A stretch of 64,000 nt of DNA, taken from NCBI GenBank assembly GCA_964016885.1, contig OZ024743.1, positions 375,038,001-375,102,000 of the forward strand, read 5' to 3'. This document shows positions 1 through 64,000 of this stretch, in pieces. The notes beneath the pieces were generated by a model that was not told where the DNA came from, made no database searches, and worked only from the letters and a program-made list of their open reading frames with translations. Every line of letters begins with the position of its first letter. Within the stretch, counting starts at the first letter, position 1. Origin of the DNA: Eledone cirrhosa. Taxonomy: Eukaryota. The position numbers and the translations under genes are program-made.

Positions 1-549
1 AAGAATAGCATAGATAATGGAAAAAATATTCCTGACATTAAAATGATTTATAATATTACATTTGAATATTTCTGAATTTATGCAACATAATTTAGAAGCA
101 GCCATTACTTTTGTATACGTGTCAGAGGGGACGTTTATAAAGAAGGGAAATATTATTTTCGTTATATATCACGTTCAGTTAACATTAATAAACAAATGAT
201 AACGCTAAGTCGAAGTGTGTTGTCGATCGTAGTAGATAATTGGCAAATATTTCATTAGATTGTAGAATTATATTTAAACATTCTATGAATAACAGTGAAG
301 TAGAATCACATTTATATCGAAGTAGGGGGGTTGGTAATAGTTCTCAACTGCACAATGTGTAGCGTTTCTGTAGCAAAACACCAACAATATCATCTTCATT
401 ATTCTCCAGTGATGAATACATAAGAACAGCAACTGTTGTGTGCTGGTCATGCCCGAGTTGCTTGTTTCTACATTGATCGCCTCAAGCATCTACATGCGCC
501 TGTGAACAGCATGGTCCTCAGCAACACAAATACATAGTATATTTCGAAT

Positions 550-748
550 AAGAGATATGTAGGTCACAACTGCGTGGTACAAAATATATGTAGGTCACAT
601 ATACATGGTAAAAGAGATATCTAGATCACATGTACATGATACGAGATATATGTAGGTCATTGTTACAGGCGACCAGAGATATCAAGGTCATGATTACATG
701 ATGTGTAGGTCATGACTTCATGGCATAAGAGATTTAGGTCATGACTAT
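550..748. repeat. Degenerate ~30-bp tandem repeat (AGATATGTAGGTCAT...TACATG), ~7 units
   Basis: Recurrent tagg/agatca(c/t) cores about every 30 bp. Confidence 0.6.
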
Positions 749-1290
749 TTGTGCCGCCTAGTAGTTAGAATGTTCGTTTCACAGTCGTAAGGTAGGGGTT
801 AGATCCCCATCGCTCCAGTCCACTCAACTTTAAGTCAGTGCCAGCAACAGTAGCTGGGGTTAATCTTGCAACACATAGATATCTCATCCAAGAGACATTA
901 TTGTGCTCACGGTCGCTTAACGTCTCATGAAATTGAGATAAGCTCCGAACTTCAACCAAATCATGGGAGCATAGAAAAGCAGGCATAAATGTGATGATGA
1001 TGACTACAGGAGAAAGATATCTGCTCAATCAGAATTAATCTGTGAATACATAACAACACAACAACAGCAACATTTTATTTTGTTATCTATTATACATAAA
1101 CATATTAGGTTAACTATATTTTATTTTACCAGTTCTATATAAACATATGCCACCAAAAAAAAAAGAAACAACAGCTTCACTCCTCGAAGAGCTAAAAATG
1201 TTATGAGGCCTAACCCTGTTACACTACTTGTATCGGAATGTCGTGAACAGAAACGTCTGCGTTAGAAAATAATATGTTTACTGGTTTCAC

Positions 1291-1326
<36 letters not shown>
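1291..1326. repeat. (AGAT)n tract at the 3' end of Tx1 copy 1
   Basis: Directly visible. Confidence 0.95.
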
Positions 1327-1327
<1 letters not shown>

Positions 1328-1591
1328 TATTTCTTTTATTTGCCACTAGGGCATCAAAAGTGGGACAAGTACAAAGGGGGGAGTTTACACAAAAAGGCGT
1401 CCTCAATAAGGAGGAGGCAATAACAAAATATAAAAATAAAATAAGATATAACAAAAAATAAAATTTTTAACAAAATCCTCAATAGAGAGGAGGCGCCTTG
1501 GGGGGTCGCACACACCCCCGAAAAAAGTGTGCAACCCTTCTCCTCAGGAGCACAGAGAAGGGGTGCTCCCTTGGTCTTTCATCTTCCTCAC

Positions 1592-4500
1592 CTATAGTCT
1601 GATGTAGAGTGAAGGCCCATTCACACGGGCCATTCTCGCCACTTTCACCCATCTTTCATAGAAACGGCTGGGGTGCAGCACCTCTCTCTCCATCCTGATC
1701 CTTCTTCCGAAATGATATCGGAAGAAACGGACCAGTTGTTGGCCAGAGAGAAAGGTGCCCGACCTCAGTCCTTTCAGACGCGTCCACCATACAACCTCTT
1801 TCGCCATGGCTATTACGCACAGAAACACCGCCTCTGCTTCATCTTTGAAGGGGGGAGGCGGCTTGATCATTACAATAGACTCGGTGGTCAACCGGATCGG
1901 TCCCACCCTTGACAGCAGTTGTTCGACATAGCCCCACAGATCGGCTACGCCCGAGCAGTGTACTAATGCGTGTGCAACGGTTTCCTCGTCGCACACGCAT
2001 CTGGGACAGATCTTTTTGGCGGGGTCCCTACCCGGGCGCCCGTGTCTGTAGAGCCTTTCTCGAACGGGTAAAGCCCCTCGGTAGCACTGCCAGGCCAGGG
2101 ACTTCTGGAAGTTGTCCATAGGTCCCGGGCTGAATGTCCTACCGAAAAGGCTGGCCAGTTCGTCCTCCTCCATGTCTAGGGCTTCTCCGAGGGCGTCGTC
2201 GCACCTGCTGCGTACCAGCCCTCTATAGAATGTTGCGGTGGAGTCTCCACTGATAACCGGATCCGCCTGCCAGAGGGCGGTGAGCGCCTGGGCACACTCA
2301 GTGTGCCAGGCGCCCAGTTTTCTCGGTCTTTGCTTGACCCAGGATTGCAGCTCGGTGAGTGAGACGAGTCTGGGAAAGGTTCGTCTCACAAACGAGGCCC
2401 ACACCGGTTGTCCGGTGAGGAATACGTAGAGGTGCCGTAGCCTTAATGCGTGTTTACGCATCATTAGCCACGGCATCCCCAGCCCTCCTTTCGAAGGGTG
2501 TTGACAGCAGATGGATCTCCTCACCATAGGAGCCCGCCTCTTCCAAAGGAATTGGAAGAGCGCGCGCTCCATCTTGGTGAGGGTTTCCCTTGGGCAGGGC
2601 ACTACGGTCAGGCGGTAGTAGATGACGGACGCTATGTAGGTGTTCGCCACCTCCGCCCGACCTTTCAGGGATAGTTTGCAACTGGCCCACTTCTGGGTCA
2701 GTGCAAACACTCTGTTCGTAACCTCCGCCCAGTTTTTCTCCACCTGGAGGTCCGGTCCGAACCAGACCCCGAGCAACTTCACCGGGCCCTCCGTCCAGCG
2801 TCCGACGACGCTATCGGAGGGCATCGGTCTGCCCCTCCACGTGCCGAGTTGCAAACCGATCGACTTGTCCCGGTTCAGCTTAGCCCCTGTGAACTTTTCG
2901 TACTCCTCCAGTAAGGTGCCGACCGCCTCGATTTCGGAGGCCGTCGACACCATTACTGTCACGTCATCGGCGTAGGCCGACACCGCTTTCCGCAATCCCG
3001 GTTCCAAAGGGATGCCCTGCAACAACTCCAACTTCCGCAGTAGTGGCTCGAGAGTCAATACATACAGAAGGGAGGAGAGAGGGCACCCTTGTCGGATGGA
3101 CCGCGCGATTTTGAACGGCTCCGAGAGGTAGCCGTTCACCTTGACCCTAGAGCAGATGCGGCTGCTGTGCATAGCAGTGATCCAGCCCCTGAAAACGGGT
3201 CCGAAGCCTGCCGCCGCTAGCACCGCATCCAGGTAACCATGGTCGACCCTATCGAACGCCTTAGATTGATCCAAGTTGATCAGAGCCCCACCAAAGCCGG
3301 GTTCGTTCCCAACCCTCTCTATGATGTATCGCATGAGGTGGAGGTTGTCATGGATGGACCTGGACGGGATAGCGCATGTCTGCGCATCTCCCACCAGGTT
3401 GCCCACGACAAGCGCCAACCTCTTTGCTAGCACCTTGGCCAAAATCTGTAACTCTGTATTTAGCAGTGTTATGGGCCTGAAGTTACTTATTTCGTCCCCC
3501 TTGTTCTCGTCCTTCCTCACTAGCGTGACTACGCCCTTGGTCACAGTACAGGGAATTCTCCCGTTCTGTTGCCAGTTGCAGTAGACCGCCTCGAGGAGAT
3601 CGGGGAACAAGTCCGGCATAGCTAGATATAATTCGTAAGGAAGACCATCGAGACCCGGGGATTTGCGTTTGCCGCATTGGCTCAGCACGTCCTCTATCTC
3701 AGCGGCCGAAATCGGCTCCTCGCAGGACTTCGCCTCCCTGTCCGAGAGGCGCGGCAGGCCGTCGAGGTATGGACCGAAGTCCACGTTCCCAACCGGCTCC
3801 CCGCCCCTCCCGAACAGTCGGGCAAAGTGCCTTTGAAAGGCCTCACACATCCGCTTAGGCTCAAGAATCGCCCGTCCATCCAGGTCTCGCAAAGACCGGA
3901 TGGTGGATTTAGTTCCACTGTTGGCCTCTGTCACGCGGGCCCAGCTAACAGCTTTGGTCCCCTCGTTCCCTAGAGCACGTATTTTACTTCGGACAACGCA
4001 GCCTTCGTGCTTCGCGTCGAAAAACTGGCTCAAAGCCGTTCTCGACGCTAGCACTCTGGCCACGTCGCCGCTTCTAATTGCCTCTTCTACTCTATCTATT
4101 AGCTCCCTTTCCTTCCTATTCCTATCCGCAGCTAGAACCTTACTAAATTCTATCGAGACTACTCTAATCTCTCTCTTTAGAGATACCCACCACCTGCTGT
4201 TGACGATCGCTCCAGTCAACCGTTCCTTAACTAACGTACTAATCCGATTCCTGTAGGCTCTACTTGCCGGCAAGGACAAGTTGAGCTTCCAGTAACCGGG
4301 GCCCTGTCTATGAGTTCTGTCAAGGTTGACCATGCAGGTCACTAATTTGTGGTCTGAATAGCCAACAATGCGCATTTTTGGACAACTTAAAAAGTCCTTA
4401 TCCTTAATTCTAACTAAGAACCTATCTAGGTACGACCTAGATGATCCGCTACGATTTGCCCAAGTCCAGGTTGGCGCAGTCGGAAAGTCTAGTCGATATC

Positions 4501-5029
4501 TATCGGCCAGGTCAAATCGACCGATTAACCCTTTGAGGCTATTACACCCCTCTCTATCGGGGCAGGCCCCTACGTAGTCCCAGCGTGCATCTAGGATACC
4601 ATTCCAGTCCCCCACTAATAGCAAGGAGCGGGACGTCCCTAGAAAAGTCTCCAGACGATGGAAGAAGTCCGGCCGCATTGACCCGAAAGGGCCGTAGGCG
4701 GCTACCAACCTAAACGCTCCGCCTTTACCACTGCCAAGGTCCAGAACCACTAGTCGACCCTCCGGGTCCAAATGTACCATCTGTGTTGCGAGACCCAGAT
4801 GTTTTTGCAGCAGAACGACAACTCCACCCCCACCTCCAGGCTGACAGAGAGATGCGTGCATCTCAAAGTCATCAAAGGTGGGGGCCAGCTGTCGCACGTT
4901 GCTGATCCGGGCCTCGCAAATAACCATCACATCTATACGTTGTGACCTGAGGTCATTTAGAAGCATTGCTTGCTTCCAAGTTGAGCCCAGGCCACGCGCA
5001 TTTAAACAGCCTACTCTTAGCATAGCCAT
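1592..5029 (-). CDS. Tx1-type ORF2: APE endonuclease, reverse transcriptase, C-terminal Zn finger; intact
   Basis: APE motifs GCLNARGL, GDWN, SYLDRF, SDH. RT motifs KSPGLDG, FRPITLLN, DQSKAFDRV, RQGCPLS, YADD. CPRC..H...C finger. First ATG at 5029 (track ORF opens at GTG 5053). Confidence 0.93.
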   Translation of the reverse strand: MAMLRVGCLNARGLGSTWKQAMLLNDLRSQRIDVMVICEARISNVRQLAPTFDDFEMHASLCQPGGGGGVVVLLQKHLGLATQMVHLDPEGRLVVLDLGSGKGGAFRLVAAYGPFGSMRPDFFHRLETFLGTSRSLLLVGDWNGILDARWDYVGACPDREGCNSLKGLIGRFDLADRYRLDFPTAPTWTWANRSGSSRSYLDRFLVRIKDKDFLSCPKMRIVGYSDHKLVTCMVNLDRTHRQGPGYWKLNLSLPASRAYRNRISTLVKERLTGAIVNSRWWVSLKREIRVVSIEFSKVLAADRNRKERELIDRVEEAIRSGDVARVLASRTALSQFFDAKHEGCVVRSKIRALGNEGTKAVSWARVTEANSGTKSTIRSLRDLDGRAILEPKRMCEAFQRHFARLFGRGGEPVGNVDFGPYLDGLPRLSDREAKSCEEPISAAEIEDVLSQCGKRKSPGLDGLPYELYLAMPDLFPDLLEAVYCNWQQNGRIPCTVTKGVVTLVRKDENKGDEISNFRPITLLNTELQILAKVLAKRLALVVGNLVGDAQTCAIPSRSIHDNLHLMRYIIERVGNEPGFGGALINLDQSKAFDRVDHGYLDAVLAAAGFGPVFRGWITAMHSSRICSRVKVNGYLSEPFKIARSIRQGCPLSSLLYVLTLEPLLRKLELLQGIPLEPGLRKAVSAYADDVTVMVSTASEIEAVGTLLEEYEKFTGAKLNRDKSIGLQLGTWRGRPMPSDSVVGRWTEGPVKLLGVWFGPDLQVEKNWAEVTNRVFALTQKWASCKLSLKGRAEVANTYIASVIYYRLTVVPCPRETLTKMERALFQFLWKRRAPMVRRSICCQHPSKGGLGMPWLMMRKHALRLRHLYVFLTGQPVWASFVRRTFPRLVSLTELQSWVKQRPRKLGAWHTECAQALTALWQADPVISGDSTATFYRGLVRSRCDDALGEALDMEEDELASLFGRTFSPGPMDNFQKSLAWQCYRGALPVRERLYRHGRPGRDPAKKICPRCVCDEETVAHALVHCSGVADLWGYVEQLLSRVGPIRLTTESIVMIKPPPPFKDEAEAVFLCVIAMAKEVVWWTRLKGLRSGTFLSGQQLVRFFRYHFGRRIRMEREVLHPSRFYERWVKVARMARVNGPSLYIRL

Positions 5030-5053
5030 GTTGGTGGTGAAGAGAAAAGGCAC

Positions 5054-6835
5054 TTACCTCTCTGCGTCCCGGGTATCGGGCTGCACAATTTCCATTAGGG
5101 TGGGGGATGGGTTGTTGGGTGGGGTGGTGGTTTGTGGAAGTGTGGGGGCATCAGTGTGTTGTGTGGTTGGGGAGCTTGGAGTTGTGAGGGTGTTTGGGGA
5201 GGGGGTGGGATAGTTTTTTAGGAGGACTCGGTTAATGGGCCCGACGCAGGGGGGACCCACGTCCTCTTTAAAATTGTTTTTTAAAGTTTTATAGGTGTCC
5301 TGTGGGGCCTTAATCATTTTGAGGTGGGGGAAATCCCCTGCCTGGGTGAAGTTAGGCCCTTGTGTTTTTATTAGATTGTTGTTGTACACAATGTTTAACA
5401 GTTTTTTGTTTCTTGTATTTATGTATGTGTATGCATGTTTTTGTTTTTGTGTGGTGTTTTTTGTTTGCTGTTGTGAGCTCTTTTGTGTTGGTGTCAGTGT
5501 TATGTTTTGGGGAGGGGTTTTTTTCATTTGTGTGTCTGAGGTGTGTTTTCTTTTTTTTCTTTTGATTGTGTGGAAGTGCTCCTCCTCGTCTGACGACGAA
5601 CTAGGGTCATCTTCCGCGTTGGAGGGGAGGGGTATATTTTCGGGTTGTGTTTGCGGTACGGGTGTTTTGGAAATTGTTTTTGTTTTTTGAGTGGAGGGGA
5701 TGGGTTGGACATTGTTTTGTTTTGGTTTGAGCTGTGGTGGTTGTTTTTGTGGTGGTTGTTGTGGTGATTGTGTTGGTTGTGCAGTTGTTGGTGGTGTAGG
5801 CAGGATTGGGGTTTTCTTATTAAGTTGGGGACAGACAGCCCTCAGGTGACCTCTGGTTCCGCAGAGGTAACACGAGGGCCGTCTACCCTCAACGGTAATG
5901 TTGATGAAGGTTAGATCATCCAGTATGACGCGTTCAGGGATCTGGGCGATCCTTTCGGGCCTCATTTGAACTACAAGTTCGAGGCTCGTTCCACTGAACG
6001 CGTCACCCGATGCCTTTCCCATGGACACCAGCATGTCATCCTCCAGGTCCAGAAAACCTGTCAAAACCCACCATATGTCCATAATCGGCAGGATGGTGTG
6101 GATTTTTATTTTTTGTGTTCTTCTACCCATGTACGTAGGGTAGAAGGTGTATGCGGTGGATGTGATTGGTTTGATGGACAGTTTCACTGCTGTGTCCCTG
6201 TCCTTCATGAGAATGGATAGACTCCCGTAGAGTCTATCCTTCTGAATGAAGGTGATGTCCTTCATGACGTCTTTTAAAACCAGCTCTATCTCGCTCTGTG
6301 ATGGTTGAGCTGGTTTTTTACTTTTGTTCGAGATTGTCCTAAACATGACCGTGTTTAGGAGTCTCTGGCTTTTTAGTTCCGGGGGGGAATGGATTGTGAA
6401 TGAACCATTTTCCCCGTACACTATATATTTTTTCGCATCCGCCAGTAGCTCCTTCGCTTTTGTTATATCTACTGGCAGATAGTCGAGGGTTTTCCTTGTC
6501 GTCTCGGCGAAGGAGAAATTTTGTTTGTTTGTGTTGTTGTTGTCGTTGGTGGTGTTGTTGTTATCATTGTTGTTGTTGTCACCGTTATTGGTCTTGTTGT
6601 TGTTATTGTTATTGTTATTGGTGTTGTTTTCTACCGTCGCATTGTTGTTGTTGTTGCTGTTGGTTCTTTGGGTTGTTGCCATGGTAACGTCAAGTTGTCG
6701 GTTAACAGGTGGAGAGAATTCTTCCTCTGGCTGACCTATCTTCTTGACCTCTGCTACTGTGACAGTGGCAGGGGGAAGCTGTAAGTTCATCTTCCCCTTT
6801 CCTCCTTCGAATTTTGGTGAAGAAGCTTCGGCCAT
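5054..6835 (-). CDS. Tx1-type ORF1 (gag-like), 593 aa, one CCHC zinc knuckle
   Basis: CYLCGTRGHLRAVC (Cx2Cx4Hx4C); N-terminal poly-Asn; Q/P/T/K-rich C-terminal half; directly upstream of ORF2. Confidence 0.88.
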   Translation of the reverse strand: MAEASSPKFEGGKGKMNLQLPPATVTVAEVKKIGQPEEEFSPPVNRQLDVTMATTQRTNSNNNNNATVENNTNNNNNNNNKTNNGDNNNNDNNNTTNDNNNTNKQNFSFAETTRKTLDYLPVDITKAKELLADAKKYIVYGENGSFTIHSPPELKSQRLLNTVMFRTISNKSKKPAQPSQSEIELVLKDVMKDITFIQKDRLYGSLSILMKDRDTAVKLSIKPITSTAYTFYPTYMGRRTQKIKIHTILPIMDIWWVLTGFLDLEDDMLVSMGKASGDAFSGTSLELVVQMRPERIAQIPERVILDDLTFINITVEGRRPSCYLCGTRGHLRAVCPQLNKKTPILPTPPTTAQPTQSPQQPPQKQPPQLKPKQNNVQPIPSTQKTKTISKTPVPQTQPENIPLPSNAEDDPSSSSDEEEHFHTIKRKKRKHTSDTQMKKTPPQNITLTPTQKSSQQQTKNTTQKQKHAYTYINTRNKKLLNIVYNNNLIKTQGPNFTQAGDFPHLKMIKAPQDTYKTLKNNFKEDVGPPCVGPINRVLLKNYPTPSPNTLTTPSSPTTQHTDAPTLPQTTTPPNNPSPTLMEIVQPDTRDAER

Positions 6836-7047
6836 TTAAAAAAATATTGACTTTTCAACAAGAAAAAACTTTTTTTTTTAACTATTTCGCCTAAAGGCGT
6901 AGAATATTTTGAGAGACTGACCAGATCAAAGTTTGACCTGGCAGTCCCTCTACAAAATGGTACAAAAATTAAAGTTATCAGACAAGAATTTCTATAGAAA
7001 TTTAAACAGAACTTACTCAGCAAGTTATACGCGTGTGTCCATCCCAG

Positions 7048-7103
<56 letters not shown>
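7048..7103. repeat. (GATA)n tract between Tx1 copies 1 and 2
   Basis: Directly visible. Confidence 0.95.
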
Positions 7104-7104
<1 letters not shown>

Positions 7105-10100
7105 TGTTTCTTTTATTTGCCACCAGGGCATCAAAAGTGGGACAAGTACAATGGGGGGAGTTTACAAAACAAGGCGTCCTCAATAAGGAGGAGGCAATAA
7201 CAATATATAAAAATAAAATAAAATATAACAAAAAATAGAATTATAACAAAATCCTCAATAGAGAGGAGGCGCCTTGGGGGGTCGCGCACACCCCCGAAAA
7301 AAGTGTGCAACCCTTTTCCTCAGGAGCACAGAGAGGGGGTGCTCCCTCGTTCCTTCCTCTTTTCCACCTACAGGCTTATGTAAAGAGAAGGCCCATTCAC
7401 ACGGGCCATTCTCGCCACTTTCACCCATCTTTCATAGAAACGGCTGGGGTGCAGCACCTCTCTCTCCATCCTGATCCTTCTTCCGAAATGATATCGGAAG
7501 AAACGGACCAGTTGTTGGCCAGAGAGAAAGGTGCCTGACCTCACTCCTTTCAGACGCGTCCACCATACAACCTCTTTCGCCATGGCTATTACGCACAGAA
7601 ACACCGCATCTGCTTCATCTTTGAAGGGGGGAGGCGGCTTGATCATTACAATAGACTCGGTGGTCAACCGGATCGGTCCCACCCTTGACAGCAGTTGTTC
7701 GACATAGCCCCACAGATCGGCTACGCCCGAGCAGTGTACCAATGCGTGTGCAACGGTTTCCTCGTCGCACACGCATCTGGGACAGATCTTTTTGGCGGGG
7801 TCCCTACCCGGGCGCCCGTGTCTGTAGAGCCTTTCTCGAACGGGTAAAGCTCCTCGGTAGCACTGCCAGGCCAGGGACTTCTGGAAGTTGTCCATAGGTC
7901 CCGGGCTGAATGTCCTACCGAACAGGCTGGCCAGTTCGTCCTCCTCCATGTCTAGGGCTTCTCCGAGGGCGTCGTTGCACCTGCTGCGTACCAGCCCTCT
8001 ATAGAATGTTGCGGTGGAGTCTCCACTGATAACCGGATCCGCCTACCAGAGGGCGGTGAGCGCCTGGGCACACTCAGTGTGCCAGGCGCCCAGTTTTCTC
8101 GGTCTTTGCTTGACCCAGGATTGCAGCTCGGTGAGTGAGACGAGTCTGGGAAAGGTTCGTCTCACAAACGAGGCCCACACCGGTTGTCCGGTGAGGAATA
8201 CGTAGAGGTGCCGTAGCCTTAATGCGTGTTTACGCATCATTAGCCACGGCATCCCCAGCCCTCCTTTCGAAGGGTGTTGACAGCAGATGGATCTCCTCAC
8301 CATAGGAGCCCGCCTCTTCCAAAGGAATTGGAAGAGCGCGCGCTCCATATTGGTGAGGGTTTCCCTTGGGCAAGGCACTACGGTCAGGCGGTAGTAGATG
8401 ACGGACGCTATGTAGGTGTTCGCCACCTCCGCCCGACCTTTCAGGGATAGTTTGCAACTGGCCCACTTCTGGGTCAGTGCAAACACCCTGTTCGTAACCT
8501 CCGCCTAGTTTTTCTCCACCTGGAGGTCCGGTCCGAACCAGACCCCGAGCAACTTCACCGGGCCCTCCGTCCAGCGTCCGACGACGCCATCGGAGGGCAT
8601 CGGTCTGCCCCTCCACGTGCCGAGTTGCAAACCGATCGACTTGTCCCGGTTCAGCTTAGCCCCTGTGAACTTTTCGTACTCCTCCAGTAAGGTGCCGACC
8701 GCCTCGATTTCGGAGGCCGTCGACACCATTACTGTCACGTCATCGGCGTAGGCCGACACCGCTTTCCGCAATCCCGGTTCCAAAGGGATGCCCTGCAACA
8801 ACTCCAACTTCCGCAGTAGTGGCTCGAGAGTCAACACATACAGAAGGGAGGAGAGAGGGCACCCTTGTCGGATGGACCGCGCGATTTTGAACGGCTCCGA
8901 GAGGTAGCCGTTCACCTTGACCCTAGAGCAGATGCGGCTGCTGTGCATAGCAGTGATCCAGCCCCTGAAAACGGGTCCGAAGCCTGCCGCCGCTAGCACC
9001 GCATCCAGGTAACCATGGTCGACCCTATCGAACGCCTTGAGATTGATCCAAGTTGATCAGAGCCCCACCAAAGCCGGGTTCGTTCCCAACCCTCTCTATG
9101 ATGTATCGCATGAGGTGGAGGTTGTCATGGATGGACCTGGACGGGATAACGCATGTCTGCGCATCTCCCACCAGGTTGCCCACGACAAGCGCCAACCTCT
9201 TTGCTAGCACCTTGGCCAAAATCTGTAACTCTGTATTTAGCAGAGTTATGGGCCTGAAGTTACTTATTTCGTCCCCCTTGTTCTCGTCCTTCCTCACTAG
9301 CGTGACTACGCCCTTGGTCACAGTACAGGGGATTCTCCCGTTCTGTTGCCAGTTGCAGTAGACCGCCTCGAGGAGATCGGGGAACAAGTCCGGCATAGCT
9401 AGATATAATTCGTAAGGAAGACCATCGAGACCCGGGGATTTGCGTTTGCCGCATTGGCTCAGCACGTCCTCTATCTCAGCGGCCGAAATCGGCTCCTCGC
9501 AGGACTTCGCCTCCCTGTCCGAGAGGCGCGCCAGGCCGTCGAGGTATGGACCGAAGTCCACGTTCCCAACCGGCTCCCTGCCCCTCCCGAACAGTCGGGC
9601 AAAGTGCCTTTGAAAGGCCTCACACATCTGCTTAGGCTCAAGAATCGCCCGTCCATCCAGGTCTCGCAAAGACCGGATGGTGGATTTAGTTCCACTGTTG
9701 GCCTCTGTCACGCGGGCCCAGCTAACAGCTTTGGTCCCCTCGTTCCCTAGAGCACGTATTTTACTTCGGACAACGCAGCCTTCGTGCTTCGCGTCGAAAA
9801 ACTGGCTCAAAGCCGTTCTCGACGCTAGCACTCTGGCCACGTCGCCGCTTCTAATTGCCTCTTCTACTCTATCTATTAGCTCCCTTTCCTTCCTATTCCT
9901 ATCCGCAGCTAGAACCTTACTAAATTCTATCGAGACTACTCTAATCTCTCTCTTTAGAGATACCCACCACCTGCTGTTGACGATCGCTCCAGTCAACCGT
10001 TCCTTAACTAACGTACTAATCCGATTCCTGTAGGCTCTACTTGCCGGCAAGGACAAGTTGAGCTTCCAGTAACCGGGGCCCTGTCTATGAGTTCTGTCAA

Positions 10101-12442
10101 GGTTGACCATGCAGGTCACTAATTTGTGGTCTGAATAGCCAACCATGCGCATTTTTGGACAACTTAAAAAGTCCTTATCCTTAATTCTAACTAAGAACCT
10201 ATCTAGGTACGACCTAGATGATCCGCTACGATTTGCCCAAGTCCAGGTTGGCGCAGTCGGAAAATCTAGTCGATATCTATCGGCCAGGTCAAATCGACCG
10301 ATTAACCCTTTGAGGCTATTACACCCCTCTCTATCGGGGCAGGCCCCTACGTAGTCCCAGCGTGCATCTAGGATACCATTCCAGTCCCCCACTAATAGCA
10401 AGGAGCGGGACGTCCCTAGTAAAGTCTCCAGACGATGGAAGAAGTCCGGCCGCATTGACCCGAAAGGGCCGTAGGCGGCTACCAACCTAAACGCTCCGCC
10501 TTTACCACTGCCAAGGTCCAGAACCACTAGTCGACCCTCCGGGTCCAAATGTACCATCTGTGTTGCGAGACCCAGATGTTTTTGCAGCAGAACGACAACT
10601 CCACCCCCACCTCCGGGCTGACAGAGAGATGCGTGCATCTCAAAGTCATCAAAGGTGGGGGCCAGCTGTCGCACGTTGCTGATCCGGGCCTCGCAAATAA
10701 CCATCACATCTATACGTTGTGACCTGATGTCATTTAGAAGCATTGCTTGCTTCCAAGTTGAGCCCAGGCCACGCGCATTTAAACAGCCTACTCTTAGCAT
10801 AGCCATGTTGGTGGTGAAGAGAAAAGGCACTTACCTCTCTGCGTCCCGGGTATCGGGCTGCACAATTTCCATTAGGGTGGGGGATGGGTTGTTGGGTGGG
10901 GTGGTGGTTTGTGGAAGTGTGGGGGCATCAGTGTGTTGTGTGGTTGGGGAGCTTGGAGTTGTGTGGGTGTTTGGGGAGGGGGTGGGATAGTTTTTTAGGA
11001 GGACGAGGTTAATGGGCCCGACGCAGGGGGGACCCACGTCCTCTTTAAAATTGTTTTTTAAAGTTTTATAGGTGTCCTGTGGGGCCTTAATCATTTTGAG
11101 GTGGGGGAAATCCCCTGCCTGGGTGAAGTAAGGCCCTTGTGTTTTTATTAGATTGTTGTTGTACACAATGTTTAACAGTTTTTTGCTTCTTGTATTTATG
11201 TATGTGTATGCATGTTTTTGTTTTTGTGTGGTGTTTTTTGTTTGCTGTTGTTGTGAGCTCTTTTGTGTTGGTGTCAGTGTTATGTTTTGGGGAGGGGTTT
11301 TTTTCATTTGTGTGTCTGAGGTGTGTTTTCTTTTTTTTCTTTTGATTGTGTGGAAGTGCTCCTCCTCGTCTGACGACGAACTAGGGTCATCTTCCGCGTT
11401 GGAGGGGAGGGGTATATTTTCGGGTTGTGTTTGCGGTACGGGTGTTTTGGAAATTGTTTTTGTTTTTTGAGTGGAGGGGATGGGTTGGACATTGTTTTGT
11501 TTTGGTTTGAGCTGTGGTGGTTGTTTTTGTAGTGGTAGTTGTGGTGATTGTGTTGGTTGTGCAGTTGTTGGTGGTGTAGGCAGGATTGGGGTTTTCTTAT
11601 TAAGTTGGGGACAGACAGCCCTCAGGTGACCTCTGGTTCCGCAGAAGTAACACGAGGGCCGTCTACCCTCAACGGTAATGTTGATGAAGGTTAGATCATC
11701 CAGTATGACGCGTTCAGGGATCTGGGCGATCCTTTCGGGCCTCATTTGAACTACAAGTTCGAGGCTCGTTCCACTGAACGCGTCACCCGATGCCTTTCCC
11801 ATGGACACCAGCATGTCATCCTCCAGGTCCAGAAAACCTGTCAAAACCCACCATATGTCCATAATCGGCAGGATGGTGTGGATTTTTATTTTTTGTGTTC
11901 TTCTACCCATGTACGTAGGGTAGAAGGTGTATGCGGTGGATGTGATTGGTTTGATGGACAGTTTCACTGCTGTGTCCCTGTCCTTCATGAGAATGGATAG
12001 ACTCCCGTAGAGTCTATCCTTCTGAATGAAGGTGATGTCCTTCATGACGTCTTTTAAAACCAGCTCTATCTCGCTCTGTGATGGTTGAGCTGGTTTTTTA
12101 CTTTTGTTCGAGATTGTCCTAAACATGACCGTGTTTAGGAGTCTCTGGCTTTTTAGTTCCGGGGGGGGGGGGGGGGGGAATGGATTGTGAATGAACCATT
12201 TTCTCCGTACACTATATATTTTTTCGCATCCGCCAGTAGCTCCTTCGCTTTTGTTATATCTACTGGCAGATAGTCGAGGGTTTTCCTTGTCGTCTCGGCG
12301 AAGGAGAAATGTTGTTTGTTTGTGTTGTTGTTGTCGTTGGTGGTTTGTTGTTATCATTGTTGTTGTTGTCACCGTTATTGGTCTTGTTGTTGTTGTTATT
12401 GTTATTGTTATTGGTGTTGTTTTCGTCCGTCGCATTGTTGTT
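7104..12442 (-). mobile_element. Tx1 copy 2, 5'-truncated within the ORF1 Asn repeat, inactivated
   Basis: Near-identical to copy 1; ORF1 start missing and poly-G expansion at ~12161-12178. Confidence 0.93.
7368..10830 (-). pseudogene. Disrupted ORF2 of Tx1 copy 2
   Basis: 1-bp insertion near 9039 (gccttGagattg vs gccttagattg); nonsense changes at 8505 (TGG>TAG) and 8043 (CAG>TAG). Confidence 0.9.

Positions 12443-12496
<54 letters not shown>
12443..12496. repeat. (GATA)n tract between Tx1 copies 2 and 3
   Basis: Directly visible. Confidence 0.95.
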
Positions 12497-12497
<1 letters not shown>

Positions 12498-13261
12498 TGT
12501 TTCTTTTATTTGCCACTAGGGCATCAAAAGTGGGACAAGTACAAAGGGGAGAGTTTACACAAAAAGGCGTCCTCAATAAGGAGGAGGCAATAACAAAATA
12601 TAAAAATAAAATTTATAACAAAATCCTCAATAGAGAGGAGGCGCCTTGGGGGGTCGCACACACCCCCGAAAAAAGTGTGCAACCCTTCTCCTCAGGAGCA
12701 CAGAGAAGGGGTGCTGCCTTGGTCTTTCATCTTCCTCACGTATAGTCTGATGTAGAGTGAAGGCCCATTCACACGGGCCATTCTCGCCACTTTCACCCAT
12801 CTTTCATAGAAACGGCTGGGGTGCAGCACCTCTCTCTCCATCCTGATCCTTCTTCCGAAATGATATCGGAAGAAACGGACCAGTTGTTGGCCAGAGAGAA
12901 AGGTGCCTGACCTCAGTCCTTTCAGACGCGTCCACCATACAACCTCTTTCGCCATGGCTATTACGCACAGAAACACCGCATCTGCTTCATCTTTGAAGGG
13001 GGGAGGCGGCTTGATCATTACAATAGACTCGGTGGTCAACCGGATCGGTCCCACCCTTGACAGCAGTTGTTCGACATAGCCCCACAGATCGGCTACGCCC
13101 GAGCAGTGTACCAATGCGTGTGCAACGGTTTCCTCGTCGCACACGCATCTGGGACAGATCTTTTTGGCGGGGTCCCTACCCGGGCGCCCGTGTCTGTAGA
13201 GCCTTTCTCGAACGGGTAAAGCTCCTCGGTAGCACTGCCAGGCCAGGGACTTCTGGAAGTT
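12497..13261 (-). mobile_element. Tx1 copy 3, severely 5'-truncated (~765 bp)
   Basis: 3'UTR plus ORF2 Zn-finger tail; ORF2 stop changed TAG>TAC; followed by GATA tract 13261-13290. Confidence 0.92.
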
Positions 13262-13594
13262 AGATAGATAGAGAGATAGATAGATAGATAAAATTGAACT
13301 CGGGACATCAGGATTTGAATCAGGTTGTGTTAGTGTCTGGGTTTAAGAGTGGCGCGTCAGGTGCAACAGGTGCGGCAACGTCACGTGAGCAGAAGTGTAA
13401 AACGAGATATCCTGTTTCTTCATGGAAATGTGTCTGTGAGTGGGCATGTGTCTGTCAATGGACGTGTGTCAGCGAACTCCTGCGAAACACAACATTTCTG
13501 GCCAGAATTTTGGGTTGAGTATGTTTCATGGATTACACAGTTAGACAAGAGTGACGGTCAGGGAAGACCAGCAAGTTAAGCAATTTTACGTTTC

Positions 13595-14057
13595 TCATCT
13601 TCTTCTACTTATTCTTCGCCCACTTATTCCTGAGAGGGTTGTGGGGGAAGAGTCCTCAAACACTCCTTCCAACGGGTCCTGTCAGAAGCAACCGTCTCCA
13701 ACTGATCCAGCAAGATCCCCAAGTGAGACCAGCCAAGCTCATAGATGTTATCCAACCATCTCGCTCGGGGTCTACCCCTGGGTCTCCTGCCAGTTGGTTT
13801 TGCTTATAAAATCTGTCCAGCGATTCTTTCCTGAGACATTCCAACCACTTGTCCTTGGTATTGGAGCTGTGATCGCTCTATTTGGAGAAGTAGCGGCTCT
13901 ACCTGGAGTGACTCTCTGATCTCCGAGCTACACACTCTATAGAGTAACATTACTCCGAAGACCCTTTGGAGGAACTCCATTTCGGCTGCTTGTAATCGCG
14001 TTCGTATTCTTTCGGTCATTACCCAAGATTTATGATCATAGGTAAAGGTTGGCACCT
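13595..14057 (-). mobile_element. RTE-clade (Rex3/Expander-like) LINE 3' fragment
   Basis: PTFTYDHKSWVMTERIRTRLQAAEMEFLQR...VEPLLLQIERSQL, then GRPRARW; 3' end cccccacaaccc...ataagtgggcgaagaa. Confidence 0.8.
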
Positions 14058-14770
14058 ACATATCGCTAACTGTAGAGTATGCATAAGGTAAACTTTCAGC
14101 AAGAAAATTTCGTAGGTTAGAATTGTAGAGCCAAGTTTTATTACTTCAGTTTTATTGGTTATCTTCTTGAGCATAATAGGAATATCATAAACTCTTTTTT
14201 TTTACCCCAATATAGTAGCCAGTATCTAATTATGAAAGCTATGTTTGCAGTGTCTCATTACTTTTGGGATGAATCTGTGTCGATGTATATAGTGAAAAGA
14301 AATGAATTACATGGACTCTGAATAGTTATCCAGTGAAATTAAAATGCAGCAAGGTAAAGTCGTTGGATAATTGTTCTATTCATCCTGAGGCAATGTCAGC
14401 ATATTTCTAAATCATCATTATATTGTGAAGTAAGGGGAGGTGGGACAGAATGGAAGTTTGCCGTAACATATCTTTGATGATGAATAGATATTAGTAGCAT
14501 ACGCTGGATATCAACAGAATTTAGATGACGTCATACCAAATATCATTTCGTCCAATATGATTTGTTCATTTTAGAGATTTAATGAAATCGCAAACCTTAA
14601 CAGTATCTAACTTATTTTATCGAAGCTTTGATTAATTTTTTTAATAAATTGATTTTTTGTTGGGTTTTTTTATGTTTTTTGTGTTTTTATTTTTATTTTT
14701 ACTTGCTACGAAAATGAAAAATACTTGCTAGGAGGTCTTAGATTAACAATATCGCTATCATTACTTGTTG

Positions 14771-14772
<2 letters not shown>

Positions 14773-14832
<60 letters not shown>

Positions 14833-15131
14833 GCTACTTCTACTACTATTACTACTGCTACGTCTACTGCTATCACTACTACTACTACTGCTACTTCTAC
14901 TGGTACTACTACTACTATTACTAGTGCTACTTCTACTACTACTACTACTAATACTACTACTACTACTACTTCTACTGCTACTACTATTATTACTACTGTT
15001 ATTATTGCTAGTACTACTACTACTAAAACTACCATTACTACTACTGTCCTAAATGCTCGTTGTTACCGCCAATACTGATTTTACTCTGACTTGTTGCTAC
15101 TACTACCGTCACAAGTTTCACTTGCTGTTAC

Positions 15132-15194
<63 letters not shown>

Positions 15195-15496
15195 CAGCAG
15201 CAGCAGTAACAGTGGCAGTAGTTGTAGTAATAGTAGTAGTAGTAGTAGCTGAAGAGAGCGAGCGGCAGTAGTGAGAGTAGAGACAGCAGTGGCAGTAGAA
15301 GGTAGCACAAGTTATAACCGTGACAGTGGTAGTAGTAGGAGGAGAAGCTAGTGACGGCGGCAGTAGCAACAAGTCACAATAGTAGTAGTAGTAGTAATAG
15401 TAGTAGTAGTAGTAGCAGTAATTTGAGCTAGTGATGGCAGCGGAACAATAGTAGCAGGAGTTTCAGCTTTTCCTGATAACTCCTGTGTTTATATAC

Positions 15497-15535
<39 letters not shown>
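14773..15535. repeat. (ACT)n / (AGT)n trinucleotide tracts in alternating orientation
   Basis: Directly visible; source of the poly-T/V/L pseudo-ORFs. Confidence 0.9.
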
Positions 15536-15537
<2 letters not shown>

Positions 15538-15827
15538 TCCCTACTCACCATCATCGGCACTGAGTTGGCTACCCGCAAGTATGAGCCTCGCGATCTGGAA
15601 TGATTCTTCCAACACGTTACCCTCACCATCCTACAAGTAAACGCCTTCTCTGCCCTGTCCGCCGGGGCCACGGAGCGGCCATCGCGTGGACCCCCCCCCC
15701 CCCCCCCTCCATTTGCTTATAATAGTGAGAGATGGAGAGAGTGAGAGAGACAGAGGCAATGAACGAAAGAGAGGGAACATCAACACTTATTTACTTATTT
15801 ATTTATATATATTTACCTGTACTTTCT

Positions 15828-15948
15828 TAATAATTGTTTCTACTTTTGGCACAAGGCCAGCAATTAACCAGTACATTACTGGTACTTTATTTTATCGACC
15901 CCGTAAGGATGAAAGGCAAAGCTAACCTCGGCGGGATTTGAACTCAGA
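15828..15948 (-). mobile_element. tRNA-derived SINE, 5'-truncated
   Basis: Reverse of GTTCAAATCC B box, GCCTTTCATCC..GGGGTCGATAAA core and CTGGCCTTGTGCC tail. Confidence 0.8.
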
Positions 15949-16217
15949 TCGATGCCAATAAGATGTAGTCGAAGAATGTGAGTGGCTGTAATTGAGTTTA
16001 GAGGCGGCAGTAGATTGAAGCGGAACTAATGAGAATAGCAATTAATCTCATTAATAGAAGTAATGGGATGGCATACTTGCAGAAATTATGTTGATAACAT
16101 GTCACTCACGGAAATTACCGGAGGTTGTTTGAGTTTTTAAAACGAAGAATTACTAAAAAAACAACGTGGAGTTGTGGTTTCTGCTACTGCCACTACTACC
16201 CAACTCTGCAGCCACCG

Positions 16218-16260
<43 letters not shown>

Positions 16261-16432
16261 CACGTCTAATACTACGCTGGTCATTTAATTACTACTCCCA
16301 CTAATGCCCGAGTCATCTGATGCTTCTACTCCGACTTCATCTTACTCTCAGTATTCCCACTATTCTGATAAACTGCTACTCTCACTTTATCCTATAGACT
16401 CTATAGTTATGGCCACAACTTCAATTTAATCC

Positions 16433-16590
16433 GTGGTGGCGAATTGGCAGAGTGGTTAGAACGTCGGATAGAGTGCTTTACTGTATTCGTTACAGCTCTC
16501 TGTGTCCTCTATGTTCAAATCCCGGCCAAGTCAACTGTGCCTTTCATCCTTCCGAAGTCAATAAAACAAGTATCAGTTCAGTACTGGGGC
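16433..16590 (+). mobile_element. tRNA-derived SINE
   Basis: A box TGGCAGAGTGG, B box GTTCAAATCC, GCCTTTCATCC core (resembles the Meta/MESC SINE domain). Confidence 0.75.
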
Positions 16591-16808
16591 GATTCTTCCT
16601 CTTTTTAATCATATCTCATTGTATAACATACTGCAGACAAATTACATTGTAACTATTAAAGGAAATAAACTTCGTTTAGGGACACAACTCTATGGTAAAG
16701 GACGTGCGTCTACATGTGAGAACACAGATACCTAAATATGGAATGTTACGCGATGTATGTCACTACGGTGCCGCTACCACCCCGTCATGTGTTACGGTTA
16801 CGGGTACA

Positions 16809-16880
16809 TATTGGGTCGTCAAGTATGAAATTTGTAGAAAAAAACAAATTTCTACAAATTTCATACTTGACGACCCAATA
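16809..16880. repeat. Perfect 32-bp inverted repeat with 8-nt loop
   Basis: tattgggtcgtcaagtatgaaatttgtagaaa / tttctacaaatttcatacttgacgacccaata. Confidence 0.9.
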
Positions 16881-17261
16881 CATACTGGAGTCGATTCTTC
16901 CTTCATCTCTCTCTCCTTCTCTCTCCTTCTCTCTCTCTCACTTTCTCTCTCCTCTAGATAAAATCGGTTGTGTTCAGACCTAGAGAAGACATGAGCTCCA
17001 CCCAGTTTAAGTGCCCAAGATACGCTGTATGTCACTACGGTACCCTTATGAGTCCATCATTAGTTACAGGTACATACATGCAACTTGATGCTACTTCTTC
17101 TATTCCAAACTACCATCTCATTACTTCTACTACTTAATGGCTTAATTGCTACTCTCATTATTTTCATTACTTTCACTTCAATCTACTAACTCTAAACTAA
17201 ATTACAGCCACTGCCATTTCTTCGACTACATCCTGTTGGCATTTTTCCGACCATAATTTAA

Positions 17262-17482
17262 GGCAAGGGACTGGCAGAGTCGTTAGAGCGTCAGACAAAA
17301 TTCGTTTTCGACATTTAGTTACGACTGTCTAATTCCTGAGTTCAAATCCCACCGAGGTCAATATTGCTTTTCATACTTCCAGCATCGATAAAATAAAGTA
17401 CCAGTCAACTTTTGGGGTTGATTTAATCAACTTCACCCTCCCCTAAAGTTTGTTGGCGTTGTATCTAAATTAGGAATCAATA
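17262..17482 (+). mobile_element. tRNA-derived SINE, diverged
   Basis: A and B boxes, TCGATAAAATAAAGTACCAG core. Confidence 0.7.
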
Positions 17483-17559
17483 TTTCTAGAAACATCTAAG
17501 GTGGGGAATTGGTAGAAATTGTAGAGCATCGGATAAAGTGTCATTGTGTCTTGGGCATT

Positions 17560-17767
17560 TTAACCCTTTAGCATTTACATTACTCTATATTTACTATTGT
17601 TTTTTTTTCGTGGTAAAGGCTTTACCTCACATAATTATCTCAAATAATATCGAATCTATGAGATTTTGATATTCATTTTCAGAACAATACTTTAACACCA
17701 GTATAAGTGGCCAGTTACAGCCAGTTTGAACAGAAAGTTACGGTCAGTTTAAATGCTAATGGTTTAA
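17560..17767. mobile_element. piggyBac-type MITE inside a SINE
   Basis: TTAA|CCCTTTAGCATTTA ... TAAATGCTAATGGT|TTAA (2 mismatches); SINE head on the left, SINE tail on the right. Confidence 0.65.
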
Positions 17768-18091
17768 ACATTTCCCTTCCCAACAAATCGCTGGCCTTGT
17801 GTCAATATTAGGAAGAACTATTCCGACCGTGACGAGTAGCAATAACAAACTACACGATGAACGAGTGTCTCTGTACGCCGTCACTCAATCTACTAGAAAT
17901 AACAGGCAAATTACCATTAAACGCACAGTATATATTGTAGTTTTGAATTGTGCTGAGATGACAGAATGGTCTTTGATGGAATTCATCTCAAGTCTACTGG
18001 ATAAAGACTAAGAAACTAATTAATTAATTCTACTTGTTGGTGTTGCTGTTGTTGTTTTATGGCACAGTAGTCGTATAAAATATGTTTCTTA

Positions 18092-18300
18092 GGGTGGTGG
18101 ATTGGCAGAATCGGTAGAGCGTCGAACGCCATGCTTTGCAACATAGAGTTACACCCCTTGACGTTCTGAGTTCAAATCCCAGCAAATTTAGGCAAAGATT
18201 AAAGTTGACCTCTGCAGGATTTGAACTCAAAATGTAAAGAGCGACAATAAATAGCACAATGGTATTTTATCTGACGTTTTACCAACTCTGTCAAACCTCC
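18092..18300. mobile_element. Two SINE heads in opposite orientation
   Basis: GGTGGATTGGCAGAATCGG...GTTCAAATCC, then GGATTTGAACTC. Confidence 0.65.
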
Positions 18301-18605
18301 TACGTACACGAGATGTTAAAACGATTAATGATGATACGTTGACGTTGAATGTTAGAAGTTAATAAAAACGCAGTATGACACGGCTTTAAATCAGTTATTT
18401 AACAAGTCTCAGTCAATTAACAGGTGAAAAAATAGTGCAAAACCTCTGAGACTGTTGTTTACTGTCACGTGCTAATTGGCATGGACTTGCATTACAGTTC
18501 ACTAAATTTTCACTTAATGAGCTAGTGAAGAAATCTGTCACCAAATCGCCAGAATACTCTAATCAGCTTTATTGATTTTATTTTGATCTTTCTCTCACAC
18601 ACACA

Positions 18606-18684
<79 letters not shown>

Positions 18685-18775
18685 GCCCTCTAACTATCCC
18701 TCTCTCTCTTACTCTCACTATCTCTCTCTATGAGTAGACTATTTCACACTCACATATGCATACGGACACACACAA

Positions 18776-18873
<98 letters not shown>

Positions 18874-19319
18874 AGAGAGAGGAAGTGGTGGGGAGAATGA
18901 GAAAGAGAAGGAGCGTTAAGTGGAAAATAACTCCCGGGAGTGCACCACGTGCTAACTACACGTACAGCCGAGCCTGCCATATAGGGAGTTGTAAAGGATC
19001 GATTAACAGATTATTCTAGACATTATAGGACAATGACGCCTTCTCAGAGCGCTTTGAATTTAAAAGGAAACAAGGGAGACAATTCGAAGAACATCAGCTA
19101 ATTCAAACTTTTTAGAAACAATAATGCAAACAAATGTGGATCTTGTTTCAAAGTCAACAAAAAACAGAATTTACTTTTGGTTGTATTACATTTGATTTTC
19201 AAAAGTTGGATTATCTGATATCTTACATACAAAAGTTGGATTATCTGATATCTTACATACAAAAGTGTTAGGCTATGCGACCAATTTCAAATGGTATCAA
19301 TATTATTTTGCGTGTCAGA

Positions 19320-20470
19320 AAAAAAATTTGTTTTCATGATAATAGGATTTGGATAAAGAAACGTTGTAATATTCTTTCACAGTTAGTCTGGGAACAATAG
19401 TCTCTGTAGGAATTAGTGAAGACAGAGAATTATATACCATGAAAAGATTATCTACATAATGTGTTCTTCTGTAGAGTATTATACAGAGATGATGGATTGC
19501 GAATCGTCTGATATTTTAATAGATAACAAAAGATTGGCAGAACTTGGAAAGCATTCCGTTGTTTGCTTCAAACATGTAACCGTAAAGTAACAATAAATAC
19601 TAAACTCAAACTAGTTTCCTATCTTTATATGACATTGCAAAATGCCAATGGTTTGGTTTCGGTATTTAGGAAGCAGTTATATAAATAGACTTTTATAATC
19701 ACCTCAAAATTATATATCAGATAATTTAGTTACAAATATCTTCCTATGGACTTCATACATTTCTTACGTGAAGAGGTTTTCCAAACGTAATCTTTCTATT
19801 ATGATGATATTTTATTTATAGGCAAACTTACTTTGTAAAATAGTTATATAAATACTAATAACACTAGAAATATTAATAGAAAACTTTCGATAAACTAGTC
19901 TAATATTCTATATAAATTACAAGTAAGGACTCCTAGGGATAACATAGTTTACAAGCAGATAAAGGACCATTTTCCGGTACTTACAAATGTTATGAAATTA
20001 TTAACAGAAACTCAATAAAAATTTGATATGTTATCACATTTCATATAGGACAATGTTTAGTTAATACGAACAGAACTACATTATATGAGCGTATTTCTAA
20101 ACCAACGTATAACATCTAGTAATTTCATACACCCATTTGAAATCCCACACTAACATATACTACAGAGATCGCGTTTCATGCTAGTGCTAGGACAAACAAC
20201 GCAATAACATTGTATTTAGTCCTCTCTATAAAACCATTCAAATAACGCTATTGGCACTAGTGTATTTCATAATGAAACAATTTTGTCATAATATACATGG
20301 ATATGGAAAATCTAAAACATTAATTTCCATATCAAATTGATATTTCCATATCAACGTGTCGAATAAGTTGTATATAAAAACATATACGATATAAATGGTA
20401 TGCACATCAGAAGCATTTTAGATATGTTTTCTTCTAAAATGCCTCATAGTAAATGAACATTAGGAACACA
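19320..20470 (+). pseudogene. Highly decayed PLE RT/GIY-YIG ORF (YRDD type)
   Basis: VLYRDDGL at 19476-19499; FHDNRIWIKK upstream; KPFK*RY and NETILS*YTW..INFHIK downstream; many stops and frameshifts. Confidence 0.6.
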
Positions 20471-20638
20471 TTAATAACTGTATAAAAACAGAAGCAAAAA
20501 GTTTTAAATCACCTTCCGGATTTTAACCTGCTTATTTTCTTGTTAAATATCAGGTTTGGTTTTGGCTCAATTTTCCGTGACTATATTTTTGTTTTTCATT
20601 TTCATTAACATTCACAAACCTCTCCTGCATTACAGTAT

Positions 20639-20693
<55 letters not shown>

Positions 20694-20755
20694 TTGTGTG
20701 TGTGTGTGTGGGGGGGGGGGGGGTGCGCGCGCGCGCGCGTGTGTGTGTGCGTGTG

Positions 20756-20789
<34 letters not shown>

Positions 20790-21203
20790 CGTCTGTGTGT
20801 GTGTGTGTGTGTGTGTGTGTACATATATATATATGTATGTGTATATATATATATATATAGTATGTAGATAAATCTACCAAAATAAACGGTAGTGTCCAAT
20901 CCGTATGAAGAACTCAATGTAATCCAAATATAGAAGATATTATGAAAAGACAAAATGCATTCAAAATTTAACGATAAAAATCATAGGAAAACAGAGTCAA
21001 GATAAATTAATAAAAACAATGAAATAAAAACAAAGAACAGGTTCCTTATATTAAAAAAAATCATCATTTTACGATCGTTTCTGGGATATATATGTGTATG
21101 TTGATATTAAAGATCTATGTATTTTCTTGTTAAATATCAGGTTGGTTTTGGCTCAATTTTCCATGACTTTTTGTATTAATACTTTCTTTCAATAAACATA
21201 CTT

Positions 21204-21347
21204 CATCATTTCTGAAGATGGCATATATATATGTGAAGGTATGTATATCTCCTCTGATAATTTGTAATATATTTTTTACATAGATCTTTAATATGATATA
21301 CATACCACCATACACATATATATCCCAGAAACGATCGTAAAATGATG
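21204..21347 (+). ncRNA. Type I hammerhead ribozyme with ~110-nt stem II
   Basis: CATCATTT-CTGAAGA-TGG(C)ATATAT...ATATAT(C)CCA-GAAA-CGATC-GTA-AAATGATG; 8-bp stem I; palindromic ACGATCGT stem III. Confidence 0.8.
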
Positions 21348-21405
21348 ATTTTTTTTAAATATAAGGAACCTGTTCTTTGTTTGTATTTCATTGTTTTTAT
21401 TAATT

Positions 21406-21447
<42 letters not shown>

Positions 21448-21450
<3 letters not shown>

Positions 21451-21570
21451 AAAAAGTATATTGAGCTCTGCCGTCGGGGTCATAATTTTTCCTATTACCC
21501 ACTCCACTACCCTAACTATTGAGTACTGTGGTGCGTTATGGTCCATCTGGTTCCTTACCACAATTCCTTC

Positions 21571-21573
<3 letters not shown>
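21448..21573 (-). mobile_element. Short TA-embedded repeat family X, diverged copy
   Basis: Reverse of AACGAAGGAA.TGTGGTAAGGAACCAG; also at 28179, 33231, 38425. Confidence 0.7.
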
Positions 21574-21635
<62 letters not shown>

Positions 21636-22336
21636 GTAGATAAATCTACCAAGAGTTTACGGTAGTGTCCAATCCGTATGAAGAACTCAATGTAATCCGG
21701 ATATCATGGAAAGAAGAGATGCATTCAAAAATCACTTTCGGTGAAAGATAAACGGAATACAGAGTCAAGATAAAGTATTAAAAAAATAATGAATAAAACA
21801 ATGAAACAGTTCCTTATATTAAACAAAAAAAGTTCATTAATTAACGATCGTTTCTAGGACATATATGTGTTAGAATTGGCATGCATATTCAACAGATCTA
21901 TGTACAAAATTATACAAAATTATACAAACTATCAAATCTAATATACATACCAACACATACATATGCCGTCTTCAGAAATAATGAAATATATTTATTGATA
22001 ATAACAACAATTCAAAATTACAGGTCTGTTTGGGAACAGAGTTCAAATTGACCAATGAAATACACAAAAATATATCAAGAAAATACAGTTAGGTGTGTGT
22101 ATATATGTAAGTAACTTCGTTCACAGATATGCATAAAAATATATGTTCACATGCATACGCATGTCGAAAAAATGTATGTAAATACAAAAATTCAGGGCTA
22201 ATGTCTCTGTATGTTTATAATCTACAGATAAAATACACATACGTATATAAACATATATACATTCATATATACACACACATATACGTACATTCACACACAC
22301 ACGCGCATATATACATAAACATACACATACCCACGA

Positions 22337-22388
<52 letters not shown>

Positions 22389-22599
22389 GTATATATTATT
22401 ATTATAACTACATGGATATTAAGGCGCACACATAACCACTGCCACATACATTTTTACATCTATATGCAGAAGTAGGTGAAGGGGGTCAGTAATTACTAAG
22501 GGTGTCAGAGAACTGCCTATTTATAAAATGTATCTATAATTTTAGAAATAAAAAGAAATATATTAAAAAAATAAACAAATAAAATATATACTCATACAT

Positions 22600-23620
<1,021 letters not shown>

Positions 23621-23799
23621 CCACGCTTACAAATACAAATAATTATAGGGGGGGGGGGGATTACAATTATTAGTGGGAAATAGTAAATATAGGTTTCAAG
23701 GAACATAGAATATTAATATGCATTTAGATCATATGTGTTTACATAGTAGTTTCAGTATTAGGAAATGTAAGAAAGAAGGCAAAATTATGCATTTTAATA

Positions 23800-24440
23800 T
23801 AAGTAGACTATTAATTATAGGTTAACTAAATTAAAAATAGTTAATATATTGATTTCTAAGGTGTATACTACATAGGTTTATAATATTTGAAGCGGAATTT
23901 TGAAGTTAAACAGTAGTAGAGTATTAATTATAGCATAACTAAATTAAAAATATTAACATTATGGTATCAATATTAGGAAATGAATTTAGTAATAGGGAAA
24001 ACCAAATCAAGTATTTCATCGGTAGTAGAATATAAATTATAGGTTAACTAAATTAAAAATTATATATTAATTTCTATAGTATATGTTAATTAGGTTTATA
24101 ATAATTAAAGCAGATTTTGTATTTTATCTATAGTAGAATATAATTATAGGTTAACAAAAATTAAAATTAACATATATATATATATATTTAATTGTAAAGA
24201 ATATATTAATTAGGTATATATTTAAAAATTTATCTCAGTTTATGATTACATGATATTCTGCAATCTATCTGTATTAGAATTTTAATTTTAAGCTAATTAA
24301 ATTAAAATTATAGGTTAACTAAATTAAAATTAATTTATAAATAAATTTCTAAATTGTACATTAATTAGGTTTATAATATTAAAAAATATCTCTCTGTTAT
24401 TGATTACACGATATTTTGTTATATTTCATCTGTAAAGGAA
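23800..24440. repeat. Degenerate AT-rich ~110-bp tandem repeat
   Basis: AATTATAGGTTAACTAAATTAAAA-like motif at ~23812, 23925, 24036, 24142, 24305. Confidence 0.65.
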
Positions 24441-26449
24441 TATATATATATATTGCTTTCCTTTGCCTTTTATATATTTCTACCACATTGTACCGATTTT
24501 CTGAAAGTTATCAGCTATTTATTACATATCTCACAAGCTCTGTAATAACTATACTGCTCTAAAATAGAATATATATATTCAATTCTTCAGAGAAATACAC
24601 TTACTTTGCAAAAGACACAGAATGGTTTCTGGCTAAAAATAACATTCATTTGAATCATTTAGACTACATGAATGGCCAATAACAACAACAACAACAGCAG
24701 TAGCAATAGCCCACGTATTTTCATTTCGCCAATTCAAGGAATGAGTATGAATTGTTTAAATTGAGTAACAGAAAAAGCTTCTTTCCTTTTTTCAACATTT
24801 CTTCTTTCTTTGAAGATACTACAAACCGACGGGCCCTACATATGAATTATCTGGAGAAATTGTCTACCGAACAGAACTATGTAATGCGACTAAGTACATC
24901 TATACCACAGTTCCTTATCGAACAACAGGAAAATAAAATAACTCTGCCGTCATGGATTCTGTTATGGTGTGTCATTATTTGTAGTTTATTATTTTAATAC
25001 AATGCAAATAAATAAAAATAAAAGATCTACGAGTGACTCCGCTGTTTCAGGTTTCAGTTCTCTGCAGTAAAGCCATGTCAATATTTTCTATTTCAAACTT
25101 AGATTGACACAGTCATTACACATATCATAACAACCTCCTAAACATGTACAGCATACAATTGGAACCTTTATGTACAAGCCTTAACTCTCGGTGGAGTTGT
25201 TGGGATGCTACCGCTATATACGGCGTATGTTGGGCATATTATACCTGACTGATCCCATCCCTCTCCCGGTATGAACACAGTAGATTTCTTCCAAAGAAGA
25301 AGACAGAGAGAGGGGAGAGTGAGAGAGAGGGGCGTGGGAGAATTAGAAATAGTTATTGAGGAATATTCGACCCCAGTACTTGAATGGTACTTTTTAATAA
25401 GAGAGAGAGAGAGAATGTGGGTGTGTGGGTCTTAACGAAAGAAGTACTGGACTGGAACTTTATTTATTGACCTCGAAAAAATGAAAGGCAAAGTTGACTT
25501 CGGTCGGATTTAAACAATTACTGGGGCACTTTTAATCCTACGCCCTTGCGACTCTGCCAATTCACCGCCTATACATCCTATACCGCATACAAAATAACAC
25601 CACTGGACTGATAGGCTTTAACTCTCTCACACACTTCAGCCTCTGATTTACATACATGATGCCATCTCTTGCTCTCTTTCCTACCGTGACTACTGTAGCG
25701 ACTGCCTTTACTTCACTTGAGGAACATGTGGCTCAATCATCTCTCTCTGTTTCATAAACCATATTAGGTAAGCGCTAGACGCTACACCCATCACTTTGTT
25801 TTCCAAACACACCATTCCTGTTGCTGTCTTCTAGCCAATGTTCAGAAACAGTTAACTATGTCGACCTCACCATTCTCATAAGACCTGTAAACACTCGTTT
25901 CTTCAAAACAAAACAAAATAAAAAAAAGTATGCAGTGTCGACTATGCTTTCCGACGGGTGTCATATTTCCGAAATCTGCCCAGTGGCTCTTCCTGTACTT
26001 GCCTAAAAAAAAACACAACAAAGAAAATTAAATAAGTATTATTAGCCTTTGATTAATATTCTTATTATCATTATTGTTCCTGCTCAATGCACAGCTATTT
26101 TTAGTTTGTCTTTCAAGGTTATGTACATTCAAACAACTAACATAAACTTAACTCATGTGTAACAAATAATACCGTGTGATCTTGTATAAAGGAAGTAAAT
26201 TATATTATTCATGAGAAATTTATACTGTAGTTTGTGTATTATACTAATAAATATTCGAATAATCAGACAATATTTCTCAAGTAATATCTATTAATCTTCA
26301 GAAATGTATAATAATCATTCATAGAAAGTATCACATAAATAAATATTAAAGCTATTAACAGCTACTTATTTTCATATTTTTAGTCGTTATGAATTAAATA
26401 TTTATGTATTTTCTATGCAGGGCTATTTTACATTATTTTTTATACTGCC

Positions 26450-27050
26450 TTGAGGTTAAATCCCGCCGAGGTTAGCTTTGTCTTTCATCCTTACGAGGTC
26501 GATAAAATAAAGTACCAGTCACGCACTGGAGTAGATTTAATTGACTTTCCCCTCCTCGCAAAATGTTTGGCCTTGTGCCTGAATCAGAAACCATTGTTAT
26601 GTTCGATAATAGGGTGGTGGATTGGCAGTATCGGCAGAGCGTCGGACAGTATTCTTTGCGGTATATAGTTACGTACCTCTATGTTCTGAGTTCAAATCCC
26701 GCCGAGGTTAGCTTTGCTTTTCATCCTTACGAGGTCGATAAAATAAAGTACCAGTCATGCATTTGGGTAGTTTTAATCGACTTTCCCCTCCCTAAATATT
26801 GCAAGCCTTGTGCCTAAATCAGAAACCAGTGTGCAGTGTCCGACGCTCTACCGATACTGCCAATCCACAGCCTTTTAATGGCTTCTGATTTAGATACAAG
26901 GCCAGCAATTGGGGGACGGGGAAAGTCGATTTAAATTGCCCCCAGTACTTGGCGGGTATTATATTCTATGACCTAGTTAGATTTAAAACCAAAACGTAGA
27001 GCTATAACGAAATACTGGAACGCGTTTCCTCCAACGCCATACTGACTCTG
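26450..27050. mobile_element. Cluster of SINE copies (two plus, two minus fragments)
   Basis: Repeated B box and CTTTCATCCTTACGAGGTCGATAAAATAAAGTACCAG core. Confidence 0.75.
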
Positions 27051-27501
27051 TTAATGAACAAGCCAAAATAACAAGGCTTCAAAGAACAGTATTCTATATT
27101 GCGGTTTGATTTCAACGGCTTGGAATAACACAACAAATAGCAATAATTAATAATAAAATGTTCAACGAGGCATAGAACATTAAGCTAGGTGGGGGCGGTG
27201 AAATATCAGAGAGTTACAACTTGTTTATAAGCCAACCAACAACCTACGACCCACAACATGGATTCATAACCTCTGTAATTTATAATTGCTAGATTATCAA
27301 CAATTTTTAGACAATGTTTCTTATGTTTGTTATTTTTATTATCTATATTATATTTCAGTGCGGCGCCACAGTTACTTGGGCCTACGTCAGTTCAAGTGAT
27401 CGATGAAATACTGTGTTGGTAACAAAATATCTGAGTTCAAAGCATGGCTCAAGACCAAGCAGTACGAACATGCACACACAGACATACACACATGCAGATG
27501 T

Positions 27502-27647
<146 letters not shown>

Positions 27648-27878
27648 ATATACGTATGTAGTTAACGGAGGGGAGTAAAGAGTACTCATTACTGAAATAG
27701 AGTTTTAAATGTTTCACTATTTAGCCATAATAAATGAATATATATATATATATATGAGTTTAGCGGACGCTTATTATAACGCCGCTTTGTTCGTTTGTCA
27801 AGAAACTGAACAGCCTGAATTTATGCCATACGGTGTTAAGGCAACCACGTCACCTTTTTGTTCAACACTGACACAGGA

Positions 27879-27921
27879 ACGATGTACTAGTTTCAAGCTT
27901 GTTAGCTATCATCAGCACCGT
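27879..27921 (-). ncRNA. Minimal hammerhead, family Y
   Basis: ACGGTG-CTGATGA-TAGCTAACAAGCTT-GAAA-CTA-GTA-CATCGT. Confidence 0.7.
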
Positions 27922-28178
27922 TTACCCATCTGCCAGATAGTTGAACGTTCGAAAGTATATACTTTCCTTATGAAAATTAACGGCTGAGCAGCCTAATTTG
28001 CATATTGAGTGAGTTAAATCGGTCAGGCATACCGAAAACGATAAGTTGAAAAAAATGAAAACGAAATTTCATTTCTCACTCTTAGTATGGCACTTACTTA
28101 AATGTAAGTATGTATGTATACGTACATACATATATGTATACAGACGTACAGTAGCATGAATATATATATATATATATA

Positions 28179-28380
28179 TAACGAAGGAAATGTGGTAAGG
28201 AACCAGGTGGACCATAACGCACCAAAGTACTCAATACTTGAGGTAGTAGAGTGGGTAATAGGAACCAGTAAGACCCCGACAGCTGAGCTCAAGCCGTTTC
28301 GACGGCTAATTCTGGACTGAGTCCAGAATTAGCCGTCGAAACGGCTTGAGCTCAGCTGTCGGGGTCTTACTGGTTCCTAT
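28179..28380. mobile_element. Family X copy with ~60-bp fold-back end
   Basis: Palindrome centred at ~28318 (ggac-t-gagtcc); flanked by (TA)n. Confidence 0.75.
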
Positions 28381-28591
28381 ATATATATATACATATATAC
28401 ATACAGGTACACATACATATATGCACGCATCAGTTTAGCGGACGCTTATTATAACGCCGCTTTGTTCGTTTGTCAACAAACTGAACAGCCTATATATATA
28501 TATATACATGTATGTTTGTGTGTGTGTGTATGTGGACCCCACAACATACCGTAGACATCTCTGTGTATATATATATACATATATATATGTA

Positions 28592-28644
<53 letters not shown>

Positions 28645-28674
28645 AAATGTGTGTAATCCTTGGTACAGTTAGGT

Positions 28675-29469
28675 ATATTAAGACAGGGGGGAAGAAAAAA
28701 TGGCTTCACTTGTGCTTTCAACAAATTTATTTTCTTCACAAAATCCAAAAAGAATTTTTCTTAAAAAAAATTATTTTATAAATTAAGTTGTTGGTTGTTG
28801 GTTAGGTCTTAGGAGTTCTTGGTTAACGTAGGAGGTATTGTTTCGTTTTTAGAAAGACCTTTCACGCTGAGGTGCGCTTGTCAAACTGATGTGTATGTGG
28901 TGTGTTGTTCTATATATAGGGATTTAACATGTCTGTGGTGTGGTGGGGATTTCTTTTCTCCCCCTTTAATAAGTGCATGGGTGTAGGTGTGTTGAAAAAG
29001 TGTTCATAGCAGTAATGAGTTGAGACGGTGAGTAGGGCTGGGTGGGGAGAAATGTAGCAAGTGCGGCCTGCCCCGGTCATTCTCGAAAAATTCCTTTATT
29101 CAGGGGAAAAAGCTTTTAGCATTGCTTTTGTGTTGAGAATGGTCACAGGCAAATCGCACCTGTCAAGTTTGTGAATAATTCTTTTTTTTCTTTTTTTCCT
29201 GAAGAATTTTTCTACGTCCATCCCAAAGTTAGTCCTTTGTTCAACACACACATATGTGTGCATATACGTACATACACACACGGGCATATGTAGGAATATA
29301 TAGGCACACACCATCAATCACACACCCATGTACAAATACACACACAAAAACATATAGAGACACATATAAAAACACACATACACACATGTACACACACGAA
29401 TATGTACTCATACCTCCACATGGGTATATATATATACATACACATATATATACACATATACATACATAC

Positions 29470-29500
<31 letters not shown>

Positions 29501-29521
29501 CATATACACATACACACACAT

Positions 29522-29611
<90 letters not shown>

Positions 29612-29627
29612 ATATACACACACACAC

Positions 29628-29660
<33 letters not shown>

Positions 29661-30775
29661 AATGTATATATATACATATATACATACACATACATACATA
29701 CATATACATACATATACACACATATACACACATAAAGATACATAACTAAATATACATATATACACATACACGCACACATACACACACACACACACGCACG
29801 TGTATACACACACACACACACACACACATATACATATGTCCGTATATATACCCCTTCGTTCACACATACATGCATACATACACACACATACACACATACA
29901 TCTATATATATATACACATATAAAGAGAGAGGCATACACACACACACACATACATATACATATATATATACATATATATATATATATATGTATGTATGTA
30001 TATGTGTATATATATGTGTATGTATATATATATACCCATGTGGAGGTATGAGTACATATTCGTGTGTGTACGTGTGTGTATGTGTGTTTTTATATGTGTC
30101 TCTATATGTTTTTGTGTGTCTATTTGTACATGGGTGTGTGATTGATGGTGTGTGCCTATATATTCCTACATATGCCCGTGTGTGTATGTACGTATATGCA
30201 CACATATGTGTGTGTTGAACAAAGGACTAACTTTGGGATGGACGTAGAAAAATTCTTCAGGAAAAAAAGAAAAAAATAATTATTCACAAACTTGCAGGTG
30301 CGATTTGCCTGTGACCATTCTCAACACAAAAGCAATGCTAAAAGCTTTTTCCCCTGAATAAAGGAATTTTTCGAGAATGACCGGGGCAGGCCGCACTTGC
30401 TACATTTCTCCCCACCCAGCCCTACTCACCGTCTCAACTCATTACTGCTATGAACACTTTTTCAACACACCTACACCCATGCACTTATTAAAGTGGGAGA
30501 AAAAAAAACCCCACCACACCACAGACATGTTAAATCCCTATATATAGAACAACACACCACATACACATCAGTTTGACAAGCGCACCTCAGCATGAAAGGT
30601 CTTTCTAAAAACGAAACAATACCTCCTACGTTAACCAAGAACTCCTAAGACCTAACCAACAACCAACAACTTAATTTATAAAATAATTTTTTTTAAGAAA
30701 AATTCTTTTTGGATTTTGTGAAGAAAATAAATTTGTTGAAAGCACAAGTGAAGCCATTTTTTCTTCCCCCCTGTC

Positions 30776-30781
<6 letters not shown>
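28675..30781. repeat. Inverted duplication, ~800-bp arms (28675-29470 / 29985-30781)
   Basis: tattaagacaggggggaag... versus ...cttccccctgtcttaata; near-identical arms. Confidence 0.88.
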
Positions 30782-30814
<33 letters not shown>

Positions 30815-30855
30815 AAATGAAAATCCGAAGGCAAGGTAAAATTCCAATCATTTAA

Positions 30856-30929
30856 TCACGACACATGTTTCAATAAGTGATAGATCGATTGTGAAGCCAT
30901 GATCGATTATCACTGATCTCATCAGGTGA
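30856..30929 (-). ncRNA. Type I hammerhead, extended stem II
   Basis: TCAC-CTGATGA-GAT(C)AGTGATA..TATCACT(T)ATT-GAAA-CATGT-GTC-GTGA. Confidence 0.78.
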
Positions 30930-31029
30930 AATTGAATTGTCTTCAAATTCTTGATATGAGAGAGAAAAAACAACGATGTTCTCTCACAGAATTCATTCCC
31001 TCATATGGAGTCACACCAGTCAGAAACAC

Positions 31030-31604
31030 GGCAGCCTGATTTGCATATCGAGTGAGTTAATCGGCCGGGCGCACCGAAAGCAATAAAAGGAAAAAATGAA
31101 ACAAAATTTCATTTCTCCCTCTTAGTACGGCTGTTACTTAAATATAAGTATGTATACGTACATACATATATGTATACAGACGTACAGTAGTATGTATATA
31201 TATATATACATGCACACATATATATATGTACGTATGGATTTACCGAGCATTTATTATAATGCTCGTTTTGTTTGTAAACAAACATCCCGTATTAAGCCGT
31301 TAATATGCATAAAGAAAGTATATACTTTCAGACGTTCAATCCTCTGGCAGAAGGTATACGGTGCTGACGATAGCTAATAAGCTTGAAACTAGTACATCGT
31401 TCCTTTGTCAGTGTTGAAAAAAGGGCAACGTTGGTTGCTAAACACTGTACGGCTTAATTCGGGATGTTTGTTTACAAACAAACCGAGCATTATAATAAAT
31501 GCTCGGTAAATCCATACGTACATATATATATATGTGTGCATGTATGTATATATATATACATACTACGGTACGTCTGTATACATATATGTATGTACGTGTA
31601 CATA

Positions 31605-31610
<6 letters not shown>
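31030..31610. mobile_element. Non-coding HHR-bearing family Y, rearranged; more fragments at 27755-28160, 33870-34260, 34580-34900
   Basis: Shared blocks (ggaaaaaatgaaac.aaatttc; ggatttaccgagcatttattataatgctcg) in both orientations. Confidence 0.7.
31358..31400 (+). ncRNA. Minimal hammerhead, family Y
   Basis: ACGGTG-CTGACGA-TAGCTAATAAGCTT-GAAA-CTA-GTA-CATCGT; palindromic ACTAGT. Confidence 0.72.
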
Positions 31611-31653
<43 letters not shown>

Positions 31654-32146
31654 GTGTGTGTATATATATATATGTATATATATATATATGTATATATATA
31701 TATGTATATATATATATATGTGTATATATATATATATAAATATGTGTATGTGTATATATATATATATATTTTTATACACACACACACATATATATATATT
31801 TGTGTATGTGTGTTTATGTATTTTGTATATGTGTATATATGTGAATATCTGTAGATATATCTATACATACATATATACGCATATATACACATATACACAC
31901 ACACATATATATATATATATACATATATATACACATACACATAGATATATATATATACATACATACACGCACATATATATATACATATATATATATATAC
32001 ATATACATACACATACACACACATACATATGTATATATATACATATACATATAGACACATATACATATATATACACATATATATATATACATACATACAC
32101 ATATACATATACATATATATATATATACACATACACACACATACAC

Positions 32147-32195
<49 letters not shown>

Positions 32196-32391
32196 ATACA
32201 TACATACACTCACACACACATACAAATATACATACACATACATACACAGATACATACATGTGTACATATATAGATATATATATACACATACACACGTATA
32301 TATATACATGTACATACATACACAAATATATACACATATACACATATACATATATATATTCATATATATATATATATATATAAATACACAT

Positions 32392-32479
<88 letters not shown>

Positions 32480-32607
32480 AAAGTTATATTTAAATTGTTG
32501 GGTTACAACTAGTAAATATTTATAACTGATATAAAAGCACTCGACAAATATTTGGAGTATATTTACAATATTAAATAAATGGAAACTATATTTATAAAAC
32601 CATATTT

Positions 32608-32671
32608 ATTTCATTATATATATTTCAGGGATATCACATTAACAATACGCCACGCCTTCCTCAGACAAAAT
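32608..32671 (-). ncRNA. Type I hammerhead; decayed inverted copy at ~32750-32830
   Basis: ATTTTGT-CTGAGGA-AGG(C)...(C)CCT-GAAA-TATAT-ATA-ATGAAAT. Confidence 0.68.
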
Positions 32672-32866
32672 ACAATATAAACAGTTTTATAGATAAATAG
32701 ATTCGACACACCGTAACAACATCTACTTGCATTTGAGAAGGTATATTGTATTTTGTCCGAGGAAGGCACAGCACATTGTTAATATGATATCCCAACACAT
32801 ATATATATGCCGTCTTATATAATGAAATAAATATGGTTTTATAAATATAGTTTCCATTTATTTAAT

Positions 32867-32993
<127 letters not shown>

Positions 32994-33074
32994 TCGATCG
33001 ACTTTTCGTCAAATCGGACCGAGGAAACAATGTTTCCGTTGGTCTTTCCAGTTGCTAGTACTATCTATCGGTCG

Positions 33075-33210
33075 CAACTCCAGGTAGAAGGAGCAATGTG
33101 AAATAAAGTGTCTTGCTCAAGGACATAACGCATCGCCCGGTCCAGGAATCGAACTCACAAACTCAACATTGTGAATCCAATTCTCTAACCACTCAGCTAC
33201 ACGCCTTCAC
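33075..33210 (-). mobile_element. Second tRNA-derived SINE type with CORE-like body
   Basis: Minus strand A box TAGCTGAGTGG, B box GTTCGATTCC, then GTCCTTGAGCAAGACACTTT. Confidence 0.7.
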
Positions 33211-33230
33211 TAATATATATATATATATAT

Positions 33231-33367
33231 ATAACGAAGGAAATGTGGTAAGGAACCAGGTGGACCATAACGCACCAAAGTACTCAATACTTAGGGTAGT
33301 AGAATGGGTAATAGGAACGAGTAGGACCCCGACGGCTGAGCTCAAGCCGTTTCGACGGCTAATTCTC
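33231..33367 (+). mobile_element. Family X copy in (TA)n
   Basis: Near-identical to 28179-28310. Confidence 0.75.
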
Positions 33368-33714
33368 TATATATATATATGAATATATATATGTATGTAT
33401 ATGTGTATATTGTGTATGTATGTATATGTATATATATATATGTGTGTATGTGTATATATATATGTGTATATATATATATATATATATGTACACATGTATG
33501 TATCTGTGTATGTATGTGTACGTATATTTGTATGTGTGTGTATATGTGTATGTGTGTATGTATGTGTGTGTGTATGTATGTATTATATATATATATGTGT
33601 GAGTGTGTGTGTATATGTGTGTATATATGTGTATGTGTGTGTATGTGTATATATATATATATGTATATATATGTGTATGTGTGTATGTGTATATATATAT
33701 ATATGTGTGTATGT

Positions 33715-33748
<34 letters not shown>

Positions 33749-33791
33749 ATGTGTATATATATATATATATGTATATATATGTGTATGTGTG

Positions 33792-33831
<40 letters not shown>

Positions 33832-34259
33832 CGTATGTGTGTATATGTATATGTATATATGTGTATATATATAAATGGAAAACAGAAACGAATATGGATT
33901 TACCGAGTATGTATATGTATATATGTGTATATATATAAATGGAAAGAATGAAACGAATATATATGTACGTATGGATTTACCGAGCATTTATTATAATGCT
34001 CGGTTTGTTAGTAAACAAATATCCCGAATTAAGCCGTACAGTGTTTAGCAACCATCGTTGCCCTTTTGTTCAACAAACGTCTGATATACTTTCCTCATGC
34101 ATATTAACGGCTTAATTCGGGATGTTTGTTTACAAAAAAACCGAGCATTATAATAAATGCTCGGAAAATCCATACGTACATATATATATATATATATGTG
34201 TGCATGTATGTATATATATATACATACTACTGTACGTCTGTATACATATATGTATGTAC

Positions 34260-34381
<122 letters not shown>

Positions 34382-34737
34382 ATATATATATTTTTTTTTT
34401 TTATACATATATATATATATATATATATAAGTGTATGAATATATATATATATTTGTGTATGTGTATTTATGTATTTTGTATATGTGTATATATGTGTATA
34501 TCTGTAGATGTGTTTGTATATGTTTGTATATGTGTATATTTATTTATATATATATATATATGTGTGTGTGTGTATATATAAACGGAAAAAATGAAACGAA
34601 ATTTCATTTCCCACTCTTAGTACGGCTGTTACTTAAATATAAGTATGTACACGTACATACATATATGTATACAGACGAACAGTAGTATGTATATATATAT
34701 ATACATACATGCACACATGTTCAACACTGACAAAGGA

Positions 34738-34780
34738 ACGCTGTACTAGTTTCAAGCTTATTAGCTATCGTCAGCAACGT
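34738..34780 (-). ncRNA. Minimal hammerhead, family Y (stem I mutated)
   Basis: CTGACGA-TAGCTAATAAGCTT-GAAA-CTAGTA. Confidence 0.6.
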
Positions 34781-35093
34781 ATACCATCCTGCCAGATTGT
34801 TGAACGTATATACTTACCTTATGCATATTAACGGCTGAGTAACCCAATTTGCATATCGAGTGGGTTAATCGGCCGGGTGCACCGAAAACGATAAACAGAA
34901 AATAGCTGAAGAGAAACATGACAATAATAATATGACAAGCACCCAATATTTTGAACTGGTTTATAGAATTCTCTTGGCCTTTGTCACTCTAAGTAGAGCT
35001 TTAAAGAATTAGCTTTTAAAGAATTTCCCTTTTCTTTACATCCTTCAAACATGACCGACCCCCAAACATCTTATAGACACCTGAAATATAGAC

Positions 35094-35311
35094 ATTATTA
35101 GCTTAAGAGGGGGGGGGGATTGGCAGTATCGGTAGAGGGTCGGACGTCCTGCTTTCCAGCATAGTTACGTCCCTTTACGATCTGAGTTCAAATCCTGCCG
35201 ATGTTGACTTTGCCTTTCATCCTTACGGGGTCGATAAAATAAAGTACCAGTAATGCACTGGTTTAATTGCTGGCCTTGTGCCTAAAGTAGAAACAATTAT
35301 TAGCTTAAGAG
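35094..35311 (+). mobile_element. Full-length SINE with 16-bp TSD
   Basis: ATTATTAGCTTAAGAG at 35094-35109 and 35296-35311; A and B boxes. Confidence 0.85.
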
Positions 35312-36193
35312 AAACTTAAAAATAAGGAGTGCCGCCCCAATTTGAACTTGTTTATAGAATTCTTTCTGCCTTTGTCACTAAATATAAATTATAGCCTTAA
35401 AGAATTAGATTTTAATGAATTCCCTTTTCTTTCAACCAATGACCTCCACCCATCCCACTCCCCACCCTCTCCTACCACTTGAAAAGATATAAATACCACA
35501 ACATTTATTTTGGAAAGCCAGATTCCTGATGATTTCTAAAGAATGAAACAGTTCTAGTCCTGTAGAATCTCATCTATATTAAAACTTTTTACTCCGCTAT
35601 GTATATTGAGTACCTTACTTACTGTGGTTACCTCCGATTCAACCCGGAATAACTTACCTATATATATATATATATAGTTGTACATATACATATAGTATGT
35701 ATGCGAGTGTAGAAATAAAACAGTATAAAAATTGTGTAACCATCAAAATAAGGAGAAGATAAAAATGAAAGTGATTAATTATCCAACAAAACATCTACTG
35801 CATAAATGTTCTGGTGTTTTAGGAATTAATCTAGAATCTAGATTCTTTAGTGTTAGCTCTTTTACACACATTTTCTTAATTATCTCAGCGAACTTTCTCA
35901 TGAAGATCCGCTGGGAAGAAAGTTTTCATTTTGTTGCCAAGAACTCAAGAAATGCAAATATTTTGTATAGCAATATAAGTGATAATTAAGTTTCTTACTT
36001 TGTTCTGCATTGTTTGTTCTAGTAATATATTAACTATTTATTCATGTGCTCTTGTTGGTATTAAACCCCCCATTTTACTCAATGAAACATTTCCCACTAT
36101 GTCTTGTTTGTAGTTTCCTTATTTGTTTAGTTTTTGTACTGTCCCCAGTGGCGTGGGCCTTTGTAGCCAATAAATAAAATTATCATTATTATT

Positions 36194-36800
36194 CGGTGGA
36201 TTAGCAGTATCGCTAGAACGTCGGACACCATGCTTTGTAGCATAGAGTTTATGGCACTTTACATTCTGAGTTCAAATCCCACCGAGGTTAGCTTTACCTT
36301 TCATCCATACGGAGTCGATAAAATATCGTACTAGTAATGCACTGGGGTCAATTTAATCGAATTTTCGCTCCCCCAAATTGTTGGCCTTGTCATTAAATCA
36401 GAAACCATTAATTGAGGGCGGTGGGTTGGCAGAATTCTTAACGCGTTGGACAAAATGCTTCATGGTATTTGATCCTGCTCTTTACGTTCTGATTTCTAAT
36501 ACCATCGAGATCGACTTTGCCTTTCATTCTTCCCGGGTCGATAAGTCCCAGTTAAGTCCATATAAACGACTTCCCCCTTCCCAAAATGTGCTTGTCTTGT
36601 GCCAATGATTAAAATAAAATTATTATTTGCAACATTTATTAACAGGCCTTTACGTTCTGTTCTCAAATCCAACCGTAGACAACTTTGCCTTTCATTATTC
36701 CTGGATTAAATTAAAAAAAAAAAAGTACCAGTCATGTACTGGGAGTCCGTATAATCAACGTTCTCCTTCTTCCATAACTACAGGCTTTGAGCCTATAGTA
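36194..36800 (+). mobile_element. Three tandem SINE copies, increasingly diverged
   Basis: Repeated A/B box and core motifs. Confidence 0.7.
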
Positions 36801-37015
36801 GAAAGCATAGCTATTGTTACGAACGTTAAGTGAAGTAAAGTGGAGTAAGGCGAAGTTATTGCATAAACTAGAACATGATAAAGAAAGTTATTAACAGTGC
36901 AGATTATTTTAGCATAAAGGACAAAGAGCGGCATTATTCACTATGAAATCCCTTCACTCAGCAACACTAACATCGCTATCAACATTAGGACCATGAACTT
37001 CGATAATGCAACAAC

Positions 37016-37016
37016 T

Positions 37017-37090
<74 letters not shown>

Positions 37091-37215
37091 GGTGGTGGTG
37101 GTGGTGGTGGTGGTGGTGGTGGTGGTGGTAGTAGTAGTAGTAGTGGTGGTGGTGGTGGTGGTGGTGGTGGTATTAGTAGTAGTAGTAGTAGCAGCAGCAG
37201 CAGCAGCAGCAGCAA
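37016..37215. repeat. (GTA)n(GTG)n(GCA)n compound microsatellite
   Basis: Directly visible. Confidence 0.9.
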
Positions 37216-37372
37216 CGGCAGCAGAATGACGTCAAAGAAAGGCAGGAATAAAGGTAAGTTGTTGTTTCTATCGTGGAGTTTGGGTGGGAGTTTAATCGCA
37301 GGCCGATTAAAACATGCATACACAGTTCTCAAAGAGCTGTGCAAGAATATATATATATATATACATATATAT

Positions 37373-37426
<54 letters not shown>

Positions 37427-37502
37427 GATTTCTGCAGGAATAGAACATAGAACTGTTTCACTTGCATGAAATCATCATATATATGTATGAATATGTATGT
37501 GA

Positions 37503-37570
<68 letters not shown>

Positions 37571-37620
37571 TATATTACAGTACAAATATTAATAAAATAG
37601 ATGTTCTTTTGATCATTTAA

Positions 37621-37673
37621 ATTTTATTATACATATTTCAGAGGTACAACAGTACGTCCTCATCAGACAAAAT
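37621..37673 (-). ncRNA. Type I hammerhead
   Basis: Reverse complement of 40175-40227. Confidence 0.75.
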
Positions 37674-38368
37674 ATAATGATACATGACATACCCTGAGAT
37701 GTTAAATGGTTCAGATTTAATCAAGGTAGTGATTAACCTAAGAGAAAACTTAACATTTATACCCTAATAATGAGAAAATGCGAAAACGTAATAAATTCAA
37801 TAGAGGATGTATGAGTAAGAAAAACGTTGCTTAATGTAACAGTTATAGAGTTTTTAAAATGTGGGATACTACAATTTGAGATTATCTAGGAATACGTCTC
37901 TTGAATTATAACAGTTTATGAATGGGGCTGATAGAAGATTTAAGGAGCGGGAGAGATAAAGGGGAGTATTATATGCAGGAAAAAGTTTTTTTCCTTAAAG
38001 GCTAAACGGTTAAGTTTCAAAATTTTTAATTTATGTTATTTTAAGGGTGAAGAATCAAAATGTTAAGTTTTTTAAAAGTTGATGGTTATTTATATTTATT
38101 AATTTTATAAATTCTATAAATGCGTTAACATTTTTAAAATTCTGAATTTTATGAAGACAAAATATAAATTTAAAGGAATTACACGGCCAGCGAAAGTAAA
38201 ATTTATACCGTTGAATATTTTCCTAAAAGTAATCATTAACGAAAATTACTTATAAGAATATCAACATTTTCAGTATGCAAAGCTTATGAAGTACTTATTG
38301 TTAGAAATACCTAAAAATTTATTGTCAAGTAGTTAGTGTAATGATTAACGCAGAGTTTTCAGCCACCC

Positions 38369-38424
<56 letters not shown>

Positions 38425-38426
<2 letters not shown>

Positions 38427-38561
38427 ACGAAGGAAATGTGGTAAGGAACCAGGTGGACCATAACGCACCAAAGTACTCAATACTTGAGGTAGTAGAGTGG
38501 GTAATAGGAACCAGTAAGACCCCGACGGCTTGAGCTCAGCTGTCGGGGTCTTACTGGTTCC

Positions 38562-38563
<2 letters not shown>
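38425..38563 (+). mobile_element. Family X copy with short fold-back end
   Basis: taggaaccagtaagaccccgac ... gtcggggtcttactggttccta. Confidence 0.75.
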
Positions 38564-38625
<62 letters not shown>

Positions 38626-38939
38626 AGGGATTGTGGTAATAAATTAATATTTATTGTATTATATTAATTCTCTATATAAGTTCTACATTCATGACATGAG
38701 AGGATTTATATATATATATATGTATTTAACTTTAGCATGTTAGAATCTATTATATACGATTATAATCGTTATCATTTAACAAATGTATACTGTATCACTA
38801 ATACGTATTATATCTCTATATACCTAATATTTAGATAATTTATAAATTTTTAGATTATTTATTTTGAACTGTGAATAATTCTTGCCTTTACACCCTTTTA
38901 TATATATCTATGTACTTATCTTTAGCATGTTTGATTCTA

Positions 38940-39113
38940 TTGGCAATATCGGTAGAGGGTCGGACGCCATGCTTTCCAGTATAGTTACGTCCCTTTACGA
39001 TCTGAGTTCAAATCCCGCCGAGGTTGACTTTGCCTTTCATCCTTACGGGGTCGATAAAGTACCAGTAATGCACTGGATAATTGCTGGCCTTGTGCCTAAA
39101 GTAGAAACAATTA
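38940..39113 (+). mobile_element. tRNA-derived SINE
   Basis: A and B boxes, core, tail. Confidence 0.8.
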
Positions 39114-40174
39114 TTTCATATCCGTTATCATTTAGCAAAAGTATACAGGCCCATTAATACTTAGTACACTCTATATACATAATTTTTTTATTTTTTTTAT
39201 TTTCGCAAATATGTGTATCTGTATAATAACATAATCATATTATTAGTTATGTATATCTCAACTTTTGTTTTTTGTTTACATATCTATAGTGTATAATAAC
39301 ATAATTACCGTCTGGGTTTAACTCTATATATAGTTTGTGCAAATATAAATATATTGTATAATGACATATTTATTATTTAGGGTTTATTCCTCTCATGAAT
39401 GTAAAACTTATATAGAGAATTAATATAAATCAACAAATATTAATTTATTACCACAATCCCACACACACATATATATATATATATATGGCTGAAAACTGCG
39501 TTAATCATTACACTAACTACTTGACAATAAATTTTTAGATATTTCTAACAATAAGTACTTCATAAGCTTTACATACTGAAAATGTTGATATTCTTATAGG
39601 TAATTTTCGTTAATGATTACTTTTAGGAAAATATTCAACGGTATAAATTTTACTTTCGCTGGCCATGTAATTCCTTTAAATTTATATTTTGTCTTCATAA
39701 AATTCAGAATTTTAAAAATGTTAACACATTTATAGAATTTATAAAATTAATAAATATAAATAACCATCAACTTTTAAAAAACTTAACATTTTGATTCTTC
39801 ACCCTTAAAATAACATAAATTAAAAATTTTGAAACTTAACCGTTTAGCCTTTAAGGAAAAACCTTTTTTCTGCACATATTACTCCCCTTTATCTCTCCCG
39901 CTCCTTAAATCTTCTATCAGCCCCATTCATAAACTGTTATAATTCAAGAGACGTATTCCTAGATAATCTCAAATTGTAGTATCCCACATTTTAAAAACTC
40001 TATAACTGTTACATTAAGCAACGTTTTTCTTACTCATACATCCTCTATTGAATTTATTACGTTTTCGCATTTTCTCATTATTAGGGTATAAATGTTGAGT
40101 TTTCTCTTAGGTTAATCACTACCTTGATTAAATCTGAACCATTTAACATCTCAGAGTATGTCATGTATCATTAT

Positions 40175-40227
40175 ATTTTGTCTGATGAGGACGTACTGTT
40201 GTACCTCTGAAATATGTATAATAAAAT
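40175..40227 (+). ncRNA. Type I hammerhead
   Basis: ATTTTGT-CTGATGA-GGA(C)GTAC-TGTT-GTAC(C)TCT-GAAA-TATGT-ATA-ATAAAAT. Confidence 0.75.
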
Positions 40228-40367
40228 TTAAATGATCAAAAGAACATCTATTTTATTAATATTTGAACTGTAATATTAATAACTCTGGAAAATCATTTAC
40301 ATGTAAAGTGCTTCCAATCTACTGTAAAAATCATTCTTTGATGTACTCATTGAATCTTGTTTAACTC

Positions 40368-40469
<102 letters not shown>

Positions 40470-40488
40470 TAGACGGCTATCCGGAGTT

Positions 40489-40773
40489 GACTGGGAAATA
40501 ATTGTTCCTATTTTTGGCCCAAGGCCAGCAATTACCCAGTACATTACTGGTACTTTATTTTATCGACCCCATAAGGCTGAAAGGCAAAGTTAACTTCGAC
40601 GAGATTTGAACTCAGACCGTAAAGAGACGTAAATATGCTAGAAAGCATGGCGTCCAACCCTATACCGATACTGCCAATTCACCACCATACTGCCAATTCA
40701 CCGTCATACTGCCAATTCACCGTCATACTGCCAATTCACCACCATACTGCCAATTCACCGACTGGGAAATAAT
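40489..40773 (-). mobile_element. SINE with five-fold reiterated 19-bp 5' head and 14-bp TSD
   Basis: TSD GACTGGGAAATAAT at 40489 and 40760; ATACTGCCAATTCACC(A/G) x5. Confidence 0.82.
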
Positions 40774-41751
40774 GTAACGAATGTTCACAAATGCAGAATC
40801 CTTAACAAGGAAGGTAGATGATCACGGTTGAAAGATTTGAACCCTGTGTATCAGGGTGTGACTTAGATTATCTTAATCTAATATATGCTGATATATGCAA
40901 ATGTGCTAGCTATTGAGCCAAGTAATCAAAGCATAGCAGAAACTCTTCAATTTATACATGCAATATGACATTTTTATTATTATTCTTGGCCACGTAACTC
41001 CCGGTGGAGTCGTAGGTACGCTGTATTAATATACGGCGTTTCATTTTAAAACCTGCCGGTGTCCATCTCCTTTTCCATATATCTCCTTTCCAGATCTGAA
41101 TACAGTAGATTTCTTCCAGAGAAGGATAGATAGAATGAGAGAAAGGAAATGAGAAAGAGACATAGAGAAAAACTGTATTTTTCGACTTAACTGGTACTGT
41201 ATTTTATCGACCACGAAAGTATGAAAGGCAAAGTTGACCTCGGTAGGAATTAAATTCAGAGAGCAAATAGTCGGAACTAATACCGCAAAGCATTCTATCT
41301 GACGTTCTAAAGACTCTATTAATTCGCCGCCGCGGCCTTACATTAAGACATTACAGAAGCTCAATAGTTGTTTAATCTATTTACTATTTCCATTATATCG
41401 CAGCTGTCCTTCCATACAATACATATTAAATGAAAATTTTAAATTTAACCTAACATTAGACTAGTTCAAATAACTGTTTAAAAAATATGTTAAATATGTA
41501 ATTGATAAATAGATGGTATTTTTTATATTTTGTTTAAATGTTTCAAAAAATCATTCACAAAAACTTCATATTCCAGACATATTATTTTTAAATATTTTAT
41601 TAAACCTGTGACTATTTTGATGCAAACAACTAAATAGAATCACTGAATAAAAAAAAATCAATATTTTTTTGTCAACACCAACTCACGGTTATGTTGTATG
41701 TATGTATGTATGTATGTATGTATGTATGTATGTATGTATGTATGTATGTAT

Positions 41752-42360
41752 GTCAGGTCACCAGTTGGTGCTACTGGTAACATGTATTCCAGTACAACCT
41801 GTCCCATGGTCGGGTCGTTGGCGACTAAACTGGCAACCCCACCAAGGTTTCTTGGTGAGGAGGGTGACTTTGGACATCCTGCAGGACTAAAAACAAAACC
41901 TGTCAAAAGGCAAAGGAGCTCTTAAGAGTCAATGGCCATCCAAAATCACCGGGAGAGATGACTCCTTAGCCTTTGTCAAGGCAGAATTCTAGGAGAAGGA
42001 AAACTCTGATATAACACCTGCAACCCTGATGGTATCCAATGATGTTGACTTGTTCTTCTTTTTGGTAAATATCATCTTGGTTAAGAGAGTGGGACTGGCT
42101 TTGTGCAGTGCCTTTGCTCACTATAAAAGCTTCACGGCACAGGCATTGCTTTATATCTGGAGATCTCTCTGCATTTGTCGTCACATGGTACCATGGGCCC
42201 AGCACTATGTGTCAATAATTGTCACAAGTGTAGTGTTTGTACCAGAGCTTTCAAGTCGCTGGCTGGACTAAAAAGTCACACTCGTTCAGCGCATCAGTAG
42301 GGGTTCTCCTACATGGATATAAAGTAGTGGCCGTACTCGAAAACGAGTTGGCAGCCACCA
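41752..42360 (+). mobile_element. ~610-bp bipartite non-autonomous RTE-derived element, copy A
   Basis: RTE 5'UTR-like motif GGAGAAGGAAAACTCTGA; C-terminal finger HKCSVCTRAFKSLAGLKSHTRSAHQ* at 42223-42300; CTCGAAAACGAG 3' hairpin; (TGTA)n flanks. Confidence 0.65.
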
Positions 42361-43097
42361 TGTATGTATGTATGTAGGTAGGTAGGTAGGTAGGTAGGTG
42401 TATAGGTAGGTAGGTAAGTTTGTATGTATGTATGTTTTATATATATATGTTTACACTGCCGTGGTGGCCTCTCTGTCCGCAATCTTTGCGGCACGTTTTT
42501 ACCACCGTCGTAAAAAAAACCTTCTGGATTATCTCCCTTTCCCTTCTCCTCCTCACTTTTGGTTGCCCGTGTCTCTCACTTCCTCCTGTCTATGTGAGAG
42601 GCAGCACGATCATACCAGCTCTGAGTCATAACTGACCACCAGGCTAAAGTCTCCCAGGTTGGCTACAACTTACTTTCCCTATTTTTCCACGGTTACCTTT
42701 TTGCATGTTTCTTTCACTTGTGTCTTCCCACGATGGGACCTGTACACTTTTTTTCTTCTATTCCTTTCCTATTTTTCCCCTTCTTCCTCTCTCCTCATCT
42801 TTTAACCCCCTGTTATTCCTCCTTTCCCTCTCTTTCCTTTTCTCACTCCTTTTTTCTCTCTTTCTCTCCCCTTTTCCACCTGGCCTTTTGATTAATAAAA
42901 GGCCTCGGGCACACCCGAACTACGCCGATGTCCTGTAATTCAGCGCCGAAACATTGGTTCGGGAAATATTTACAGCTGACGATGGAAACTCCTTTCTTCC
43001 TTTCTCCTCCTATTCCGTCCTAACCACCATCCTAAACCTTGCTTTTAGTAACCACACAGCTCCTTTCCTTTCATAACTTTTTGTATATATATATATA

Positions 43098-43194
43098 CAG
43101 GTTGTCCCCAAAAATGTATACACACTTCAACAGCGTTCTAATGAATGTTGCCTGTACAGGTAATCAAAATGTGTATACATTTTTCGGAGACACC

Positions 43195-43197
<3 letters not shown>
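43098..43197. mobile_element. 100-bp Tc1/mariner-type MITE
   Basis: TA|CAGGTTGTCCCCAAAAATGTATACACA ... TGTGTATACATTTTTCGGAGACACCCTG|TA. Confidence 0.78.
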
Positions 43198-43225
<28 letters not shown>

Positions 43226-43228
<3 letters not shown>

Positions 43229-43834
43229 TGGCTGCCAACTCGTTTTCGAGTACGGCCACTACTTTATATCCATGTAGGAGAACCCCTACCGATGCGCTGA
43301 ACGAATGTGACTTTTTAGTCCAGCCAGCAACTTGAAAACTCTGGTACAAAGACTACACTTGTGACCATTATTGACACATAGTGCAGGGCCCATGGTACCA
43401 TGTGATGACAAGTGCAGAGAGATCTCCAGATATAAAGCAATGCCTGTGCTGTAAAGCTTTTATAGTGAGCAAAGGCACTGCACAAAGCCAGTCCCACTCT
43501 CTTAACCAAGATGATATTTACCAAAAAGAAGAACAAGTCAACATCATTGGATACCATCAGGGTTGCAGGTGTTATATCAGAGTTTTCCTTCTCCAAGAAT
43601 TCTGCCTTGACAAAGGCTAAGGGGTCATCTCTCCCGGTGATTTTGGATGGCTATTGACTCTTAAGAGCTCCCTTGCCCTTTGACAGGTTTTGTTTTTAGT
43701 CCTGCAGGATGTCCAAAGTCACCCTCCTCACCAAGAAACCTTGGTGGAGTAGCCAGTTTAGTCGCCAACGACCCGACCATGAAACAGGTTGTACTGGGAT
43801 ACATGTTACCAGTAGCACCAACTGGTGACCTGAC
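43226..43834 (-). mobile_element. Bipartite RTE-derived element, copy B
   Basis: Reverse complement of 41752-42360 with scattered substitutions; (TA)n flanks. Confidence 0.7.
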
Positions 43835-43851
43835 ATATATATATATATACA

Positions 43852-43947
43852 CACAGTCTTCACCTCCTGCATCAACTCCTCTGCCTCCTTCACTGTGTTT
43901 GTCACCAGAACTATGTCGTCGGCAAATTCAGCATCCGATATCTTTTT
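43852..43947 (-). pseudogene. LINE RT fragment (RTE-like)
   Basis: KKISDAEFADDIVLVTNTVKEAEELMQEV contains the FADD motif. Confidence 0.65.
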
Positions 43948-45514
43948 CCCGTTTTTTCGTCCTTTTAGTTCCCCCCAGTGTTGGTCTATCCTTTCACCTA
44001 TGCTACGAGCTGTCTCACCTATGTATGTTGTTGTCATGTTTCTGCAAGTACCCTCTGTACATCTTATGCTATAGACTACGTTTCTAGTTTTACAGTTTAT
44101 CCGGGGGTTCATCTTACATATGATACATTTCCTATTGGTACAGTGGGTTTTCTTAAAAGGGTAGGTTTTGCTGATCAGGGATTTTATGGTGGTTCCTGGC
44201 TTTTCTACCACCTTTATTTTTAAGTGGGTCTTTCTCAGGACCTTTCTACACTGGTTAGCTAATTTCCCTCCAGGGGTGGCGTCCACAAACATGACACTCT
44301 GATATCTCTGGTTGTCGTACCATGATGTGGCTTTCCCTATCTTATGTCTAGCCCTATCTAAGCTATTCCATGATTTGCTCCTGTATAATGGTACATCATG
44401 GTACGACAACCAGAGATACCAGAGTGTCATGTTTGTGGACGCCAACCCTGGAGGGAAATTAGCTAACCAGTGTAGAAAGGTCCTGAGAAAGACCCACTTA
44501 AAAATAAAGGTGGTAGAAAAGCCAGGAACCACCATAAAATCCCTGATCAGCAAAACCTACCCTTTTAAGAAAACCCACTGTACCAATAGGAAATGTATCA
44601 TATGTAAGGTGAACCCCCGGATAAACTGTAAAACTAGAAACGTAGTCTATAGCATAAGATGTACAGAGGGTACTTGCAGAAACATGACAACAACATACAT
44701 AGGTGAGACAGCTCGTAGCATAGGTGAAAGGATAGACCAACACTGGGGGGAACTAAAAGGACGAAAAAACGGGTCAGTACTATACGAACATGCTAGACAA
44801 CAACATGACGGTAACATAGACAACATAGAAATTAGAATAATATCTAAACATAGAAACGACCCAGCAGATAGGCAAATCAGAGAGGCCAGTGAAATAGAAA
44901 TTAGAAGACCAAAGCAAAACAGAAAGAATGAATGGAATAACAACAACACCCAAACAAACAACACTGACCTAACAGAAGCATAAATAAGTAAATAAAATAA
45001 GATAAATAAATACATACACAAGCACAATAACAACAAGCACATAAACACACACTAGTCACCCATCACACAGCAAACAAAACACTATACACACACGCAAACG
45101 CATGCGCAAAGAAGACAAAATAAAATAAACAAACAAGCAAATAAATAAATAAATATATAGACAGACTGAATAAAAATGGCGTAGACATACAACACAACAG
45201 GAGGAAAATATAACACCACTGACGATGATGCAGATGTGCAACGAAAGATTTATGATAAACTATATATATGTGTTTGTGTCTATATTGTATTTGTATTATT
45301 TTTGACCGTCGGTCAGTCAATGGCAACATTGAGGACCGAGTAAGTTAGATTACCGATATAAAAGACAGCGAGAAGCGAAAACCAACCAAACAGTGAGTGT
45401 GTTCTGTTATTAATTCTGGCAATATTACACAAATATGACCCTCCCCAAGTATAACAATATTTGTTTCGACACACGATTTCATATAAAAAACCTCGCAAAA
45501 CTAATTCATCGCCG

Positions 45515-45520
<6 letters not shown>
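43948..45520 (+). mobile_element. 5'-truncated PLE with inverted 5' duplication (43948-44328 / 44393-44773)
   Basis: GIY-YIG ORF remnant followed by a pLTR-like 3' region. Confidence 0.8.
44393..44983 (+). pseudogene. PLE C-terminal linker and GIY-YIG endonuclease, open but N-truncated
   Basis: C..CIIC...NCKTRNVVY...C...C...YIGETARSIGER...H...EH...H...RQIREA...NRKNEW. Confidence 0.85.
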
Positions 45521-45549
<29 letters not shown>

Positions 45550-45559
45550 TAGAAGGGAT

Positions 45560-47130
<1,571 letters not shown>

Positions 47131-47152
47131 TATATATATATATATATATAAA

Positions 47153-48122
47153 TGAACAAAAAAGAAAAACGAACACAGACATATACATATATGTATTCAA
47201 ATCGTAATGGACCAGAATCGCTAAGGTGAAAAAAATTCTAACTACAGACAATAGGGTTTTCTAGACTCAATTTAAGAATAAATCAAGAAAAATAAATACA
47301 AACCAGAATTGTGGTAACTACCGATCACCCGGACAGTTTTGATAGTACTGTTTCGCAATATTATTTGTGAAGAGGAATACCAAAGTCATAGCTCATCAGC
47401 GGGTGAAGAAATTAGTATCGTGATCACTTCTAAATATAATTTAAAAAACTGGATAGTGTGTGTATATGTAACGCACATGGTTCCCGAACTTAGCGTGTCT
47501 CGCATACTCACGCCATTAAAAATACCAGCCGGGTTTACTCGACATTTGAATTAGCTCGAGGAATTAACGGAGCCGAATATATCAAAGGCATGTATTGAGT
47601 TAGAAACTCAAAATAGTTTCATTATAGTAAATTAGCTCTAGGAAAGAGGTTTTTCCGAGCCGTATAATATAACTGAACAAAAAAGAAAAACGAACACAGA
47701 CATATACATATATGTGTTCAAATCGTAATGGACGAGAATCGCTACGGTGAAAAAAATACTAACTACAGACAATAGGGTTTGCTAGACTCAATTTAAGAAT
47801 AAATCAAGAAAAATAAATACAAACCAGAATTGTGGTAACTACCGATCACCCGGACAGTTTTGATAGTACTGTTTCGCAATATTATTTGTGGTTTGTATTT
47901 ATTTTTCTTGATTTATTCTTAAATTGAGTCTAGCAAACCCTATTGTCTGTAGTTAGTATTTTTTTCACCTTAGCGATTCTCGTCCATTACGATTTGAAAA
48001 CATATGTCTGTGTTCGTGTTTCTTTTTTGTTCAGTTATACTATACGGCTCGGAAAAACCTCTTTCCTAGAGCTAATTTACTGTAATGAGATTATTTTGAG
48101 TTTCTAATTCAATACATGCCTT

Positions 48123-48128
<6 letters not shown>
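47153..48128. mobile_element. ORF-less ~521-bp HHR unit: about 1.4 tandem copies plus an inverted segment
   Basis: Unit starts at 47154 and 47675; 47890-48128 is the inverse of 47578-47825; (TA)n flanks. Confidence 0.8.
47325..47406 (-). ncRNA. Type I hammerhead with a complete stem III
   Basis: TCACCCG-CTGATGA-GC...GC-GAAA-CAGT-actatcaaa-ACT-GTC-CGGGTGA. Confidence 0.85.
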
Positions 48129-48169
<41 letters not shown>

Positions 48170-48444
48170 TTGTGTGTGTGTTTGTGTGTGTGTATGGGAA
48201 AGACATACGTTATCAAGCTGCAACCATCATATTATGTAGTTTCTGTATAATAAAACTATTATTATCTGTATATATATTCTTTTGGGTTTTATTATTTCAT
48301 AAAATTTCATTAATAGAGAAAGTTGGTTTGTAACATAGACACAAGACTCTTTCATTAGAATTTAGACAACACCAGCTAGGTGTATGTATATCAGTGTGTG
48401 TGTACATGTGCATATGTTTCTATATATATACATGTGTATATGCC

Positions 48445-49190
48445 GTTATTACATGCTTAATTTCTGAAATCTGTTATATATTTTTACAGTTCCATTAATT
48501 GATTGTACTTGTAATTTCCTAACTAGCCTTGCCCTTTCTGGTTCTGTGAAGCCCACCTTCTCAAGGTTTCTACTGAGGCAACGAGTAACATATCCCAGAT
48601 CCCCAACGATCACAAGTACAAATTTAAAAGCATAGTGAATGTGGAGTATCTGCGGATTCCTTATTAGTTCATCATAAATGATCTTTGCACTAACCTTTAG
48701 CATTATATTGACATCTGGCCAGCTTATTCCCACTACTCTGCATGCCTTATTTTCTCTGGTCTGTTACGTTTGCATTTTGTTGGGGGTTTTCACTGGAACA
48801 TTCCACCAGTACTCTTTCATATTATGCATATGTTCTCCACATGAGGGTAACTTTTTATACGTTTATTCTCAGAGACACAATTTCTACGAATTGCATTGTA
48901 TAGTGTTTTGACCGCGACATTAGGCCTTATATGTAGATAATGTCGTGATGACATATTTGGACAGCTACTTATGATGTGAATGACATTTCGATGTTTATTC
49001 CGCCCAGTCTTCTTATGTTGTCACATCTAGGTGATTTACCTGTAATTCTATCCTGTTCTTGAATTGTTTGCAAAAGTATATCCTTCAAAGTGGGAGCCAA
49101 TATAAACAGCTTTGCTTATCTATATTATTCTTAATTTGAAGCTTTCTTACTGTGGTCATAATGAATCTTCCTGAGGTTCACGTTATGTGT
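48445..49190 (-). mobile_element. R4/Dong-like RLE non-LTR retrotransposon 3' fragment, decayed
   Basis: HIISSCP, EYWWNVPVKT, FKFVLVIVGDLG...LQVQSINGTVKI. Confidence 0.65.
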
Positions 49191-49906
49191 ACACATGCCT
49201 GTTGCATATTCAACTATTTAGACGTTAATCGAGCAACTGGAACACTCATCCTCGAAACCAAAAAAGGTTCATTCCATTCCATTCGAGTGCATCATTTTCT
49301 TTGTCCACTACCGGCTTATCATTGAGACGACGGAGACCCATTCAGTTTACGTTACAAAGATGAACATTCAGCTGTTTATCTGTTGCTATTTCTACGTTGT
49401 GCTTATTGCAATTATCTCTGCTGTGGGTGTTAATATTTTAAGACAACATTTTACTTCTAAGTAAACATTTCTTATTGACAACTGCAACCGTAACGAAAGC
49501 AATTAGTCTTGTTAGTGACGACGTTAAAATATCTGAGTAATTTTGATAATAATTCCCCTCTTTTAAACGATGTATCCATCTGTTGTGATTAACAAAGTCT
49601 ATATCAAAGGGTATGTCATGAAATGTGGTGGAGCTGAAATAAACAGGAAAGAGAGGGGGCACAGAGAGAGGGGGTGAGAGAGATGGGGAGGGGGGGGGGG
49701 GGATAACAGACTATCTTTGTATAAGCCTTCTTTCAGGTATACATTCGAGAAATTGCGTTATTATTACACTCCAAACTACTCTGATACTTTGAAATTTGCA
49801 ATGACATCAAGCACATATGTTTATGTTAATAAGAATTTACGTATGTACGTTTGTATATATGTACATATATATGTATATGTAAAGTAAATATATATATGTA
49901 TTTGTA

Positions 49907-49990
<84 letters not shown>

Positions 49991-50368
49991 TTATGTATTT
50001 GTATATTTATATATATATATGTATTTGTATATATATATATATATATATATGTGTGTATGTATGTATTTGTATATATATATATTTGGGGGTGGTATGTATG
50101 TGTGTATGTGTATATATGAATATATGTATGTACGTATGCACGTGTATGGATGCATATACGTATGTATGTAGATATGTGTACGTACGCACGTATATATGTA
50201 TATACGCGTGTATGTATGTATATGTATGTATGGATGTATGTTCATATACGTATATCACTCTTTATATATGCGATCTATAGCTAATTATATATAGAGTATA
50301 TATGAAGTTATGTGAAGGTATCTGTGCAGGCACTTTCTGTCGAAATAAAACAATTTTGCCTGCATAAA

Positions 50369-51790
50369 ATAATTGTTTCTACTTTTGGCACAAGGCCAGC
50401 AATTACCCCAGTGTATTACTGGCACTTCATTATTTTATTGACCTCGTAAAGATCAGAGACAAAGTTGACCTCGGCGGGATTTGAACTCAGACCGTATAAG
50501 GCCGTAACTCTATGCTGCAAAGCATGGCGTCCGACCCTCTACCGGTTCTGCCAATCCATCGCTTGTTCAAAATAATGATTTCTAGTATTCGCACAAGGCC
50601 AGTAATTTTAGGGGAGGGTAAAATCGATTACATCGACCCCAGTACATTACTGGTACTTTATTTTATCGACCCCGTAAGGATGAAAGGCAAAATTAACCTC
50701 GGCGGGATTTGAACTCAGACCGTAAAGGACCGACTCTCTACCGATACTGCCAATCCACCGCAATAATGATTATACCTTATACTGCAATAACAACATTACT
50801 TTTAACATCCATGAGCTAAGCTGGTCTCTGTTAGAGATCTAGTGGGATCAATTGCACATCGGGGTCAATTTCATCGACTCCCTCCCACCACGCAAAAAAA
50901 AAAAAAAAAAAAAAAATTCTTGGCATTGTACCTAAATCAGAAACCATTATTATTATCATATAAGGGCGGTTGTTAGCAGTATCGGTAGAGCGTCGAACAG
51001 CATGCTTTGCAGCATATAGTTACGGCCCTTTACATTCTGAGTTCAAATTCTGAGTTTAGCTTTGCCTTTCATCCTTAACGGGTCGATAAATAAACTACCA
51101 GTAATTCACTGGAGTTGATTTAATCGACTTTGCCCTCTCATTTAAATTGCGGGCCTTGTGCCTATACTAGAAACAATTATTATTCTATAAGGGCGGTGGA
51201 TTGGGAGTATCGGTAGAGGGTCGGACGCCATGTTAGGGCGGTGGATTGGGAGTATCGGTAGAGGGTCGGACGCCATGTTAGGGCGGTGGATTGGGAGTAT
51301 CGGTAGAGGGTCGGACGCCATGTTAGGGCGGTGGATTGGGAGTATCGGTAGAGGGTCGGACGCCATGTTAGGGCGGTGGATTGGCAGTATCGGTAGAGGG
51401 TCGAACGCCATGCTTTCCAGCATAGTTACGTCCCTTTACGATTTGAGTTCAAATCCCGCCGAGGTTGACTTTGCCTTTCATCCTTACGGGGTCGATAAAA
51501 TAAAGTACCAGTAATGCACTGGGGTAATTGCTGGCCTTGTGCCAAAAGTAGAAACAATTATTATATAAGGATTGTGGTTGGCAATATACGTAGAGCGTCG
51601 AACAACATGCTTTGCAGCATATAGTTACAGCCCTTTACATTCTGAGTTCAAATCCCGCCGAGGTTAGTTTTGCCTTTCATCTTTACGGGGTCGATACAAT
51701 AAAGCACCAGTCACGTACTGTGATCGATTTAATCAACTTTCCCCTCACTCCAAAATAACTGACCTTGTGCCTAAATCAGAAACAATTATT
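50369..51790. mobile_element. SINE cluster (two minus, about four plus copies)
   Basis: Repeated A/B boxes, cores and tails. Confidence 0.85.
51189..51411 (+). repeat. 45-bp SINE head x5
   Basis: TTAGGGCGGTGGATTGGGAGTATCGGTAGAGGGTCGGACGCCATG units; the last runs into a full SINE. Confidence 0.9.
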
Positions 51791-52051
51791 TACATCTGAT
51801 GTGTTGTCACTTGTTACCTGTCTCTAGCGATCTTTTTATGAAATTATTATCAAATATTGTCAATAAAGCTGTCTACTTTAGTTTTATAAAAGGAGCGATC
51901 CTTGAACATTGACCCTAAAGGGCAATTCTGCATTTGAAAATTTGTTTTTTATCGGAAAAGTTTCCAACATGGCGTCAATTTTGGTGCCAACAAATGAACA
52001 GCACGAAGGAGAGAGTGGATAACTGTCACCATCTCTTACTTTCACTCTCTT

Positions 52052-52082
<31 letters not shown>

Positions 52083-52676
52083 TCTCATATTTACACATAT
52101 TTTTTTCCCCGCTGTTACACGTCTATTTCGTTCTTACTGCTTCCTCTTTCTCTGTATCTTTACCCTCTCTAGCAGTCACTCTCTCTGTTAGCCTCTTCCT
52201 CACCCTTAACTCACTCATTCTCTGTTACTACCTCTCCTCCTCCTCCTTCTTCCCGTTTGACCTGTGCGTAATTCTTTTCTTTCGCACGCTTGGTCTGGCA
52301 GGTCGCATTTTTCTCTCTCTCGTCTACGATTTCACAGAACTTACGTTCACCGAAATCACAGACTAGATCCCTTCTTCCTCCCGTTAGACCTGTACGGAAT
52401 TCCTTCCTTGCTTACATTCCAACCAGGTTTGATGGTCTTTATTCTCTCTCGTTCACGATTTCACCGAATTTAAATTCATAGAAATTTGGGACTTGACTCC
52501 TTCTTCCTCACTTTTCGTTGCTTCACCATTTTTGTTTGTTTACACTCGTGTTCCCTTTATTTACGTGTCCCAACGACTTTTTTTAGCCGTTGCTCGCACC
52601 AACCGGAGGTATATGGTCTTTAAAGCGATGAAATACCAATGATGGTTGGAAGATCACTGATGAAGGACTAACTTTA

Positions 52677-52719
<43 letters not shown>

Positions 52720-52765
52720 TTCTCTCTCTCTTTCTTTCGTTCTCGTTCTCTCTCTCTCTCTCTCT

Positions 52766-52839
<74 letters not shown>

Positions 52840-53074
52840 AGCAAAATCATTTCCCATCACTAACAGTTGCTGTCTCGGCTGTCATCATACCCACCTCCAC
52901 TACCACCACATCGACAACTATCACTATAAACAGCAACACCATTCTTTAGCTGGAAGTGGTCTGTGACGAGCCAACATCCGAGAGAAGCTAGACGCCACCT
53001 CGCGGCAACTTCACTTGACCACTAAGTTATTGATTATTATAACCTCTTCAGTAGATTTAGCTAATAATATATAC

Positions 53075-53106
<32 letters not shown>

Positions 53107-53318
53107 ATAAGTATATATATATATATATATATAATAGGATATGTGTTCCTACACGCACAAGGCGCTAAGGGACACATGTATTGTCCAACCATATGCCAAT
53201 GTGGTTCAATGGCAGGTTAATAAATTAACGAGCCAGAACATATATAATCAAGGTTTAGCAAATAAGATAAAGAAGTTCAAAATAAATTTTAAAAAATTAA
53301 CTTTACTTACTATGGTTA

Positions 53319-53400
53319 CCTTTACCGAGTCGGTTTCGATTCTCAAAAATAAACGGAGTCCATACGGCCTTCGTTGCAAAGAAAGAATCTCGTCAGAAGG
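53319..53400 (-). ncRNA. Type I hammerhead
   Basis: Reverse complement of 54067-54148. Confidence 0.8.
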
Positions 53401-54066
53401 ATCTTTTCATTCGGAGAATATAAAATTCTCGAATTCAAATTACGAACTGGCGCTATTCAAAATTGTTCCCGAGATGAGAGTAAATGAAGTGGAATCAATT
53501 TTTTCAAGGGCCGAATGTAAAGATAGAGGCAGAGGCAGAGAGGTCAGATGGCTACTGCTATAACTAGCAGCAGTCAGAACGACCAAATTTTTCTCAACAT
53601 AGAGGAGGATAGTAATAATAGGATATGTGTTCCTACACGCACAAGGCGCTAAGGGACACATGTATTGTCCAACCAAATGCCAATGTGGTTCAATGGCAGG
53701 TTAATAAATTAGCGAGCCAGAACATATATAATCAAGGTTTAGCAAATAAGATAAAGTTTCAAAATAAATTTTAAAAAACCACATTGGCATATGGTTGGAC
53801 AATACACGTGTCCCTTAGCGCCTTGTGCGTGTAGGAACACATGTCCTATTATTACTATTCTCCTCTATGTTGAGAAAAATTTGGTCGTTCTGACTGCTGC
53901 TAGTTATAGCAGTAGCCATCTGACCTCTCTGCCTCTGCCTCTATCTTTACATTCGGCCCTTGAAAAAATTGATTCCACTTCATTTACTCTCATCTCGGGA
54001 ACAATTTTGAATAGCACCAGTTCGTAATTTGAATTCGAGAATTTTATATTCTCCGAATGAAAAGAT

Positions 54067-54148
54067 CCTTCTGACGAGATTCTTTCTTTGCAATGAAGGC
54101 CGTATGGACTCCGTTTATTTTTGAGAATCGAAACCGACTCGGTAAAGG
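54067..54148 (+). ncRNA. Type I hammerhead
   Basis: CCTT-CTGACGA-GATTCT...AGAATC-GAAA-CCG-act-CG-GTA-AAGG. Confidence 0.8.
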
Positions 54149-54388
54149 TAACCATAGTAAGTAAAGTTAATTTTTTTAAATTTATTTTGAACTTCTTTAT
54201 CTTATTTGCTAAACCTTGATTATATATATATATATATATAGATTTTGAGTTTATGTTGGTTGTATACCAACACCTCAGTATGCAGGCTGGAGCACTCGAC
54301 GAAGTGCGCAGGTTGGTTTGGTTACTCCGGAGTAGTGTAAAATAAAGTTAAATAAAAGTCAAATGATTAAAATTTAGCTTCGTTTATT

Positions 54389-54443
54389 ACTGCTATATAT
54401 ATTTCAGTGACAGCCATCTTTGGCTGTGACCTCTTCAGGCAGT
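54389..54443 (-). ncRNA. Type I hammerhead
   Basis: Reverse complement of 55962-56016. Confidence 0.82.
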
Positions 54444-55961
54444 TTGAATTAGTATGGTATAGACAAGTACATATGTTGTTTAGGTGTATGATATTGTCAA
54501 TACTCTGATATGCCCAGTTCCTTGTTGGGTTGTTAATTCACTGGGGAACTGGAGTCATATGAATTCAAACAAACGAATTTTAGTGTCACAGGTCCCCTTC
54601 TCCTCTCATTGGTCAGTTATTAGTGTTGTCATTGTTGGAGTTAGCTTAAAAATTGATAAAATGGTAGAAGGGACAAGGTGTTGAAGGAACAAAATATCAA
54701 AAAATGTGTCAAACTTCCCATTGTTCAGTTCTGAGAGCATTCCTCAGTCAGAAGTCTATAGAATTCTTTCTGGGGTGAGGCTCCCTGTAGTGTTTATGCC
54801 TGCTATTGTTCAGTACATTTGACCTCCACCATTATTTTGGTACTGTTGTTGTTGTAGTGGTCAGCTTATATCTTGCTGCTGCTAACAATTTAGAAGTATT
54901 CAGTTTGTGTTTTCTCTTCATCCCACCCGCCACCATCGTAGTGGTGGTGGCGGGGGGGGGGGGGTTATTTCATGTATATGAAGAAATATAAGGCAATAAA
55001 TGAAGAAAACAGAAGATAAATAAATAATATAATAAAATAAAATAATTAATATAATTTGTGTAATTTGAAAATAAATAAATAAATAGAGAATAAAGAATAA
55101 AGAGTAAATGAGAGATTGGTGAAAAAGTAATGATAATGTATATGGAGAAGTGAGAAATAATGTAGGATAAAGTGTGTGTGTGTGTGTGTGTGCTATAACC
55201 AATCTCAAGGTCAGAATATGTTGGATAGATTGGATAAGGCAATAAATGAATATGTTGGATAGATTGGATAAGGCAATAAATGAAGAAAACAGAAGATAAA
55301 TAAATAATATAATAAAATAAAATAATTAATATAATTTGTGTAATTTGAAAATAAATAAATAAATAGAGAATAAAGAATAAAGAGTAAATGAGAGATTGGT
55401 GAAAAAGTAATGATAATGTATATATACATATACATGAAATAACCCCCCCCCCCGCCACCACCACTACGATGGTGGCGGGTGGGATGAAGAGAAAACACAA
55501 ACTGAATACTTCTAAATTGTTAGCAGCAGCAAGATATAAGCTGACCACTACAACAACAACAGTACCAAAATAATGGTGGAGGTCAAATGTACTGAACAAT
55601 AGCAGGCATAAACACTACAGGGAGCCTCACCCCAGAAAGAATTCTATAGACTTCTGACTGAGGAATGCTCTCAGAACTGAACAATGGGAAGTTTGACACA
55701 TTTTTTGATATTTTGTTCCTTCAACACCTTGTCCCTTCTACCATTTTATCAATTTTTAAGCTAACTCCAACAATGACAACACTAATAACTGACCAATGAG
55801 AGGAGAAGGGGACCTGTGACACTAAAATTCGTTTGTTTGAATTCATATGACTCCAGTTCCCCAGTGAATTAACAACCCAACAAGGAACTGGGCATATCAG
55901 AGTATTGACAATATCATACACCTAAACAACATATGTACTTGTCTATACCATACTAATTCAA

Positions 55962-56016
55962 ACTGCCTGAAGAGGTCACAGCCAAAGATGGCTGTCACTG
56001 AAATATATATAGCAGT
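55962..56016 (+). ncRNA. Type I hammerhead
   Basis: ACTGC-CTGAAGA-GGT(C)ACAGCCA-AAGA-TGGCTGT(C)ACT-GAAA-TATAT-ATA-GCAGT. Confidence 0.82.
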
Positions 56017-56060
56017 AATAAACGAAGCTAAATTTTAATCATTTGACTTTTATTTAACTT

Positions 56061-56112
<52 letters not shown>

Positions 56113-56119
56113 GTAGTAG

Positions 56120-56592
56120 TAACACAACAGTTAGTTCACCACACCGAGAACATTTGTTTCACCTTAACGGATCTTCATCTCGTACTGGTCATGGTTATAC
56201 GGAACAGGAAGAACAACCGTATGAACGTGCATGCGCAGAAACGGTTACCTCACCCAAGCGATGCAAAGCCACAGGCGAAAGGTGTAAGGTAGATAACTGC
56301 TAAAGTCCGGAAAAGGTGTTCGAGCTAATTAGAAAATTAGAATGTTGTTGTTGTTATTCAATCCGGTGCTTGAAGTTATGCAAGAGGTGTTTCCAGACAC
56401 GTGGACAACGTGAGTAGATTTCATTTCTTGAATTTAGGCAATCGCTATTGTGTAATCCCCTTAGAATATTTATCCTTTTTTCAATACTCAGTCCACGAGA
56501 CGGATTGCCCCTTGCGTATGGCTTCGACTTACTGATAGCTTTCCATTGAATGGAGTAGTCTATACCCGAGTCCTCGAGGGAACATACGTGGC
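56120..56592 (-). mobile_element. PLE 3' fragment: GIY-YIG tail plus pLTR with mutated HHR
   Basis: [18 protein letters not shown]...[13 protein letters not shown]; homologous to 58050-58790. Confidence 0.75.
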
Positions 56593-56622
56593 TCTCTTTC
56601 TCTCTCTCACTCTCTCTCTCTC

Positions 56623-56717
<95 letters not shown>

Positions 56718-56772
56718 GTATACATATATTTATATATATAACTACATACGTATATATAAATATGTATATTTA

Positions 56773-56809
<37 letters not shown>

Positions 56810-56940
56810 GTGAGGTTTTTTTTACAAAATGAAAAATAACCGAGGTGTCCTACACGAGTGGAAGTATAAAGAAAAAGGGATGAAATCGAAAATGCAACTG
56901 AAGTCTTATTTTTTAAAAAAATATATATATTTATTTGGTT

Positions 56941-56978
56941 CCTTTACCGGTTTCGCAGTTCTTCTGCTTTTCAAAAGG
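56941..56978 (-). ncRNA. Variant minimal hammerhead-like motif (TTGAAAA core)
   Basis: CCTT-TTGAAAA-GCAG-aagaa-CTGC-GAAA-CCG-GTA-AAGG. Confidence 0.5.
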
Positions 56979-57037
56979 TGAGTTGAGATGGAGGGTCTGT
57001 GGTTTTTCTCACATCTGGTTGGTCTCTGAATGTTACT

Positions 57038-57131
<94 letters not shown>

Positions 57132-57449
57132 TTGTGTGTGTGAGCGCGCGTGTGTGCGTGCGCGCGTGTGTGTGTGTGGGAAAAGTAAACGTATAAACAA
57201 CACAGGAAAGCGATACAGTACAATGAAAATATATATTAGTTTAATTTATGATATGGGAGGAAAAATCTTAACGTTTCGGACGTTAATCCTTCATCACATG
57301 ATAGAATGAGAAATAAAAGAAATATAAAGATAGGCGAGAGGGAAAAGAGAAAGAAACGAACATTTTTTTATTTTAGAGAAAGAAAGGGTGCGTTTGGTTA
57401 GACAGAGCCGAATTAACCTACATATTTAGAAGGGCTTTAGACTAACTAA

Positions 57450-57600
57450 AATTAAACATTAAGATAGTAGAAAAAGCAGGTATTGCTATAAAATCCCTAA
57501 TTATCAGAACATACCCTTTTGGGAAAATCCCTGCACCGATAGAAAATATATAGTCTTCAAATTAAGCCTACAAATCAACTGCAAAACTAGAAATAGCATA
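57450..57600 (+). pseudogene. Decayed PLE linker fragment related to the 44.4-45 kb ORF
   Basis: NIKIVEKAGIAIKSLIIRTYPFGK vs LKIKVVEKPGTTIKSLISKTYPFKK. Confidence 0.6.
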
Positions 57601-57630
57601 AGCTGTACGGATAGGAAAACGAGTTACATA

Positions 57631-57724
<94 letters not shown>

Positions 57725-57834
57725 TAAGTATTTCCGTGGAAAAGTAAAGAAAAGAAGAGTGCCCTATGTATAGTACAGCTTCACTTTCATTTATAATATA
57801 TTTTAATTTCATATCTTATAACCAAATTAAAGAT

Positions 57835-57905
57835 TTCTATCTGATGAACGGATTCAGACGCCTCTGTTAGAATCGTCTGACTTCGTGAAACCTTGGGTAA
57901 TGGAA
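57835..57905 (+). ncRNA. Type I hammerhead
   Basis: TTCTAT-CTGATGA-ACGGA.TCAGACG..CGTCTGA.TTCGT-GAAA-CC-ttg-G-GTA-ATGGAA. Confidence 0.75.
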
Positions 57906-57930
57906 TAATTATATTGTGTTGTTTATTACA

Positions 57931-58044
<114 letters not shown>

Positions 58045-58049
58045 TGGTT

Positions 58050-58790
58050 ACACAACAGTTAGTTCACCATATCGAGAATAATTGTTTCACCTTAGAGGAT
58101 CTTCAGCTCGGTATTTGCATGGTTATAGGAACAGGAAGGACAACCGTACGAACGCGAAAGTCCGGAAAGTTTTTAGGTTGAAAATAAAATTAAAATTAAA
58201 TTAAAAATAGAATTACAAAGAATCAGTCCGGAGCCTTGTAGTTATGCAATAGATGTTTGGTCACATGTGGACAACGTGTGAAAAATTCACTTCTCGTGTT
58301 TAGGCAATCACTATTGCGTAATCACTTTAGAATAGTTATTCGTTCGTCAATACATAAGGCACACGTCGCATTTCCCCTTGCGTATGGCTTGGACTTAGTG
58401 ATGGCTTTCCATTGAATGGAGTAGTCTATACTTGAGTCCTTGAGGGACCATACGTGACTCGCGAGTTTCGTGGATGAACGTCTGTCCGGGTATCTGAAGG
58501 TAGACTGTTGGTTCATGAAACGCTCCTTGAATCGGCCCTCCGCCATGCGCACATAGGATTTGACCTCCTGTGGTTCGTTTGGTCGGTTGGAAGTGACCAC
58601 AGTTCCATAGATTACAGCAGGTGTGTTGCATTGTTGTTGAAGGAGGCAAGCTTCAGGCTTACAGCAAGAGCACCCTGGTGGGGTGTTGCTCCTAGGGCTG
58701 CTGGTGATGTGGGCCTTCATGTTCTTAGCGGAGGAGTATCCTAGTTTAACTTTGTGTCGGTTAAAGATGGAGCGGTATTTATGACCTATA
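58050..58790 (-). mobile_element. PLE 3' fragment with GIY-YIG domain and pLTR HHR (58073-58110)
   Basis: HKYRSIFNRHKVKLGYS...AVIY...SYVRMAEGRFKERF...HVWSLKD...CALCIDE; CGAG-CTGAAGA-TCCT..AGGT-GAAA-CAATT-ATT-CTCG. Confidence 0.8.
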
Positions 58791-59642
58791 TATATAAAAC
58801 TAACACCAACAATTGCCATAACTACAACGTAAACAAATCTACACCAAAGCCATGCTCTGCGTGAACTCCAACTTACAATTAACACCACCCACTAGGCATA
58901 TACCGTACAGAACATAAATTAAATACAAACACGTTCCTCAAAAACTGTACTCTAGCCTTTCTAATAGAACAATAATCAACCTGCCCCAGCTGCTGGAATG
59001 GAGACGACAGACATCATCAAGCTGCAGCCGCCATATTACATAGTGTGTCGGTGTGTGTTGCTTAAAAGTTAGTTTTTCTTGAATCGTTACTGTTGAAATA
59101 TCTAATTCTCCAATCCTTCTTAATCATACATGGCGTGTGCGCTAATCTGCTGCCATGAAAATCGAGATTCTGCTTTCTTCTCCAGTTTATTCAACATTCT
59201 TAATGCTAACAAATATTCATATTGCATTTTGTTTTCGTCTTTTCGTTGATGGTTGTTTATTCAACCAGCATTGACGTATTTTTGTTGTTGTTGCTGTTGT
59301 TGCCGCTGGTGAGGATTTTCGCGTATCACATGGCGCTTTTACAAGTCAATAATTATATAATCAAGTGGATAATACCCATGGTTTCTTGGGTGCTGACGAT
59401 CTACTTTCAATTCACATTTAATTCGTCAGACTATCATTTTTCTACATAACCGTGGACATGTGTTTTATGTATCTACGTAATTTCAGTAAACTGACGAAGT
59501 TTGTGACGGCTGTGAGCACAACACCGAATAATACACTGGATGGCTTCCTGTTGCAATCTCAATTGTATTACACTCTACTTTCCTAAATAAGGAATGAACA
59601 TATCAAATAATGTAATCTCACATATCCCACAAATGAAGAGAT

Positions 59643-59853
59643 GATTAAAGCTTGAACACCATCGATCTGCTGATCAACATATCCTTCAAAAGAAGAGAGG
59701 GTTAAGGCTTGAACACCATAGATCTGATGATCAACATATCGCTGAAAAGAAGAGAGGATTAAAGCTTGAACACCATTGATCTGATGATCAACACATACAG
59801 TAGTTCAAAAGAAAAGAGGATTAAGGCTTGAACACCATAAATCTGATGATCAA
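59643..59853. repeat. ~57-bp tandem repeat, about 3.6 units
   Basis: TTAA(A/G)GCTTGAACACCAT..ATCTG.TGATCAA units. Confidence 0.85.
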
Positions 59854-60642
59854 GATTGGCCTGAGGCTACACAATATCATGTTTTAATAAATGTTATTTG
59901 CGCATTTGTAATGTTAATTATAATGTTATGTATGTATATATTTATAACATATTTGCCATGTTATTTATACAACTGTGAATAAAATAATACATAAATCAAG
60001 AAGTAAAATCTTTCTTTATTTCTAGACGGTATTTTGGTCATCACTTACATATTGATAAAAAGGGAATATTTTGAATTTACTTCTACCGCAAATTTCTAAA
60101 CGTTCGCTGTTTGGGTCTGAATTTTGTATCAGTTGTCTGTGTACACTGACTCATTCACACAAGTTACCGGTCTGACCGATATAATTTTCTTTGCAGTCGA
60201 AACATATCAGATTTTCTATTTTACAGTTCAATTCTGAATCTATTTCAAAGAACTCTCCATTTTTCTTTCTTTACAAATAGTTATAGACATCGCGACTGCA
60301 TGTCCCACACATGCTCTCTCTTAAAATAAGTCAGAAATCTTTTTTTTTTTATAATAAAAAAGATGCTAAACATAGTGATTCATTGAAATACATGCTCGTC
60401 TGAACCAACAACACTGGGTTGCTTTAACAAGCTGTATGATCTGGAGGAGGAAAATTCCAGCAATATGTAGATGGATTTGAAAATATAGGATTGTTAGCAA
60501 GAGCTCCCGAACAAAAGACTTTTACTTTTTACAAAAGAAGTATACGGAGAGATAAAATATTTTTATCTAGAAAATATGAGTACTTTTGTTAATGAAGTCA
60601 CTGAAAAAATGCTTACAGAGGGTGTCGGTGACGATCTCCAGG

Positions 60643-60902
60643 CAGGGCCGGATTTAATGGGGGGGGGGGGGGCAATTGCCCCACTCCCCTTGCATTGGGA
60701 GGCCCCACCAGTGACGGCCGTAGCAATTTATTTGTGCCCTCAGCTGGGTCTTTTGGTTTTAGGATGGTTAGAATTTTTTTTATTTAATATCTGTATGTAT
60801 AATGTTTCAATTCCAATTACTTGCGCCAAGCTAACTTGTGTATGAGCCGCTCCCATCAAACCTGAATTTCTCCAGACCCTCCAAGGTCTAAATCCGACCC
60901 TG
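60643..60902. mobile_element. hAT-like MITE, 260 bp
   Basis: TIRs CAGGGCCGGATTTA / TAAATCCGACCCTG; no clear 8-bp TSD. Confidence 0.6.
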
Positions 60903-60984
60903 GGCCCTATCTGTGGTGGATGTGTTCCCTAAAATGATTTTTTAAATATTTCTCTACCATATCTTGTGTTCATTATTGTGTTAT

Positions 60985-61920
60985 GGTCTGAGTTCAAATC
61001 CCACCGAGGTTAACTTTTCCTTTCATCCTTACAGGGTGGATAAAATAAAGTACCAGTAATGCACTGGGTAATTGCTGGCCTTGTGCCAAAAGTAGAAACA
61101 ATTATTGTGTTTTATTTGGCAGTGTCGGTAGAGGGTCGGACGCCATGCTTCGATGCATAGAGTTACGGCCCTTGCCATTCTGAGTTCAAATCCCGCCAAG
61201 GTTAACTTTGCCTTTCATCCTTACGGGGTCGATAAAATAAAGTACCAGTAATGCACTGGGTAATTGCTGGCCTTATGCCAAAAGTAGAAACAATTATTGT
61301 GTTTTATAATACTTTACCAAATTAATCTCTTTATTATAACATATTTGCCCCTACCCTCGGTTTTAAATAACTGTTTGTCTAGCTCCACATGTATTGTAAC
61401 ACCTATACTTATGTGTAGGGGGCATGTATATATATATATGTGTGTGTGTGCGTATTAAAATTAAATGAGAAAAAACTCTAATTCTGGGAGTATAAACTAG
61501 ATAGACGAAAAATGTTTTCATCTAACTTCGCTTTTAGAATAATTGTTTCTACTTTTGGCACAAGGCCAGCAATTACCCAGTGCATTACTGGTACTTTATT
61601 TTATCCACCCTGTAAGGTTGAAAGGCAAAGTTAACCTCGACGGGATTTGAACTTAGACCGTAAAGGGACATAACTATGGTAGAAAGCTATGCTAGAATAA
61701 TGGTTTCTTATTTAGGCACAAGGCCAGCAATTTTTTTTTGGGGGGGGGGGGGAGTTGATGAAATTGACCGCAGTGTCTGACTGGTACTTTATTTATCGAC
61801 CCCGTGAGGATGAAAGGTAAAGTTCACCTCGGCGGGATTTGAACTCAGTTCATAAAGAGCCGTAACTCTATGATGGAAAGCATGGCGTCCGACCCTCCAC
61901 CGATACTACCTATCCACCGC
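60985..61920. mobile_element. SINE cluster: two plus copies facing two minus copies
   Basis: B boxes and cores at ~60990, 61180 (plus) and 61640, 61835 (minus). Confidence 0.8.
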
Positions 61921-61998
61921 CTTTGGAAAATAATATACACACATTGCACACATAGAACCAAAACCATAAGCTGACCCAACCTGGGGCGGATATAGAAG

Positions 61999-64000
61999 AG
62001 AGTGGTGAAAGAGTGACAGTGGCAGGTATAGAGAGTGTGACAGTGGGGAGAGTGACAGTAACAGAGACAGACAGAGAGAAAGGAAGTGGTGAAAGAGTGA
62101 CAGTGGCAGGTATAGAGAGTGTGACAGTGGGGAGAGTGACAGTAACAGAGACAGACAGTGAGAGAAGGAGTGGTGAAAGAATGACAGTGGCAGGTATAGA
62201 GAGTGTGACAGTGGGGAGAGTGACAGTAACAGAGACAGACAGAGAGGGAAGGAGTGGTGAAAGAGTGACAGTGGCAGGTATAGAGAGTGTGACAGTGGGG
62301 AGAGTGACAGTAACAGAGACAGACAGAGAGGGAAGGAGTGGTGAAAGAGTGACAGTGGCAGGTATAGAGAGTGTGACAGTGGGGAGAGTGACAGTAACAG
62401 AGACAGACAGAGAGGGAAGGAGTGGTGAAAGAGTGACAGTGGCAGGTATAGAGAGTGTGACAGTGGGGAGAGTGACAGTAACAGAGACAGACAGAGAGGG
62501 AAGGAGTGGTGAAAGAGTGACAGTGGCAGGTATAGAGAGTGTGACAGTGGGGAGAGTGACAGTAACAGAGACAGACAGAGAGGGAAGGAGTGGTGAAAGA
62601 GTGACAGTGGCAGGTATAGAGAGTGTGACAGTGGGGAGAGTGACAGTAACAGAGACAGACAGAGAGAGAAGGAGTGGTGAAAGAGTGACAGTGGCAGGTA
62701 TAGAGAGTGTGACAGTGGGGAGAGTGACAGTAACAGAGACAGGCAGAGAGAGAGGAAGTGGTGAAAGAGTGACAGTGGCAGGTATAGAGAGAGTGACACA
62801 GGGGAGAGTGACAGTAACAGAGACAGGCAGAGAGAGAGGAGGTGGTGAAAGAGTGACAGTTGCAGGTATAGAGAGAGTGACACAGGGGAGAGTGACAGTG
62901 ACAGAGACAGACAGAGAAGGAAGGAGTGGTGAAAGAGTGACACTGGCAGGTATAGAAGTGTGACAGTGGCGAGAGTGACAGTAACAGAAACAGACAGAGA
63001 GGGAAGGAGTGGTGAAAGAGTGACAGTGGCAGGTATAGAGAGTGTGACAGTGGGGAGAGTGACAGTAACAGAGACAGACAGAGAAGGAAGGAGTGGTGAA
63101 AGAGTGACAGTGGCAGGTATAGAGAGTGTGACAGTGGGGAGAGTGACAGTAACAGAGACAGGCAGAGAGAGAGGAAGTGGTGAAAGAGTGACAGTGGCAG
63201 GTATAGAGAGTGTGACAGTGTGGAGAGTGACAGTAACAGAGACAGGCAGAGAGAGAGGAAGTGGTGAAAGAGTGACAGTGGCAGGTATAGAGAGAGTGAC
63301 ACAGGGGAGAGTGACAGTAACAGAGACAGGCAGAGAGAGAGGAAGTGGTGAAAGAGTGACAGTGGCAGGTATAGAGAGAGTGACACAGGGGAGAGTGACA
63401 GTGACAGAGACAGACAGAGAAGGAAGGAGTGGTGAAAGAGTGACACTGGCAGGTATAGAGAGTGTGACAGTGGCGAGAGTGACAGTAACAGAGACAGACA
63501 GAGAGAGAGGGAGTGGTAAAAGAGTGACAGTGGCAGGTATAGAGAGTGTGACAGTGGGGAGATTGACAGTAACAAAGACAGACAGAGAGAGAAGGAGTGG
63601 TGAAAGAGTGACAGTGGCAGGTATAGAGAGTGTGACAGTGGGGAGAGTGACAGTAACAGAGATAGACAGAGAGGGAAGGAGTGGTGAAAGAGTGACTGTG
63701 GCAGGTATAGAGAGTGTGACAGTGGGGAGATTGACAGTAACAAAGACAGACAGAGAGAGAAGGAGTGGTGAAAGAGTGACAGTGGGAGGTATAGAGAGTG
63801 TGACAGTGGTGAGAGTGACAGTAACAGAGACAGGCAGAGAGGGAAGGAGTGTTGAAAGAATGACAGTGGCAGGTATAGAGAGCGTGACAGTGGGGAGAGT
63901 GACAGTAACAGAGACAGACAGAGAGGGAAGTAGTGTTGAAAGAGTGACAGTGGCAGGTATAGAGAGTGTGACAGTGGGGAGAGTGACAGTAACAGAGACA
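61999..64000. repeat. 84-bp minisatellite, about 24 units, running off the window edge
   Basis: Period 84 (e.g. 62251 to 62335); three GTGACAGT subrepeats per unit. Confidence 0.93.

Follow-up and report, generated by a model that had tools for sequence, protein, structure and literature searches.

The locus raises the question of why three copies of one LINE should lie one behind another with GATA repeats at every junction. In the 64 kb window (the whole stretch of DNA that was analysed), all three copies were found on the minus strand, separated and bounded by GATA tracts. Copy 1 (1328-7047) is full length, with 5,720 bp and with ORF1 and ORF2 both open. Copy 2 (7105-12442), 98.5% identical to copy 1, is 5'-truncated within the AAC-rich start of ORF1 and has a broken ORF2 (a 1-bp frameshift near 9039, together with stop codons), and copy 3 (12498-13261), 96.2% identical to copy 1, comprises the 3' 760 bp only. 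The tracts, read on the plus strand, are (GATA)9 abutting the 3' end of copy 1 (1292-1327), (GATA)14 separating the 5' end of copy 1 from the 3' end of copy 2 (7048-7104), (GATA)13 between copies 2 and 3 (12443-12497) and, past the truncation point of copy 3, an outer tract of seven units with one GAGA interruption (13262-13290). These coordinates and tract counts bear out the first-pass annotation, which had described three co-oriented copies with GATA at all four junctions, the truncation of copies 2 and 3 at different points that each abut the repeat (at 12443-12497 and 13262-13290), and no element beyond the outermost tract. The four tracts are the only ones with at least three GATA or TATC units in the window; (TA)n is abundant elsewhere in it. 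A poly(G) run in copy 2 (12161-12178) is 18 long, against 7 in copy 1, and the ORF1 frame is shifted. Just right of the array (13576-14000) lies a different, very high-copy repeat, for which contigs in runs X1, X5 and X6 show very high depth.

An array of this kind could have arisen by tandem or segmental duplication, or as an assembly artefact, and segmental duplicates of single insertions do exist elsewhere in the genome (L240/L241 and L247/L248). The three copies, however, differ in length, and over its full length copy 1 has 5 substitutions relative to the copy L234 on a different contig and 60 relative to copy 2. Its 3' 783 bp are identical to four loci elsewhere, whereas copy 2 differs from them by 28 mismatches and copy 3 by 8 mismatches and 22 gap bases. 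Because copy 1 is nearer to copies on other contigs than to copy 2, the array is not a duplication; the three copies are separate insertion events, and a duplicated or misassembled array is extremely improbable. The segmental duplication against which the first-pass annotation had cautioned was thus not found. The sequencing-run contigs that were searched for the array locus break at the repeats.

ORF2 (1592-5029, minus strand; 1,145 aa) carries, in residues 1-235, an APE endonuclease (NARG, E, Y, GDWN, D and SDH motifs), a reverse transcriptase (YADD at 686) and a C-terminal zinc knuckle, with Pfam matches to Exo_endo_phos, RVT_1 and zf-RVT. The closest solved protein was human L1 ORF2 (E = 6e-48; R2 at 1e-19), with which the catalytic APE residues line up. 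The best named protein relative was from Argonauta hians (63% identity over 44% of ORF2), which makes an octopod the likely host; neither Atlas nor cluster look-ups put a family name to ORF2. The endonuclease was also folded from its single sequence; the model had a pLDDT of 32 and was set aside. ORF1 (5054-6835, minus strand; 593 aa) has an Asn-rich start, a likely RRM region, one CX2CX4HX4C knuckle and a low-complexity tail; a Pfam search of it returned no match, Transposase_22 included, and its Atlas neighbours were zf-CCHC/RRM clusters at 0.89-0.92. The 3' UTR of copy 1 (1328-1591, minus strand) has AATAAA 14 nt before its end (1330-1344, minus strand), then (A)GAAA-TA and, at once, the TATC repeat. 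Poly(A) is absent from this 3' end, as had been noted before: the repeat follows the terminal GAAA-TA directly.

The stop codon of ORF1 lies within a splice-donor-like AG-GTRAGT motif (5052-5062, minus strand), next to a pyrimidine tract, an arrangement kept in sister families. The motif is also present in copy 2 (10829-10839, minus strand) and at loci L043, L101, L181, L183, L188, L189, L192 and L193. In nearly all sister families ORF1 ends as Arg-stop in the donor consensus, followed by a pyrimidine tract, 28-45 nt ahead of the ORF2 start, and the consensus variants GTAAGT, GTGAGT and GTAGGT represent all three stop codons. A spliced ORF1-ORF2 fusion through this motif was rejected: none of the 8 genome candidates (matches without the usual bases after the motif) was spliced, all being point variants or a small insertion, and an in-frame acceptor is absent from one family. 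Subfamily B (L043, L078, L087, L096, L107 and L170) has the ORF2 and 3' UTR of the window family and differs in its 5' UTR and ORF1; the changeover, near position 3939 of the element counted from its 3' end, suggests ORF1 replacement or recombination.

The family shows the features of the L1 group of APE-type elements, namely an N-terminal APE, a reverse transcriptase, a C-terminal Cys/His knuckle, no RNase H, and 5'-truncated copies with target-site duplications. In a quick, midpoint-rooted reverse transcriptase tree that left out Repbase Tx1, Kibi, Koshi and mammalian L1, it sat on its own deep branch, apart from plant L1, within a group of 63 rows (SH-aLRT 96) that also includes two proteins auto-named 'transposon TX1 149 kDa protein'. 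ORF2 is about 32% identical to vertebrate proteins auto-named Tx1. The ORF1 of the Tx1 clade has been described as carrying an RRM and a CCHC knuckle in place of Transposase_22 (PMC5203782), and the present ORF1 has the CCHC knuckle and lacks Transposase_22, the RRM being a lead only. Judged from protein sequence, membership of the Tx1 clade is likely rather than proven, because the tree held no Repbase family and the comparison was with auto-named proteins.

Copies were counted by pattern searches of the 3.0 Gb genome. A 28-nt pattern from the 3' UTR gave 3,485 matches and the terminal 26 nt of the element gave 3,479, which define exact 3' ends; the 5' end of subfamily A was matched 337 times. 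With two variable terminal bases allowed for, TAGATA stood directly before 2,735 of the 3,479 ends (79%), TATATA before 294 and neither hexamer before 450 (13%). With a slightly shorter element pattern, (GATA)3 was found ahead of 1,663 ends (about 48% of about 3,479), and (TATC)3, in the one phase tested, ahead of none genome-wide. Both the 48% for (GATA)3 and the 79% for TAGATA lie above the 20% of flanks that has been used to call Tx1 elements target-specific (PMC4494074). In 197.6 kb of element-free flank there were 466 TAGATA and 12,192 TATATA sites; against this background TAGATA is enriched about 670-fold at the 3' ends (about 570-fold with the window as background), and the per-site preference for TAGATA over TATATA is about 240-fold.

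The tabulation of both flanks took in 91 copies, which came from the initial 78 Mb of a single contig (C1) and belong to the first 100 listed; of the other nine, eight were not fetched and one lay within a neighbour's stretch. The last six flank bases were TAGATA in 73 copies, TATATA in 9 and other hexamers in 9; the junction ended in TA in 91/91, and TATC was found in the last 12 flank bases of none of the 91. At least three GATA units were present at the 3' junction of 37 copies and at most two at that of 54. The target is the 7-bp motif ATA(G/T)ATA, not the microsatellite as such, and since the motif is also used in (TA)n, in minisatellites and in unique DNA, the specificity is a strong preference and not a strict one. 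Of the (TATC)n-targeting family put forward in the first-pass annotation, the strand specificity held (2,735 of 3,479 ends after TAGATA, the reversed orientation never being seen), while the target itself shrank to a short motif that more than half of the tabulated copies (54/91) use with two GATA units or fewer. Six insertions lie in minisatellites with the motif in their unit (L051, L063, L076, L077, L231 and L247); at L247 the insertion sits at a TAGATA unit, most units there reading TAGACA.

A repeat at the 3' junction can also be made by the element itself, as it is in RTE or L2 families, and (TATC)n might be such a tail, with insertion at random and the 5' tracts being the tails of neighbours. 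The absence of poly(A), the 37 junctions with three or more GATA units and the 32 of 91 copies in which the 30 bp next to the 5' junction hold no GATA or TA repeat are all in keeping with this explanation. Yet such a repeat was found within that distance in the other 59, and it was present at the 5' break in 44 of the 71 truncated copies, as well as in 15 of the 20 full-length ones. The mostly unique 5' flanks that had been named in advance as fatal to targeting were therefore not what was observed. Moreover, 294 copies follow TATATA instead, and among those whose 5' side was tabulated (TA)n mostly recurs there. The 5' flank carried (GATA)2 in 46/73 TAGATA copies and in 6/49 TATATA copies (p = 1e-8), and (TA)4 in 31/49 TATATA copies against 5/73 TAGATA copies, so that the type of repeat in the 5' flank follows that in the 3' flank.

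Exact duplications of at least 10 bp were absent in 42/91 copies. Among the copies that lack a 5' repeat or such a duplication, some are duplications in unique DNA, some are later rearrangements and a few probably have wrong automatic boundaries. Non-simple duplications of at least 10 bp were found in 17/91 copies, compared with 94 of 8,190 mismatched flank pairs. A stricter search covered 151 copies (the 91 tabulated, 40 picked for TATATA and 20 picked by their 5' end), of which 25 were informative, and in 22 of these the duplication ends exactly at the element, with no tail. All 22 end in A-T-A-(G/T)-A-T-A (G in 15, T in 7), the next base is G in 14, and the net length is 11-21 bp in 20; two of the 22 represent one event that was duplicated, and four lie in minisatellites, where the length is unsure. 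In the remaining three informative cases, at minisatellite sites, the duplicate lacks the terminal 1-5 bases. Because the duplications end exactly at the element in ATA(G/T)ATA, no tail was added and the motif was present before insertion, and the supposition that insertions preserve their target was upheld. The explanation by an element-made tail is already largely refuted and is regarded as very improbable.

Array building, also foreseen in the first-pass annotation, extends beyond the window, since within 160 bp of the 5' junction 21/91 copies meet the 3' end of another family member. The family is young, because ORF2 is unbroken in 28 of 160 long loci. Random insertion followed by selective retention in harmless GATA tracts would be another route to such a distribution, and for Waldo of Drosophila, which lies near CA repeats, passive accumulation has been suggested (PMC3812793). 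Retention cannot, however, yield one phase together with one orientation, nor can it favour GATA 240-fold over the far commoner TA sites, and copies 99-100% identical to copy 1 already show the same junction; this explanation is barely conceivable. Pieces 99% identical to window positions 1328-7047, without the left flank, were also met in three runs labelled as other organisms (X5, X4 and X7), the piece in X5 being 1.6 kb long with 4 differences from the element; recent transfer, close relatives and contamination are candidate explanations.

Taken as a whole, the locus very probably represents an APE-type LINE family that has no tail and was active recently; its copies share a single orientation and immediately follow ATAGATA or, in fewer cases, ATATATA, and its endonuclease likely chooses the site by nicking the GATA-reading strand. 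The 3' ends adjoin ATA(G/T)ATA in a single orientation. By standard target-primed reverse transcription, the APE would nick at the motif or within a few bases of it and the freed 3' OH would prime synthesis, possibly with help from pairing between the target and a few bases resembling it at the 3' end of the RNA. As the duplications show, the second strand is cut about 15 bp away, which doubles the motif and places it on both sides of the insertion, truncated copies included. As the motif recurs every 4 bp in GATA tracts and is kept by each insertion, later copies of the window family and its sister families could enter the same tract and head-to-tail arrays would result. Finally, some full-length copies may bring extra GATA repeat with them. 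Such repeat was found between the 5' end and the duplication at L247/L248 (one event, 22 nt), at L078, where the site is pure (TA)n, and at L201/L203, which have a common interrupted GACA/GATA run and unrelated flanks. In these few cases carry-over from the upstream repeat of the donor is likely, which would seed a new target, and slippage in second-strand synthesis is also conceivable. Counting the 5' extensions of L240/L241 and of L247/L248 as separate events was rejected, both pairs being segmental duplicates.

Related 3' ends were matched 15,644 times in the genome, and among them a second clade was distinguished in which AATAAT stands before 8,318 of 9,671 3' ends. In 4 of the 5 full-length copies of this AAT clade that were examined, (AAT)n lies on both sides; the remaining 17 of 30 sampled related ends mostly follow GATA or TA. 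Head-to-tail arrays occur in the AAT clade too, as seen around loci L181, L183, L185 and L192 (contig C1). In quick reverse transcriptase trees the GATA families formed one clade and the AAT families another (SH-aLRT 98-99), both within an 8-row group (100). The endonuclease of the window copy is 65-88% identical to those of the GATA families and about 60% identical to that of the AAT family, and the 3' termini of the two clades are nearly alike. In the hairpin of residues 188-204, which is aligned to the L1 specificity loop, position 194 is Ser in all aligned GATA families and Ile in the AAT family; because 40% of sites differ between GATA and AAT endonucleases, it is a candidate only.

This sister pair bears on whether sites might instead be chosen mainly by pairing, with the 3' end of a read-through RNA (UAUC repeats from the donor flank) annealing at nicks made by a loosely AT-preferring endonuclease. 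The invariant TA at all 91 junctions, the terminal bases outside the duplicate in 3/25 cases and the lack of poly(A) speak for such pairing, and RNA-target pairing has been reported for R1Bm, R2Ol and the I factor and proposed for RTE (PMC6007223); the L1 endonuclease, moreover, is less strict when nicking in vitro than in integration (PMC1950540). Against it, the target type follows the protein tree, GATA in one clade and AAT in the other, despite the near-identical 3' termini, and the G bias at the base past the junction (14/22) lies beyond the reach of 3' end pairing. Site choice mainly by RNA pairing is accordingly considered unlikely. Enzyme choice and RNA pairing can, however, operate jointly. 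The last junction bases may come from the RNA, because TA is invariant and terminal bases are absent from the duplicate in those three cases, and the preferred reading, choice by the endonuclease, may leave room for pairing of the RNA end.

Among known systems, the closest are Kibi and Koshi, teleost Tx1-clade families with (TC)n and (TTC)n as targets, and the crocodilian Tx1 families that sit in (TTCC)n/(TTTC)n (Kojima 2015, PMC4494074). As far as these are described there, the window family resembles them in being an APE-type LINE with two ORFs, a simple-repeat site and several related families per genome with related targets. Unlike Kibi and Koshi, it likely resides in an octopod, and it targets GATA/TA (its sister clade AAT); no pyrimidine repeat, the target of the Kibi/Koshi lineage, is involved, the sites reading TATC/TA and ATT in element orientation. 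Waldo and Mino, of the R1 clade, target ACAY and AC repeats (PMC3812793), and are likewise APE-type elements with microsatellite targets; they differ in being insect elements of the R1 clade with other targets, the window ORF2 being L1/Tx1-like. TG is also among the known LINE microsatellite targets, and R4 is an RLE clade (PMC4640811). Dong, of the R4 clade, targets (TAA)n (PMC3812793), and Dong-R4 is active in Octopus vulgaris (PMC13282606). The AAT sister clade has the same repeat as Dong. It nevertheless carries an APE domain, whereas Dong presumably uses a restriction-like endonuclease, and since the endonuclease types differ, the common target would be convergent. In O. vulgaris, 13 recently active L1-Tx1 families with 421 insertions have been reported (PMC13282606). 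These are of the same class, likely in the same host group, and may include relatives of the window family; in the portion of that text searched for their targets, 'target' and 'GATA' occur 0 times. No literature report of a GATA or AAT target for Tx1-like LINEs was found, and Repbase, Dfam, subscription papers and the supplement of PMC4494074 could hold one.

With these results GATA and AAT join the target list of Tx1-like elements, and the list is extended to molluscs. Caution is called for with GATA and AAT markers here, which often flank multi-kilobase insertions. The choice of microsatellite targets by APE-type elements has been described as poorly understood (PMC3812793), and the retargeting of APE-type endonucleases is an engineering goal (PMC1950540). 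The determinants of APE targeting become testable here because two targets are used within a single genome by families that are closely related and apparently still mobile. Each target is represented by thousands of examples and many copies are intact; this pair of GATA and AAT sister clades is what makes the finding most useful. Beyond this, and more tentatively, a radiation of octopod Tx1-like LINEs may have split AT-rich microsatellites between an ATAGATA clade and an AATAAT sister clade, whose endonucleases still share about 60% identity and each of which has made thousands of insertions; full-length copies would also carry GATA to new sites, make their own target and help to shape the microsatellite landscape of the host. 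If this somewhat doubtful proposal is true, the pair would constitute a natural, high-count specificity switch, from which the residues that set the APE target could be mapped by domain or loop swaps.
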